DNA of 64,000 nt from the NCBI RefSeq assembly GCF_009914755.1, contig NC_060925.1; one strand, given 5' to 3'. The position numbers were made by a program, and so were the translations under genes. The notes beneath the pieces are model-generated. The model saw only the letters and a program-made list of their open reading frames with translations. It was not told the origin of the DNA and did no database searches. The stretch comes from the human T2T-CHM13v2.0 reference genome, Homo sapiens. Each line of letters starts with the position of its first letter. The stretch's first letter is position 1. Positions 1 through 64,000 of the stretch are shown piece after piece.

Positions 1-459
1 TGGGCTGGAGAAGTCCCAAGGCCTACCCTTCCCAAACCCCTCATCGAAGGGTCGTCGCCTCGTCCAGTCTCTCTGGGTGGCCATGCTTGGTTTTATGTAA
101 CTCTGGCCTAGGGCATCCCACTGACTCTATGAGGAGTGACCCCCTGACCCAAAAGGCAGCCAAATCTTGAGCAGACAAAAACACATACATTACAGGATAA
201 AAAGATAAGCTGGCCCAAATTCTGTCAGTAACTTGAAATAATGGTAACTAAGTAATATCAGGAAAGAAGAAATAAGGATGCAAGATGCCAAACAAAATCT
301 TTATGAAATACTTTTGATCATGAACTTATCTGCTAAATCATCCCTCAAGTAGAAACAGGAGCCCAGAGCTTCTCTCACAGAACCTCCCTTTGGACATCTT
401 CCATAGTGATCCCCCAAAATGTACCACCTTAAAACATGGCTTAAGAAACTACTGACTGA

Positions 460-766
460 GGCTGGGCACAGTGGCTCATGCCTGTAATCCCAGCACTTCA
501 GGAAGCCAAGGCAGGCAGATCACTTGAGGTGAGGAGTTCAAGACCAGCCTGGCCAACATGGTGAAACCCCATCTCTACTAAAAATACAAACATCAGCTGG
601 GTGTGGTGGCAGGCACCTGTAATCCCAGCTACTTGGGAGGATGAGGCAGGAGAATCACTTCAACTGGGGAGGCGGAGGTTGCAGTGAGCTGAGATGGTGC
701 CACTACACTCCAGCCTGGGCAACTGAGCAGGACTCTGTCCCAAAAAACAAACAAACAAACAAAAAC
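460..766 (+). mobile_element. Alu (AluS-like)
   Basis: Dimeric Alu consensus, (AAAC)n tail, flanked by AAACTACTGAC. Confidence 0.95.
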
Positions 767-768
767 TA

Positions 769-1155
<387 letters not shown>

Positions 1156-1159
1156 TTAT

Positions 1160-1980
1160 GCATTCATTTGGCGCCCTATTTATTGAATATCTAACTAAGT
1201 GCTAGGTCCTGTGATAGTCACAGAATAAGACAGATTAGGTCTTGCTCTCAAATTTATTTTATTGGAGAAAGGCAAACAAGAGTTTGCCCCCTAGTTCCTC
1301 CCACTTTCTTTCTTTGTGCTGAGAAACACAGGGTGCCTTCACAGTTCTGTGACCTGGACAGCTGCAAGTTTTGCCTTGAAGGCTTGAGCCCAAGCTGAGG
1401 GCTTAGCCATTCCCAGGCACTGCTGAAATACTGCAAGACCAAATGTGGCAAAACTCACAGAAACTGGTTCCGACCACGAATCGAATTCCTCAAACCCTCA
1501 TATAAACTCTATAACCTGACCCCTCCTCATAGACACATCTAGGTAGAACATCTCTTGTCTCAATGTCTATCGCAAGTGTGGTACAGCCCTCTGTGTGTAA
1601 GTTCCCCTAATAAATGCTTTTTTTGCCCTGCTGTTTAGTGCTTCTTTCTTTGGAATCCTAATCAGCACCACCTCAGGACTAAGTCAGTCCCTTGCAGGAA
1701 CACTCCTACCACCATTGCTTTTGGGGTAAATCCATCTGAGAGCCGGCCAGACAGAACAAGTAAACAAACCAACAAGGTAATTTCAGATGATAATCAGTGC
1801 CATAAAAACAATAAAGATATGAAAACTGAGCAGTATCTTAGAAAATGACTAAGAAGGAAAAGGGGTGGGGCCTGAATAAAATGGTAAGAAAAACCTCCCA
1901 GAATAGGTGCCATTCGAACACCTGACAAAAAATGAGTCAACCACTCAGGGATACAGCACAAAGCCATCAAATCAAAAAGA
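1160..1980 (-). mobile_element. L2 3'-end relic interrupted by an LTR-like element (~1285-1757)
   Basis: cattcatt...tatttattgaatatcta...gtgctagg L2-type end resuming near 1760; insert has TATAAA and AATAAA. Confidence 0.5.
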
Positions 1981-3882
1981 GTCCACAATCCACACTCAAC
2001 AGTACTATGGACCACAGAGAATGTCAGAAATGTTTAAAACTGTTTTCTCCCTCAAGAGGCTTAAATTCCATTTGGGGAGGTAAATTAACTCAGGAAACAA
2101 ATTTTATGAAACTGCAGAGACTTCAGCTGAAGGCCAGAGATGCCCTGGGAACAAATGGAAATGCAGTGCGGCCCACCGGTCATGTTCCCTCAAAGGCCAA
2201 GTTAGTGCCTCTGGTATTCTCATTCTGGTACCTATGCTGCTGGAAATAGTATACAAACTATGCCTTTAAGCTTTCCAAATTGGAACCTGAAATTTTAAAA
2301 ATCTTAATTAGTCCACACTTACGAAATACGAAGGCTTCCAGGCACACTGTCTGTTTGCTGTTCTGGAAAATCTAGTCCTTGAATTGCATTTCCTTCACTT
2401 ACCTGTGAGGTTCCTTGACTTCTTCCCACTCTTGCAGCCTTCTCAGCCACGCTGATTCACAGCTGCTGCTTCCCTCTGAGGGACCACACGCCTGCTCTCA
2501 CCCAGAATCCTCTAGCAGTTTCTTTTTCTAGAAACAGCTGAAGAACTGCTGAGTAGAAAGAGTCTGCAAACTATCCCGACTGCACTGTATTATTCCATCA
2601 GTGTGTGGAGCAACTGAAAAGTTACTTGGCTATATCAGATGTTAAGAACTGAGCACAAGCTTCCCAAATGTGTGTTCACTATAAAGAGGAAAGCCAGCAG
2701 ACCTCTTCCAACTGAGACTCTGAAGAGAAGGCTGCAAGAGATTTCTGTGGCGCTGACATCAGATCTACTACATCATGTCCCAGCCTCCACGGGGCAACAA
2801 GAAAGTAAAGATCAAACCACCTGAGCTGCCAGATAAGGAACGCCTTTCTCTATAAATAACTTACTGATGTGAAGAGGCTTTTCTGGGATAAAACAAGTAG
2901 AAAAGTTATATATTGTACAAAAAGAATGGTCAAGAGAAAGATGGTGTAAAAGCAAGAAAAATCTTGACCCTCCCAGAAGCCACTGGCTGTTTTTGACCAC
3001 CCATTGACAGTGAATTGCAAATGGCCATCAGCACTCTTTTTGCTTTAAAAAAAAAAAAAAGAAAAGAAAAGCCAATTTATGCCATTAGATGAAAATCCAA
3101 GTATCATCACCTATTTTCAATGCAAAATGCAAACTGTCTAAATAGCCACCTAATGAACCCTGCCCTAACATGTTCCCACAATCCAAATCCAGTTAGTGAC
3201 TGGAAATTATCCACAGGACGACAACTCCAGGAAGCAGTTGCCTCCTGGCTAAACCAAGAAGACTTAGGAGTACTAGTTTCTACACCTAGAATCCACTTTT
3301 CTCTCCTTTTCAAACCTGTCTAAGCCAACTCCAAATTCACTCCAAATTCTCCTCCTTAGCATTATCAACTGACAGGTTCCATCACGCATGCTTCCTTCGC
3401 AGTTCACACTTACTATGCCAAATGCACTGCTTTCTTGTGAAACACATCTAACGTATGTCCTGCCCTTCCCACAGAAATCTGCACATGCTGAGGGAAAGAA
3501 CTCAGATCCTGTCTTAAAGATGCTGCTACCATTCATTTAATCCCTTCCTCTAAAGGTGCCTACTATAAAATGATACGTAAGGTGAGGGTTTAATAAACTT
3601 TGGCTTAACACACTGAAAGGAAACAAAGATTTTTATAGAAGGAAAAAACACTGTAATGCTAATGTGAAGTAGTACCTTCACAGTAAAGACATTTTACAGT
3701 ACTTCCCTCCTCAATGAAAAGGAACAAAGAAATACAACTGAAAACATCAACAATTTAACTAAATCACAGGCCATTTCATGTTTAGCAACTTGTCTTTAAA
3801 ACCCTCCCTACTACACTTCCACCCTAAATGCATTTACATGCAAGACATAACAGGCTCCTGCCCTTCCAAACCAGCAAAAGGT

Positions 3883-4343
<461 letters not shown>

Positions 4344-4880
4344 AGTCATCTTTGCGCAGAGTTCTACTTTTACACCCTATCCTAGGAGAATCAAACTTAA
4401 TCATATTTGCGTGGAGATAATCCATGTTTGTTTAAGAAAATGAACAGAAATTCAATTCATAAATTTAGTTCTAAATCATTAAAATACAAATACATGTAAA
4501 ACGTGTTGAAACTGTTCTTACCTACAATCGCCATGTAATCTCTTCTATCATTCTACTCTGTTTTGGTATTCTTCACATGTTTTTCCATCTGAGATATGCA
4601 ATAGTTCTCCTAATCCCAAGAAATGGCTACAACCTTGGGGTCATTACTACTCAGGAACTGGGCTGTTTGTGGATCTCATTCTGTGCTGAATGGTGCGACT
4701 GGTTTCAGACATGTCCAACTGTGGCAGAGAGTGCTTGTTCCCCATTCAACGTCCATTCTCCCCATTTTCCATAATAACAGAGCACCTACGTTACTGGAGC
4801 ACAGTAAACCAAAGTTGTTAGGCACGGCTACTGGAAAAGCTCTGGAATGGGCCTAAAATAGCTTTTGCTGTGTGCCCCTC

Positions 4881-5249
4881 TGATAAGGGTCAGCTGTGTC
4901 CCCACCCAAATCTCATCTTGAATTGTAGCTCCCATAATTCCCATGTGTTGTGGGAAAGAGCCAGTGGGAGGTGACTGAATCATGGGGGTGGGTCTTTCGT
5001 GTGCTGTTCTTGTGATAGTGAATACGTCTCATGAGATCTGATAGTTTTATAAAGGGGAGTTCCCCTGCACACGTTCTCTTGCCTGCCACCATGTAAAACA
5101 TGACTTTGCTCCTTATTTGCCTCCTTATTTGCCATGATTGTGAGGCCTCCCCAGCCATGTGCAACTGTGAGCCAATTAAACCTCTTTCCTTTATAAATGA
5201 CCCAGTCTCAGGTATGGCTTTATTAGCAGCATGAGAACAGACTAATACA
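4881..5249 (+). mobile_element. THE1 (MaLR) solo LTR
   Basis: TGATA...gctgtgtccccacccaaatctcatcttgaattgtag...CTAATACA; 5-bp TSD CCCTC. Confidence 0.93.
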
Positions 5250-6493
5250 CCCTCCTTCAGCTGCCTGGCTGGGATGGAGGACCAGTGTCCCACAATCCAC
5301 TGCAGAGCAGTGATTTTTACAATGTTAAACGGCTAGAAAAGTTTCTAAACAGATACTTTCAGCTTCTCTATTCATCTCCTGGTGGACTGGTAGCAAACAG
5401 TCCTATTGGTGAGCCACCATTTGAATAGCACTGGTCTAGAGCATGGACTTTAGGGGCTGTGGCTCCAGCCACCATCTGGGACCATGGCGAGACCTTGAGA
5501 AGAAAACCATGCACCGGGGCAGACAGGAGGAGACTAGATACCTGAGGTTTAGGTCACTCTACCAACCCGGGGCAGCACACCCTGAAAACACCTCATTTTA
5601 TATGAGAACATAGATGTTTATCTTAAACAACTACGATTTGGGGTTATATAATAAACAGCCAATCCGAACAACAACTGACGCTCCCATTTTGCAGACCACT
5701 ACAAAAATGTCACAGCACTACATTATCGCTTTTTATTCTCACATGAGAATAACCCTATGAAGCATGTAGCATGGGTATTATTTTGGTTTGACAGCTATGG
5801 AAACTAATGTCCTAAAAGGTTAAATAGCTTGTCTAAAGTAACACAGCCAGCAAGTATAGACCCACAAACAAAAGCCAGCTAGGTACCCTTTCCAAAACAA
5901 CTCACCTCTCCATGAAGTGAAATCATCTCATCACGACTGTACATAAAATACGCTGTAAATGATCAGAGGTGTGTACTTACAACAAACTACATAAAATGTG
6001 TATGCCACTGGGTAGAAAGATACAACAAAAATGTCACAGTCAACTAGTTAATATAAAATCAGATTTAATGGCTACAGTGAGAATGTACTGCATTTTACAG
6101 TGGTAACAAAGCATCTGTGAAAGTAGACAGAGGCGCAGAAACCACAGACAATTTTTATAATAATTTAGCCAGCAATATAGCAAGTGAACTATGAGCAAAT
6201 ACTACAATATAGTCTCAACATTTGAGCCTCTACATATAACATATAGTCTCAACTAATACTAGATGTAAATACAATCTATTAATAAATAATAATGTTTAAG
6301 ACAGTTTGAATAATAATGTCATGGTTAATAGTAACATATTATCCTTTAGCATAAATAAGACTTCTGAGAATCACTGGCAATCAGATGCGCTCTGAACCAT
6401 TCTTTTGATGGTAAAGAAGGTTGGCAGAGAGCCATCCCCACTCACTTCCAGGAGGCCCTGATGAGCAAAAGCATATTATTAAAAAGCTGCGGG

Positions 6494-6792
6494 GGCCAGG
6501 CACAGTGGCTCACACCTGTTAATCCCAGTGCCTTGGGAGGCCAAGGCAGGAGGATCATTTGAGGCCAGGAGCCTGATACCAGCCTGGGCAACATAGTGAG
6601 ACTTCATCTCTACAAAACATTACAAAATTAGCCAGGTGTGGTGGCATGTGCTTGTGTGGTCCCAGCTACTCAAAAGGCTGAGGCAGGAGGATCGCTTGAG
6701 CCCAGGAGCTTAAGGCTGCAGTGCTCTATGATCACACCACTCATTCCAGCCTAGGTGACAGAGCAAGACCGTGTCCAAAAAAAAAAAAAAAA
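6494..6792 (+). mobile_element. Alu (AluJ-like)
   Basis: Dimeric Alu, TSD AAAAAGCTGC. Confidence 0.93.
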
Positions 6793-7061
6793 AGCTGCTG
6801 GTTTGGATCTACCATGTTATCTGTGACTGTGGACTAACTTTTCTTTGGGTAAAATTTCTTTGCCTATGTGGGTATCAACCATTTTATTTCATCTGAAAAA
6901 AAAAATGCTAAAGCATTTGTCCATATCCATACTTAACTGTTAAATATTAAACAGAAAAGTTATATTTATCATTAAATGCCAATAAAAACTTTTCTGTTGT
7001 CCTGAATATTTTGTTACAACATTAAAAAAAGTACACACACACAAGAAAAATTCAGACAAAC

Positions 7062-7190
7062 TTTAATGTATTTTATTATTAATGTTTTATTTTTATGTAT
7101 TATTTTAATGTATTTATTTTTATGTATTTATGTATTTTATGTATTTATTTTAATGTATTATTTTAATTGTATTTTATTATGTACATATTT
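7062..7190. repeat. AT-rich low-complexity repeat (ATGTATT(A/T)TTTT-like units)
   Basis: Degenerate repeats of atgtattttat. Confidence 0.85.
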
Positions 7191-7588
7191 TCCTGTCATA
7201 TTTTCCCTTCAGAAACAAACTGCCAAAGAAAAAAGATGAAAAAGCATGTTTAAGCAATATTTAATTGCTCCTAGCATTTAAACATGTTATAAAAATCCTT
7301 AAAGATCATTAGTAAAAATGAGTTCTTACAATACCTATCCACTAGTACACTATACAAAAAACAATTAATGGAAGGAGGAGTGGTTAGAGGGATGTATTGG
7401 TAGAGATATAGATATATTTTAAAAAAGGATGCATCAACTCAAATAATATAGGAAAGAAGAAATGCAATTCCCACTAACTCTGCAAATGACCCTCAAACCT
7501 TACACAGGCACAAGGCTACAATGAAGAAAGCAAGTAAGTTTTGGAGTGACTCCTTCAGGGCACTAATCCCCAAAAGTTTATACCAGCT

Positions 7589-7816
7589 CAGGCTTCAGCA
7601 AACTACAGGCCCACAGGCCATGTCCAGACACCACCTGGACTCTACTGATCCACTAGAAATAAAGTGATTCAGTAAAATAAAGTTTCACTGAAACACGGCT
7701 ACACAGTCATGCTCATTTGTTTACAAATTGTCTATGGCTAAGTTGAGTAGTTGCCATACAGAAAATAAAACTGAAAAAACTATCTGGCCCCTAATAGGAA
7801 AAGCTTGCTGTCCCTG
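7589..7816 (+). mobile_element. MER58A-like hAT-Charlie MITE
   Basis: cagg..cagcaaactacaggcccacaggcca ... tatctggccc...gaaaagcttgctgtccctg termini. Confidence 0.75.
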
Positions 7817-8134
7817 AGTACAAAAATAACCAATAGTAAGAATGTTCAGAATCAGCTGGCTGAGCAGCAGCAAAAAACAGGATAGCTCTCCTCTAGAAAC
7901 TGGTAGGAGCAAGCTTTCTGCCTCATAAACACTTTGCTGTGTATACACATGTAGTCTTAATTCATGAGACATAAGATTTGTCTTTTAAAAAGTTGACCCA
8001 AATACAAACCATCTCCAATCAGTTTCTCAGACACAAGTCAGAATATGACATTAAAATCCAGTGAATTGCACTGATATTTTCTCTTACAGACAAACCTAGT
8101 CTGTAGGAAAATAAATTACTCTTTCTCTCTCTCT

Positions 8135-8431
8135 TTTAATTTAACTAAGGGTCTTGCTCTGTTACCCAGGCTGGGGTATAGTAGTACAATCATAAGCTCA
8201 CTATAACCTGGACCTCCTATGCTCAAGCAATTCTCTTGTCTGTGGCCTCCCAAGTAGTTGGGACTATAGCCACAAGCTACCATGTCTGGCTTTTTTTTTT
8301 TTTTTTTTCTGGTAGAGACAAGGTCTTGCTAAGTTGCCAGGGCTGGTCTCAAACTCCTGGCCTCAAGTGATCCTCCCATCTCCAGCTCCCCAAAGTGCTG
8401 GGATTATAGGTGTGAGCTAACACACCTGGCC
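8135..8431 (-). mobile_element. Alu (AluJ-like)
   Basis: Reverse-complement Alu, diverged. Confidence 0.9.
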
Positions 8432-8711
8432 AGAAAACAATTTTCTCTAATGAATTAACTGAAAAGATTTACCACACAGCGTGTCTATCTTTGGAAACAG
8501 CGCTGCCACAAGGTACCTGGTGGTGTTCAAGTACAAATCCCCCTGACCTGCAAGAAATTTCACCTTTAATAATCTTTAAGAAAGGTCAAAAGCATTAACA
8601 TGACAGATGCCCAGGGCACGAGCCAATAAAAGGAAAAGTTAACTGGGTTATCTCTCTCATATGTAGTTAAAACAGCAAATGCTTAATCATTTAATTTGTA
8701 CTGATGCTGAT

Positions 8712-9011
8712 TTTTTTTTTTTTTTTGAGACAGGGACTTCCTTTGTCACCCAGGCCAGAGTGCAGTGGCGTGATCGTGGCTCACTGCAGCCTCAGCATCC
8801 CAGGTTCAACTGATCCCTCTGGCCTCAGCCTCCTAAGCAGCTGGGACTAGAGGTGTGTGCCACCATGCCCAGCTAATTTTTATATTATTTATAGTGACGG
8901 GGTTTTGCCATGTTGCCCAGGCTGGTCTCGAACTCCTGAACTCAAGCAATCCACCCGCTGCCTCAGCCTCCCAAAGTGCCAGGATTACAGGTGTGAGCCA
9001 CTGTGCCCAGC
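8712..9011 (-). mobile_element. Alu (AluJ-like)
   Basis: Reverse-complement Alu; TSD CTGATGCT. Confidence 0.93.
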
Positions 9012-11565
9012 CCCTGATGCTAATTTTTAAATGGACATTTGAATTCTCAAAGAAATTTGTGTTGCCTCTTGTCAAACCAGGTCACTGAAATGATAACCCA
9101 CACAATAAGCCAATGAGAAGGAAAAAATATATGGGATTGGAAAACAGAATGAAAATCAACATTAAAATTCCATAATTAAAACACGCAGATAGAAAAGAAT
9201 TTATCTGACAACGTGCTAAGAACCCCCTGTCCTGTGTTTGCTGTCATGGGGAGGGAAGAATGTCTGCAGCACAGGCTTTCCCAGTCTGATTCACAGCCCT
9301 GTTATATATGAATGTGCACACTCGAAACAAGATCTGATCTGGACAATAGTCAAGTCTCTAAAAGCAAGGGAGTTCAATTAATTTTTTAAATAAACATTTC
9401 ACTGGATTTTTTTTTTTAATGATCAATCCTGTTGACAGTTTTCCCGTCCATCTTCCAGAAGAACTCACTACTCAACCAACTGCCTGGTATTCAGCTGTGA
9501 CTGTGAGGATGGATAACTATATTTCCTTAAGAAATAGCAGGAAGGTATCTCATCCAAGCAGAAAATAAGACCAACAGTTGTCCAGGTCTCAGTGGTTCTG
9601 CATTTCTTCCTAAAAGAGAAATATGTCTCTAAACATCTCTTTCCCACCTCATGGGGTTGGGGGAAGCAATATGCTCAGAAAAATTTTAACTACTCCAGGC
9701 AGCTGAATAAAACAAGCTGAAAACCCTAGATGTGTTCTCCACATTACTGTGACAGAATGCAAGTGTGTATTCGAAAGATTTCCTCGCTGGAATTATAAAG
9801 CGTACAGCAAGCCAGCCTGCTGTACTGCCACCTCGCTCTTGCTCCCAGACTCCCTCCCATGGACTAAGCAGGAACGAACATACGAGCTGTGAATCTGGTA
9901 GGGGAAACAGGAAACATCCAACCAGGAACACACTGGAGAGAAGAGAAAACAGTTAACCACCTATGAGAAGATGGCGCTGATTCCAGCAGGTGACAGGTGG
10001 GATGTGAAGGGCATTCCCGGCCCTCCAGCAGAAGCAACGTCACGGAGCTGGGTGCTGGGTGGGTTGCACCGTTCTGAGGCAGCACGGGTCTCTCCAATGA
10101 CTCTCACACAGGAACCAGACCTGACTCTGTTTCTTCCAGGACGGTCCTCCCTCACTCCACAGCCTCTCATGGCAGCTGGACACCCACCAGGGCTGGATTC
10201 CACACACAGAAACCACATCCAATGCTCTGTTACTAGAAGTCGACCATCTGGATTTCAAAGACCTCTGTCTCTCTCTGTCCTTTGTTAATCAGTCTCCCTT
10301 CCCACTCAACCCTCTCCCCTCCATGCCAGAGAAAAGGATTTTTAAATCTGATGAGTTTTTCAGGGAAGCAGAAATGTGAGATTACACTGTTCTTTAGCCT
10401 CACCTCATGGTTTTGCTACAGAGATCAACGTCTTCTAACACAGCTTTGCCCATACTCTTCCTGAGGCTGAACCAAAAAATCTTTCATGAACAGTACTGTC
10501 TCCACCAGCAGAATGTAAATATACCACAGCACTGACTTCAAAACACTGAAGTAGAGAGTCTTAACTCTCCTTAGACAGAAGGCAGAAGGCTGCAAACATC
10601 CCCCAGCAGACTGCAATTGTGCTGTTCCAACTGACAAGCCCAGTAAGCACTGCCCATGACAGGACCTCCTGCAGAACTTCTCCCAGCCTGGCGGACAGCG
10701 GGGCAGGGGTCACCCTCAGAGGCTCGCCTTCTCTTTGCTCCCTAGCCATCACACTACACTGGGATGAGACACAACAAGCACCCAAATGACACAGTGACCA
10801 TTTCTTTTGGTCACTGAGGTTCACGAGATGGGCTGTTTTTCTATTTCAATCGAGGAGCTGAAATCCTACCAGCCACCTAACAATTAACAACCCCAACCCT
10901 GTCCACGGTTAAAATCAACGAAAAAAGCAAGGCCAACTTCTTGTATAACTTCCTTCATACGGGAAAAACATCAAGTTCAACGTGTGTTAATCAAGTGTCA
11001 GGTCAATGTACCACGCAAATATATTTGATGTTTTTTGCTAAGGCCAATACTAAACTGTTAAACACAGAGAATATGAGGAAAAACAAGGTTAAAAAAAGTG
11101 TATAGATGTCCAACCCTCTTTTAATAATTCCAAAAAAACACAAAGCTACTTAGGCAAAAATAAATCACAAATCTATTCAGGAGCACTGTAAAACGGAAGA
11201 GAATTATCTAAAGGGATTCACCGGCTACTGACTAATTTTAATATGAAATGCCTCACAAATCTCCCTGTGCCACCGACAAATCACCAGCTGAGGCAAATCC
11301 CAGATAATGAAACATTGTAAGAAGGGCTCTTTTTAATAGTTTAGCCCATCAAGGAGTGAGTATTGATTCTTATTTTCAGCAGAAGGAGACAGTCTTATCT
11401 CCAGCCTTACAGCTCAGTGACAACATCAGAGAATTTAATCACAGAGCCTTTTCTGCCATGCAATCCTTAAACTGTCACCTAGGATTCTGTGCCATTCCTC
11501 ATCCATTTGTAGAGAAACTCCTGGTCTCACAGATGTGTCTGCCTACTTAAACCACAGTAACCATA

Positions 11566-11923
11566 TTATATGGTTGGCTGTGTCCCACCCAAATCTGACT
11601 TTGAACTGTAATAATGCCCACGTGCCAAGGACGGGGGCTGGGTGGAGATAAATGGATCACGGCGGCGGTTTCCCTCACACTGTTCTCATGGTAGAGAATA
11701 CGTCTCACAACATCTGATGGTTTCATAAATGGGAGTTTCCCTGCACAAACTCTCTTGTCTGCCACCATTTAAGATGTGCCTTTGCTTCTCCTTTGCCTTC
11801 CACCATGATTGTGAGGCCTACCCAGCCACATGGAACTGTGAGAGTCCATTAAACCTCTTTCCTTTATAAAAATCACCCAGTCTCCGTATGTCTTAATTAG
11901 TGGCCTGAGAACAGACTAATACA
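11566..11923 (+). mobile_element. THE1/MST (MaLR) solo LTR
   Basis: atatggttggctgtgtcccacccaaatc...CTAATACA; TSD CCATA. Confidence 0.92.
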
Positions 11924-12322
11924 CCATAGCAGCACTTCAAGTCCTACAGATTAAACACATCTATCTATCAATTACCATTTGCCAGCTGTTTTTCTTTAAG
12001 AATTTTTTAACAATTCATCAGATATCTTTGTGCATTTCCAACTTGTTTGTTAAGAAATCTGCTCAGTATCTTAAGAGCAGATTGAAAATCATAATAATAG
12101 CTGTGCCAATTCTCTGGACATCTGTGGATATTTGTAATATATCCAAGACAATGCCAGTAACAAAAGAAAAAGCCAGGGGGAAGTGATAGCGAAATCAGTC
12201 ATTATTTCCTTATCCTGACATAGGAAGATCAGAAAGTCCCCCACCTTCCAGAGAAAATTAACCAAATACTAAAGTTAGCAGTAATATTAATTCAAAAGTG
12301 TCCCTGCATCTTTAAATACTAA

Positions 12323-12979
<657 letters not shown>

Positions 12980-13184
12980 TGAGAGGAATGTTCCCCAATC
13001 CAGTTACACTACCCTACTATCCATTATCACTGTTGCTGTGAATAATTAGTACCCCCTTCCAGGGAGTGGGGGGTACAGACCACGTGACAGTGGGTGTCAC
13101 TGTGGTGACAAGACTGTTTGAGAGTGGGAGGTGGGAGCAATCATTTATGCTGGTAATTTGCCTTAAGATGTTATTCCCAAACAT

Positions 13185-13244
13185 CCTTCCATGATCCTTT
13201 GGATTGAGATACCTTAATCCCAACTGCCTTCATGTCCAAGGTCA

Positions 13245-13296
<52 letters not shown>

Positions 13297-13358
13297 CTTC
13301 CTTCCATGATCCTTTGGATTGAGATACCTTAATCCCAACTGCCATCATGTCCAAGGTC

Positions 13359-13402
<44 letters not shown>

Positions 13403-13414
13403 GACACACATCTT
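13185..13414. repeat. Two-copy tandem duplication (~115 bp unit), each copy ending in (CA)n
   Basis: 60-nt unique part at 13185-13244 and 13300-13359 with one mismatch. Confidence 0.95.
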
Positions 13415-13720
13415 CTATTAGAGAGAACCGAAGGCATTTGACAGCTGCCTTTTTAGGTCCTTCTGCCTTTCCATCCAAACTATCCATCGTTAACAAGGCC
13501 CTATGGCAGTGCAGCAGCGCTCTCCATTCTAATCAGGCATCGAAGAGAAACTTCACTGTCTGTAGGCTGCAACCAAGGGCAGCAGCCTCACAACAAAAGT
13601 GCACCCTTTGTGTGGCAATCATTTACCTGTTGTAAAAGCACAGTACCCTTCTCTCTAATAAAAATTCGAAAGGCCAAAAATCAGCATTACATAATGGCCA
13701 AACATAAAGAAATGAAAAGC

Positions 13721-14041
<321 letters not shown>

Positions 14042-15379
14042 TCACGCTATGTTCACTGGAAAATTTATATGCATGTATATGTTTTATAAGTTATAGAAGC
14101 CCATAAGAATTCCAATAGTTCAGGGGAAAAAAAAAGAAAAAAAAAAAAACTAAACTTGAGCTATATACCGATGTCTACCCACTAAAATTACTAAAACTAT
14201 AGCCAGGAATACTTGTTTGGTTTCGTGCCCCTCTCCTTTACAACGGAGGTAGAAAGCAAGGTGGAGAGACACCCAACAGTCACTTCCGTTTTAAAAAACA
14301 AAAACAAAACCAAAAAACTTACACACAGCAGATTTTTCTGGCTAGTATTGGCCAATCTTTCTCTTGACAGTATTAAGTGCTATCCTTTGTGTTAACAGTC
14401 CCATGCATTTAATTTATTGGTTTAAAAGAAATATTTCTTCATCTGATTAAAAAAAAAATCAATCTGACTTTTCTGTCTTGTAATTAAAACAAACTATCAA
14501 TACAATGGATAGGGGGCAATTTCTCTGAACCAGGAGCTGTTCCAGACACTGGGGACAAAAAGGTGAATGAAACACAGCCCCTTCTCTTAATCTAGCTAAG
14601 AGGACAGACACATACAGAGGCATGATGTGAGAATGATGCTGGCTGACAGCGCCTCTCAGGCAGAAGCGAGAGATGACTGGAAGTGGGAGGTGGAGAGGAG
14701 AGGCTCACTTTTATTTTTCATTTCAATGTATACCTTAATATTTTTAACATCCATTTTTGGAATTACATGTTTTACAACTTCATTAATAGAGTTCAGAGGC
14801 ACAAGATTTTGGCTCTAAGTTTACATATAACTAAGTAGTACTACCATAATTATCACAAGCTGGTAAATAAACAAGATGGCCTCAATGTGCCAAGGGCACA
14901 TTTATGCCAAACAAAGGCAAAGTCACTTCATGGCAAGCTGTATTTACACTGATGGTTTCTGAGTGGCAATAACTGAAAGAAAAGCAACAGGAAAACCGAG
15001 TCATTACAAGGAATCCAGCCGTCTACACAAACCAGGCACCATCCCAGCATCCAAGAACATGGGCCATAAGGAAGCAGTAACAGTTACATCACAAGCGGCT
15101 ACTTATTTCACAACATCATCGCCCAGTCTATTAAATTAATGTTGGTAGTCAGAACTTTATTGGTTTTGTAGTTTGGTTTGAAATTAATTTATAAACTGCC
15201 TTTTATAGCTGCATTAGGGATATAAGCACACAAATTATACCTAATTTGTGTATTGGGGAAGGGAGGAAATTAAGTAATATAGAAGAACACAAAAACTATT
15301 TTTGAAGTAAACATACTCAAGTTTCAAAAACATGAAAGACCCTGGAACTGCATCAGAAGTTCCACATCCTCAACATAAG

Positions 15380-15585
15380 CAACATAAGGAGGAGACCCTG
15401 TCTTTACAAAAAATTTTAAAATTAGCAGGGCATGGTGGCCCGTGCCTGTAGTCCCAGCTACTCAGGAGGTTGAGACAGAGAGGCCGAGGCTGTAGTGAGC
15501 CCTGAACATGCCACTGTACTCTAGGTGGGTGACAAAGCGAGACCCTGTCTCAAAAAAAAAAAAAAAAAAGAAAAGAAAAAAGAAG
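15380..15585 (+). mobile_element. 5'-truncated Alu
   Basis: Partial Alu; TSD AGAAGTTCCACAT. Confidence 0.88.
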
Positions 15586-16197
15586 AAGTTCCACATGCTG
15601 CAAAGGACAAGATCAGATCTACTTTTACACTAGTTACTGGAGTTGGGGACAAGCCTTCATTTGCTAATGCTGGCCATCCATCAGAATCTCCTGAGAAGTG
15701 CTTCAAAGGAGTATGGATTCCTGGGTTTGACTCTGGAACAAATGAATCAGTATTCTCATCTTACATGTGAAGACAGTGGGACTCTGAAAGATTAAGTCAC
15801 CTGATCGTACAACTAGTCAATGGGTAACCAACATGATTCAAACCGATACTATGATTTTAACAGTAAAAACGTGAGGTTTTTTAACTACCTCCATGATCTG
15901 GGGGAAGGGTATACTGCAGTTCCCTGAACTACTCTTTCAACTTCTCTGTAAGTCTGAAATTATTTTCAAATAGAAAGTTAAAAACAAAAACTAAAAAGAA
16001 TAGACAGCAGGCTGAGACGTGTTAAGAGGTAGAGGTGGGATAGGAAATGGAAAAGGATGAGGCAGAGGCCTCTGAAAGGAGGGCAGAGGCAGAGCTCCAT
16101 CTCCACACAGAGGAGGTCGGCTGGTTTTCAGTTTTGTTTTGTTGTGGGGGAAGAGGAGGTACCAGTCAATAGCAAGCTGAGGAGTTTAAAAAAAGAA

Positions 16198-16297
16198 GGA
16201 AGGAAGGAAGGAAGGAAGGGAGGGAGGGAGGGAGGAAGGAAGGAAGGAAGGAAGGAAGGAAGGAAGGAAGGAAGGAAGGAAGGAAGGAAGGAAGGAA
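16198..16297. repeat. (GGAA)5(GGGA)4(GGAA)16 microsatellite
   Basis: Counted directly. Confidence 0.97.
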
Positions 16298-16757
16298 GTC
16301 CACATATCTGTAAGGTGGGCAATAAAGGAACGATCTTTCTGTATTTCTCTACATTACAAATTCAAACTAGCATTTACGAACTTGCCAAAAAAAAACCTGT
16401 TTATGTTTATAGAGAAATGCATTCTGAAGTCCAAACAACTGACCACACAACAATTTCTAAACCCTTCCACTACTACATAAAACACCTGCTTCTGTGCTAA
16501 ACTTTTGTAAGGCACAGTTTCTGCTTCAAGAAAATCTGTGATGCTTGGAATTGAGGTTTATCTTACTGAAGAAAAATCTGAAGAAAAGTGTTTGCCACCC
16601 ATACAGCTGATAATTTTTTGTAATCCTAATGGATCAGTGGGAAATTGTACCACGAAATCTCTTGTCAGTCAATATAACAATGTCTCTAACTAATTTCAGT
16701 AAAGTGAAATCTACAGTTATTCCCTTGAAAAACAGGACAAATCAACTCTTTCCCAAC

Positions 16758-17053
16758 TTTTTTCTTTTTTTTCCCGCAAGACGGAGTCTCGCTCTGTCGC
16801 CCAGGTTGGGGTGCGATGGCATGATCTCACTGCAACCTCCACCTCCCTGATTCAAGCAATTCTCCTGCTTCAGCCTCCCAAGTAGCTGGGACTACAGGCA
16901 CATGCCACCATGCCCTGCTAATTTTTTGTATTTTTAGTAGAGATGAGGTTTCATCGTGTTATCCAGTATGGTCTCAATCTCCTGACCTTGTGATCCACCT
17001 GCCTCAGCCTCCCAAAGTGCTGGGATTACAGATGTGAGCCACTGAGCCTGGCC
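16758..17053 (-). mobile_element. Alu
   Basis: Reverse-complement Alu; TSD TTCCCAACTT. Confidence 0.94.
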
Positions 17054-17082
17054 TTCCCAACTTACTTTAAGAGGTAACTAAA

Positions 17083-17386
17083 GGACGGGTGCGGTGGCTC
17101 ACCCCTGTAATCCCAGGGTGATTGGATTGGGAGGCTGAGGCGGGTGGATCACCTGAGGTCAGGACTTCGAGACCACCCTGGCCAATGTGGTAAAACCCCA
17201 TCTCTACAAAAAATACAAAAATTAGCCAGGTGTGGTGGCACGTGACTGTAATCTCAGCTACTTGGGAAGCTGAGGCAGGAGAATCACCTGAATCCGGGAG
17301 GCAGGTGATCATGCCAAAATCATGCCATTGCACTCCATCCTGGGCAACAGAGCAAGACCCCATCTCCAAAAAAAAAAAAAAAAAAA
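17083..17386 (+). mobile_element. Alu
   Basis: Dimeric Alu with small indels, A tail. Confidence 0.93.
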
Positions 17387-17451
17387 CCCCTAAAAAAAGT
17401 GATAATAGATTATCTCCATTACTGGCAGCAGAAAACAAATTTAAGTGTTAA

Positions 17452-17733
<282 letters not shown>

Positions 17734-18697
17734 CAATACCAAAGTTTTACATTACATAGGTGAAGCTAGTATCCAACTATTTTCCACCAATTACCATGTA
17801 ATATGGTTGAAATTACACGACCTTTCAAACTTCCAGATACAGGTGACAAAGAACATTTTTAATATAATTTCTATTTTCAAGATTTAAAAATTCTATCTAC
17901 TTTTAATGTCTACCTAGCTGTCACCTCAAAAAATTCAAGACAGATTCTAAATTTTAAAAATTTTCCAATTTATGTTCCAGGAAATTTAAGTGAAAGGGAG
18001 GAAAGCTATAACTAAAATTTACTAATGGCTAGTAGTACTAATATACATACTTTAAAAAAAAATTACCAAGGAATAAATATTTAGGATGCTCCAGAGAAAA
18101 ATTATATCTGTAAGCAGTTTCAATCTCCTCATTTTATGAATGTTTTGGTTACTTCAGCTATTAAGTTTTAATCAAGCTAAAAAATAGGCCTTTTTCCTTC
18201 CATCTTAAGAATGTCAATGGGATGAGGAGGGAAAAGCCAAAAGGTGGGAGGAATAGAGTAACAAACTTTTAATCAGCTAGCATGATTTAAAGGACACACA
18301 CTTCTGTCCTTTAACACAGCATGTTTCTTGAAAATAGGTTACTAGTTCCTAAAAAAGAACACAAAAGCTATTTACAGGCTGAAAATCTAAGATTTTCTAT
18401 TCTCAAATTTTCATTTAGAGAATACATTTTGGGACAAGAGGGAAAAACTACATTCATTTTAAGGGGATAGGAAAAGTACCTGATACGATCTAATCGTAAA
18501 ACATGAGATCAAAGATAAGAACTGAAAATGCAACTTCCAGGCACCAGGCATAATAATTTATATAGACTCTAAAAAAGGATTAACTTTAAGTGTATTACTT
18601 CAACTTCACTCCAGTCCTTAGAAACATTTAATATCCTTGGGAAAGAGTACCATCTCTTCTTCCATTGAAGGCCTTGATATTTATAGAAGATATTGCC

Positions 18698-18997
18698 GGC
18701 CAGACGCAGTGGCTCACAATTGTAACCCTAACCCTTTCAGAGACTGAGGCAGGTGAATTCTTTGAGCCCAAGAGTTCGAGACCAGCCTGGGCAATGTGGC
18801 AAAGCCCCGTCTCTAAAAAAATTTAAAAATTAGCTGGGTATGGTGGCAGGCGCCTGTATTCCCGGCTACTCAGGAGGCTGAGGTAGGAGGATCATCTGCG
18901 ACTGGGAGGTTGAGGCTGCAGTGAGCCATTATCAGGCCACTGCACTCCAGCCTGGGTGACACAGGGAGATACCCTGTCTCCAAAAAAAAAAAAAAAA
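18698..18997 (+). mobile_element. Alu
   Basis: Dimeric Alu; TSD AAGATATT. Confidence 0.93.
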
Positions 18998-19118
18998 GAT
19001 ATTCCCATCAAAAAATACTACGATATCCTAAAAACAAAGTTAGAATAAGTAAAACCACAAGCTTACTTCCATGGCCTGAAATGTCTTTGGCAATTCTATT
19101 GCTAAAAATAAAGCCTAG

Positions 19119-19800
<682 letters not shown>

Positions 19801-19837
19801 GTTCAGATATTTTTTCAATCAACTAGTACGGAACAAG

Positions 19838-20131
19838 GGCTGTGCCAAGTGGCTTTGTAATCTTAGCACTTTGGGGTACTGACACAGGAGGATCCCTTGA
19901 GTCCAGGAGTTCAAGACCAGCCTGGGCAACATAGGGAGACCCTGTCTCTACAAAAATTTAAAAAATTTTTAAATTTTAGGTAGCATACACCTATAGTCCT
20001 AGCTACATGAGAAGCTGAGAAAGGAGAATCACCTGAGCCCAGGAGGTTGGGGCTGCAGTGAGCCAGAATGGTGCCACTACACCCCTGCCTGGGTGACAGA
20101 GTGAGACCCTGTCTGTAAAATCAACAAAAAA
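19838..20131 (+). mobile_element. Alu (AluJ-like)
   Basis: Diverged dimeric Alu. Confidence 0.88.
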
Positions 20132-20415
20132 ACCCCAAAACATGAAACACCCCAAGAAAGGCAGGGCTGAAAGTCCTAACAGTGCCTGTAAGTAATAAAG
20201 AGCAATGCACTATCCCTGAAAGAACAAGAAGCTCAATAAAACTTGCAAAGGATCATTAAATCTAATATATGCCTATGGAAACAAAAAGGCATTTAAATCG
20301 TAGGCAGTTATAAAAGCATAGGTTTATTGATATTTGTGATCTAAAAATGCGGCTTGATGCCCCTTTTGGAAAAAAGATGATGAATATGATGAAAAGACAG
20401 TCTTAAGAATAAATT

Positions 20416-20846
20416 GACTGGGCACAGTGGCTCACGCCTGTAATCCCAACACTTTGGGAACCCAAGGCGGGAAGATCACTTGAGGTCAGTTTGAGACCAG
20501 CCTGGCCAACATGGTGAAACCCTGTCTCTACTAAAAATACAAAAATTAGGCCAGGCATGGTGGCTCATTCCTGTAATCCCAGCACTTTGGGAGGCCGAGG
20601 CAGGAGATCACCTGAGGTCAGGAGTTCAAGATCAGCCTGGCCAACATGGTGAAACCCTATCTCTACTAAAAATACAAAAATTAGCCAGGTGTGGTGGCAC
20701 ACGCCTGTAATCTCAGCTACTCGGGAGGCTGAGGCAAGAGAACTGCTTGAACCCGGGAGGCGGAGGCTGCAGTGAGTTGAGACTGCACCACTGCTCTCCA
20801 GCCTGGGCAAAAGAGCAAGACCCTGTCTCCCAAAAAAAAAAAAAAA
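20416..20846 (+). mobile_element. Alu with left-left-right arm arrangement
   Basis: Left arm to ~20548, then a complete Alu; flanks GAATAAATT(G/A)ACT. Confidence 0.92.
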
Positions 20847-21469
20847 GGAATAAATTAACTGACAATTAGCTTTTATGGGGACAACTGCTCCAGGTGAAAG
20901 GAACAGAGCTGAAAGCAGGCCCAGCCGGGTTCTCTGATGCCAGTAGCAGTCAGCCTTGGCATTATAGGTCAGCTGGGTGCTTTCAGAACTTTCTTAATTT
21001 GTTACATTATAAGTCGACAGCTAGTAATCATCTTTCATTTAGGGTAGCTGGATTAATCCCAACATTTGTATTAGCAATTCTTCTGAAAATCCAGCCATCT
21101 TAATATCTTTCACTAAAATCAAATATAAAAAGCAATCTCTCATGATCTTTATCGATGGTTATTTTTGGCATACTTAATGGGGAGTATGCCAAAGCAGGGA
21201 AGCCACAGTAAATAATGAAAAAGCAATATAGCCTCTCTAAACTTCTGCACCACTAAAAAAGCAACCAGATTGGAGTTCTTTCTAAGCAACAAGTAGGTAA
21301 CAAACGTAATACAATCAGCATTTCCAAAAGAGCATTTTATAATAAATTTTCTTTTTTAATTCTTAAATGGTACTATGGTATCAAGCATGGAAAGCACTAA
21401 TGTTAGAAGTGATACTTACTAATGGTAAGTGCCTTACTTCAGCAAAAATAACTCTATTAACACCGGTTT

Positions 21470-21682
21470 GACTGAGTTCAATCGAGCCTCCCACCTCAGC
21501 CTCCTGAGTAGCTGCAACTGCAGACACATGCCACCACACCCAGATAATTTTTCATTTTTTCGCAGAGATGGGATTTCACCATGTTGTCCAGGCCAGTCTT
21601 GAACTCCTGAGCTCAAGTGACCGAACCGCCCCAGCCTCCCAAACTGCTGGGGATTACAGGCGTGAGCCATCATGCCCGGGCT
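21470..21682 (-). mobile_element. Partial Alu
   Basis: Reverse-complement Alu lacking 3' end and tail. Confidence 0.88.
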
Positions 21683-21920
21683 GATTTGAGGTTTTAAATG
21701 ACAAACAGCAGAACCTTCGCTGTTTTTAATCTTAACTTTTAAATTATTTTCAACACCTCAGCAATCTACTGATTAGCATCCATAGTCAAAAAGTAAAGAT
21801 CCTCTTTCCAGAAAAATGTACATATATAGAAGATTTTGCCAGCAGTTTCAGGATGTTCACAGACCCTCTAAAACTTTCAAGAGACTTTATGGATTTCAGA
21901 TTAAGAATGACGAGAATTTG

Positions 21921-22228
21921 GGCCGGGCACAGTGGCTCACGCCTGTAATCCCAGCACTTTGGGAGGCCGAGGCGGGCAGATCACAAGGTCAGCAGTTCGA
22001 GACCAGCCTGGCCAACATGGTGAAACCCTATCTCTACTAAAAATACAAAACTTAGCCAGGCATGGTGGTGGACGCCTGTAATCCCAGCTACTCCAGAGGC
22101 TGAGGCAGGAGAATCGCTTGAACCCGGGAGGCAGAGGTGCAATGAGCCAAGACCGCACCATTGCACTCCAGACGTTGCTCTGGGCGACAGAGCAAGACTC
22201 CATCTCAAAAAACAAATAAATAAAAAAA
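21921..22228 (+). mobile_element. Alu (AluSg-like)
   Basis: Dimeric Alu; TSD AAGAATGAC(G/C)AGAATTTG. Confidence 0.95.
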
Positions 22229-22264
22229 GAATGACCAGAATTTGTATAATTCAAGTCTTACAGG

Positions 22265-22445
22265 ATAATAGACAATGCTTATTGTATGCTTGCTATATGC
22301 TAAGTATGGTGCTAAGAAATTTAATGAATTATTTTATTTAATTTTTGCAACAACCCTTTGTCATAGATAGTATTATTATTATACCCATACTACAAGTGAG
22401 AAAACTAAGAGTTAGAAAGGTTAATTAACATATCCTATGTTACCA
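22265..22445 (-). mobile_element. MIR
   Basis: tattattatacccatactacaagtgagaaaactaagagttagaaaggttaa MIR core. Confidence 0.7.
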
Positions 22446-22526
22446 AGAAACATGTCAAAAGAAAAAAAGTTCCCTAATGGAAAATGCAAAACAAAAATAA
22501 TGATTTAAAAAAAAAAAAACCATACA

Positions 22527-23148
<622 letters not shown>

Positions 23149-24649
23149 TCAAATAAAACAGTTCAAACCACCCCTACAATACTGTCCTACTATGTGTGTT
23201 AACCACTCAAAAGAGGTCAAACACACAAAAAGACATGGCTAAAAGAATTAAAATGCTAACTAACTAATATCCTCACTAGTCCTTGATCTTCTAGTGAGGA
23301 AGAGGATGGGTGCAGCCAACATGAGTCCTCTCCTGCAGAGCCACACCCTTGACAATGGAGATAAATGTGCACGTATGTCCCCTTGAAAGGTTGCACCTTT
23401 CCTGCTTTGGCTAGAGCCTCTGTCATGGTGCCACGTGGTTTCTATGTAAATCAGCTGGCGGGTAGAATCATTTCTGACCAGTTTAGGGAGGTTCTGGGCA
23501 ATGTTATCTTTGCCTTCCTACCTCCCTCACTACTCCCTCCCCACCACTGAACACAGTACTTTTTACTAGAAAACATCCAAGCTAACAGATTCTCAGTACA
23601 AGTAAAAATGTTGCCTCTCCAGCAGATAGAAAAATGAACAGATAAGTTAAAACTTACAAAATTAAATCTGATGTTTATTCCATCATTAGTGTAGAAACAC
23701 AGATCACATATACCTGAATATGCAAAGAAAGTTAAATTATGATGCAATCAATGCTATCCTATAAAAACTAAATTAACAAAAATAGTCTATTAGGGAAGAC
23801 ATCTGGTGTATCATGGCAAGAAATGTTAATGATATTGTCTGCAACCCTGTAATCAATTTTTTCTCCCAGCAGCTCTCTCATTACACTGTATTAGATCTGT
23901 GTGCCTTGCAGGATTTATGAGAACTCCACATATGGGGAAGCTTTGCCAACTGGATCTGATTCAGATCCAGCTCAAATGACTTTGGCAGCACAAAGCATCA
24001 TTAAAGAACAATCAATACAGTTAGCTTTATGTAGCATCATCTTGACTGAAAGAAGATTTATCCTTTCACTACAGAATCTCTTACACCTACATATAATGTA
24101 CCCAAGTGCTCCACCAGTCATGAACTTATTTAAATCATCAGTAGACACAAATATTTTTATTGCTAAAAAATAAATACTAATCATTAATTCTAATATAAAA
24201 AGTTTACAAAAAAATTAATGTTATTATGGGGAAGACTTAAAATCCATTCAGCAATTCCTGTTGAGTATTACAGTAAATAAAAGTATTAATAATAGCATCC
24301 ACATTGATTAAGAAAATATCAGCCTGAAAGTAAAACCTACTTTTTAGATATATGTGGAAATAAGACATATCGGTAAATAAGACATATTGGTAATTGCTAA
24401 AGGCTGAAGCTTTAGAAGTAGGTAGTCACATTGGGAATCTACTAATTTGTCCCGTAAGATGTCAGTCTTTCTCTGGGAATTAAAATTAGACTTTTATCTA
24501 TACTACACTGGGTTCTGTCTTCCACTGTAAGACAGAGAATTCCAAGGTTTCCATAATGTGAAACCCCCATCCCTTTTTTTGGTATGACCCTTGAGTAATT
24601 ACATCAGCAAATATGTAAACGTGTTATGCTGTTGCAACAATTACTCCTG

Positions 24650-25250
24650 ATTTGGTTACAATTATCAATATATCATCTCTACTGTCTTGGTCCTCTTCAT
24701 CTTACCCATGAATGGCGGCCCTAGCCTTCTACTTGGAATTTTCACCATCTTTCCCCGTTCCACACTGCAAACTGCTACAGTCAATCTTCTTAAGCAGTGG
24801 CCTGCAAGATGGCTTGCCTAGAGTAAAAAAGCTTACACAGGCTCTCTACTGCCTATTACACAAAATCTTAACTTTGCTAACTTTGAAGATCCTCTATAAT
24901 CTAGCCCCATTTATATCTCCACATCTGCCTCCCAAAATCCACTAACCTGTGCTCTTCAGTGACGTCCTGCGGGTCATCTTCTCACAACTCCCAGACTCGT
25001 CAGCCTCACTGCCTGCGTTGCTTATAAGGACAGGCTGCCATGTACACCTGGAAGGCTCCTACACTCTGCCTATCCACTTCTTATTGATGTATGAAAAACA
25101 TACCCAGCTCCTCAAAACCTACCCACCCTCACAGAACTTCCCCAAGTGCCACAGCCCATCTGGAGCACTTTCTTTTCTACGACCCAAGATATTAATATTC
25201 TACACTGCAGCTGAACAACTCACCATATATTGACAGTATCTTGCATTGTG
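24650..25250 (+). mobile_element. L2 relic
   Basis: Pyrimidine-rich L2-like motifs (ccacactg...aatcttcttaa; ctctataatctagcccc). Confidence 0.5.
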
Positions 25251-25874
25251 TGTGTCTAAGTGTGAGAGAGCTTGCTATCCTCTTGTATTATTTGCTAATT
25301 CAGTATGAACTGGGGCACCACAGTCACTTCTTTACACTGACGTCAATGTAACTGCAACTACACTTCTTTCATATTAACCCACTAGTCATTCAGAATAATA
25401 AATACTCGACTTTCAGAAAACACTACCATTAAATCCTCCATTAAGTCCTACCATTACAGGAAAAAAAAGGAAGACAAGTGTGAACTTTCCTAAAAAAAGG
25501 GAGATGTACTAAACGATAATAACCCCTATGATCACCCACATGGGTCCCTGTGTTTTAAGGGATAAAGCACTACAGATACTTCATCCTGCTGCCTCTTACA
25601 CATCCCTCAGGACCACCACTAGTAACAGAGGAATAACCAAGGGATAGCCGTTAAGAAGTATAGCTACAGCCCGACCCAAGCCTCTTGAAGGGCATATTCT
25701 GCATCTAGCACTGGAGAAAAGCCTCGCTATTTCTGAGCAATACCCTACAAAATGTCACCCGAGAGGACAACACCCAAAATAGTTTAGATTGGTGGGCCAT
25801 GAGTCCCAATGAGCCTGGGGAAACGCACATTCCACACTTGAGCTCAAACTTACCCCCTTTTTTCCCCATTTCAG

Positions 25875-26020
25875 TTGCCAACATCCATACTCGCTGCTGA
25901 TTGCCAGCTCCTGCTCCTTGCAGCAGCCCAGCATGCTCTCTGCTGGTGCCAAAATACCCTTCCACCAAACCCCGCTAACTTCTGGAACTGTCCTAGAGGG
26001 GTAAGGCAAGTCCCGTATTT
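25875..26020 (+). repeat. Diverged inverted copy of the 126-nt RERE exon plus its donor region (inverted-repeat arm)
   Basis: Hand alignment 79/127 identities with two 1-nt gaps; 17-nt exact core CCCAGCATGCTCTCTGC; GTAAGGcaagTCCCGTaTTT vs GTAAGGagaaTCCCGTtTTT. Confidence 0.85.
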
Positions 26021-26172
26021 TGCTTCCTCTGTGCATGTACTTGTTACTCCTTTAAAAACACATATAATACAGCACATTTTAAAAGGGGCTCTGGGGAGGG
26101 AGGTAATATTCCTATTTTATACCCTATGGGATATAAAATACTGATAGCTTTTAAAAACGGGATTCTCCTTAC

Positions 26173-26298
26173 CCCTACAGGCCCTCTCCCGGCTTCAGAA
26201 AGATGCTGTGGTGGCTGTGATGCCACCGGCAGAGAGCATGCTGGGGGGTCACACAAAGCAGGAGTTGGAGATCTGCAACAGGCCTGGGAGTTGTGGAC
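26173..26298 (-). CDS. RERE: RERE coding exon, 126 nt, phase 0-0: [42 protein letters not shown]
   Basis: ttttcttttttag|GTCCACAAC...CCTGTAGGG|gtaagg; follows QDFKL in the RERE protein as I recall it. Confidence 0.95.
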
Positions 26299-28672
26299 CT
26301 AAAAAAGAAAACAGTTTTAAGTTAACGTGCCCAACGCCCCATCATGCCCTGGTTATTAGGGGCACGCAGCACACAAGTCGGTATCTGCAAAAACTCTTTA
26401 GCAGATGACCTCTGAAACCTCAGATAATTTGTTCTACCACTAAAGTTAACCTTTTTGCATTAATCAAAGCTGTTACCTTATTTCAGTGTGAACAAACGTA
26501 TGACCCTTCTGGCTCCACACTTTAATCCAGGTCCTATCATAAAGCAGTATGGTGTGTGCCCCTCAAAATAACCAAGTTAAGATGTGAGATAGTGCCAAAG
26601 CACAGTTAACAGCAACATGCTATGCTTATAATAAAAACAGAAATGCAATGGTGTCAGATACAACCGTAAAATGAATCACAAGTGGACAAACTGAGCTTTC
26701 AGAAGAGTTTCTAATGACAGAAGCTAGAGACATAAGACATGTACTTAATAAGGAAATAGGGCATTTGGGTGGCCAAAGAAAGGCCCTGCCATTTTCTCAA
26801 AGTTCAAGTTTAACTGTATAAAGCTGAAGGCAAAGTAAATAGACAAAGGCCCCAAAACAGAGGGAAAAAGACAATATTCACATGAGTTATAATTTTCTCC
26901 AAACGCCCACAAGGTGAGTATAATGAATAGGCACAGAGCATAAAGTTCCAGAAAGACATTACTTATTTTTATAGGCAAAACTAGTTTAGTATGTATCACG
27001 TGTCTTTTTAAAATTAACTTTGAAAACATTTAAAAACCAGGAAAAAAAAGACTATAGAGCAACTTCTGAAAGCTAGCACAGTATACCTCAGATAACAGTT
27101 TGAGTATGTTCCTTTTCAAATATTTTAGACAGCACATAACATTTTTAAACCAATTTCATGTGGTTTTGAATGAACTAAAAAAAATCCATAAAATCCCAAT
27201 ACTTATATAAGAACCTGTCTTACGGTTGTCTAAAAATTACAGATGAACAACCTTTTAATATTAGATCATTATTAGGGTGTCCTGTTACACATAATTCCCT
27301 TTGAAAAGCAAAGAGCAATTAACAACTTTCTGTAAACAAAGATTTTAATATATTTCATTATCTATTTTTGTAAGTCTCTTAAGCTCCCTACACATAGACA
27401 CACACACACACACACAAAACAAAACAAATACCAGGAAAATAAGCTAATGTTCAGAATGTTTTATCATGATCATTTTCTTTTCTTTTTCTAAAGATGACCA
27501 TCTAGAGTACATCCTGGGATCTACACTAAAATTTCTGTGCAGTCAGTCTCTGATTCTCATGGCCTCAGTGATAGTATAGCTGACAGAGTGTCAGTAGCCA
27601 CAACCTTCTCACCACACACCTTCTCCCCACCATCACCAACACTGCAAACTCCAAATTAAAGATTCAATTGTGCACTTGAATGTACAGCATATTCAATATT
27701 TTTTGCCAGAAGCATCAAAATAAAAATGGACTTCTGGATAATCTCTTCCACTAGGAATATGACTGCCCAAACCACTCAAATCCTTACATTCAAATTAAGG
27801 GTTTTAAATCAAAAACACCTGGTAAAGCATTTCCAGACACTTTGGCATTATTTTAAACATGCAAATAGTTCAAGTAATTATTAAAACATTTTATATATTT
27901 TAAAGAGGCATTTTTTCAAAACAAGTCATTGTTCTCACATACGAAATGAGAAAACTTTGACAGTATCTGTTTCCCTAATTTTTTTTTAGTACTTCTAACA
28001 GGTTTTTCTTGGACTATTGAGTTGGTTCTTAATGCAAGCATCCATATATACATACAAATTACAAATTTCCAATTGAAAAGAATTAAGTTTGAACAAGACT
28101 TTACCAATATTCTTGCACAGTAGATGGCTGCAAATATCAGATTGTCTCAACCTTTCTTAAGCTCCTTTAAAATTAGAATACCTAGAGTTTTCTGCATTGA
28201 AAAAAATTTCACATATAGATAACAATTTTAGTAAATAACATTTTCAGAAATATATTTTATGGAAATATATATAATTAAACAAAACTTTTTCAATAGTTTC
28301 TTAGAGTCCCTTGACCCAAGTAAATTAGAAGAAAATGAATTACCCAACCTCACAGTAGTAGTTAAACACTAAAACTTAAAATCCCAAGTGCCCAACCCTG
28401 ACTGGCAGCCACGAGTGAAGACAAATTGCTGGCAAGCTCAGAAAATGGGGCCAGCAAAATGCTGGGATTATTTATTCCCAAGGCCTCATTTTGATTTCCA
28501 CTTATGTTAATACCACTCTGTCCACTAGAGGTTGACATCAGTATCATGCAAAAAGGATGTGGTCGTTCAAAAAACTTTCAACACCATTACTCCATAATTG
28601 TGGCGGGAGGGGAGTATAGATATACAACCTCCTCTGACTCAGTACACCAAACTCAGGGCTAAAGAATTCCAT

Positions 28673-28955
28673 CTTGCTTGATGCGGTGGTTCATGCCTGT
28701 AATCCCAACACTTTGGGAGGCCGAGGCGGGCGGATCACAAGGTCAGGAGTTCAAGACCAGCCTGGCCAATGTAGTGAAACCCCGTCTCTACTAAGAATAC
28801 AAAAACATAGCCGGGGGTGGTGGCAGGTGTCTGTAATTCCAGCTACTTGGGAGGCTGAGGCAGGAGAATCGCTTGAACCCAGAGGCGGAGGCTGGAAAGA
28901 GCTGAGATCGTGCCATTGCACTCCAGCCTGGGTGACAAGAGTGAAACTCTGTCTC

Positions 28956-28984
<29 letters not shown>
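28673..28984 (+). mobile_element. Alu (AluS-like)
   Basis: Dimeric Alu, long A tail; TSD AAAGAATTCCATC. Confidence 0.95.
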
Positions 28985-28986
<2 letters not shown>

Positions 28987-29699
28987 ATTCCATCCTACCT
29001 CTTAACTCTTAAAGAATTAAACAAAATTAGAAATCACAAATTTGTATGTGAAAAGGCCACTTGGTCCTTGGATATAATAGCTGAAAATACTTGATAACGA
29101 ACTTTAATGTAAAGTTTTTACTTCATTATCCAACACTACACAACAAGTCACAAAGGTGTAACTGGGTGATACTGACCTTTTTATATGGTACAAGCCAAGA
29201 AAGTAAAGAGAAGAAGGAGCTATAGAAAGAAATACTCAATTTTGCAGGCCTACCTTGAAGGACTGTCAAAAACAAAAACAGAAACAACTGATGTGTCACA
29301 CAGGAACAAATCATCATAGCGTAAGGCATTTTTCATAACAGTTGGCCTTTTCTGGGAGGTTCACACGTATACTAGGCCCTCATTTATCTTTGCTGAAAGT
29401 CAGTCATATGGAAAACTCAAAACAATATAATGATGCCTAAAAAATGTTATGACTTTGGCTACATTCATTCAAATTCGTGAAGAAAACAAGAAACTGAATT
29501 TTCTTCAAGTATTTTAAAAGAAATAAAGTTTTATTATTTCTATACATTACACACTGCAGGCTAACCAAAGGTAATTGAGTAGACTTCTTTGGCTTGTTTA
29601 AGAGAATGTTAATTTGTGTTGATGTATGCACTGTATCAAACAACTACTACTAAAGTTTTTTAAAAATACTTATCCAGTGAATTTATTCCAGTTAAATGT

Positions 29700-30050
29700 T
29701 ACTTCATTCAGTATTCAATAAATACTTACTGTGGACATTACAGCCAGCCAATGTGCTAAGCACACAATATATACATCAGTGAATAAAAAGCATAAACCTA
29801 AGGTACCAACTAAACATCAACATCACAATCAGTGTCATTCTATGGGGCACTGGACACTTTGTAAGTCTGACCTTTTAATCTAAAAACAATCTACTTGGCA
29901 AGGTAGGTACTTTATATCCCAACTTCACAGGTAACTAAAGAAAGTTAAGAGGCTTAAGTGTATTTCCTAAGGTCAGGAAAGATGGCAACTGATGGATGGA
30001 GTATGTGAACTCAGACAACCTGATGTCAAAGTCCGCGCTCTGAACCTGGG
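29700..30050 (-). mobile_element. L2 3' end and MIR relics
   Basis: ttcattcagtattcaataaatacttact (L2 end); aaggtaggtactttatatcccaacttcacagg (MIR core). Confidence 0.5.
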
Positions 30051-32739
30051 CAATCTACCATCCCTCATCTCAATCCCAGAATAACAGATCCTAAATTCTG
30101 AATTAGCCATGTTCAAATTATGTGCACCTTCCTGCCCACCCCCCAACCAAAAAAGGGCTCTAATGCAAGATTTACCTCCTTTTAAACGAATGCCCATTCC
30201 GTGAATGTCCATACACTACACCTTCTGTGCTAAGTGGTAACAGCCAAGCTGGGACTAAAGAAATGCAGTCGATAATGCGTAAGTCTGATAATTAAGTCAC
30301 TGTGTGTACACTTGAATGTGTGCACAAAGAGTATGTGTAATTAAGTCGCTATCTGATGATATCTCCCAGCATCATCTATGGTCCTAATAAGACATAATTA
30401 CTCATCCTCAGTAAGTTTTTATTACAAAGGAGGAGAAATAGCTTCTTGTTACTTTTAATCCATTTTTAAGAAAATAAATTTGGTGGAGGGCGGGCAATCT
30501 CAATGGCAAGTGGAACCTAAGATGAAGTTAATTTCTCTGCAGCCCTTCTGCTGTTGTACTGTCAGGGAAGGCATGAATAAAGGGTAGTGAGTAGCAAACA
30601 ACTTATGAGTACAGACCAGGCATAAGAGAGAAATTCCAAGTGTTTTTCCTCCAACTGCTCACATTTGACAATGAAACAACGAGAGGGATATGGTATTAAA
30701 CGATAAATAACTTGGCCCCCACATTCACAGCAATAATGGAAATGTGCATTCTCCAAGGTAACTAGTAGTATGCATCCTTAGCTATTCCACATTCAGAACC
30801 AGCATTTAGAAAGTAGGCTGTTAGGGACACAAATGATACAGCGGCATTCTCATCTATGTGGAGCCGTAACAATATGTCGAGCCCAGCTAACCATCACCTG
30901 AGACACTTTAACATCCCTAACTATCACCCCCAACTCTAAGGAATCTCTGTATCTGGCTTAACTTTAAGGACAATTTTCCAAGTTTTAATAAAACAGTTAA
31001 GGAACCAAAATGAATCAATATCATTAACCCAAAATAGTACTTATAGCTACATATACTACCTAGAAACTCATTTGGTATAAGTAACAGCTGAAACACCTAT
31101 GTAACTTTAGGAAACCAAAAGCATGTTTTCCTCTACTGTATGAATGACAGCAATGCAAGAATCCACACTGAATTTCCATGGAGACTATTACAGGACTGAG
31201 TTTGCTTACTTATCTGTGAATAAAGAAAGGTAGTAACTGCTACAAGGAACTACTTACTATACAAGGAACTCCTCAGTGCTATACTGAATGAAAATTAGTG
31301 TCTCCATGACCTTGTTAGCATTCTCGGACTCCATGATTACTTCCAGATGGCAAATTATTTGTATTATACTTCTTAATGCCTGGGTTTCTATAAAAATATG
31401 ATTTTATTGTTTTTCATAAACAAACAAATCATTTCTTTTAGAACTAAAGTGAATGCCCTTCTTGTCAATCCTATTCAGAATGTTCTCCAAAGAAGACTGA
31501 CATCCAATAATGCCACAAGTTGTCTGTCCACTTAGAATCTAAGATCACTGAGGGAATGAACAATATTTTATACTTCTTCAGTCTCCCTTTAGGTGCTGAG
31601 TTCCATAAAGAACACAAAGCAGGTATTCAGTAAATGCCTGTGGAAGTCCCTGATTATAGCTCAAAACATTTCTATTTGCACTCTGTGATATAATGCTCCT
31701 CAATGATATTGACTCATTCAGAACAAAACCCTAAAAGTAAGTAAGTCACATGGTGACCTATAAAAGCTATGGGAGGGCAGCAGAAGGGTTGGAGATATTA
31801 ATCTAGGCTCTTTCCATTGCAATTCATGAAGAGCCACTCAAGCTAGCCAGGTGAGAGCTCTTTACTCAGAGCGAACAGGATAATCTAAGAATCCTGTGGG
31901 AAGAACATCAGTGCAGTGGGACCCAGGAGAGTCAAGGAAGAGACGGCTGTGCACACACTTCCCTTGGCAGTCTGCTGCTCTTCCCACAGCTTGCCTGTCC
32001 TCTGCTTTTCCCAGTTTCCTACCCTAGCAAGTGAGCTTGCCTATGCCAGCCCTAACCTTGCTCTTGTCATTCAGGTAATTCTTTTATTTTTAATTTTTAC
32101 AGATATATTAGGGGTAATTCTTGAATTATCTATTCACCTTTCCCCTCTACTAACTGCCTCAGTCTCTCAGTTTCTCAACTCTAAATTCTAAAAATGAAAT
32201 TTGGCTCAATTAATCTTTTCATGCCAGGCCACAAGGATCACAGACTGTCATTCCGTATTACTAGTCCTTCAAAAAGCTAAATAAAGACTTTGCCAGCTAT
32301 TTTACTATTTAGTTCAGAAATCTACAGTGCGAAGCGACCTTTTTAATCAACAATACTTCTTTCTCCTGCTTCTAAGTACGTGCTGTCCCTAATTCTACCC
32401 TGCCTCTTCTGCTTGCCTGAGCTCCTGCTTTTGACTACTTCTTCCATAAATACTTTGGTCAGCGCATTCAAACAAAATCAGACCTCTCCATTTGTAAATA
32501 AGCCCAATCAAATGAATACTTCCTAAGAGAATGAAAGCTTCCTAATAGAATACATAATTCCTACCTTTAAAACCTCAGCTCAGTTAGGAACTTAATTGCT
32601 TGATACTATCACAGCCTCCACCTACCCTGTGGAAGTGTGGGCTCGAAATACACCTACCAGTGTAGGACGGTGGTGTCCCTATGTGTTTTGATGGTTGAAT
32701 ATTAATAAAGCAGAAGCCATGGATCTTATCCCCATAGGC

Positions 32740-32870
32740 AAGATAACCACACAACCTATCATCCACACTCAAGACATTTTTGAGAGTGAAAGGGGAGGCT
32801 GTTTAATAGTCTGGCAGGACAACAGACAGGGATCAGGACATAGAGGCAGCTGTGTTCTATACCACAGACT
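32740..32870 (+). mobile_element. MER94-like hAT-Blackjack MITE
   Basis: gacatttttgagagtgaaagggga...ggacaacag matches the recalled MER94 core. Confidence 0.65.
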
Positions 32871-34792
32871 CGATTCTAAGGGAATGCAGCAGCAGAGTAG
32901 AGAAGACAACCCAGGTCCCCACATAAAATACAAAGACCCTTCTCCTTATCTCATAAAGAGCTATTTCATGAAATGTGACCCAAGGCCCTTGGTTCAATAA
33001 ACTGCCATTATTCTAGCCTCGGTGACTGGCGGTAGATGTCTCCTCCTCCCCACGCCTCACCTCATTAGCTTTTGTTATCTTTAACATCGTAATCGTACCT
33101 ACTAATGTGTATCATAACGGGCATTCACCCAGTTACTTTTACAGTGCCCAAACATCCTTTATACACAAAATTTCACCACGGCAAAGGGATTCTCATTTAT
33201 AGTATAAACAATGAAACACATCTCTCAGTTATAACCCCAAACCAACTTTTTATTTTATGATTATTAAAAAGATAAAATACCTAATTACTCAACATTTCAA
33301 AGCCATCGGGTTTTTGTTTCTTTCATTGCTCCACTAGTCATGTTATTTGCTGGGAGCAAAATCAAATTCAATTTCTTCTTCTTCTTAAAATCTTGCAGAG
33401 AAACAAAGCTTATTTCCTTCTGCTCATCTTTTACCCTTATAGCTTCAGTAAACTGAAGGAGAAAAAAATCTTGATCATTCTCATCTGATTATCTTTTAAT
33501 AAGTACAGAGAAGTAAGAAAATAAGAAAGTGGAAATAACTATATTTATTCCCAGAGCAAATATTTCATCATCTGTTGTTCTTACACAACAACTATGAGGA
33601 TGTGCTGAATACAGAACCTCAAACAAAAACATGAGAAACAGCAGTGTGTGATTTAGAAAAAGGTATCTAAACATACTGCACCCTACTTCCCACACTGTTT
33701 TTGTAGACAGCTTTAATGTGTTGTATTAGACCAATACTGACAACAGAAGCTTTAGCTTTTATTGCTGTTAATACCCTGAGCAATTACCGTAACTCAGCAG
33801 GAACCTCTGCCCAGAACAGCAACTATCACATTGTAATCAGCATTTCATAAGAGATGCTGTTCAAACAGGAAGGCACCTGCTAATGTGCAAAAACTGTACA
33901 AAGGGGGCTCAAGATCTAATAGGTAAAATAAAAATATTTACAATTTTATTTCACAGCTATATATTTTTCACGGTGCACTGATGTTTGGTTTAGTAAAAAT
34001 CACACAAAAAGACAATGGGCAGGAAAAGGGCAGTAGCAGCAGCCACTACCAAAACAAAACTCTTCAGGAATAAGGCTACACCCGTATTTCAGGTGTCAGT
34101 GCTGTATCTGTTAAAAAAAAAAAAAAAAAAAAAAAAACACACACTTTGGAAGGAAAGATATAATAAGTAGCAAAGACCTCTAAAAATGGTTTTTAAAAAT
34201 TCATATAGACATAAAAACTGGATAGAAAGCATTTGATTTACAAGATTAAACTGCAAGGCCACCTTGCAATGCAACCAGGAAAGTTAAAAGCCGCTTATCA
34301 AGAATAGATCCATCTTAGAAGTAAATAGCACATTTGACTTCATCTTAAAACAGTAAGCATGCAATAACTTAAGCAATAACTTTTTAACAAAGAAAAATAA
34401 AATGTGATTTTTTTTTTTCTTACTGAATATACTACTTTGGTACTTGGGCCATTAAAAATGATAAAAAACAAAGGAGATGCAGAGAAAGATCTTTTCAAAC
34501 TACATTTCTTTAGACTGAAATATCACATACAACATATGTCAGAACACAAATATTGTCAAATTACAAAGGGTGTTGGAAATAAGAGCATTCACAGATAGTG
34601 ATACACATCTCTACAAAGCTAAGGAATTACGAATTCTCTAGGCCTAAGAGCACAGACAGTGGTTCACAATCTTCAAAGTACTAGGATCCCTTGTAAGATC
34701 AAAATGTTTCAAAAGATTCCCAAATGATACTACTTCAGTAGTATTTCAAATACCAATTGTTTGAGGAAAATAACAAACAAACAGTGGTTCCC

Positions 34793-35139
<347 letters not shown>

Positions 35140-35846
35140 TTAAAAATCATAAAAGCATACTGAAAACAGGCTGAAAAATCGTTGTCCAGACGTGTGAGAT
35201 CAATTTATTTACATCAAGCTTAGCATGTTTATTTGCAGACCTCTGCCAAATCTCTGCAGACATCCAGGGATCCAAAGCCTAAAGTGTGAGAACCACTGGC
35301 CCTAAAAAAGCGATTTCATAATGAGGAACATCAACACTTATATATTCAGGAAGAATTTTTAATGAGAAAGTACAGTAGCTATGTCCTTACTTCTGCAACA
35401 CATGCACTAAAACTGGAAAGAAAGTATAACAACTTTACCACGCCCAAGCCAGACTTCTTTCAACCGCTACCCCGGGAAACCCCCACAACAATTTCAACAT
35501 CATATACTCCACACCTGCCGAAATATTGAAGGAAGTGACAGGTTTCCACTGGAAACTATTCTCTGACCCGTTTATATTATTTCCCCTACTCATCAATTTA
35601 CTGAATTTACTTTACTTCAGGCTCTTAACAATGGCTGAGAAGAAACAAGCTACTTCAGAAATTCAAGGGACTATCTGAAATTGTCAAAAGTTACTAAAGG
35701 GATAAAAACTTCAGAAATATTGTTTACAATATAAGCATTATGAGAGTAAGTGTTACAAAGCTGAAAAGATGGAACTAGTAACCCTCATTTCAGTGCTACT
35801 GCCACGAGGCAGTTAGCACTCAAAAGGTGAACTGGTAACCACGTCA

Positions 35847-36143
<297 letters not shown>

Positions 36144-36749
36144 TTAAATTGCAAATATCTTTAGGCTAAAGGAAAACTGCCCTTTGGTTCTTTCTGATTA
36201 TTTTTCTAATAATTTAAAGAATCTGATGAAGCCTAAATTATTTTCTTCAGAGTCCCTGAAGAAGAAGGGGAGGAGTCCAAGGGATTATCCATATTCAGAT
36301 GAAGACATTTAGATAAAAGAAACCGCTTGCTCAAGATCACACATCAAGATGAAATCTTGAGTATCTTATTCAGATACATGTTCACATGTCTTCGAAAAAG
36401 AGAAACGGCTTTGCCACGTGCTACTATATTTGTAATAAATATTTTGTGAGGAAATAAATGAAATACGCAAAGATGACTAGCTTGAACATGCTATTACAAT
36501 GACCTTTTCAACTAATCAAAAAGAGAAAGAAAACTAATCTCTTACAGACAATTTGCCATTACATTGTACCCTAAACACATTTTATTTTCTAACTGTAAAC
36601 AAAACCAATGCCACTAATCAGAGATGGAATAAAGTAAACCAAATTGCATTTTCTTCAGGGAAGAAGGGTGCTTTCTTAAATTACATTTGACATGGCAGTG
36701 GTTGGAAAATAATTTTTGATGCTCTCAATGACTGGAGTGTAAAGCGTTG

Positions 36750-36885
36750 CTTTTGTTTGTTTGTTTGTTTGTTTTGTTTTGTTTTGTTTTGGCTGGTCTC
36801 CTCTCCAACTCCTGGGCTCAAGCAATCCTCCCACCTCAGCCACCCGAAGTGTCAGGATTACAGGCATGAGCCACCACGCTTGGCC
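36750..36885 (-). mobile_element. FLAM / Alu fragment with (TTTG)n(TTTTG)n tail
   Basis: Reverse left monomer; TSD GTTGCTTTT. Confidence 0.85.
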
Positions 36886-37094
36886 AAGGTTGCTTTTTAA
36901 AATGCCATGTTAAGACACTTAAATAAAAAGCAATGATTTTAAGGAAAGCAGTGGCTATAGAGAGAGTTAACCTCCTCCTACCCCCATATCACAACCTAAG
37001 ATCATCATAAAGCTTAGGTCAGGAAAGTCTACGTATTATTTACTGAAAAGTAAAGGCACAGTCAATGAAATCTAGGAATAGTGACCATAATGCC

Positions 37095-37232
37095 TCATTC
37101 ATTCATTCATTTTGCATAGACAGGGCCTCACTATGTTGCCCAGGCTAGTCTCAAACTCTTGGGCTGAAGCTATCCCCCTGCCTCGGCCTCCCAAAGTGCT
37201 GTGATTACATGCATAAACCACCATGGCCAGCC
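37095..37232 (-). mobile_element. FLAM
   Basis: Reverse left monomer; TSD CCATAATGCC. Confidence 0.87.
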
Positions 37233-38043
37233 CATAATGCCATTCATTTTATACTTCCTCTGGACCCTTCAGAATGAGTGTATCTTACAATAATTCAGAT
37301 GCTTGACAACACTGGCAACTTCCTCTATTGTCTCATTTGTCTTATGTGTTGAGAGCGAAGAAAAAGCACAGAAGTAGCAATTGGGAGTCATCACAAACCC
37401 CAACAGACCAACTAAGATGATCAGGAAGAAAGTCCTCACAAATGAGTACATTCCAAGAAACTTTCTGCAGAACATCAGGATCTTTGTACCTACCCAAAAG
37501 GCACTCTAGAAAAAGAAGAAATCTCAATGCCAACTATTTAGGCATTCAGAATTCCCCAACTGATTTCTCTACTCAAAGATGGACTCAACAGAGATTTAAT
37601 CCCTGAATCCACGTAAAACAGTAGCTCAGGAATGAACTGTTGACTAAGCTTTCCCTATCTTGTTCCAAGGTCCCAGATGCTAAATAACTGTGCTTCAGCA
37701 TTCAGGCAACATCAACTTAACATGCTAATCATCTTAAGGGACAAGCAAGAGAATTCTTCCCACCACAGTAGATCATTCTTTCATACTCCTACCTTGGTAT
37801 TCAAGTAAAAACAGAAGAAACTCAATTCCCTAGATAAAAACTGTAGCTCCAAATTACACAATTTTGGAACAACCCAAAGTTCTTAGTTTCCTGTGTTTCA
37901 GTCCCTGTTATACCCACTGCCAGCATTTCAGATCTCTAGTTATCAATTATTTACTCACCTTACTCAACTCAACATGCCCTCTCCTTTCTGTTGCTTCCTA
38001 CATACCACATTTCATGACATTAACACCATCATAGCCTAGCTAC

Positions 38044-38508
38044 TGACAGAGCAGGAGCATCACCATCTTGGACAAGCACCACCATTTTCAAGTTCCCCTT
38101 GATCAAAAACTGCCTAAATCCAACCCAAAGGGCATCAGCCTAATGGCTAATGACATCATGACCATAAACCACAAATGACATCTCCAACCACAAACATTCC
38201 AATCCTAAGATAAACCCCTCTCTGACCACAGACATGCCAGCCCAGAGATAACGTCCCCTCTGGCTGGAGAGATGTCAGCCCCAAAACATTCCAACCCCAC
38301 AATAAACTTCTCCTCCACACAGAAACATTCCAAGCCTGTGATAAGCTCTCCTGCCCTAAATCCTTAAGTAATACTCTTGGTCTGTAATAGACAGTGCTCC
38401 TGACCAAAATCAGCCAGAAGCCCCTCTCCAGTTTATTCTCCAAAATGAGCCTGTCTTTGACTGTTAAGCCACTTTTCGCATTTCTTTCCTCATTCTTTAA
38501 CTCTTACA
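38044..38508 (+). mobile_element. Solo LTR (ERVL-type, possibly LTR47-like; family uncertain)
   Basis: TG...CA termini, 5-bp TSD GCTAC, internal aaacattccaa repeats. Confidence 0.85.
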
Positions 38509-38993
38509 GCTACTACTCACTGGCTTCAGAACTAATAGGTCCCTTTCTAATTAATTGCTTCTACCTTCTTAAGGCTCAAGTGACAAACTTACTGCATTCA
38601 ATGGTCTGGTCTCACTCCACACCCCATCTTCCCCTAGGCTGCATTCACTACAAGAAACCCCAACTCTGCTCCCAGTCTGCAAAACTCTTCTTCTCTCCTT
38701 CTACTAGCCCCTGATCACACCAACCTTAGAATTAGTTATCAGTTCCATATGGAGTAACTCCTCATGGCTCCTCTGTAACTAAATGGCAACACCTCCCTTC
38801 TTTTACATAACATTAACAATTTACATTCCTTGTCAAGTTATTTGGCAGTAAGGTGGTCTGCACTGTCCACTAACAATTACTATCAATCTTGTAGGCTCAG
38901 AGAAATGTACTCAATTCTACCTTCCCCGTACTCACCAAGGACTAATGTCTGCCATTAGTGTGGGGGTTAAAAAAAATAAAAAATAAAAAATAA

Positions 38994-39240
38994 GGCCAAG
39001 TCAGGTGGATCACCTGAGGTCAGTTCAAGACCAGCCTGACCAACATGGTGAAACCCCAACTACACTAAAAATACAAAAATTAGCTGGGTGTGGTGGCACA
39101 CACCTGTAATCCCAGCTACTCAGGACTTAGAGGCAGGAGGATTGCTTGAACCCAGGAGGCGGAGATAGCAGTGAGCCGAGATCACGCCACTGCACTCCAG
39201 CCTGGGTGACAGTGAAACTGTCTCAAAAAAAAAAAAAAAA
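38994..39240 (+). mobile_element. 5'-truncated Alu
   Basis: Alu consensus from aggccaag; A tail. Confidence 0.92.
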
Positions 39241-42229
39241 CCTGAAATAAATGGGAGACACTTGGAAAGCAAAGACTACGCATGTTTTTCTTTTTACACA
39301 AAGAAAAGCTTTATTTATATATACTTTAAATAATCCATAGGATCATTACTACACACCATCTTACTGTGAGATATAAAGCTAACTTACATACAAAAAAGCT
39401 TTCCAGAAAAAGGAAAAAGAACCTATGTTCTTTCATTTCCCGCTGCAAAGTTACATTCAAGAAAAGTGCCTGTAAATACACTAGGATATAGCTCTGTTAG
39501 AGAAGGAAGGAAAGGAACATGCCGGTATGTCAAGAGCAGCCAAGCACATCTGTTTGCCTAAACACTTCTCAGCAGTTGTACTGGAGCTGCCTCACACACC
39601 TGGCCTGAGAAATGCTGCCATGAGGGATAAGCATGAGAGAGATCCTCAACCGGACATACGGAATGACCACTGTTACTTTTCCTTAGATTAAAAGCCACCT
39701 CTTTTTGTTTAAAAAACGACCATGGCAACTCAAACTGATCCAAAGCTATGAATTCATATCAGACAGTCCAATACACAAGGTTAATAATCTGTAAAATGGG
39801 TGAGTGCATCAAGTGAGCTCTATCAGTACTTTGAAACACATATATGAAAAAGTTAGAGAAGCTCACTGCAAAATTAAGTGACAAAACTTACAGTTTTGTA
39901 AGCCACTGGAGGGTGGCTGTTAAAAAAAAAAACTTTACATACATAGTCATGAAACACAGAATGGCTAAGACTGGAGTAATAAGAACTAAAAATGTTTCAC
40001 ACTATGTAAAACTTGCCATAGGAATGGGGAAAAAAATACACTGCTTTGACCTGATTTGTCTAATTCATTTTTAAAATCAAAGCATGACGAACTATTGTAC
40101 AGTCAAACTTTTCTTTATAACCCTCTGACAAATATTAGGATGACCCAACAAAAAATAAACACAATTTAGAATTCAAGTCTCACAGAAAAAAATTCTACTT
40201 TATATTACTCTTAAAAATATTCAAAACAAGGTTCAATTAAAGCCAAATTCTCATATAAAAAGCATTTCCCCTTGGCTCATTAATCAAGCAGCTATTTAAG
40301 AAAATAATTTATATAAATGTTTATAGCACAAAAATAAAGTGCTTTATTTGAAAAGGGAAAGATAAGAACGTAGTCAAGAGCAATGTTAAAATCTCAGTTG
40401 GAATATATGCCCAGTAATCTTTTAAAGCCAAAATGATTTGGCAAGATTTTCATGCAATTTATGAGTGCATGGGATGTCTGAAGCTGGTTATAAAATTGGT
40501 TTTAGTCAGTAGGATCAATGATTCTCAATCTGAAAATCTCCCACGGCCCCCAAGCACTGCATATACTTCTTTTTTTATTAGAAAGCTAGCAGTTCTGAAA
40601 GAACTGCACAAAGCTGATGTGATCCACCAAATGCATAATGCACATCTTCAGAATCACCCATGTAAAAACACGTATTTACCAGAATTGAGCAAACGGTTTT
40701 GGCAGGGCAAGTATATATATTTTTTAAATCTTCAAATCAGCATGCCTGTAATGGGCCAGAAAAATGAGTGAGGCTATTACCATCAATATCAATTAGTCCA
40801 AACAACACATGATAACTAATGTGTCTTTACTAGGGATGTCTAGAAATGAAACCATGGGTCTAGGTTGAGACCTACTCTCTTAACACCTAACCTCTGTCTG
40901 GGAATGGATCACAGGATTAAGTGACCTCAAATCCTTGTGAACAGGGAGCAACAAAATCCGTAATTTGGGCAATGATACTGAACAGAGGTATTTCTGGCTG
41001 TTTCTCACAACCTCAGCATAGCTTCATGTCCAAAGATCTATTGTGCCATCTGTAAACAACAGAGCATTTGCTAAGCTGGGGAAGGAAGTCAGCCAAAACG
41101 TGAAGGCAGATTCTCAAGGCAAAGAAGGCCCTCTCTGCTTTTTCAACCCTCAGCAAATCAGCAGGTTTATGTAAATATAGCAAAAGCACAGTCCCCTCAA
41201 GGGTAAAAATCTCAGTCTGAAGCATTAGGCAGTGTGTCATTATGAAACACAAAGAACCTGTCAGCATCTTTTCTGACAGCCTCCTACAGAGCAGAGTGGA
41301 CACTTACCTCACCCACTAATTTAGCAAGCAGTGCCACACACGCCAGTACTAAAACTGTGGTCACAACATATATAGGCAATGCTCAGCCACTGCTCCACCT
41401 CATAAAGAATTTTCCTTTCCATCAATGTGTCTCCGCCTATTAATCTTTGAAATACCTTCTCATCCCTTTGCAAAGCATGGCAGTGCCACTCTGATATAAT
41501 TTCCAATAGAAAACCCCATTGTAAAAAGCACGCATGAACAAAGACTTTCTCACAAAGAGATTTCTCAGAGACCAAGCTGGGTGGCACAGCGGTGAAATGG
41601 GAAGTTGACTCTCAGGACTGCACCGCTCTTCTGCTTTCTGTTTCTCCTCTACATGACTCCTCCACCCTCAATGCTTGGAGGTAACAGTCAATGAGGTACA
41701 GTATGTTGGTCTAATATTGCAGAATAAAAAATCCACAAGTATCTCTCTACAGTTAAAACAGATGTCCTCCATTTTCCAAGACACACAAAGAGTGTATATG
41801 TTATGTGTGTGTGCATGCTGGAAACAACGCTGAAATCCCGGTACCCAAATTCCAATCCAGAGTCTCTGGCATACTGCATGTCCTCCAACAAACCCTCCCA
41901 GTTCTAGTCTCCCAAACCATAAAACAGCCAAACCCATCACCATTCCTCAACTCTATAAACAATGCACTGTTCTTCATAGTAAACACTCAAAAATTATATG
42001 AGGAACAAACAAACTAAACAGAGACATGGTTTAAAAAAAAAAGAAGAGAGAGATCCTAGCAAGAAAGTTGCTACGCTCTATCAATATGAACAAAACAAAT
42101 GCTGTATTCTAATACTTCTTTAGGAAATAACTCGATTGCCAGGTAACCTACTTTAGTTTCCTGCCAGAATCTTTTGCTGTGAGGGGTACTCATATTGACT
42201 GTAACACTGGAGAATTTAAAAGGGAAAAG

Positions 42230-42345
42230 GACTGCTGCTCAGGAAGCTCAGGTGACAGCATCACTGGAGCCCTGGAGTTCAAAGCTGCAGTGAGCTATGA
42301 TCCAGCCACTGTACTCCAATCTAGGTGACAGAGTGAGACCCTGTC
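42230..42345 (+). mobile_element. Alu right-monomer fragment
   Basis: gctgcagtgagctatgat...ggtgacagagtgagaccctgtc. Confidence 0.8.
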
Positions 42346-42880
42346 ACTCAGTCATACATACATACGTACATATATACACACATACATACATGGAAAAGGA
42401 AACAAAAATTGGGAAAAGTGCACCTCCATAAATGAAGCCTTCCCAGTCCTTACCCTTACTCTGTTTATCAACTGTTATCAAAATCAGCTGCATCATCTTA
42501 AAGATTCTAAACTTGGTGGGAAAAGATCCCAGATAACATATATCTTTGTTCCCCTCTTTTTTAAACATAATAATTACATTCCATGTATTGAAATGTCTAT
42601 AGATTCCCAAGTAGTGCTACAAAGAAAGCCTCACTAAACACAGAACACTAAATATTTCTAGCAAACATTCATCTGTCTTTATCCTCATTGCTAACAAGGA
42701 CAGTTAAATAATGAGAACAAACAAGTTGAGGGGAACAGGTCATAATAAACTAAAAGGGATTTTGTTGAAAATTCCTACATTTCTCTTTTCTCCTTTAAAA
42801 GTCAGGAAATCTCCCAATGTATTGAAAACTTAAAAACTGATCTCAGATAATTATCTTCCCAACTTTAAAAAATAATGCTG

Positions 42881-43048
42881 GGCCAGGCATGGTGGCACAT
42901 GCCTGTAATTCCAGCACTTTGGGAGGCCGAGGCAGAGGACTGCCTGTGCCCTGGAGTTTGAGGTTACAATGAGCTATGACTGTACCACCACTACACTCCA
43001 GCCTGGGTGACAGCATGAAACCTTGTCTCTTAAAAAAATAAAAAATAA
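42881..43048 (+). mobile_element. Alu monomer (FRAM/FAM-like)
   Basis: Single monomer with A-rich tail. Confidence 0.85.
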
Positions 43049-44765
43049 CAGTGATGTGGATGTTTTGGACTAACTGCTGCAGCATGAAGCATGACCCCCG
43101 CTTCCCAAATCAATCATATGCTATACAAACTTGCGAACTCTGTGGAACAAGAAAAAGCAAAATTATCCTGCCAGTAGCAGAAATCTTATTAGTTATACTG
43201 ATATGCTAAATATTAGCCATGGTTGGACACTTATATTACCCAAGCAAAGAACACTGTAAGCACTCTCATCTCCTTATTTTACTCTGAAAACGTTCCTTAA
43301 ATAGCACCCCTTGTCAGCTGTGTTGGTTGAGTCCCTATCATGAAAGTGAGTTTAGCCAATGTAACATCCAAGTTCCAGTTAACTGATGTGGATCTCTATA
43401 CTAGTATAAAACTTGTGTTCATATACAGCTTATGTGCTGTAAGAGAACAAAAGTAATCCAAGGGGGGAAATCTATTTTAAAATTCAGTGACAGCCATCTA
43501 CCTATTGAAGTAGTGCTTGTGGCACCACAGACACAAAGGAAGAGAACTTCCAGGCTTCACTCACTCTTTCTGTCCCCTTGATACTTCAGAGTATCTAATT
43601 TCCTAAAGCTTAAAAATGCAGGTGACAATTCTATCCTCAATTTAACGACTCATCCCCTCCCCCAAAAAAACTATGCTCTGAACCCTATTAAGTAGAGGAT
43701 GATTACTAATGGAAATGCTGACAGATCCTTAACTTAATGATGAGAACTGATATATGGCTGAAATAATGTACATTCAAGAAATCAATGCAAAGAGTCCAAA
43801 CACTTCTAGAACATTGTGCCCAGTATTTATAGGAAAACATCATCAGTGACAGGTAGGCTGGGTGAAAATTCTTCTCTCCCCGTATGGCTGACAACAAACA
43901 AATTGCTCGTCTGATCTTCTGGTGTCACATCCTGCAGCGCAGATTTCAAGCAACACTGCTTGCTCCTTTTCAGAAAACAATGCACTAGGAGCCTGGGCTT
44001 TACAATAAATGATTCAACCAATTTACAGGGCTCACTGGAAATACACAGGACAATTCACAATGCGTGTGTTATAATTCTTATTTGGCAAATGATTTTATTA
44101 TAAACTAGTAATCCATTTTCTTTACAGGTTTTCTGCTACTGTTTAATAGACTGTCAGTATAATTTAGATTTCATCTATTTAAACTCATTCAAGCCTGGCT
44201 CCTGATTGTACAGTAAATGGAACATATTTCTATTCAAAGAAATTAATGACAGTTAACTGTAGTCTGCAGTTCTCAGTTTTGTAAATGCAACTGTTCCACA
44301 GTCCAAGCATCAAGCTACAAAATTTCCCACACCAATTATTTTCCTGTACTTCACAGGCATCTTCTATTTCTTGGAAGCCTTCCTTGTTAAGACTAATGTA
44401 CATATTCATTTAATATTCTTTCCCATTCAAATATTTACCTCCAACTTTCTAGAAAGTTAGGACTTAAATACAACCAAAATGTCAGAAAATAAAAGTTTAA
44501 TTGCCATTCTGGAAAGATGTTCTACTAATACGGATTTTTTTAAGTTAGCAAAATTCAAGATTAAAAGACATTTTTAAAAACATACTCTTGGATGATTTTC
44601 TTATATATTTCAAATCAGTTACAATGTCAACATTAAGTGAAATTTATTAAAAGTAGGCTAAATATCCTATATGGATTTAAATATACAAACAAGGCACATG
44701 GCATATATTAATATATACTGAATTGCTTCTGAGATTGATATTCTGTTTAAGAGAAATTTACTTAT

Positions 44766-45107
44766 GGCCAAGCTTAGTGGCTCACACTTATAATCCCAAC
44801 ACATTGGGAGGTGGAGGCAGGAGGATCACTTCAGGTCAGAAGTTCGAGACCAGCCTGAGCAACATAGCAAGACTCCATCTCTACAAAAAAAAATTTTTTA
44901 AATAGCTGGGCACGGTGGCAGGCACCTGCAGTCCCAGCTGCTTAGGAGGTTGAGGTGGGAGGATCACTTAAGCCCAGGAGGTTGAGGCTGCAGTGAGCTA
45001 TAATAGCACCACTGCGTGCCAGCCTGGGGAACAAAGCAAGATCCTGTCTCTTAAACACGCACGTGCGCACGCACACACACAGACACACACACACACACAC
45101 ACACACA
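44766..45107 (+). mobile_element. Alu (AluJ-like) with (CA)n tail
   Basis: Dimeric Alu, then cacgcacgtgcgcacg(ca)n. Confidence 0.92.
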
Positions 45108-45259
45108 AATGTACTTCTGAGTGTTAGTTACTAGAAATCACAACAATCCCGTGAGTGATTTTTCTTCTTGAGTGATTACTCTTTCATGGAAGAGGAAACA
45201 TCCACACAGCTGTGTAAGACATGCTTAAAGCAGAAAAAAGCATGCAAAGATGCACCTTA

Positions 45260-45570
<311 letters not shown>

Positions 45571-46345
45571 AAGAGAAATGAACTTATCAAATCAACACCC
45601 AAACAGTAATAAGGTAAGGACCCAGAATTTGCTGCCCCAAACTATAACCACCAGGGTCACACAATGACAGATGAGAAGTAAAGGAAAAACAGAGACACCC
45701 TTTTCATTCAGCAAGCAAAGTCTGCTCACCTGGCTTTGTTTCTCCTCTCCTATAGACACATTCAATCAAGACCAAGCCATGCCCATCCTCACGCTGCTGC
45801 TACTACAACCGCTCTTCCCAACCAGGTCCTATCACAATCCTGCTCAACCTTCAGGACCCAAATGCCACCAACTTACAACCTGTTCTATTCAGTTATCTGC
45901 CCACTCAATGCCTATTACTAACGTATCACTTCCCTAAATGAGAGCAATTTCTCCCCACAAAATGAAGGATCAAGGGCTAAAATCCTTTCTACTTTTTTTA
46001 TCTTGCAGTACCATACCACTATAAAACATCTTCTACAAAGTTGCAGGCACAGAAGACTGTGCTCTTGTTTTATTGGCTGATTGTTAAAATGCTACTAATA
46101 CTATAGCTGACATCTAATACACTTCATTAAATTCTACCAGCTTACTTGAAATCTATTACAGTGTCAGCAGGCTTCAAATTTAATTGTTTGCTTTAGTTTA
46201 TATAAACTTGAAAGGGCAAATGAAACCTGTTCCCTGACTCTCGAAATCTACCCATACCTACTCCTTCTCTCCCTTAAATCGTTGTTGTTTTCATTCGGGT
46301 TTTTGTTGTCATTGCTGTTGTTTGGGCAGGTCTTACTTCTTCTAA

Positions 46346-46662
<317 letters not shown>

Positions 46663-47480
46663 TGAATAAAGATACTTTAAGAATAATTTAAAACATCAAG
46701 ACACTTTCCTATGACAATAAATATTGAGACCTCATTTTTCCTTTAAAGATCTTCAGCCCACTGTGAATTACAAATGTCATTTTACAACTATTCAACAGGT
46801 ATTTTGAAAAAACAATTCCACCTACACAGTAATTTCCAATCATCTATCTCCTTATGATTGCAATCATCCATCTCCTTATGATACAGTGATTTTGCTTTCT
46901 GAAATATACAATATACTCAGGATAAAAAGAATTCTAGGGTTGTAAGGGATTTTGTCTGGTAATCTGCTGTCCACCTGTCACTTTCATAATCAAAATTAGC
47001 ACAGATTTCAGCAAGGTCATAGTATTTAAAGTATCTAAATGCTTCTTGATTCCTAAAATGAGACGAGAGCTTCTGTTTATTGTTCAAGCCATAAGAGGCT
47101 CTGGATGCTTTCTATATGAAACCGTATTCACAACAGACTTCGTTCAACAAATGAGTGCAGCTGCTCTAGGCCAATATAACACTTAATGAGAGTGTTGCTT
47201 TAGCATGCTCCTTTTGTAATCTGTACCTTGGAAAAATTACGTTTTGAACATCTGCGAAGACAAAATGTATGAGAACTTTGGGAGGAAAAATTAAGACTTC
47301 CCCATTCTAAACAAAGTATATGAAAGACCCTTTGTCTTATAGGCAAGTCTTGTCAAGGTTACATTAAAAATAAAGAATATGAAGGATTCTATAAGGAAAA
47401 GAATCATAATCTCATAAAAACATTCACACACAAACTGACTGGGCACCACTAATGTGCCACGTAAGTGCTGGAGATGCTAA

Positions 47481-47899
<419 letters not shown>

Positions 47900-47939
47900 C
47901 ATCTTCAATAATTTTAATGGTTACTTATTTTTTTGTCTC

Positions 47940-48540
47940 TGAAACAGGGACTGCTAGCTGGGCCCAATATTTATTCTCCCCTTCTTCCTTATTAAGAAGG
48001 CTGGGCATGGTGGCACATGCTTGTAGTCCCACATACTCAGGAGGCTGAGGTGGGAGGATCTCTTGAGCCCAGGAGTATGAGCCTGCAGTGAACTATGATG
48101 ACCACTGCACTCCAGCCTGGGCAACAGTGTGAATCCTCATCTCAGAAACAAAGAAGCAATAATAATAATAACAATAATAATATTAAATAAAATATAAAAA
48201 AATAAAAAACATCTGGTACACAGTTGGACACATGGCCTCTCAGAATAAAGACACTTCCCAGCCTCTCTAACAGCTAACTCGGTCATGCAACAAAGTCCTA
48301 GCCATAAAATATAAGCAGACCTATAATATTTCAACTTCTGGAAACTGAATCCTGAAAAGTGGAAGCCTTGCTCTTCTTACTCTTCCTAGTAGTCTGAAGG
48401 CAAATGTGTGGGCTGGAGGTGGAGCAGGAGATAGAGCATGGGAGAACAAAGAGAATGGAGGCCACATACAATGGAGTAACAGAAGCTTTGCCTGTAGCTC
48501 AAGAACCAAGCCGAGAATCCACACCTCCTGATTCACAGTT
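47940..48540 (+). mobile_element. Old MLT1-like LTR interrupted by a FRAM (47999-48200)
   Basis: gactgctag...ccaatatttattctccccttcttcctt; aataaagacacttcccagcctctct. Confidence 0.6.
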
Positions 48541-50395
48541 CAGTATTTTCGGCCACTTTACTCAAATATTTTTATAAATTATTTTTAAATCGGCAAAATA
48601 TTTAAATTTCATCCATTAAATTTAAATTTCTAGATGCCCTAGTGGCATCCAGAACACATATTTTGGGGAAAATATTCTAATTTTTTTAAACAGAAAAAGC
48701 TAGGAACAGATGATGCATTAAAAAGTAGAACACAGAGCTCTTAATTTAGAATGATCAAAATAGGTTGATTCAACTATTACCTTCTCCTAGGATTATGAAT
48801 CAACCCCTAGCAGCAGACAAAGTCACAACTTCCTCCCCTAAGAGACTTTACAGTGAAGTCAAGTTCCTAGCACGACTCTACTATAAGGTTGCACAAGTAG
48901 GAATAAGTGATGTTAACCTCTCCTGCAGACTGCCTGGCATTCTTTGTGAGGGCAGGTGGATGGTGTCTGCTGGCACTACTCAGTCTCCCCTCTTTCATAC
49001 TCCACTTCTGTACAGGTTTGATCAGGACTTGAGAGAGAATACATGACTGTTCTTCCACAAAAATATAGGGACTACCGACAAACAAATTTTCTAGAACATT
49101 GTATTATTTATAAGAGTTAAAGCTGACCAAAATCATACTATCCTAAATTCTCAGATTATAATCTATATTTTACTTCATATTAGAAGGACGATATCCTCTG
49201 TGATACCACAGCTCTACCTCCTTTCCACACCCTTAACCCGGGGACCAAAAGAAGAGCACAAAAATATGTCTGATCCACTCATGGTGGCAAAGATTTACCC
49301 TTCAAAGATTATACAAAGTCTCCTGTTCTATTGACACAACATTTCTCCAATTTCTCTTTTTTGTTGACATTAAAGTTACATAAGGACATTTCTTCAATTT
49401 CAAAACTACAAATTCAGTCACTTTTATAGGCCAAAGCCCTACGATACACTAGGGCTGGTTAGAAAGAAGTGTGAAACCTTTAAATGTCCAGACATACTAA
49501 CTCAGTAATTCCATTCCTTAGGAAAGTGAGCTGAAATAAATTTATCGATATTCATCACTGCTGTTTAGAACGGAGAATATTTGGAAAACATCAAGTCCAA
49601 CAACACAGAACTAGTTAAACTGTGGCATATAGCCATTAGCGTGTGAGCATGTCATATTTTTTTGTGCCATGGATGACTTTAGCATTCTATATACCTGTTC
49701 TTAAATAAATTTTTTAATGTACGAAAGCAACATATATTGAAATACTTATCATAATATAAAAAACTTGTAATATAGTAATATGTGTACTTTTTTGTTGATT
49801 CATTAAATAACAGGATTTACTAGAGGTCATTCCCTGAATAACCTCCATACTTTCAAAGTAATGTGGAATATAAACATTATTTTGAGATGTTTTTTCCATG
49901 TGATGTGATAGGAGAATACCTATAATTTATACTGATGTCATAGGCACTGCCAGTATTGCTGTGCTTATCACCTAGCTTCATAAATGAAGTGAATGCTGAA
50001 TGTCATTTGACATTTGATGAACTGGTAAAAATAAAGATGCAATTTTTTCCTCACCCAAGTTCACAATCCCTTAAATTTGCCTTGGTTGGCCATATACCCC
50101 AGGTTATGAATCTCAGCATGAATGGCATACAAAGCAGCCAGAACAGTTCAGATTTACAAGTGCTGGCATGGAAATAAATTCAGGACATGTTAAGAACCAC
50201 ATCACAAAACTGCGAATAGCTTAACTCCATATACGTTCACTAAGAAAACTGACCATACAACAAATGTTAACAGTGGTTAAGTAGCTTCTATTTTAACTTT
50301 TACTTGTCCACATTTTTCAATTTTATTCCTTGAAAATGTATTATTTGTTCACCAAAAAGGGAAAATGCAGAAGGAAACTCATAGACGAAAAAAAA

Positions 50396-50680
50396 TTTTT
50401 TTTTTTTTTTTTTTTTGAGATGGAGTCTCGCTGTCGCCTAGGCTGGAGTGCAGTGGCGCGAAGCTCCGCCTCCCGTGTTCATGCCATTCTCTTGCCTCAG
50501 CCTTCTGAGTAGCTGGGACTACAGGCACCCGCCAACACGCCCGGCTAATTGTTTGCATTTTTAGTAGAGACAGGGTTTCACCATGTTGGCCAGGACGGTC
50601 TCGATCTCCTGATCTCATTATCCTCCCGTCTCGGCCTCCCAAAGTGCTGGGATTACAGGCGTGAGCCACCGCGCCCAGCC
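50396..50680 (-). mobile_element. Alu (AluY-like) with small internal deletion
   Basis: Reverse-complement Alu, CpG-rich. Confidence 0.94.
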
Positions 50681-51614
50681 AAGAAAAATTTTTGAAGTCT
50701 ATAGCCAAATATTATAAATGTACTCAAAGGGCAAAAGAAGAAGCAGTAAGTAAATTCAGGGGAGAGAACATAAAAATGGACCACGCTTAATCATTACAGA
50801 AGCTAAGTTAGAGAAACAACACTGAAAAGGGTGCTGGAAATCCGTACGTTCATGTATCAGATGCCACAGCACTTAGAATCCTGACAACTGGGAGATAATA
50901 GAAGTAAAACATATGACAAAACTGATGGTCTCTACAACAGCCAGCCTCCACCAATCCTGACCTAAATGCCAACTGCAATCTTTAAAAAGCTTGCGCTCCA
51001 TGATGCCAAATATCTATTTTGGGGATAGCTGCTGCAGACTTCAAAATCATTCTGGTTTATAACCCTGAAAGATAGCTCCGAGTTTTTCTCCAACCAAATA
51101 TCTTCCAGCCAGTCCAGAGAATAAACTGGAAATCAAGTCTCCATTGTCTAGTTAGAAACTGAGTTATATAACTCCTTGCAAGGAAGAAATATCATCTCCC
51201 CAAGTCTGAGTGCTAACAGAGTAATTACCAAATGCAAACTTCAAAACCTTATGTGTATTTCTATGCTGTGAAATAGTGGTAATTAAACTACTACTTTTCA
51301 GTTAAACTGTTCCTAAGGATGTAAAAATACAGCATACCAGGTGAGACCTTTTTGTGACATTTCCTTTCCCTCTACTAAAAAGGAAAAATTATAATTATAC
51401 ACAGTATTACTAACATTGCCACAATCAATTTGGTAACTGCACAGTAGCTATGTTTTATAATACCAGCACAATGGGATGGCCAGGACAAGTAAAGTCTAAA
51501 AACTAAATACTGTCTAATAATAATGATAGCCTGCTTTAGAGCCAAGTTATACAGAGCTTTACAAATAGAGCCCAAATTAAAATGTTAATGAAAAAATTAA
51601 GAATAAAAAGCACA

Positions 51615-51785
51615 GCTAGGCATGGTGATATGCACCTGTGATCCCAGCTACTTGAGAGGCTGAAGTGGGGAGGACTGCTTGAGCCTGGGAGGTGGAGGGT
51701 ACAGTGAGCCAGAGATTGCACCATTGCACTCCAACCTGGGTGACAGAGTAAGACCCTGTCTCAGAAAAAAAAAAGAATAAAAAAC
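51615..51785 (+). mobile_element. Alu right monomer (FRAM-like)
   Basis: Right-arm consensus, A tail. Confidence 0.87.
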
Positions 51786-53764
51786 AACATATTGAAATTA
51801 TGCTAAAAATCTGTATCATAAACTCACTCCACTTTCCCTTTCTAAAAGAGAGGTATAACTATAATCAAAGCTCCCCTCCCAACTTTTTTTTTTAAACTAT
51901 ATGAATCTCTATTGATCAGTCTACAGTGAGACACTAACACTCCATCTGTCAAGTATCAACATCTGTCCAACACAAAGAAAGCCAGAACAATGCCTGCAGC
52001 CTTCAAAGGGATATAAAACTGTACCTTTGCCTTTTAAAGTTTGGTTTATCATTTTACACATTACACTATCACTCTGTACATAACTGAAAAGGCATTCCTT
52101 GCAAACATAACTGAATAGGGAAATCTAGAGATGTAAGTCAGAAAACACATTTAGGGGTTAAATGAGTGAACAGTGGTGGAGTATCTTTCATATGTAACAT
52201 ATACTATGATGCCTAATTAGCTTGAGTACATTTTTAATGGTGAAATAATGAAAAAGACTTAAAGGTACTGGATATTTAATGCATATATAATGACAAATAG
52301 TCATTATGTATGAATTCAATGGACTTGGTAAAGTGACTAGAAATTTACCCATTTCCAGGCATTTAAGCATTCACTTAAAAGAATGAAGTGACTAACTTAC
52401 CTTCTCCCATCTATCTCTGGTACTTACAATACGCATTATAAAACTCAGACTAATACTAAGGAAGGAGTAAAATAGTGAAGCATTTATCCTCACTTTTTCT
52501 AGTATTTAGGGTATTCACATAGCTCCAAAGTAAAATTCATGCACAGCCATCTATTCTGCAGTATTTAAAACTTTTTAAAACAACAAATCACTCTTGTCCA
52601 CATACATTTTAAAGTAATTTAACAAACAAAATACACTGCTCCATCTTCATAGACAGTATTTTTAATTTTGGAAAGTCTGGTTTTCTCAGCTGGTGAAGCT
52701 GTCAGAATAAATAGAAGGCAATATCTGGAAAGATGACAAACACATGGGTCAATGTCAAATACAAGCCAATCTCTGTCAAGGAAAAGAGCCAAATTCCTGC
52801 ATTTCCATTTAAATTACGTTATCCAACTCAAATACCATCATGCCACTTCAAATGAAAATAGTTTCCCTTTAAACAGAGCTTTTTACAAAACTGATAGAGT
52901 ATAACAGATTAAACAACTCTTTCAGCAATTTTCTTAGCTACTACAAAGTAAGGCATCTATGTATAATTATAATAAGGGGAACATTTAACAATTAATTGAG
53001 CCAGCTAAAGCTAAATCTCCAGAGCTTAGGAGTTCAAATGCTTGCTCACTAAGAAAAAAGGACAGAGGATTTTAATATAACTGCAGGAAATCTCAGTCCA
53101 ATTAGATTCTAGGTAAATATAAATCTTGTTGCACTGTGATTGGAACTCTGTCACAGTCCTCCGGACTGATTTTAGCATCTGGCTTGGAGAGTCAAACCAA
53201 AGAACTCCTTGCCCCACTGTTTCTCTCCACACACTACTGAATTAATCAAGTACCTCCAGGTTCTGTGCTGAACAAAGAAGGTCTTCTGAAGGCTGTCAGC
53301 TTGCTTTTACAACCAACCAATAAGACTCACAGAACATATCATACAACTGTGAGGCAGTAACATCTCTGAAAATATTCATGATTTACCCTAGTTTATCATG
53401 GCGACACCTTAAGTAATTCACTGTCTTTCCTCATTCAGAATTAGATCACGTGAGGCCAGGAGCCATCCCCTTTTGGAGTTTTGATAATGGAGACTTAGCA
53501 ACTATCTTTCAAACCAAGGAGGATTAAAAATTAAGTAATCAAATTAACTAGGGTGGCAGTTCACTTCCTTAACTTAATATACATCTTTTATCTCTGTGAA
53601 GATCTAGAAAAGTGCAGAAGGATTTAACAGAATCAAAAGTATCGTATTAACATTTTGGGGGTCAAAAAATCAGGATATATTTTATATTTTAAATAATTTT
53701 ATAGTTGAAAGAATTTGGTCTGTTAGAAACTGGCCTTGTAACCCCAATCTAAAACCCCAATCTA

Positions 53765-53925
53765 AAACAGTAACACTTAACAAGGATTTTAATATAGGAC
53801 TGGCCCTTTCTGAGTTCCGCACCTATGTGCTTGTGTATATACTTATTTAATCCCCATCACAATTCTGGAGGTAGGTACTCTTATCCCCATTTTATTGATG
53901 AAAAGACAAAGGCACAGAGGCTGTC
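53765..53925 (-). mobile_element. MIR
   Basis: gaggtaggtactcttatccccattttattgatgaaaagacaaaggcacagagg. Confidence 0.75.
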
Positions 53926-56900
53926 CTCTACTCCACGTTAACCCACCAGCAGTGGGGTACTAGATTATGCTGTCCTTTCTCCCTCTGTGTAACTGATTCA
54001 GATTTGTGGTCAAGATGAAACCTAAGGAAGTTTATGCACAACACTGAAACATCTAAGAGAATTTTTTAGGGCTGTTTCACTTGTAAGTCTAATTAACTTA
54101 TAAGAAGAGTTAAGTACTTGAGGTTTGTGTTAATAGACTTTTTAAAAATAGAAACCAAATATTAAATTAGTAAAGGCAAGCTTAAATGTTGAAGATATTA
54201 ACGAGTTTATAAACAAGACTAATTTGTAATTCAAAATCCCTTAAAAGTGATTAAAATGTTTAATTTATAAATGAGATTTATAAGCTGAATTTTTTAAAAA
54301 GTATAACAGTGTCCTTCAATTTGCAACTTTAACAAATTGAATATCAATTTTTTTAAACCTAGGTAAACCTTCTGGACAGTCATTTCTGCATATAAATATC
54401 AATCTTAAGGACTCTTCCCAAAAAGTCCTCCCATCAACTGCTCTGTGCACATGTCTCCTACTCAACTGCTAAAGGAAGAACAGCTGAGACAATGCTACCC
54501 AAGAGAGGCACCTAGGGCTAAGCACTCACATCTAGCAGCTAACTCTGCCTGCGCTAATAGGTATCTAGGGAATGAGTAAGTGCCTAGAATGTGCTAGACA
54601 CTTTTCCAAGTACCTGGGATACATCGGGGAAAAAGATCCCTGTCCTGCTGGAACCAACCAGCATGGAAAAAGACACACAACAGAAATGGAAATGGAAGAT
54701 GCCATGGGTGTGAGTGACTGTGAAAGGTGGGGGGATCCAAGAATTGAAAATCCTAGTGGGCTCAAACAATTTCTGGATCAATTGGCCCCAGGAAGGTGGA
54801 AAGTTAAGAGGTAGAAGAGTGGAATCCATGAGTAGGTCATCACCAGGCTGCATTCCTGAATCTGATCATTAATTGCTCATAAAAATACCTTCAAAGATTG
54901 ACCTTTCAACATGTTTTTGCTCATTATTGAGCCCAATTTTTAAACAGCCACCTAAAGAACATTTCTGTTTCCTCTGGAACACAGTTTTTGAACACACTGT
55001 GGTTCACTGCTTCTTATGTAGATATTTCTGCTATAACACAATATATGTTACTGGGAAGACCACATATTCAGCAAAAATGTTCACTAAAAATGAAAGGACT
55101 TACGTAAAATACAGGGTAAAAAGCAGACTACTCAAACCCTATGCAACTCTGAAATCAGATGGCTATTTTGTTAAAAATCAATACTTAAGAAATAAGAAAC
55201 CCAGGCAGTTACCCAAGAGTGGCTGCACGCTGCCAAAGGTGATACTGAGAATACATGAAAACAACAGATGCTGGCTTGAAGGCACCAAAACAATGCAGTA
55301 ATCTGGGGGTTTTTGTGAAGGTGAGCACAGCAGACAGGGCAACCTGCCACAGAGCATAATGTTAGCGTGTGCCTCTCTGGGGAGGGAACCCCAGGGGACA
55401 GGTGTTCATTTTTCATTTCATTTTCAATAGAAATGAGAAAGCTCCTGCTGATGCAACAGCCAGAGTGAAAGTTTAAATTCTCACCTATTTTTTTCCTTTC
55501 CTGCTAAAATACAATCCCACATTATACCATTAAAGTATATATTATAATTCTATTCCATCTGGTCACACTCCTCTTGCCTAGCAAAAGTTGCACATGAACC
55601 AGCATAAACTGCACATTCTATTGACCTCACTGTTCTATTTACTTACCTATCACACACAAAGCAAAACAAACTATTGCTAAATATCCATATGCAATAACAA
55701 GGTCTCATGGCCAGCCCACATCTATTTCCCCTACCAAACTGCTTCCCAAGCTCATTGTGGGGAATAACTTTAGCCCCATCATGTGCAGGCTTGGGAAAGC
55801 AATCAATCCAGGTTTCTGTCTTTTTTTATACAAGACATGTGCATGCAATTCAAGGTAGACATACTATATTTACTCTTTTGGAACTGTGAATCTTGAGCTG
55901 AGTGACAGCAAGGACAGGAAGATCCTGAAGGGCCCTATTCCAGTTATAGCATGTGGTTGGAACGGTCAGTAGTTCCCGCCAACCAAGTACCTGAACGCTC
56001 TCGTTCCAAGTAGGTTTTGGAGGCTTTTTTCCAGCTTCCCAACCATTATGGGGGAAGCCTGTAATTATGTGAGCCACTCTAACAACACATTGCCCTTTGT
56101 GTTATGTGATCAATGTACACCACCTTGCATCAAAAAACTTTTCATGCATACAACATGCTTGCTTTTTATTAGATCATAGAAAAATGTGTATTTCTCTTTC
56201 AGTTACTTAGGGTTCAAAATCCAGTAATCACCATTAGCCTATGTATTCTTGAACAATTTACTACTCACCTTCTCAGCTTACTTCCCATAGTTTCCTTATG
56301 GACTATGTTGCCCAGGCTAGCCTCAAACTTCTGGGCTCAAGTGATCCTGCCAACTCAGTCTCCTGAGGAGCTGGGACTACAGATGCTCACCACTGTGCCT
56401 GACTAGACATACAATTTTTGGCAACAGGAGAGCTATAAATAATTTTAGGAGTAAAAGGAGAAAAGAGAAAAAGAGCAAAGTAATTATATCACTTGCATTT
56501 TCGAAGAAATCAGTCTATCTCTTCTTTTTTCTTCCACACAGGTTATTTGTTTTTTGTATTCTCTTCAGGGTTTTATGCAAATGTCCATTCATTCTTGGCT
56601 TTAACCAGTTCTCACAGGCCCATACCATTTTACAAACCAGCTGTGTGACTTTGGCCTCCATGTCTTTGTTTCCTCATCTGTACAGCAGGGAAACAATGTC
56701 TAGGTTGTATAGGAATTTTCTAAGGACTAGAAATTACACACTCAAAGCAAATCCAGTAGATAGAAGGTGCTTTAAAACTGGTTGTCACCCATGTTGTAGC
56801 TCCCTTACTATTTACAGCCAAGTTCACAGTGCCCTTTGCAATCAGGCACTTTAGAAGATGCAAATTATTCCCAATAATTTGGCCAGAATGTAATTCTGCA

Positions 56901-57120
56901 GCCACCTCTGTTCTTCTTGAACTGCATGCATCATATTTTAACGTCAAAATCTCAAGCCATGAAATCACATATTTTTTCTCTAATTTTTGATCTGCCTAAT
57001 TTGTAGTCTGCCACAGGTAAGTGACAAGCATGCTGGGTACTAATCCTCTCACCTCATGCAATGGACTCATTTTATATCTGCGTTAGCTTGAAAAAGACTG
57101 GGAAGCACTAATGAGTGATT

Positions 57121-57285
57121 AGTGACTCTCAAATCTAAACGTGTGTTTAAATCACCTGGACATCTTATTATATAAAACATGGATTTTGATTCAGCAGATT
57201 GGGGGCGGAATCTGAGATTCTGCATTTCTAACCAACTCCCATGGGATGCCAATCTGTGGCCAATGCTTGGTGCAGAGAACAACTA
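57121..57285. mobile_element. MER5-like hAT MITE
   Basis: ctgagattctgcatttctaaccaactccc MER5 core. Confidence 0.75.
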
Positions 57286-57719
57286 CAGTACAGGTTTCAT
57301 GATACTTAATGATCCTTTCCCTATAAAATCAAAAAAGATATGATTAATTTGTCTCAAATATCACTTCCCATTTCTCTAATTAGAATAACTTTAGTATTTT
57401 CTCTTTCCTCTATCCTCACGAAGTAATAAGTTTTTATGTGCTAAAGAATTGTCTTTCACATACGTGGAATTTGAATAACTTCCTAATATACATGAAAAGG
57501 CAATCAACTAAAAGATGAAATAAAATTTCAAAAGAAACAGAAGAAATTAAAAGTTAACTAATGTAATCCATAACTAAAAGTTCACTATAATGTGACTGAA
57601 AATAAGAACTACATTTTCCCAACTGTTCCAAAGACATACAACTAAGAGAACTGAGGAGATGTCACTCAAATGTGAAACACCTGAACCTGAGTCTACCTAA
57701 CAACAAAGCTCTTCCTGCC

Positions 57720-58783
57720 TGTTACAGGATGAGTTTGTCCTTCCCAAAATTCGTATGTTGAAGTCTTTACTCCCAATAGCTCAGAATGTGACCTTATTAA
57801 AGAACAGGTAAGGCCAGGCACAGTGGCTCATGCCCGTAATCTCAACACTTTGAGATGCTGAGGCAAGACTCCTGGCTTGAGTCCAGGAGTTCAAGACCAG
57901 CCTAGACAACAAAACAAGATCCCTTCTCTAAAAAAAAATTAGAAACTAGCTGGGCACAGTGCCGTGCACCTGTAGTTCCAGCTACTTGAGAGGCTGAGGC
58001 AGGAGGACCACTTGAGCTCGGGAGTTCAAGGCTTCAGTAAGCCGTGTTCATGTCACTGCACTGTTGTCTGGACAACAGAGTGAGACCCTTCCCCGCCACT
58101 CAAAAAAAAACAAACAAACAAAAAAAAAACAGGGTCATCATTGCCAATGTAACTAAAATAAGGACACATGAAAATATAATTACACTGTAGGTGTGATTAG
58201 TTAACATTAAGTAAGGTGAGCCCTAATCCAATATGACTGGCATCCTTACAAAAAGGAAAAATGTAGATAGACACAGAGATATGTACACAAAGAGAATGCT
58301 ATGAAAGATCACCACTACGCTGCCACAAAGCAGCAAACTACTGTAAGCAAGGACAGAGGCTTGAAACAGATCCTTCCCTGGTGCCTTCAGAGGTAACATG
58401 AGGCTGGGTGGAGTGGCTCATGCCTGAAATCCCAGCACTTTGGGAGGCCAAGGTGGGCGGATAGTGTGAGCCAAGGAGTTCAAGATCAGCCTGGGCAACA
58501 TGGCAAAACCTTGTCTCTACAAAAAATACAATTAGCCAGGCATGGTAATGCATGCCTATAGTCCCTGCTACTCAGGAGATTGAGGCTGCAGTGAGCAATG
58601 ATCGTGCCATAGCACACCAGCCTGGGCGACCCTGTCTCAAAAAGAAATGAAAAAGAGGTAACACGACCCTGCCAACACCTTGCTGTTGGATGTGTGGCCT
58701 CCAGAACTGTAAGACAACATACCTCTGTTGTTTAAGCCACTCCATTTGTTATACAGCCACAGCATCCCTAACATACTAACACA
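57720..58783 (+). mobile_element. MLT1B-like MaLR LTR split by two Alus (57812-58130, 58402-58655)
   Basis: cccaaaattcgtatgttgaagtc...ctcagaatgtgac; ccagaactgtaagacaa...tgttgtttaagccac...ctaacaca; second Alu TSD AGAGGTAACA. Confidence 0.85.
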
Positions 58784-59200
58784 CAGCCACATTGTGTTTC
58801 CTCCCAAATAAGATTAACGTTGATTAAATAACATTAAAGATGATTGTGCAGATAGGCAACTAGGTCACAGAGGGTCTACAGTGCCAGGTTCTGGGAACAA
58901 ACCTGCTGGTGAACAGGGAATACACTGAAAAGCTTTAAGCAGATTAATAATAGGTCTAATAAGTGCAACTGAATTTGTCACATGTCGGAAAAAAAACATT
59001 AAGCTCTGCCTAAAGATGCCTTTATGCTATGTTACACAAAAATATTCTTGCCATTATCAATAAAACTACCCCACCACAAAATATGAATGTTTCAAGAAGA
59101 CACCTTCATTTGCATGTCACATCTATTAATACCTAAAATTCTTCTAAATATTGAGATGTAGATAAAAAGTTACAGATCAAATGAGCTTCTATTTAAAATA

Positions 59201-59204
<4 letters not shown>

Positions 59205-59244
<40 letters not shown>
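59205..59244. repeat. (TG)n microsatellite
   Basis: Seen directly. Confidence 0.97.
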
Positions 59245-59248
<4 letters not shown>

Positions 59249-59798
59249 CTGGAACACCAAATACCACATCTTGGTTTTGTTTTATTTTGGGAAGGAAATG
59301 TTTGTCTGAGTAATTAATTGCCTTACAGAAGCTTTCGATGATTCAGAGAACTAAGGATGTGACACCACTTGCAGCCTCCACAGACCTCAGTGAAGACGCA
59401 GTAGCTAAATGTTAGGACCATTTGTTAAAATATCGGGGACTCCCTCCCCACTTTAAACAGTAACTTGATTGAATGGAAATTTTCCATTTAGAAAATAGTT
59501 GCATGTTATCTTTACTTTTTCTTTTAAGGCAAACTTTTACTGAAGTGTAATACATATACAGAGAAGTGCAAAATGCAGTAAATTTTCACAGAACAAGTCC
59601 ATGTAACCAGTACCATAAAACGTAACATGGCCAGAACCTGGGGGTCCCCTTAATGTTCTGTTCCCTGTACCCATAGGGCAATCTCTCTCCTGACTTCAAA
59701 CACCAAAGATTAGTTGTGGCTGTTTTAAAATTTTCTATAAAAGGAATTATACAGTATTATGCTCTTCTGTGTCCACTCAACATCATGTTTCATGTTGA

Positions 59799-60098
<300 letters not shown>

Positions 60099-61014
60099 TA
60101 TAGTCATTTACTTTAAATAGGTTTTAGAAATAACGTATATTCCATTTTTATTCAAACTAGATCCTCAGGTTTCATTTTGCCTAGTTTGAATTTTTTCCAG
60201 CTTAAATTCCATTTGCATCAAAAGAAAATAACACTTAAGTGATCAAAGTAAACAATTCTAGTTTCCAGGGCATTTTTCCTCAAAATTGTCAAATAAAATG
60301 GTCAAATATTTTGCATCACCTAAGATTTCACAAACCACAAACTTATATACATAAATACATGTTTTGCACTATGTTCATGAAAGTAGAAGGAACACATATT
60401 CTAGGACTATAGGGTAAATAGGACAATCAAACAAAATTATCAGTTAATATGACAAAATGTTAAAAAATTAATACATACTTTTGAAAAAAAAAATACATTT
60501 CATTATCCAAATAGCAAGCAATACCAATATGCCAAAATAAAAAAAAAAAATCTCACAATAATATGAAGTTAGTTTTTTAACCAGTTCTACCTACACCAGA
60601 AATAAAGGAATCAAATTTCCTAGAACCTAACTGAAAACAGTAGAAAGAAATTAATATGCCACCTACAGCAAACTCCAGAAATCAATATCCTATGCTAAAG
60701 AAGCCCAGAAGGAAAATCTGGCTGCACACAGCTGTGTAATAAATCAATTTGTTACCGTGACAGTCATCTCAAAACAGGAGTAATGGCTGACAGACAACAA
60801 AGAAGTTAGATCTGACTCAAGGACAATATACAATAGAGCCCCACAAGGTTTTTGTTTTGGTTTTATTTTTAACAAGTCTGTTAAATCATTCATTGGGAAG
60901 TAATACAAAACAGACTTCCAGAAGTCTTATTCTAATTTTAACATCATCAATGAGTCAATAATTTTTTTTAATGTTTCTAGAAATTTCTTTATTCAACAAA
61001 TATTATGGAATACA

Positions 61015-61337
<323 letters not shown>

Positions 61338-62050
61338 CTATGTGTACACTATTGTCAGTAGATGGCAGGAATTCAATGATGAGTGGGGGAAAATAAGAAT
61401 TGCTGTTTTTTTGGAGAAGGGAGACTTATTAATCCTAATAAAATTATTACTGTTCTAAGTGCTAGAAGAAAAGATACAAAAAAGGCTATAACAGTATTTA
61501 TTAAGGAAATGTATTTGACTAACCTGGGAGAAAGGCAGTGACACTGGGGTGGCAGAGCTTAAGAAAAGATAAGAATTAAGTGTGTTACCGAGACGAGAAG
61601 AGCAAGTGCAAAGGCCCCGAGGCAGGCGGGAACATGGGCAGTGTAAGTAACAAAATCTATTATGCTGAGCTCCTAAGGACAAAATTAAGGTAATCCCAGA
61701 GTTTAGCAGCAAAGGTGAAAAAGACCTGGTTGTGACAACGCATGAGATTAAACCGTAGTGATAAATTCTAAATAATATTTAATTTCTCCATAAGATCACA
61801 TGCTTCTAAACACTAAACAATTTAAATATAGCTTGGGACAGAAAAGTATGATTATATGAAAGCCTACCTTTATCCTCAAAGTATCCCTGCTATGCTCATT
61901 CTCAGTGACATTTCGAGAGGTCCCTATAATTTATACTTATTCTGAGTAGTAAAACCAATTCAGAGATGTAGAAAGCAATAAATATTTGAAAAATCTTAAT
62001 TTGTGCTTTATATCCCATAGAAATAAATGAGTATTAAAGATCTATTCACT

Positions 62051-62673
<623 letters not shown>

Positions 62674-62699
62674 ATCTACCATTTAAAAACTAGTAATTT

Positions 62700-62975
62700 G
62701 GCCAGATGCAGTGGCTCATACCTATAACCCCAAGACTTTGGGAGATGGAGGCAGGAGGATCACTTGAGGCCAGGAGTTCAAGACCAGCCTGAATAACATA
62801 GCAAGACCCCATCTCTACAAAAAAATTGTTAATAGGCCAGGTGTAAGCACACCTGTAGTCCTAGCTACTCAAGAGGCTGAGGCAGGAGAAGCAATTGAGC
62901 CCAGGAGTTCGAGGATGTGGTTAACTATGATCACGCCACTACCCTCCAGTCTGAGCGACAGAGTGAGACTCTCTG
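62700..62975 (+). mobile_element. Alu (AluJ-like)
   Basis: Dimeric Alu; flanks CTAGTAAT. Confidence 0.9.
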
Positions 62976-63146
62976 TTTTTTTTTAAGCTAGTAATCCATT
63001 GAAGATATCCTTTACAACATTCTCCACAGATCCTAAGCTTTTAAGATACAACTAAGCACACAGGATCTCTGCAAGTGGGTGAGGATAATGGTTTTTCATC
63101 ACTAACAAAGGATGTTATTGTAGTAGTTTATATCAAGAAAGTAAAA

Positions 63147-63549
63147 GACCAGGTGCAGTGGCTTAGGCCTATAATCCCAGCACTTTGGGAAGCCAAGGCA
63201 GGAGGATGACTTGAGCCTGGGAGGTCAAGGCTGCAGTGAGCTGTGATCATACCACTGACAGCCTGGATGACAGAGCAATACCCTGTCTCAAAAGAAAAAA
63301 AAAAAAAATCAGGAAACAAAACAAAGGAAAGAAAAAACTCAACCCCCATCTGGGAATCTAATCACAGTACTCTGCTGGTTTTTTTGGTTTTGTTTTTTGT
63401 TTTTTAAGAGACAGTCTTGCTCTGTCACCCAGGCTGTAATATAATGGCATGTAGTTCACTGCAGCCTTAAACTCCTGGCCTCAAGTGATCCTCCCACCTG
63501 AGACTCTCAAAGTGCTGGGATTACAGGTGTGAGCCACCTTGCCCAGCCC
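63147..63549. mobile_element. Two opposed Alu monomers (63147-63308 +, 63378-63549 -)
   Basis: Monomer consensus in each orientation. Confidence 0.85.
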
Positions 63550-64000
63550 AGCACCCTACTTCTGATTCTTCAGTTTAAGTAACCCTAAAGAACAGACAAT
63601 ATTTAACAAATACTCATTTAGAGAAAAAGCTGTTTGGAGAAGGCAGCTAACTCAGCTTCAAATCCATCACCAAAACGAAAGGAAACCACTGAGAAGGTCA
63701 AAGACAGTCTCCTTACCAAATAGACATCCACTGGACCTGGCAGGATGCAAAGGCACAGCCCCCACTCAAGCAAAAGGGTGCCTCACATGGAGCTGTCTTG
63801 CTCTGGGTGCCACGGAAATCTTCCAAACCATGTGTGGCCTTTATAGATCCTTCATAATACACTTAGCTTTCAGAGACAGCATACCTTTCTCACATGTCAC
63901 AAAGGTTTTCAGATTCACTGAAACACTACCAGCCTCCACAAATACATAGTTCTTGCCCAAGCACTTTAAGAACCATTCTGTAAATAAGTCCTTAGCAATC

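What the first reader, a model, noticed from the sequence alone, without database searches (positions are those of the whole stretch)
25800..26365. RERE 126-nt exon has an old inverted twin ~170 nt downstream: predicted pre-mRNA hairpin covering the exon and its 5' splice site
Seen: + strand 25875-26000 aligns to the exon sense sequence (revcomp of 26173-26298) at 79/127 identities by hand with two 1-nt gaps. The match includes an exact 17-mer and continues 16/20 into the donor region. Weaker similarity may extend ~60 nt into the acceptor side. In the RERE pre-mRNA the arms are complementary. 14 of 22 transition mismatches give G-U pairs on this strand (8 give A-C), so about 93/127 positions could pair. 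Inference: a local stem that could mask GTAAGG from U1 and tune inclusion of a frame-preserving exon in a dosage-sensitive neurodevelopmental gene. I do not recall this being described but cannot search.
Basis: partly seen in the sequence, partly recalled or inferred. Interest (0 to 1): 0.88.

Follow-up and report, generated by a model that had tools for sequence, protein, structure and literature searches.

The report
RERE exon's inverted intronic twin
An old back-to-front copy of one RERE coding exon lies 132 bases further on in the intron, so the unspliced RNA can fold into a long hairpin, and published RNA editing at two letters of that exon fits the hairpin forming in cells.

Summary
Window 25869-26020 (+) is an inverted homologue of 26304-26153, the RERE exon with both splice sites. 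Identity is 100 of 153 columns. The alignment scores 43 against about 10 for shuffles, other window tiles and 128 control exons. It is not a masked repeat. The only other copies are two identical chrY duplicates.

The RERE pre-mRNA is predicted to fold into a hairpin that survives 1-2.4 kb contexts and holds the 5' splice site in a perfect 10-bp helix.

The strongest outside evidence concerns RNA editing, not splicing. A 2026 paper lists A-to-I sites p.Q137R and p.T144A, which map to exon nt 14 and 34. In the hairpin, the more-edited A faces a C inside a helix and the other pairs with U.

So the twin is most likely the editing complementary sequence, born by inverted duplication of the exon.

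Regulated exon inclusion is unsupported: both RefSeq mRNAs spanning the exon include it, and there is no strand or G-U bias. The same 5' splice site is the back-splice donor of circRERE(4-5). Conservation across species could not be tested.

The parts
26173..26298 (-). RERE 126-nt coding exon: CDS nt 397-522, residues 133-174, phase 0; exon 5 of 24 in NM_012102.4 and exon 4 of 23 in NM_001042681.2
   Evidence: Annotation and CDS arithmetic; translation
26153..26304 (-). Exon arm of the inverted repeat: the exon plus 6 nt of the acceptor and 20 nt of the donor-side intron
   Evidence: Local alignment; significance
25869..26020 (-). Twin arm. Its exon-like sense is on the + strand, so the RERE pre-mRNA carries the complement of the exon. 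It is a decayed pseudo-exon of 126 nt (25875-26000) that keeps an acceptor-like and a donor-like end. Proposed editing complementary sequence.
   Evidence: Three stops in the frame homologous to the exon. Not in a masked repeat.
26021..26152 (-). 132-nt spacer, the loop of the hairpin. It has its own 12-bp hairpin at 26113-26140.
   Evidence: The spacer halves show no inverted homology.
26167..26176 (-). 5' splice site region (last 4 exon nt plus GUAAGG) in a perfect 10-bp helix with 25997-26006. The same site is the back-splice donor of circRERE(4-5).
   Evidence: Pair probabilities 0.98-1.0; helix P 1.0 in larger contexts; 23-nt duplex -27.6 kcal/mol; circRNA coordinates and 197-nt length
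26265..26265 (-). Exon nt 34, CDS nt 430: published A-to-I site p.T144A. It faces C (25907) as a single A:C mismatch between a 3-bp and a 10-bp helix.
   Evidence: Table of PMC13107992; mapping
26285..26285 (-). Exon nt 14, CDS nt 410: published A-to-I site p.Q137R. It pairs with U at 25887 (P 0.95).
   Evidence: Table of PMC13107992
26229..26245 (-). 17-nt exact core of the stem (partner 25927-25943). It contains the palindrome GCAUGC.
   Evidence: longest run 17, permutation p 0.022; core pair probability 1.0

Best explanation
An ancient DNA-level inverted duplication copied this RERE exon, with both splice sites, into the intron just downstream. The copy has since decayed: K2P distance 0.455 between the arms, and three stops in the homologous frame. 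It is still recognisable, probably because the exon arm was held still by coding constraint (inferred). In the RERE pre-mRNA the copy is antisense to the exon, so the two fold into an imperfect hairpin of about 150 bp with a 132-nt loop. The next exon lies 57 kb away. By inference from typical polymerase speeds (recalled), the hairpin therefore exists for many minutes before the intron can be removed. During that time ADAR deaminates exon adenosines, giving the published recoding events p.T144A (about 14% in control tissue) and p.Q137R (3-5%) in the N-terminal part of RERE. The twin is thus the editing complementary sequence of these sites. The same hairpin buries the 5' splice site. That should slow U1 binding and could favour editing before splicing, but any effect on exon inclusion or on back-splicing to circRERE(4-5) is unshown. 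Shown: homology, predicted structure, position of the published sites in that structure. Inferred: that this duplex is what ADAR uses, the age, and any splicing effect.
For: The homology is far above chance. It is not a repeat family: it lies outside masked repeats, and the only other genomic copies are two identical chrY duplicates. The hairpin is the MFE and is robust to context. Duplex energy is -151.7 against a null of -80.8 +/- 7.0. PMC13107992 (table read; methods passages) lists RERE chr1:8614653 p.T144A, at 14.4% and 13.8% in the controls of two cohorts, and chr1:8614673 p.Q137R, at 2.9% and 4.9%. The exon encodes residues 133-174. Q137 and T144 are therefore its codons 5 and 12, and the 20-nt spacing matches exon nt 14 and 34. 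Of 23 exon adenosines only 2 face a C (nt 34 and nt 50). Nt 50 has a 5' G, so nt 34 is the higher-edited reported site. A G proxy for inosine at nt 34 lowers the MFE from -190.6 to -197.3. chr1 and the chrY copies carry the same base at both sites, so paralogue mismapping does not explain them. No other complement of the exon exists in the whole 57-kb downstream intron or the 9.6-kb upstream intron. Intronic complementary sequences, and inverted paralogous coding sequence acting as one, are an established pattern for coding editing sites (PMC8897444, passages).
Against: No experiment links the twin to the editing. The two sites come from one VarScan-based study and are marked as not in REDIportal v2.0. 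Apart from a possibly garbled 'p.T430S' label in PMC9704047, I found no other main-text report of them. The duplex near the sites is a chain of short helices with loops, not a long perfect stem. Conservation of the twin is untested. The G-U bias (p 0.29) and the equal fold of the opposite strand give no sign of selection for RNA pairing. A single comparison with another recoded exon (COPA I164V) was uninformative.
Confidence: 0.6

Rival explanations
1. One reading: the hairpin is a selected splicing switch that masks the 5' splice site from U1 and tunes inclusion of the in-frame exon.
For: The 5' splice site lies in a perfect 10-bp helix with pair probability about 1 in every context folded. 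Identity is highest at the donor, with 10 of 10 in the helix and 16 of 20 in the donor intron. The exon is 126 nt and phase 0, so skipping would keep the frame.
Against: The exon is in 2 of 2 RefSeq mRNAs that span it, and no skipping isoform is annotated. There is no strand asymmetry. The G-U excess is not significant. High identity at the donor is also what a frozen splice-site arm and a merely decaying copy would give. I ran no paper search on skipping of this exon, and annotation beyond RefSeq could not be consulted.
Confidence: 0.12
2. Pure fossil: a neutral relic of an old inverted duplication with no consequence in RNA. The reported A-to-G signals would then be artefacts or use another partner.
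For: Divergence is saturated (25 transitions against 26 transversions, K2P 0.455). Identity is flat across codon positions (23, 29 and 27 of 42). The twin has stops in the homologous frame. There is no sign of selection for pairing. The sites are not in REDIportal v2.0.
Against: Two A-to-G sites at reproducible levels in two cohorts fall in this exon, in contexts that fit the predicted duplex. No other complement exists in 67 kb of flanking introns. The predicted hairpin is very stable.
Confidence: 0.15
3. The hairpin chiefly shifts the balance between linear splicing and back-splicing, because the masked 5' splice site is the donor of circRERE(4-5).
For: circRERE(4-5), hsa_circ_0009594, is 197 nt, which equals 71 + 126 nt, the two exons of this window. 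Its hg19 start fits the lower edge of this exon (PMC13002853, passages; exon sizes).
Against: Known drivers of back-splicing pair the two flanking introns with each other (recalled). Here the twin pairs with the exon itself, and masking the donor should hinder back-splicing as much as linear splicing. I made no search for complementary sequences between the two flanking introns, and nothing links the twin to circRNA levels.
Confidence: 0.08
4. The twin survives because it is used on its own: as an exon of an antisense (+ strand) transcript, or as an intronic splicing enhancer through the GCAUG in its exact core.
For: The twin keeps a pyrimidine tract with AG and a GTAAGG donor on the + strand, and the same 126-nt length. 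One frame is open over 42 codons. The 17-nt exact core contains GCAUGC on both arms. That GCAUG is the RBFOX motif is recalled.
Against: No + strand gene is annotated here; the only RERE antisense gene lies about 180 kb away. An open 42-codon frame is expected by chance in roughly one frame in eight (my arithmetic). The longest-run test is only p 0.022, and the best 23-column window gives p 0.095.
Confidence: 0.05

Closest known systems
Exon-intron ADAR substrates with an intronic editing complementary sequence (GRIA2 Q/R and R/G sites as the classic cases; recalled, not checked here)
   Same: A coding exon pairs with a complementary stretch in the downstream intron. Editing must precede splicing. 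The edited A sits at an A:C mismatch or an A-U pair inside an imperfect helix. In GRIA2 R/G the hairpin also includes the 5' splice site.
   Different: Here the complement covers the whole exon and both splice sites (152-nt arms, 65% identity). It is visibly a decayed inverted copy of the exon, not a short dedicated element. Editing is modest (3-14%). Dependence on the twin and on ADAR is untested.
Coding editing clusters whose complementary sequence is a reversely oriented paralogous gene downstream (CLDN9/CLDN6, TOR1B/TOR1A; PMC8897444, passages seen)
   Same: The complementary sequence is a homologous coding sequence in inverted orientation, so duplication creates the double-stranded RNA in one step.
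   Different: There the partner is a live paralogous gene reached through an extended 3' UTR, and it gives large clusters of 10 or more sites. Here it is a dead single-exon copy inside the adjacent intron, with two reported sites. RERE does not occur in that paper's main text (0 occurrences); its supplementary tables were closed.
Hairpins that mask a 5' splice site and regulate an alternative exon (MAPT exon 10, SMN2 exon 7 TSL2; recalled)
   Same: The 5' splice site is held in a stable helix that would compete with U1.
   Different: Those stems are short and local, and the exons are demonstrably alternative. This exon is constitutive in RefSeq, and the stem is the base of a 150-bp hairpin.
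Reverse-complementary intronic matches that drive back-splicing (general mechanism recalled; circRERE isoforms)
   Same: An inverted repeat lies next to an exon that is circularised.
   Different: The pairing is exon to downstream intron, not upstream intron to downstream intron.
Tandem exon duplication giving mutually exclusive exons (recalled)
   Same: Duplication of a single exon together with its splice sites.
   Different: The orientation is inverted, so the copy cannot be spliced into RERE. The homologous frame has three stops.

Membership tests
ADAR exon-intron substrate (edited exon plus intronic editing complementary sequence) | A-to-I editing documented at adenosines of the exon | tested here: met
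   The table of PMC13107992 lists p.T144A and p.Q137R. They map to exon nt 34 and 14 by residue number and by the 20-nt spacing. This is literature evidence from one study, and the sites are marked as not in REDIportal v2.0.
ADAR exon-intron substrate (edited exon plus intronic editing complementary sequence) | An intronic sequence complementary to the edited stretch, giving a stable predicted duplex | tested here: met
   It is the only significant complement in both flanking introns.
ADAR exon-intron substrate (edited exon plus intronic editing complementary sequence) | The edited A sits in a favourable context (A:C mismatch or A-U pair, no 5' G; preference recalled) | tested here: met
   Nt 34 is AAC opposite C. 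Nt 14 is CAG paired with U. Only 2 of 23 exon adenosines face C.
ADAR exon-intron substrate (edited exon plus intronic editing complementary sequence) | Editing is lost when the complementary sequence is removed or when ADAR is absent | not testable with these tools
   Needs a minigene, a deletion or ADAR knockout data.
ADAR exon-intron substrate (edited exon plus intronic editing complementary sequence) | The complementary sequence and the pairing are conserved across species | not testable with these tools
   No vertebrate genomes are reachable. The chr1-chrY comparison has too few differences (2 in the twin arm, 5 in the exon arm).
Splice-site-masking regulatory hairpin | The 5' splice site lies inside a stable helix | tested here: met
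   A perfect 10-bp helix with P about 1.0; -27.6 kcal/mol for the 23-nt duplex.
Splice-site-masking regulatory hairpin | The exon is alternatively included | tested here: not met
   It is present in 2 of 2 RefSeq mRNAs spanning it. Only RefSeq was available.
Splice-site-masking regulatory hairpin | Strand-specific signs of selection for pairing (G-U bias, covariation) | tested here: inconclusive
   14 against 8 transitions, p 0.29. z is -5.45 against -5.56 for the two strands. Covariation is not testable.
Back-splicing driven by flanking-intron complementarity | Complementary sequences lie in the two introns that flank the circularised exons | tested here: not met
   The twin's partner is the exon itself. 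circRERE(4-5) does use this exon's 5' splice site. Pairing between the two introns was not searched.
Inverted pair of transposable elements | The arms belong to a repeat family | tested here: not met
   It is outside the masked repeats; the nearest are 22944-23149 and 28680-29038. Each arm has 3 genomic matches: itself and two chrY duplicates.
Described structured RNA family (Rfam, including microRNA precursors) | A match to a curated covariance model | tested here: not met
   Across 25000-27200, both strands, there is one chance match at 16 bits against a gathering score of 44, E 0.88.

The most novel reading that the evidence does not exclude
One ancient inverted duplication of a single exon created, in one step, a lasting RNA device. 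It supplies the ADAR substrate that recodes RERE (Q137R, T144A). It also holds the 5' splice site closed so that editing precedes splicing during the long wait for the 57-kb intron, and so sets the balance among edited mRNA, unedited mRNA and circRERE(4-5). The stem core and donor helix would then have been kept by selection since before the eutherian radiation.
Probability: 0.12. Interest if true: 0.7.

Novelty: new member of a known kind. Interest (0 to 1): 0.45.

Why it matters
RERE is recalled to be a dosage-sensitive gene of neurodevelopment. Two recoding sites were reported in it in 2026 without a structural explanation. Naming the likely complementary sequence, and its exact partner bases, makes the editing directly testable by deleting the twin, blocking it with an antisense oligonucleotide, or making compensatory changes. 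It also gives a handle for asking what Q137R and T144A do. More generally it is a clean example of how a site-selective editing substrate can arise in a single mutational step, by inverted duplication of an exon into its own intron, and stay usable after heavy decay because the coding arm cannot drift. It also warns that the same structure touches a 5' splice site used for both linear and circular RERE RNAs.

Tried and rejected
Extension of the homology beyond the acceptor was tested and rejected.

A transposable-element origin was rejected.

A known RNA family was rejected.

A coding or mutually exclusive twin exon was rejected: the copy is inverted and has three stops in the homologous frame.

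Paralogue mismapping as the source of the editing calls was rejected, because chr1 and chrY share the base at both sites.

Another partner for the exon in the flanking introns was not found.

The chr1-chrY copy as a test of constraint has too few differences and no outgroup. The twin arm has 2 differences and the exon arm 5. There are none in 25898-26079, where, by my arithmetic, about 0.06 gaps of that length are expected among 303 events. The Y copy should be neutral, so constraint on chr1 cannot be read from this.

COPA I164V was tried as a comparison substrate. It showed no long inverted homology (scores 11-12, equal to the null) and no clear hairpin in the MFE, so it was uninformative.

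Pfam gave nothing on the 42-residue exon peptide.

RERE orthologues could not be fetched. The protein word search sees only proteins of 0.55-1.75 times the query length, and a joined coding sequence may not be typed, so the exon's own age and the ancestral states were not examined.

Paper searches that found nothing:
- RERE with 'conserved complementary regions'.
- 'editing complementary sequence' with 'inverted duplication'.
- RERE with 'RNA editing' and ECS.
- 'inverted duplication' with exon, ADAR and intron gave 8 papers, none relevant by title or abstract.
- RERE with 'editing sites' gave 3 papers. Two report RERE recoding; the third only cites a circRERE paper.

None was on skipping of this exon. 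Supplementary tables of PMC9704047, PMC8897444 and PMC13107992 were closed; they may list these or further RERE sites and their coordinates.
Full report
WHAT IS THERE. The RERE exon at 26173-26298 (minus strand) is 126 nt long and in phase 0. It encodes residues 133-174 of the 1566-residue protein. It is exon 5 of 24 in NM_012102.4 and exon 4 of 23 in NM_001042681.2. A 9,638-nt intron lies upstream and a 57,043-nt intron downstream.

On the plus strand, 132 nt beyond the exon's donor side, 25869-26020 aligns to the exon read in its own sense (26304-26153). The alignment has 153 columns, 100 identities and two one-base gaps. The copy keeps a pyrimidine tract and AG at one end, GTAAGG at the other, and the same length of 126 nt (25875-26000). 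So a piece of genomic DNA holding the exon with its splice sites was duplicated in inverted orientation.

IS IT MORE THAN CHANCE. The alignment scores 43.
- 2000 dinucleotide shuffles give 10.4 +/- 1.5, with a maximum of 20.
- 894 other tiles of the window, both strands, reach at most 16.
- 440 tiles of the remaining 31 kb of the downstream intron reach at most 16.
- 0 of 128 internal coding exons from 19 other chr1 genes have an inverted match of 20 or more within 600 nt; the maximum is 16.
- The other RERE exon in the window scores 12.

The suggested extension beyond the acceptor is not there.

The pair is not a repeat family. It lies in a stretch without masked repeats from 23150 to 28679. 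Each arm has only three matches in the genome: itself and two chrY copies.

AGE AND DECAY. Between the arms there are 25 transitions and 26 transversions in 151 compared columns, giving K2P 0.455. A ratio near 1 means saturation. Identity is flat over codon positions at 23, 29 and 27 of 42. Read in the frame homologous to the exon, the twin has three stops and keeps only a short recognisable stretch. A second frame is open over 42 codons but is unrelated.

My inference is that the exon arm was frozen by coding constraint and nearly all change fell on the twin. That would also explain why detectable homology stops at the exon and its splice sites, since in the introns both arms drifted. With recalled neutral rates for the human lineage, 0.45 substitutions per site points to an event before the eutherian radiation. 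This is a rough estimate and rests on no call. The exact 17-nt run is longer than expected for evenly spread mismatches (permutation p 0.022), but the best 23-column window is not (p 0.095).

THE HAIRPIN. The minus strand of 25840-26330 folds into the long hairpin at -190.6 kcal/mol. Shuffles give -153.4 +/- 6.8, so z is -5.45.
- 88 of 126 exon bases pair with the twin, 14 of them as G-U.
- The last four exon bases and GUAAGG (26176-26167) form a perfect 10-bp helix with 25997-26006, with pair probabilities of 0.98-1.0.
- When 1.0, 1.5 and 2.4 kb are folded, 95 of 112 arm pairs stay in the MFE. The donor helix and the core keep probability 1.0.
- The two arms alone give -151.7 kcal/mol against -80.8 +/- 7.0 for shuffles.

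The opposite strand does as well (z -5.56; -148.5), and the G-U excess is not significant (p 0.29). The sequence itself therefore gives no sign that pairing in the RERE transcript was selected.

THE OUTSIDE EVIDENCE. PMC13107992 (IOVS 2026) was read for its results section with the table and for methods passages. Among its top missense A-to-I sites it lists:
- RERE chr1:8614653, p.T144A: 14.4% and 13.8% in the controls of two cohorts, 7.7% and 4.3% in disease.
- RERE chr1:8614673, p.Q137R: 2.9% and 4.9% in controls, 1.4% and 0.4% in disease.

Coordinates are hg38. Reads were uniquely mapped, dbSNP positions were removed, and both sites are marked as not in REDIportal v2.0.

Residues 137 and 144 are codons 5 and 12 of this exon. 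The two adenosines are exon nt 14 and 34, exactly 20 nt apart as in the paper. That places them at window 26285 and 26265.

In the hairpin, nt 34 is a lone A facing C (25907) between a 3-bp and a 10-bp helix. Nt 14 pairs with U at 25887. Only 2 of the 23 exon adenosines face a C. The other one has a 5' G, which ADARs are recalled to disfavour. A G in place of the A at nt 34, standing in for inosine, deepens the fold by 6.7 kcal/mol. The chrY copies have the same base as chr1 at both positions, so mismapped paralogue reads do not explain the signal.

PMC9704047 (passages) names a brain recoding site 'p.T430S' in RERE that rises about 10% through development. Residue 430 is Glu in the long isoform and His in the short one. 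An A-to-G change cannot turn Thr into Ser. CDS nt 430 is, however, the first base of the T144 codon. I therefore suspect a garbled label for the same site. This is inference, and the supplement was closed.

BEST READING. The twin is the editing complementary sequence for these sites. The arrangement is the classic one: an edited exon, a complement in the downstream intron, and editing before splicing. PMC8897444 (passages) shows that coding editing sites commonly rely on intronic complements, and that inverted paralogous coding sequence can play this part. What is particular here is that the complement is a whole dead copy of the exon, with its splice sites, inside its own intron. No searched paper describes it.

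The 57-kb downstream intron means the hairpin can exist for many minutes before the intron is removed. This is inferred from recalled polymerase speeds.

The donor is predicted to be fully buried, so slower U1 binding is plausible. But the exon is in both RefSeq mRNAs that span it. I found no evidence of skipping, and I did not search the papers for it.

The same donor is the back-splice donor of circRERE(4-5), hsa_circ_0009594. That circle is 197 nt, the sum of the 71-nt and 126-nt exons of this window. Its hg19 start is consistent with the exon's lower edge, using my T2T-to-hg38 offset from the editing sites and a recalled hg38-to-hg19 offset (PMC13002853, passages). Whether the hairpin helps or hinders that circle is unknown.

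LIMITS. No vertebrate genome, duplex-capture data, editing database or non-RefSeq annotation was reachable. The link between the twin and the editing rests on position and predicted structure alone. The editing itself rests on one study's table, plus a probable second mention.

VERDICT. It is an old inverted exon duplicate that most likely serves, perhaps only as a by-product, as the ADAR partner of two reported recoding sites. Its role as a splicing switch is unproven. It is a new member of a known kind, of moderate interest, and directly testable.

Noticed in passing
window 24432-37202; G000 C24 about 25.39 Mb and 27.01 Mb; C15:19187914-19194086: A segment of RERE holding both exons of this window and the twin is duplicated twice on chrY. 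The two Y copies are identical over the 6.5 kb aligned and about 95% identical to chr1. chr15, next to REREP3, holds 31000-37202 but not the exon or twin. The RefSeq gene table used here shows no gene at the Y copies.
   Followed up: partly
window 26284 and 25888: Two of the few chr1-versus-Y differences face each other in the stem. chr1 has a G.A mismatch and the Y copy an A-U pair, directly 3' of the Q137R adenosine. With no outgroup the direction cannot be told. By my arithmetic, such a coincidence has a chance of roughly 0.07.
   Followed up: partly
window 25898-26079: There is no chr1-versus-Y difference over 182 nt (most of the twin and the inner spacer), against about one event per 21.5 nt over the 6.5 kb aligned. 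The Y copy should be neutral, so this is not evidence of constraint on chr1. It remains unexplained.
   Followed up: partly
PMC9704047 (Discussion); CDS nt 430 = window 26265: The RERE recoding site printed as 'p.T430S' fits residue 430 of neither RefSeq isoform (Glu, His) and cannot arise from A-to-G. CDS nt 430 is the T144 codon, so the label may be a garbled c.430A>G.
   Followed up: partly
window 26229-26245 and 25927-25943: The 17-nt exact core contains the palindrome GCAUGC, so both arms carry GCAUG in the RERE transcript. That this is the RBFOX motif is recalled. One copy lies about 230 nt downstream of the 5' splice site.
   Followed up: no
window 25332-25351: A 20-nt palindrome centred on TGACGTCA, recalled as the cAMP-response-element consensus, lies about 520 nt from the twin (repeat finder I10).
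   Followed up: no
window 26113-26140: The spacer between the arms holds its own 12-bp hairpin with a 4-nt loop, seen in the MFE of both strands.
   Followed up: no
window 23150-28679: This 5.5-kb stretch around the exon has no masked repeat of 100 nt or more. chr1-versus-Y divergence is also lower from about 25900 to 27100 than in the flanks.
   Followed up: no
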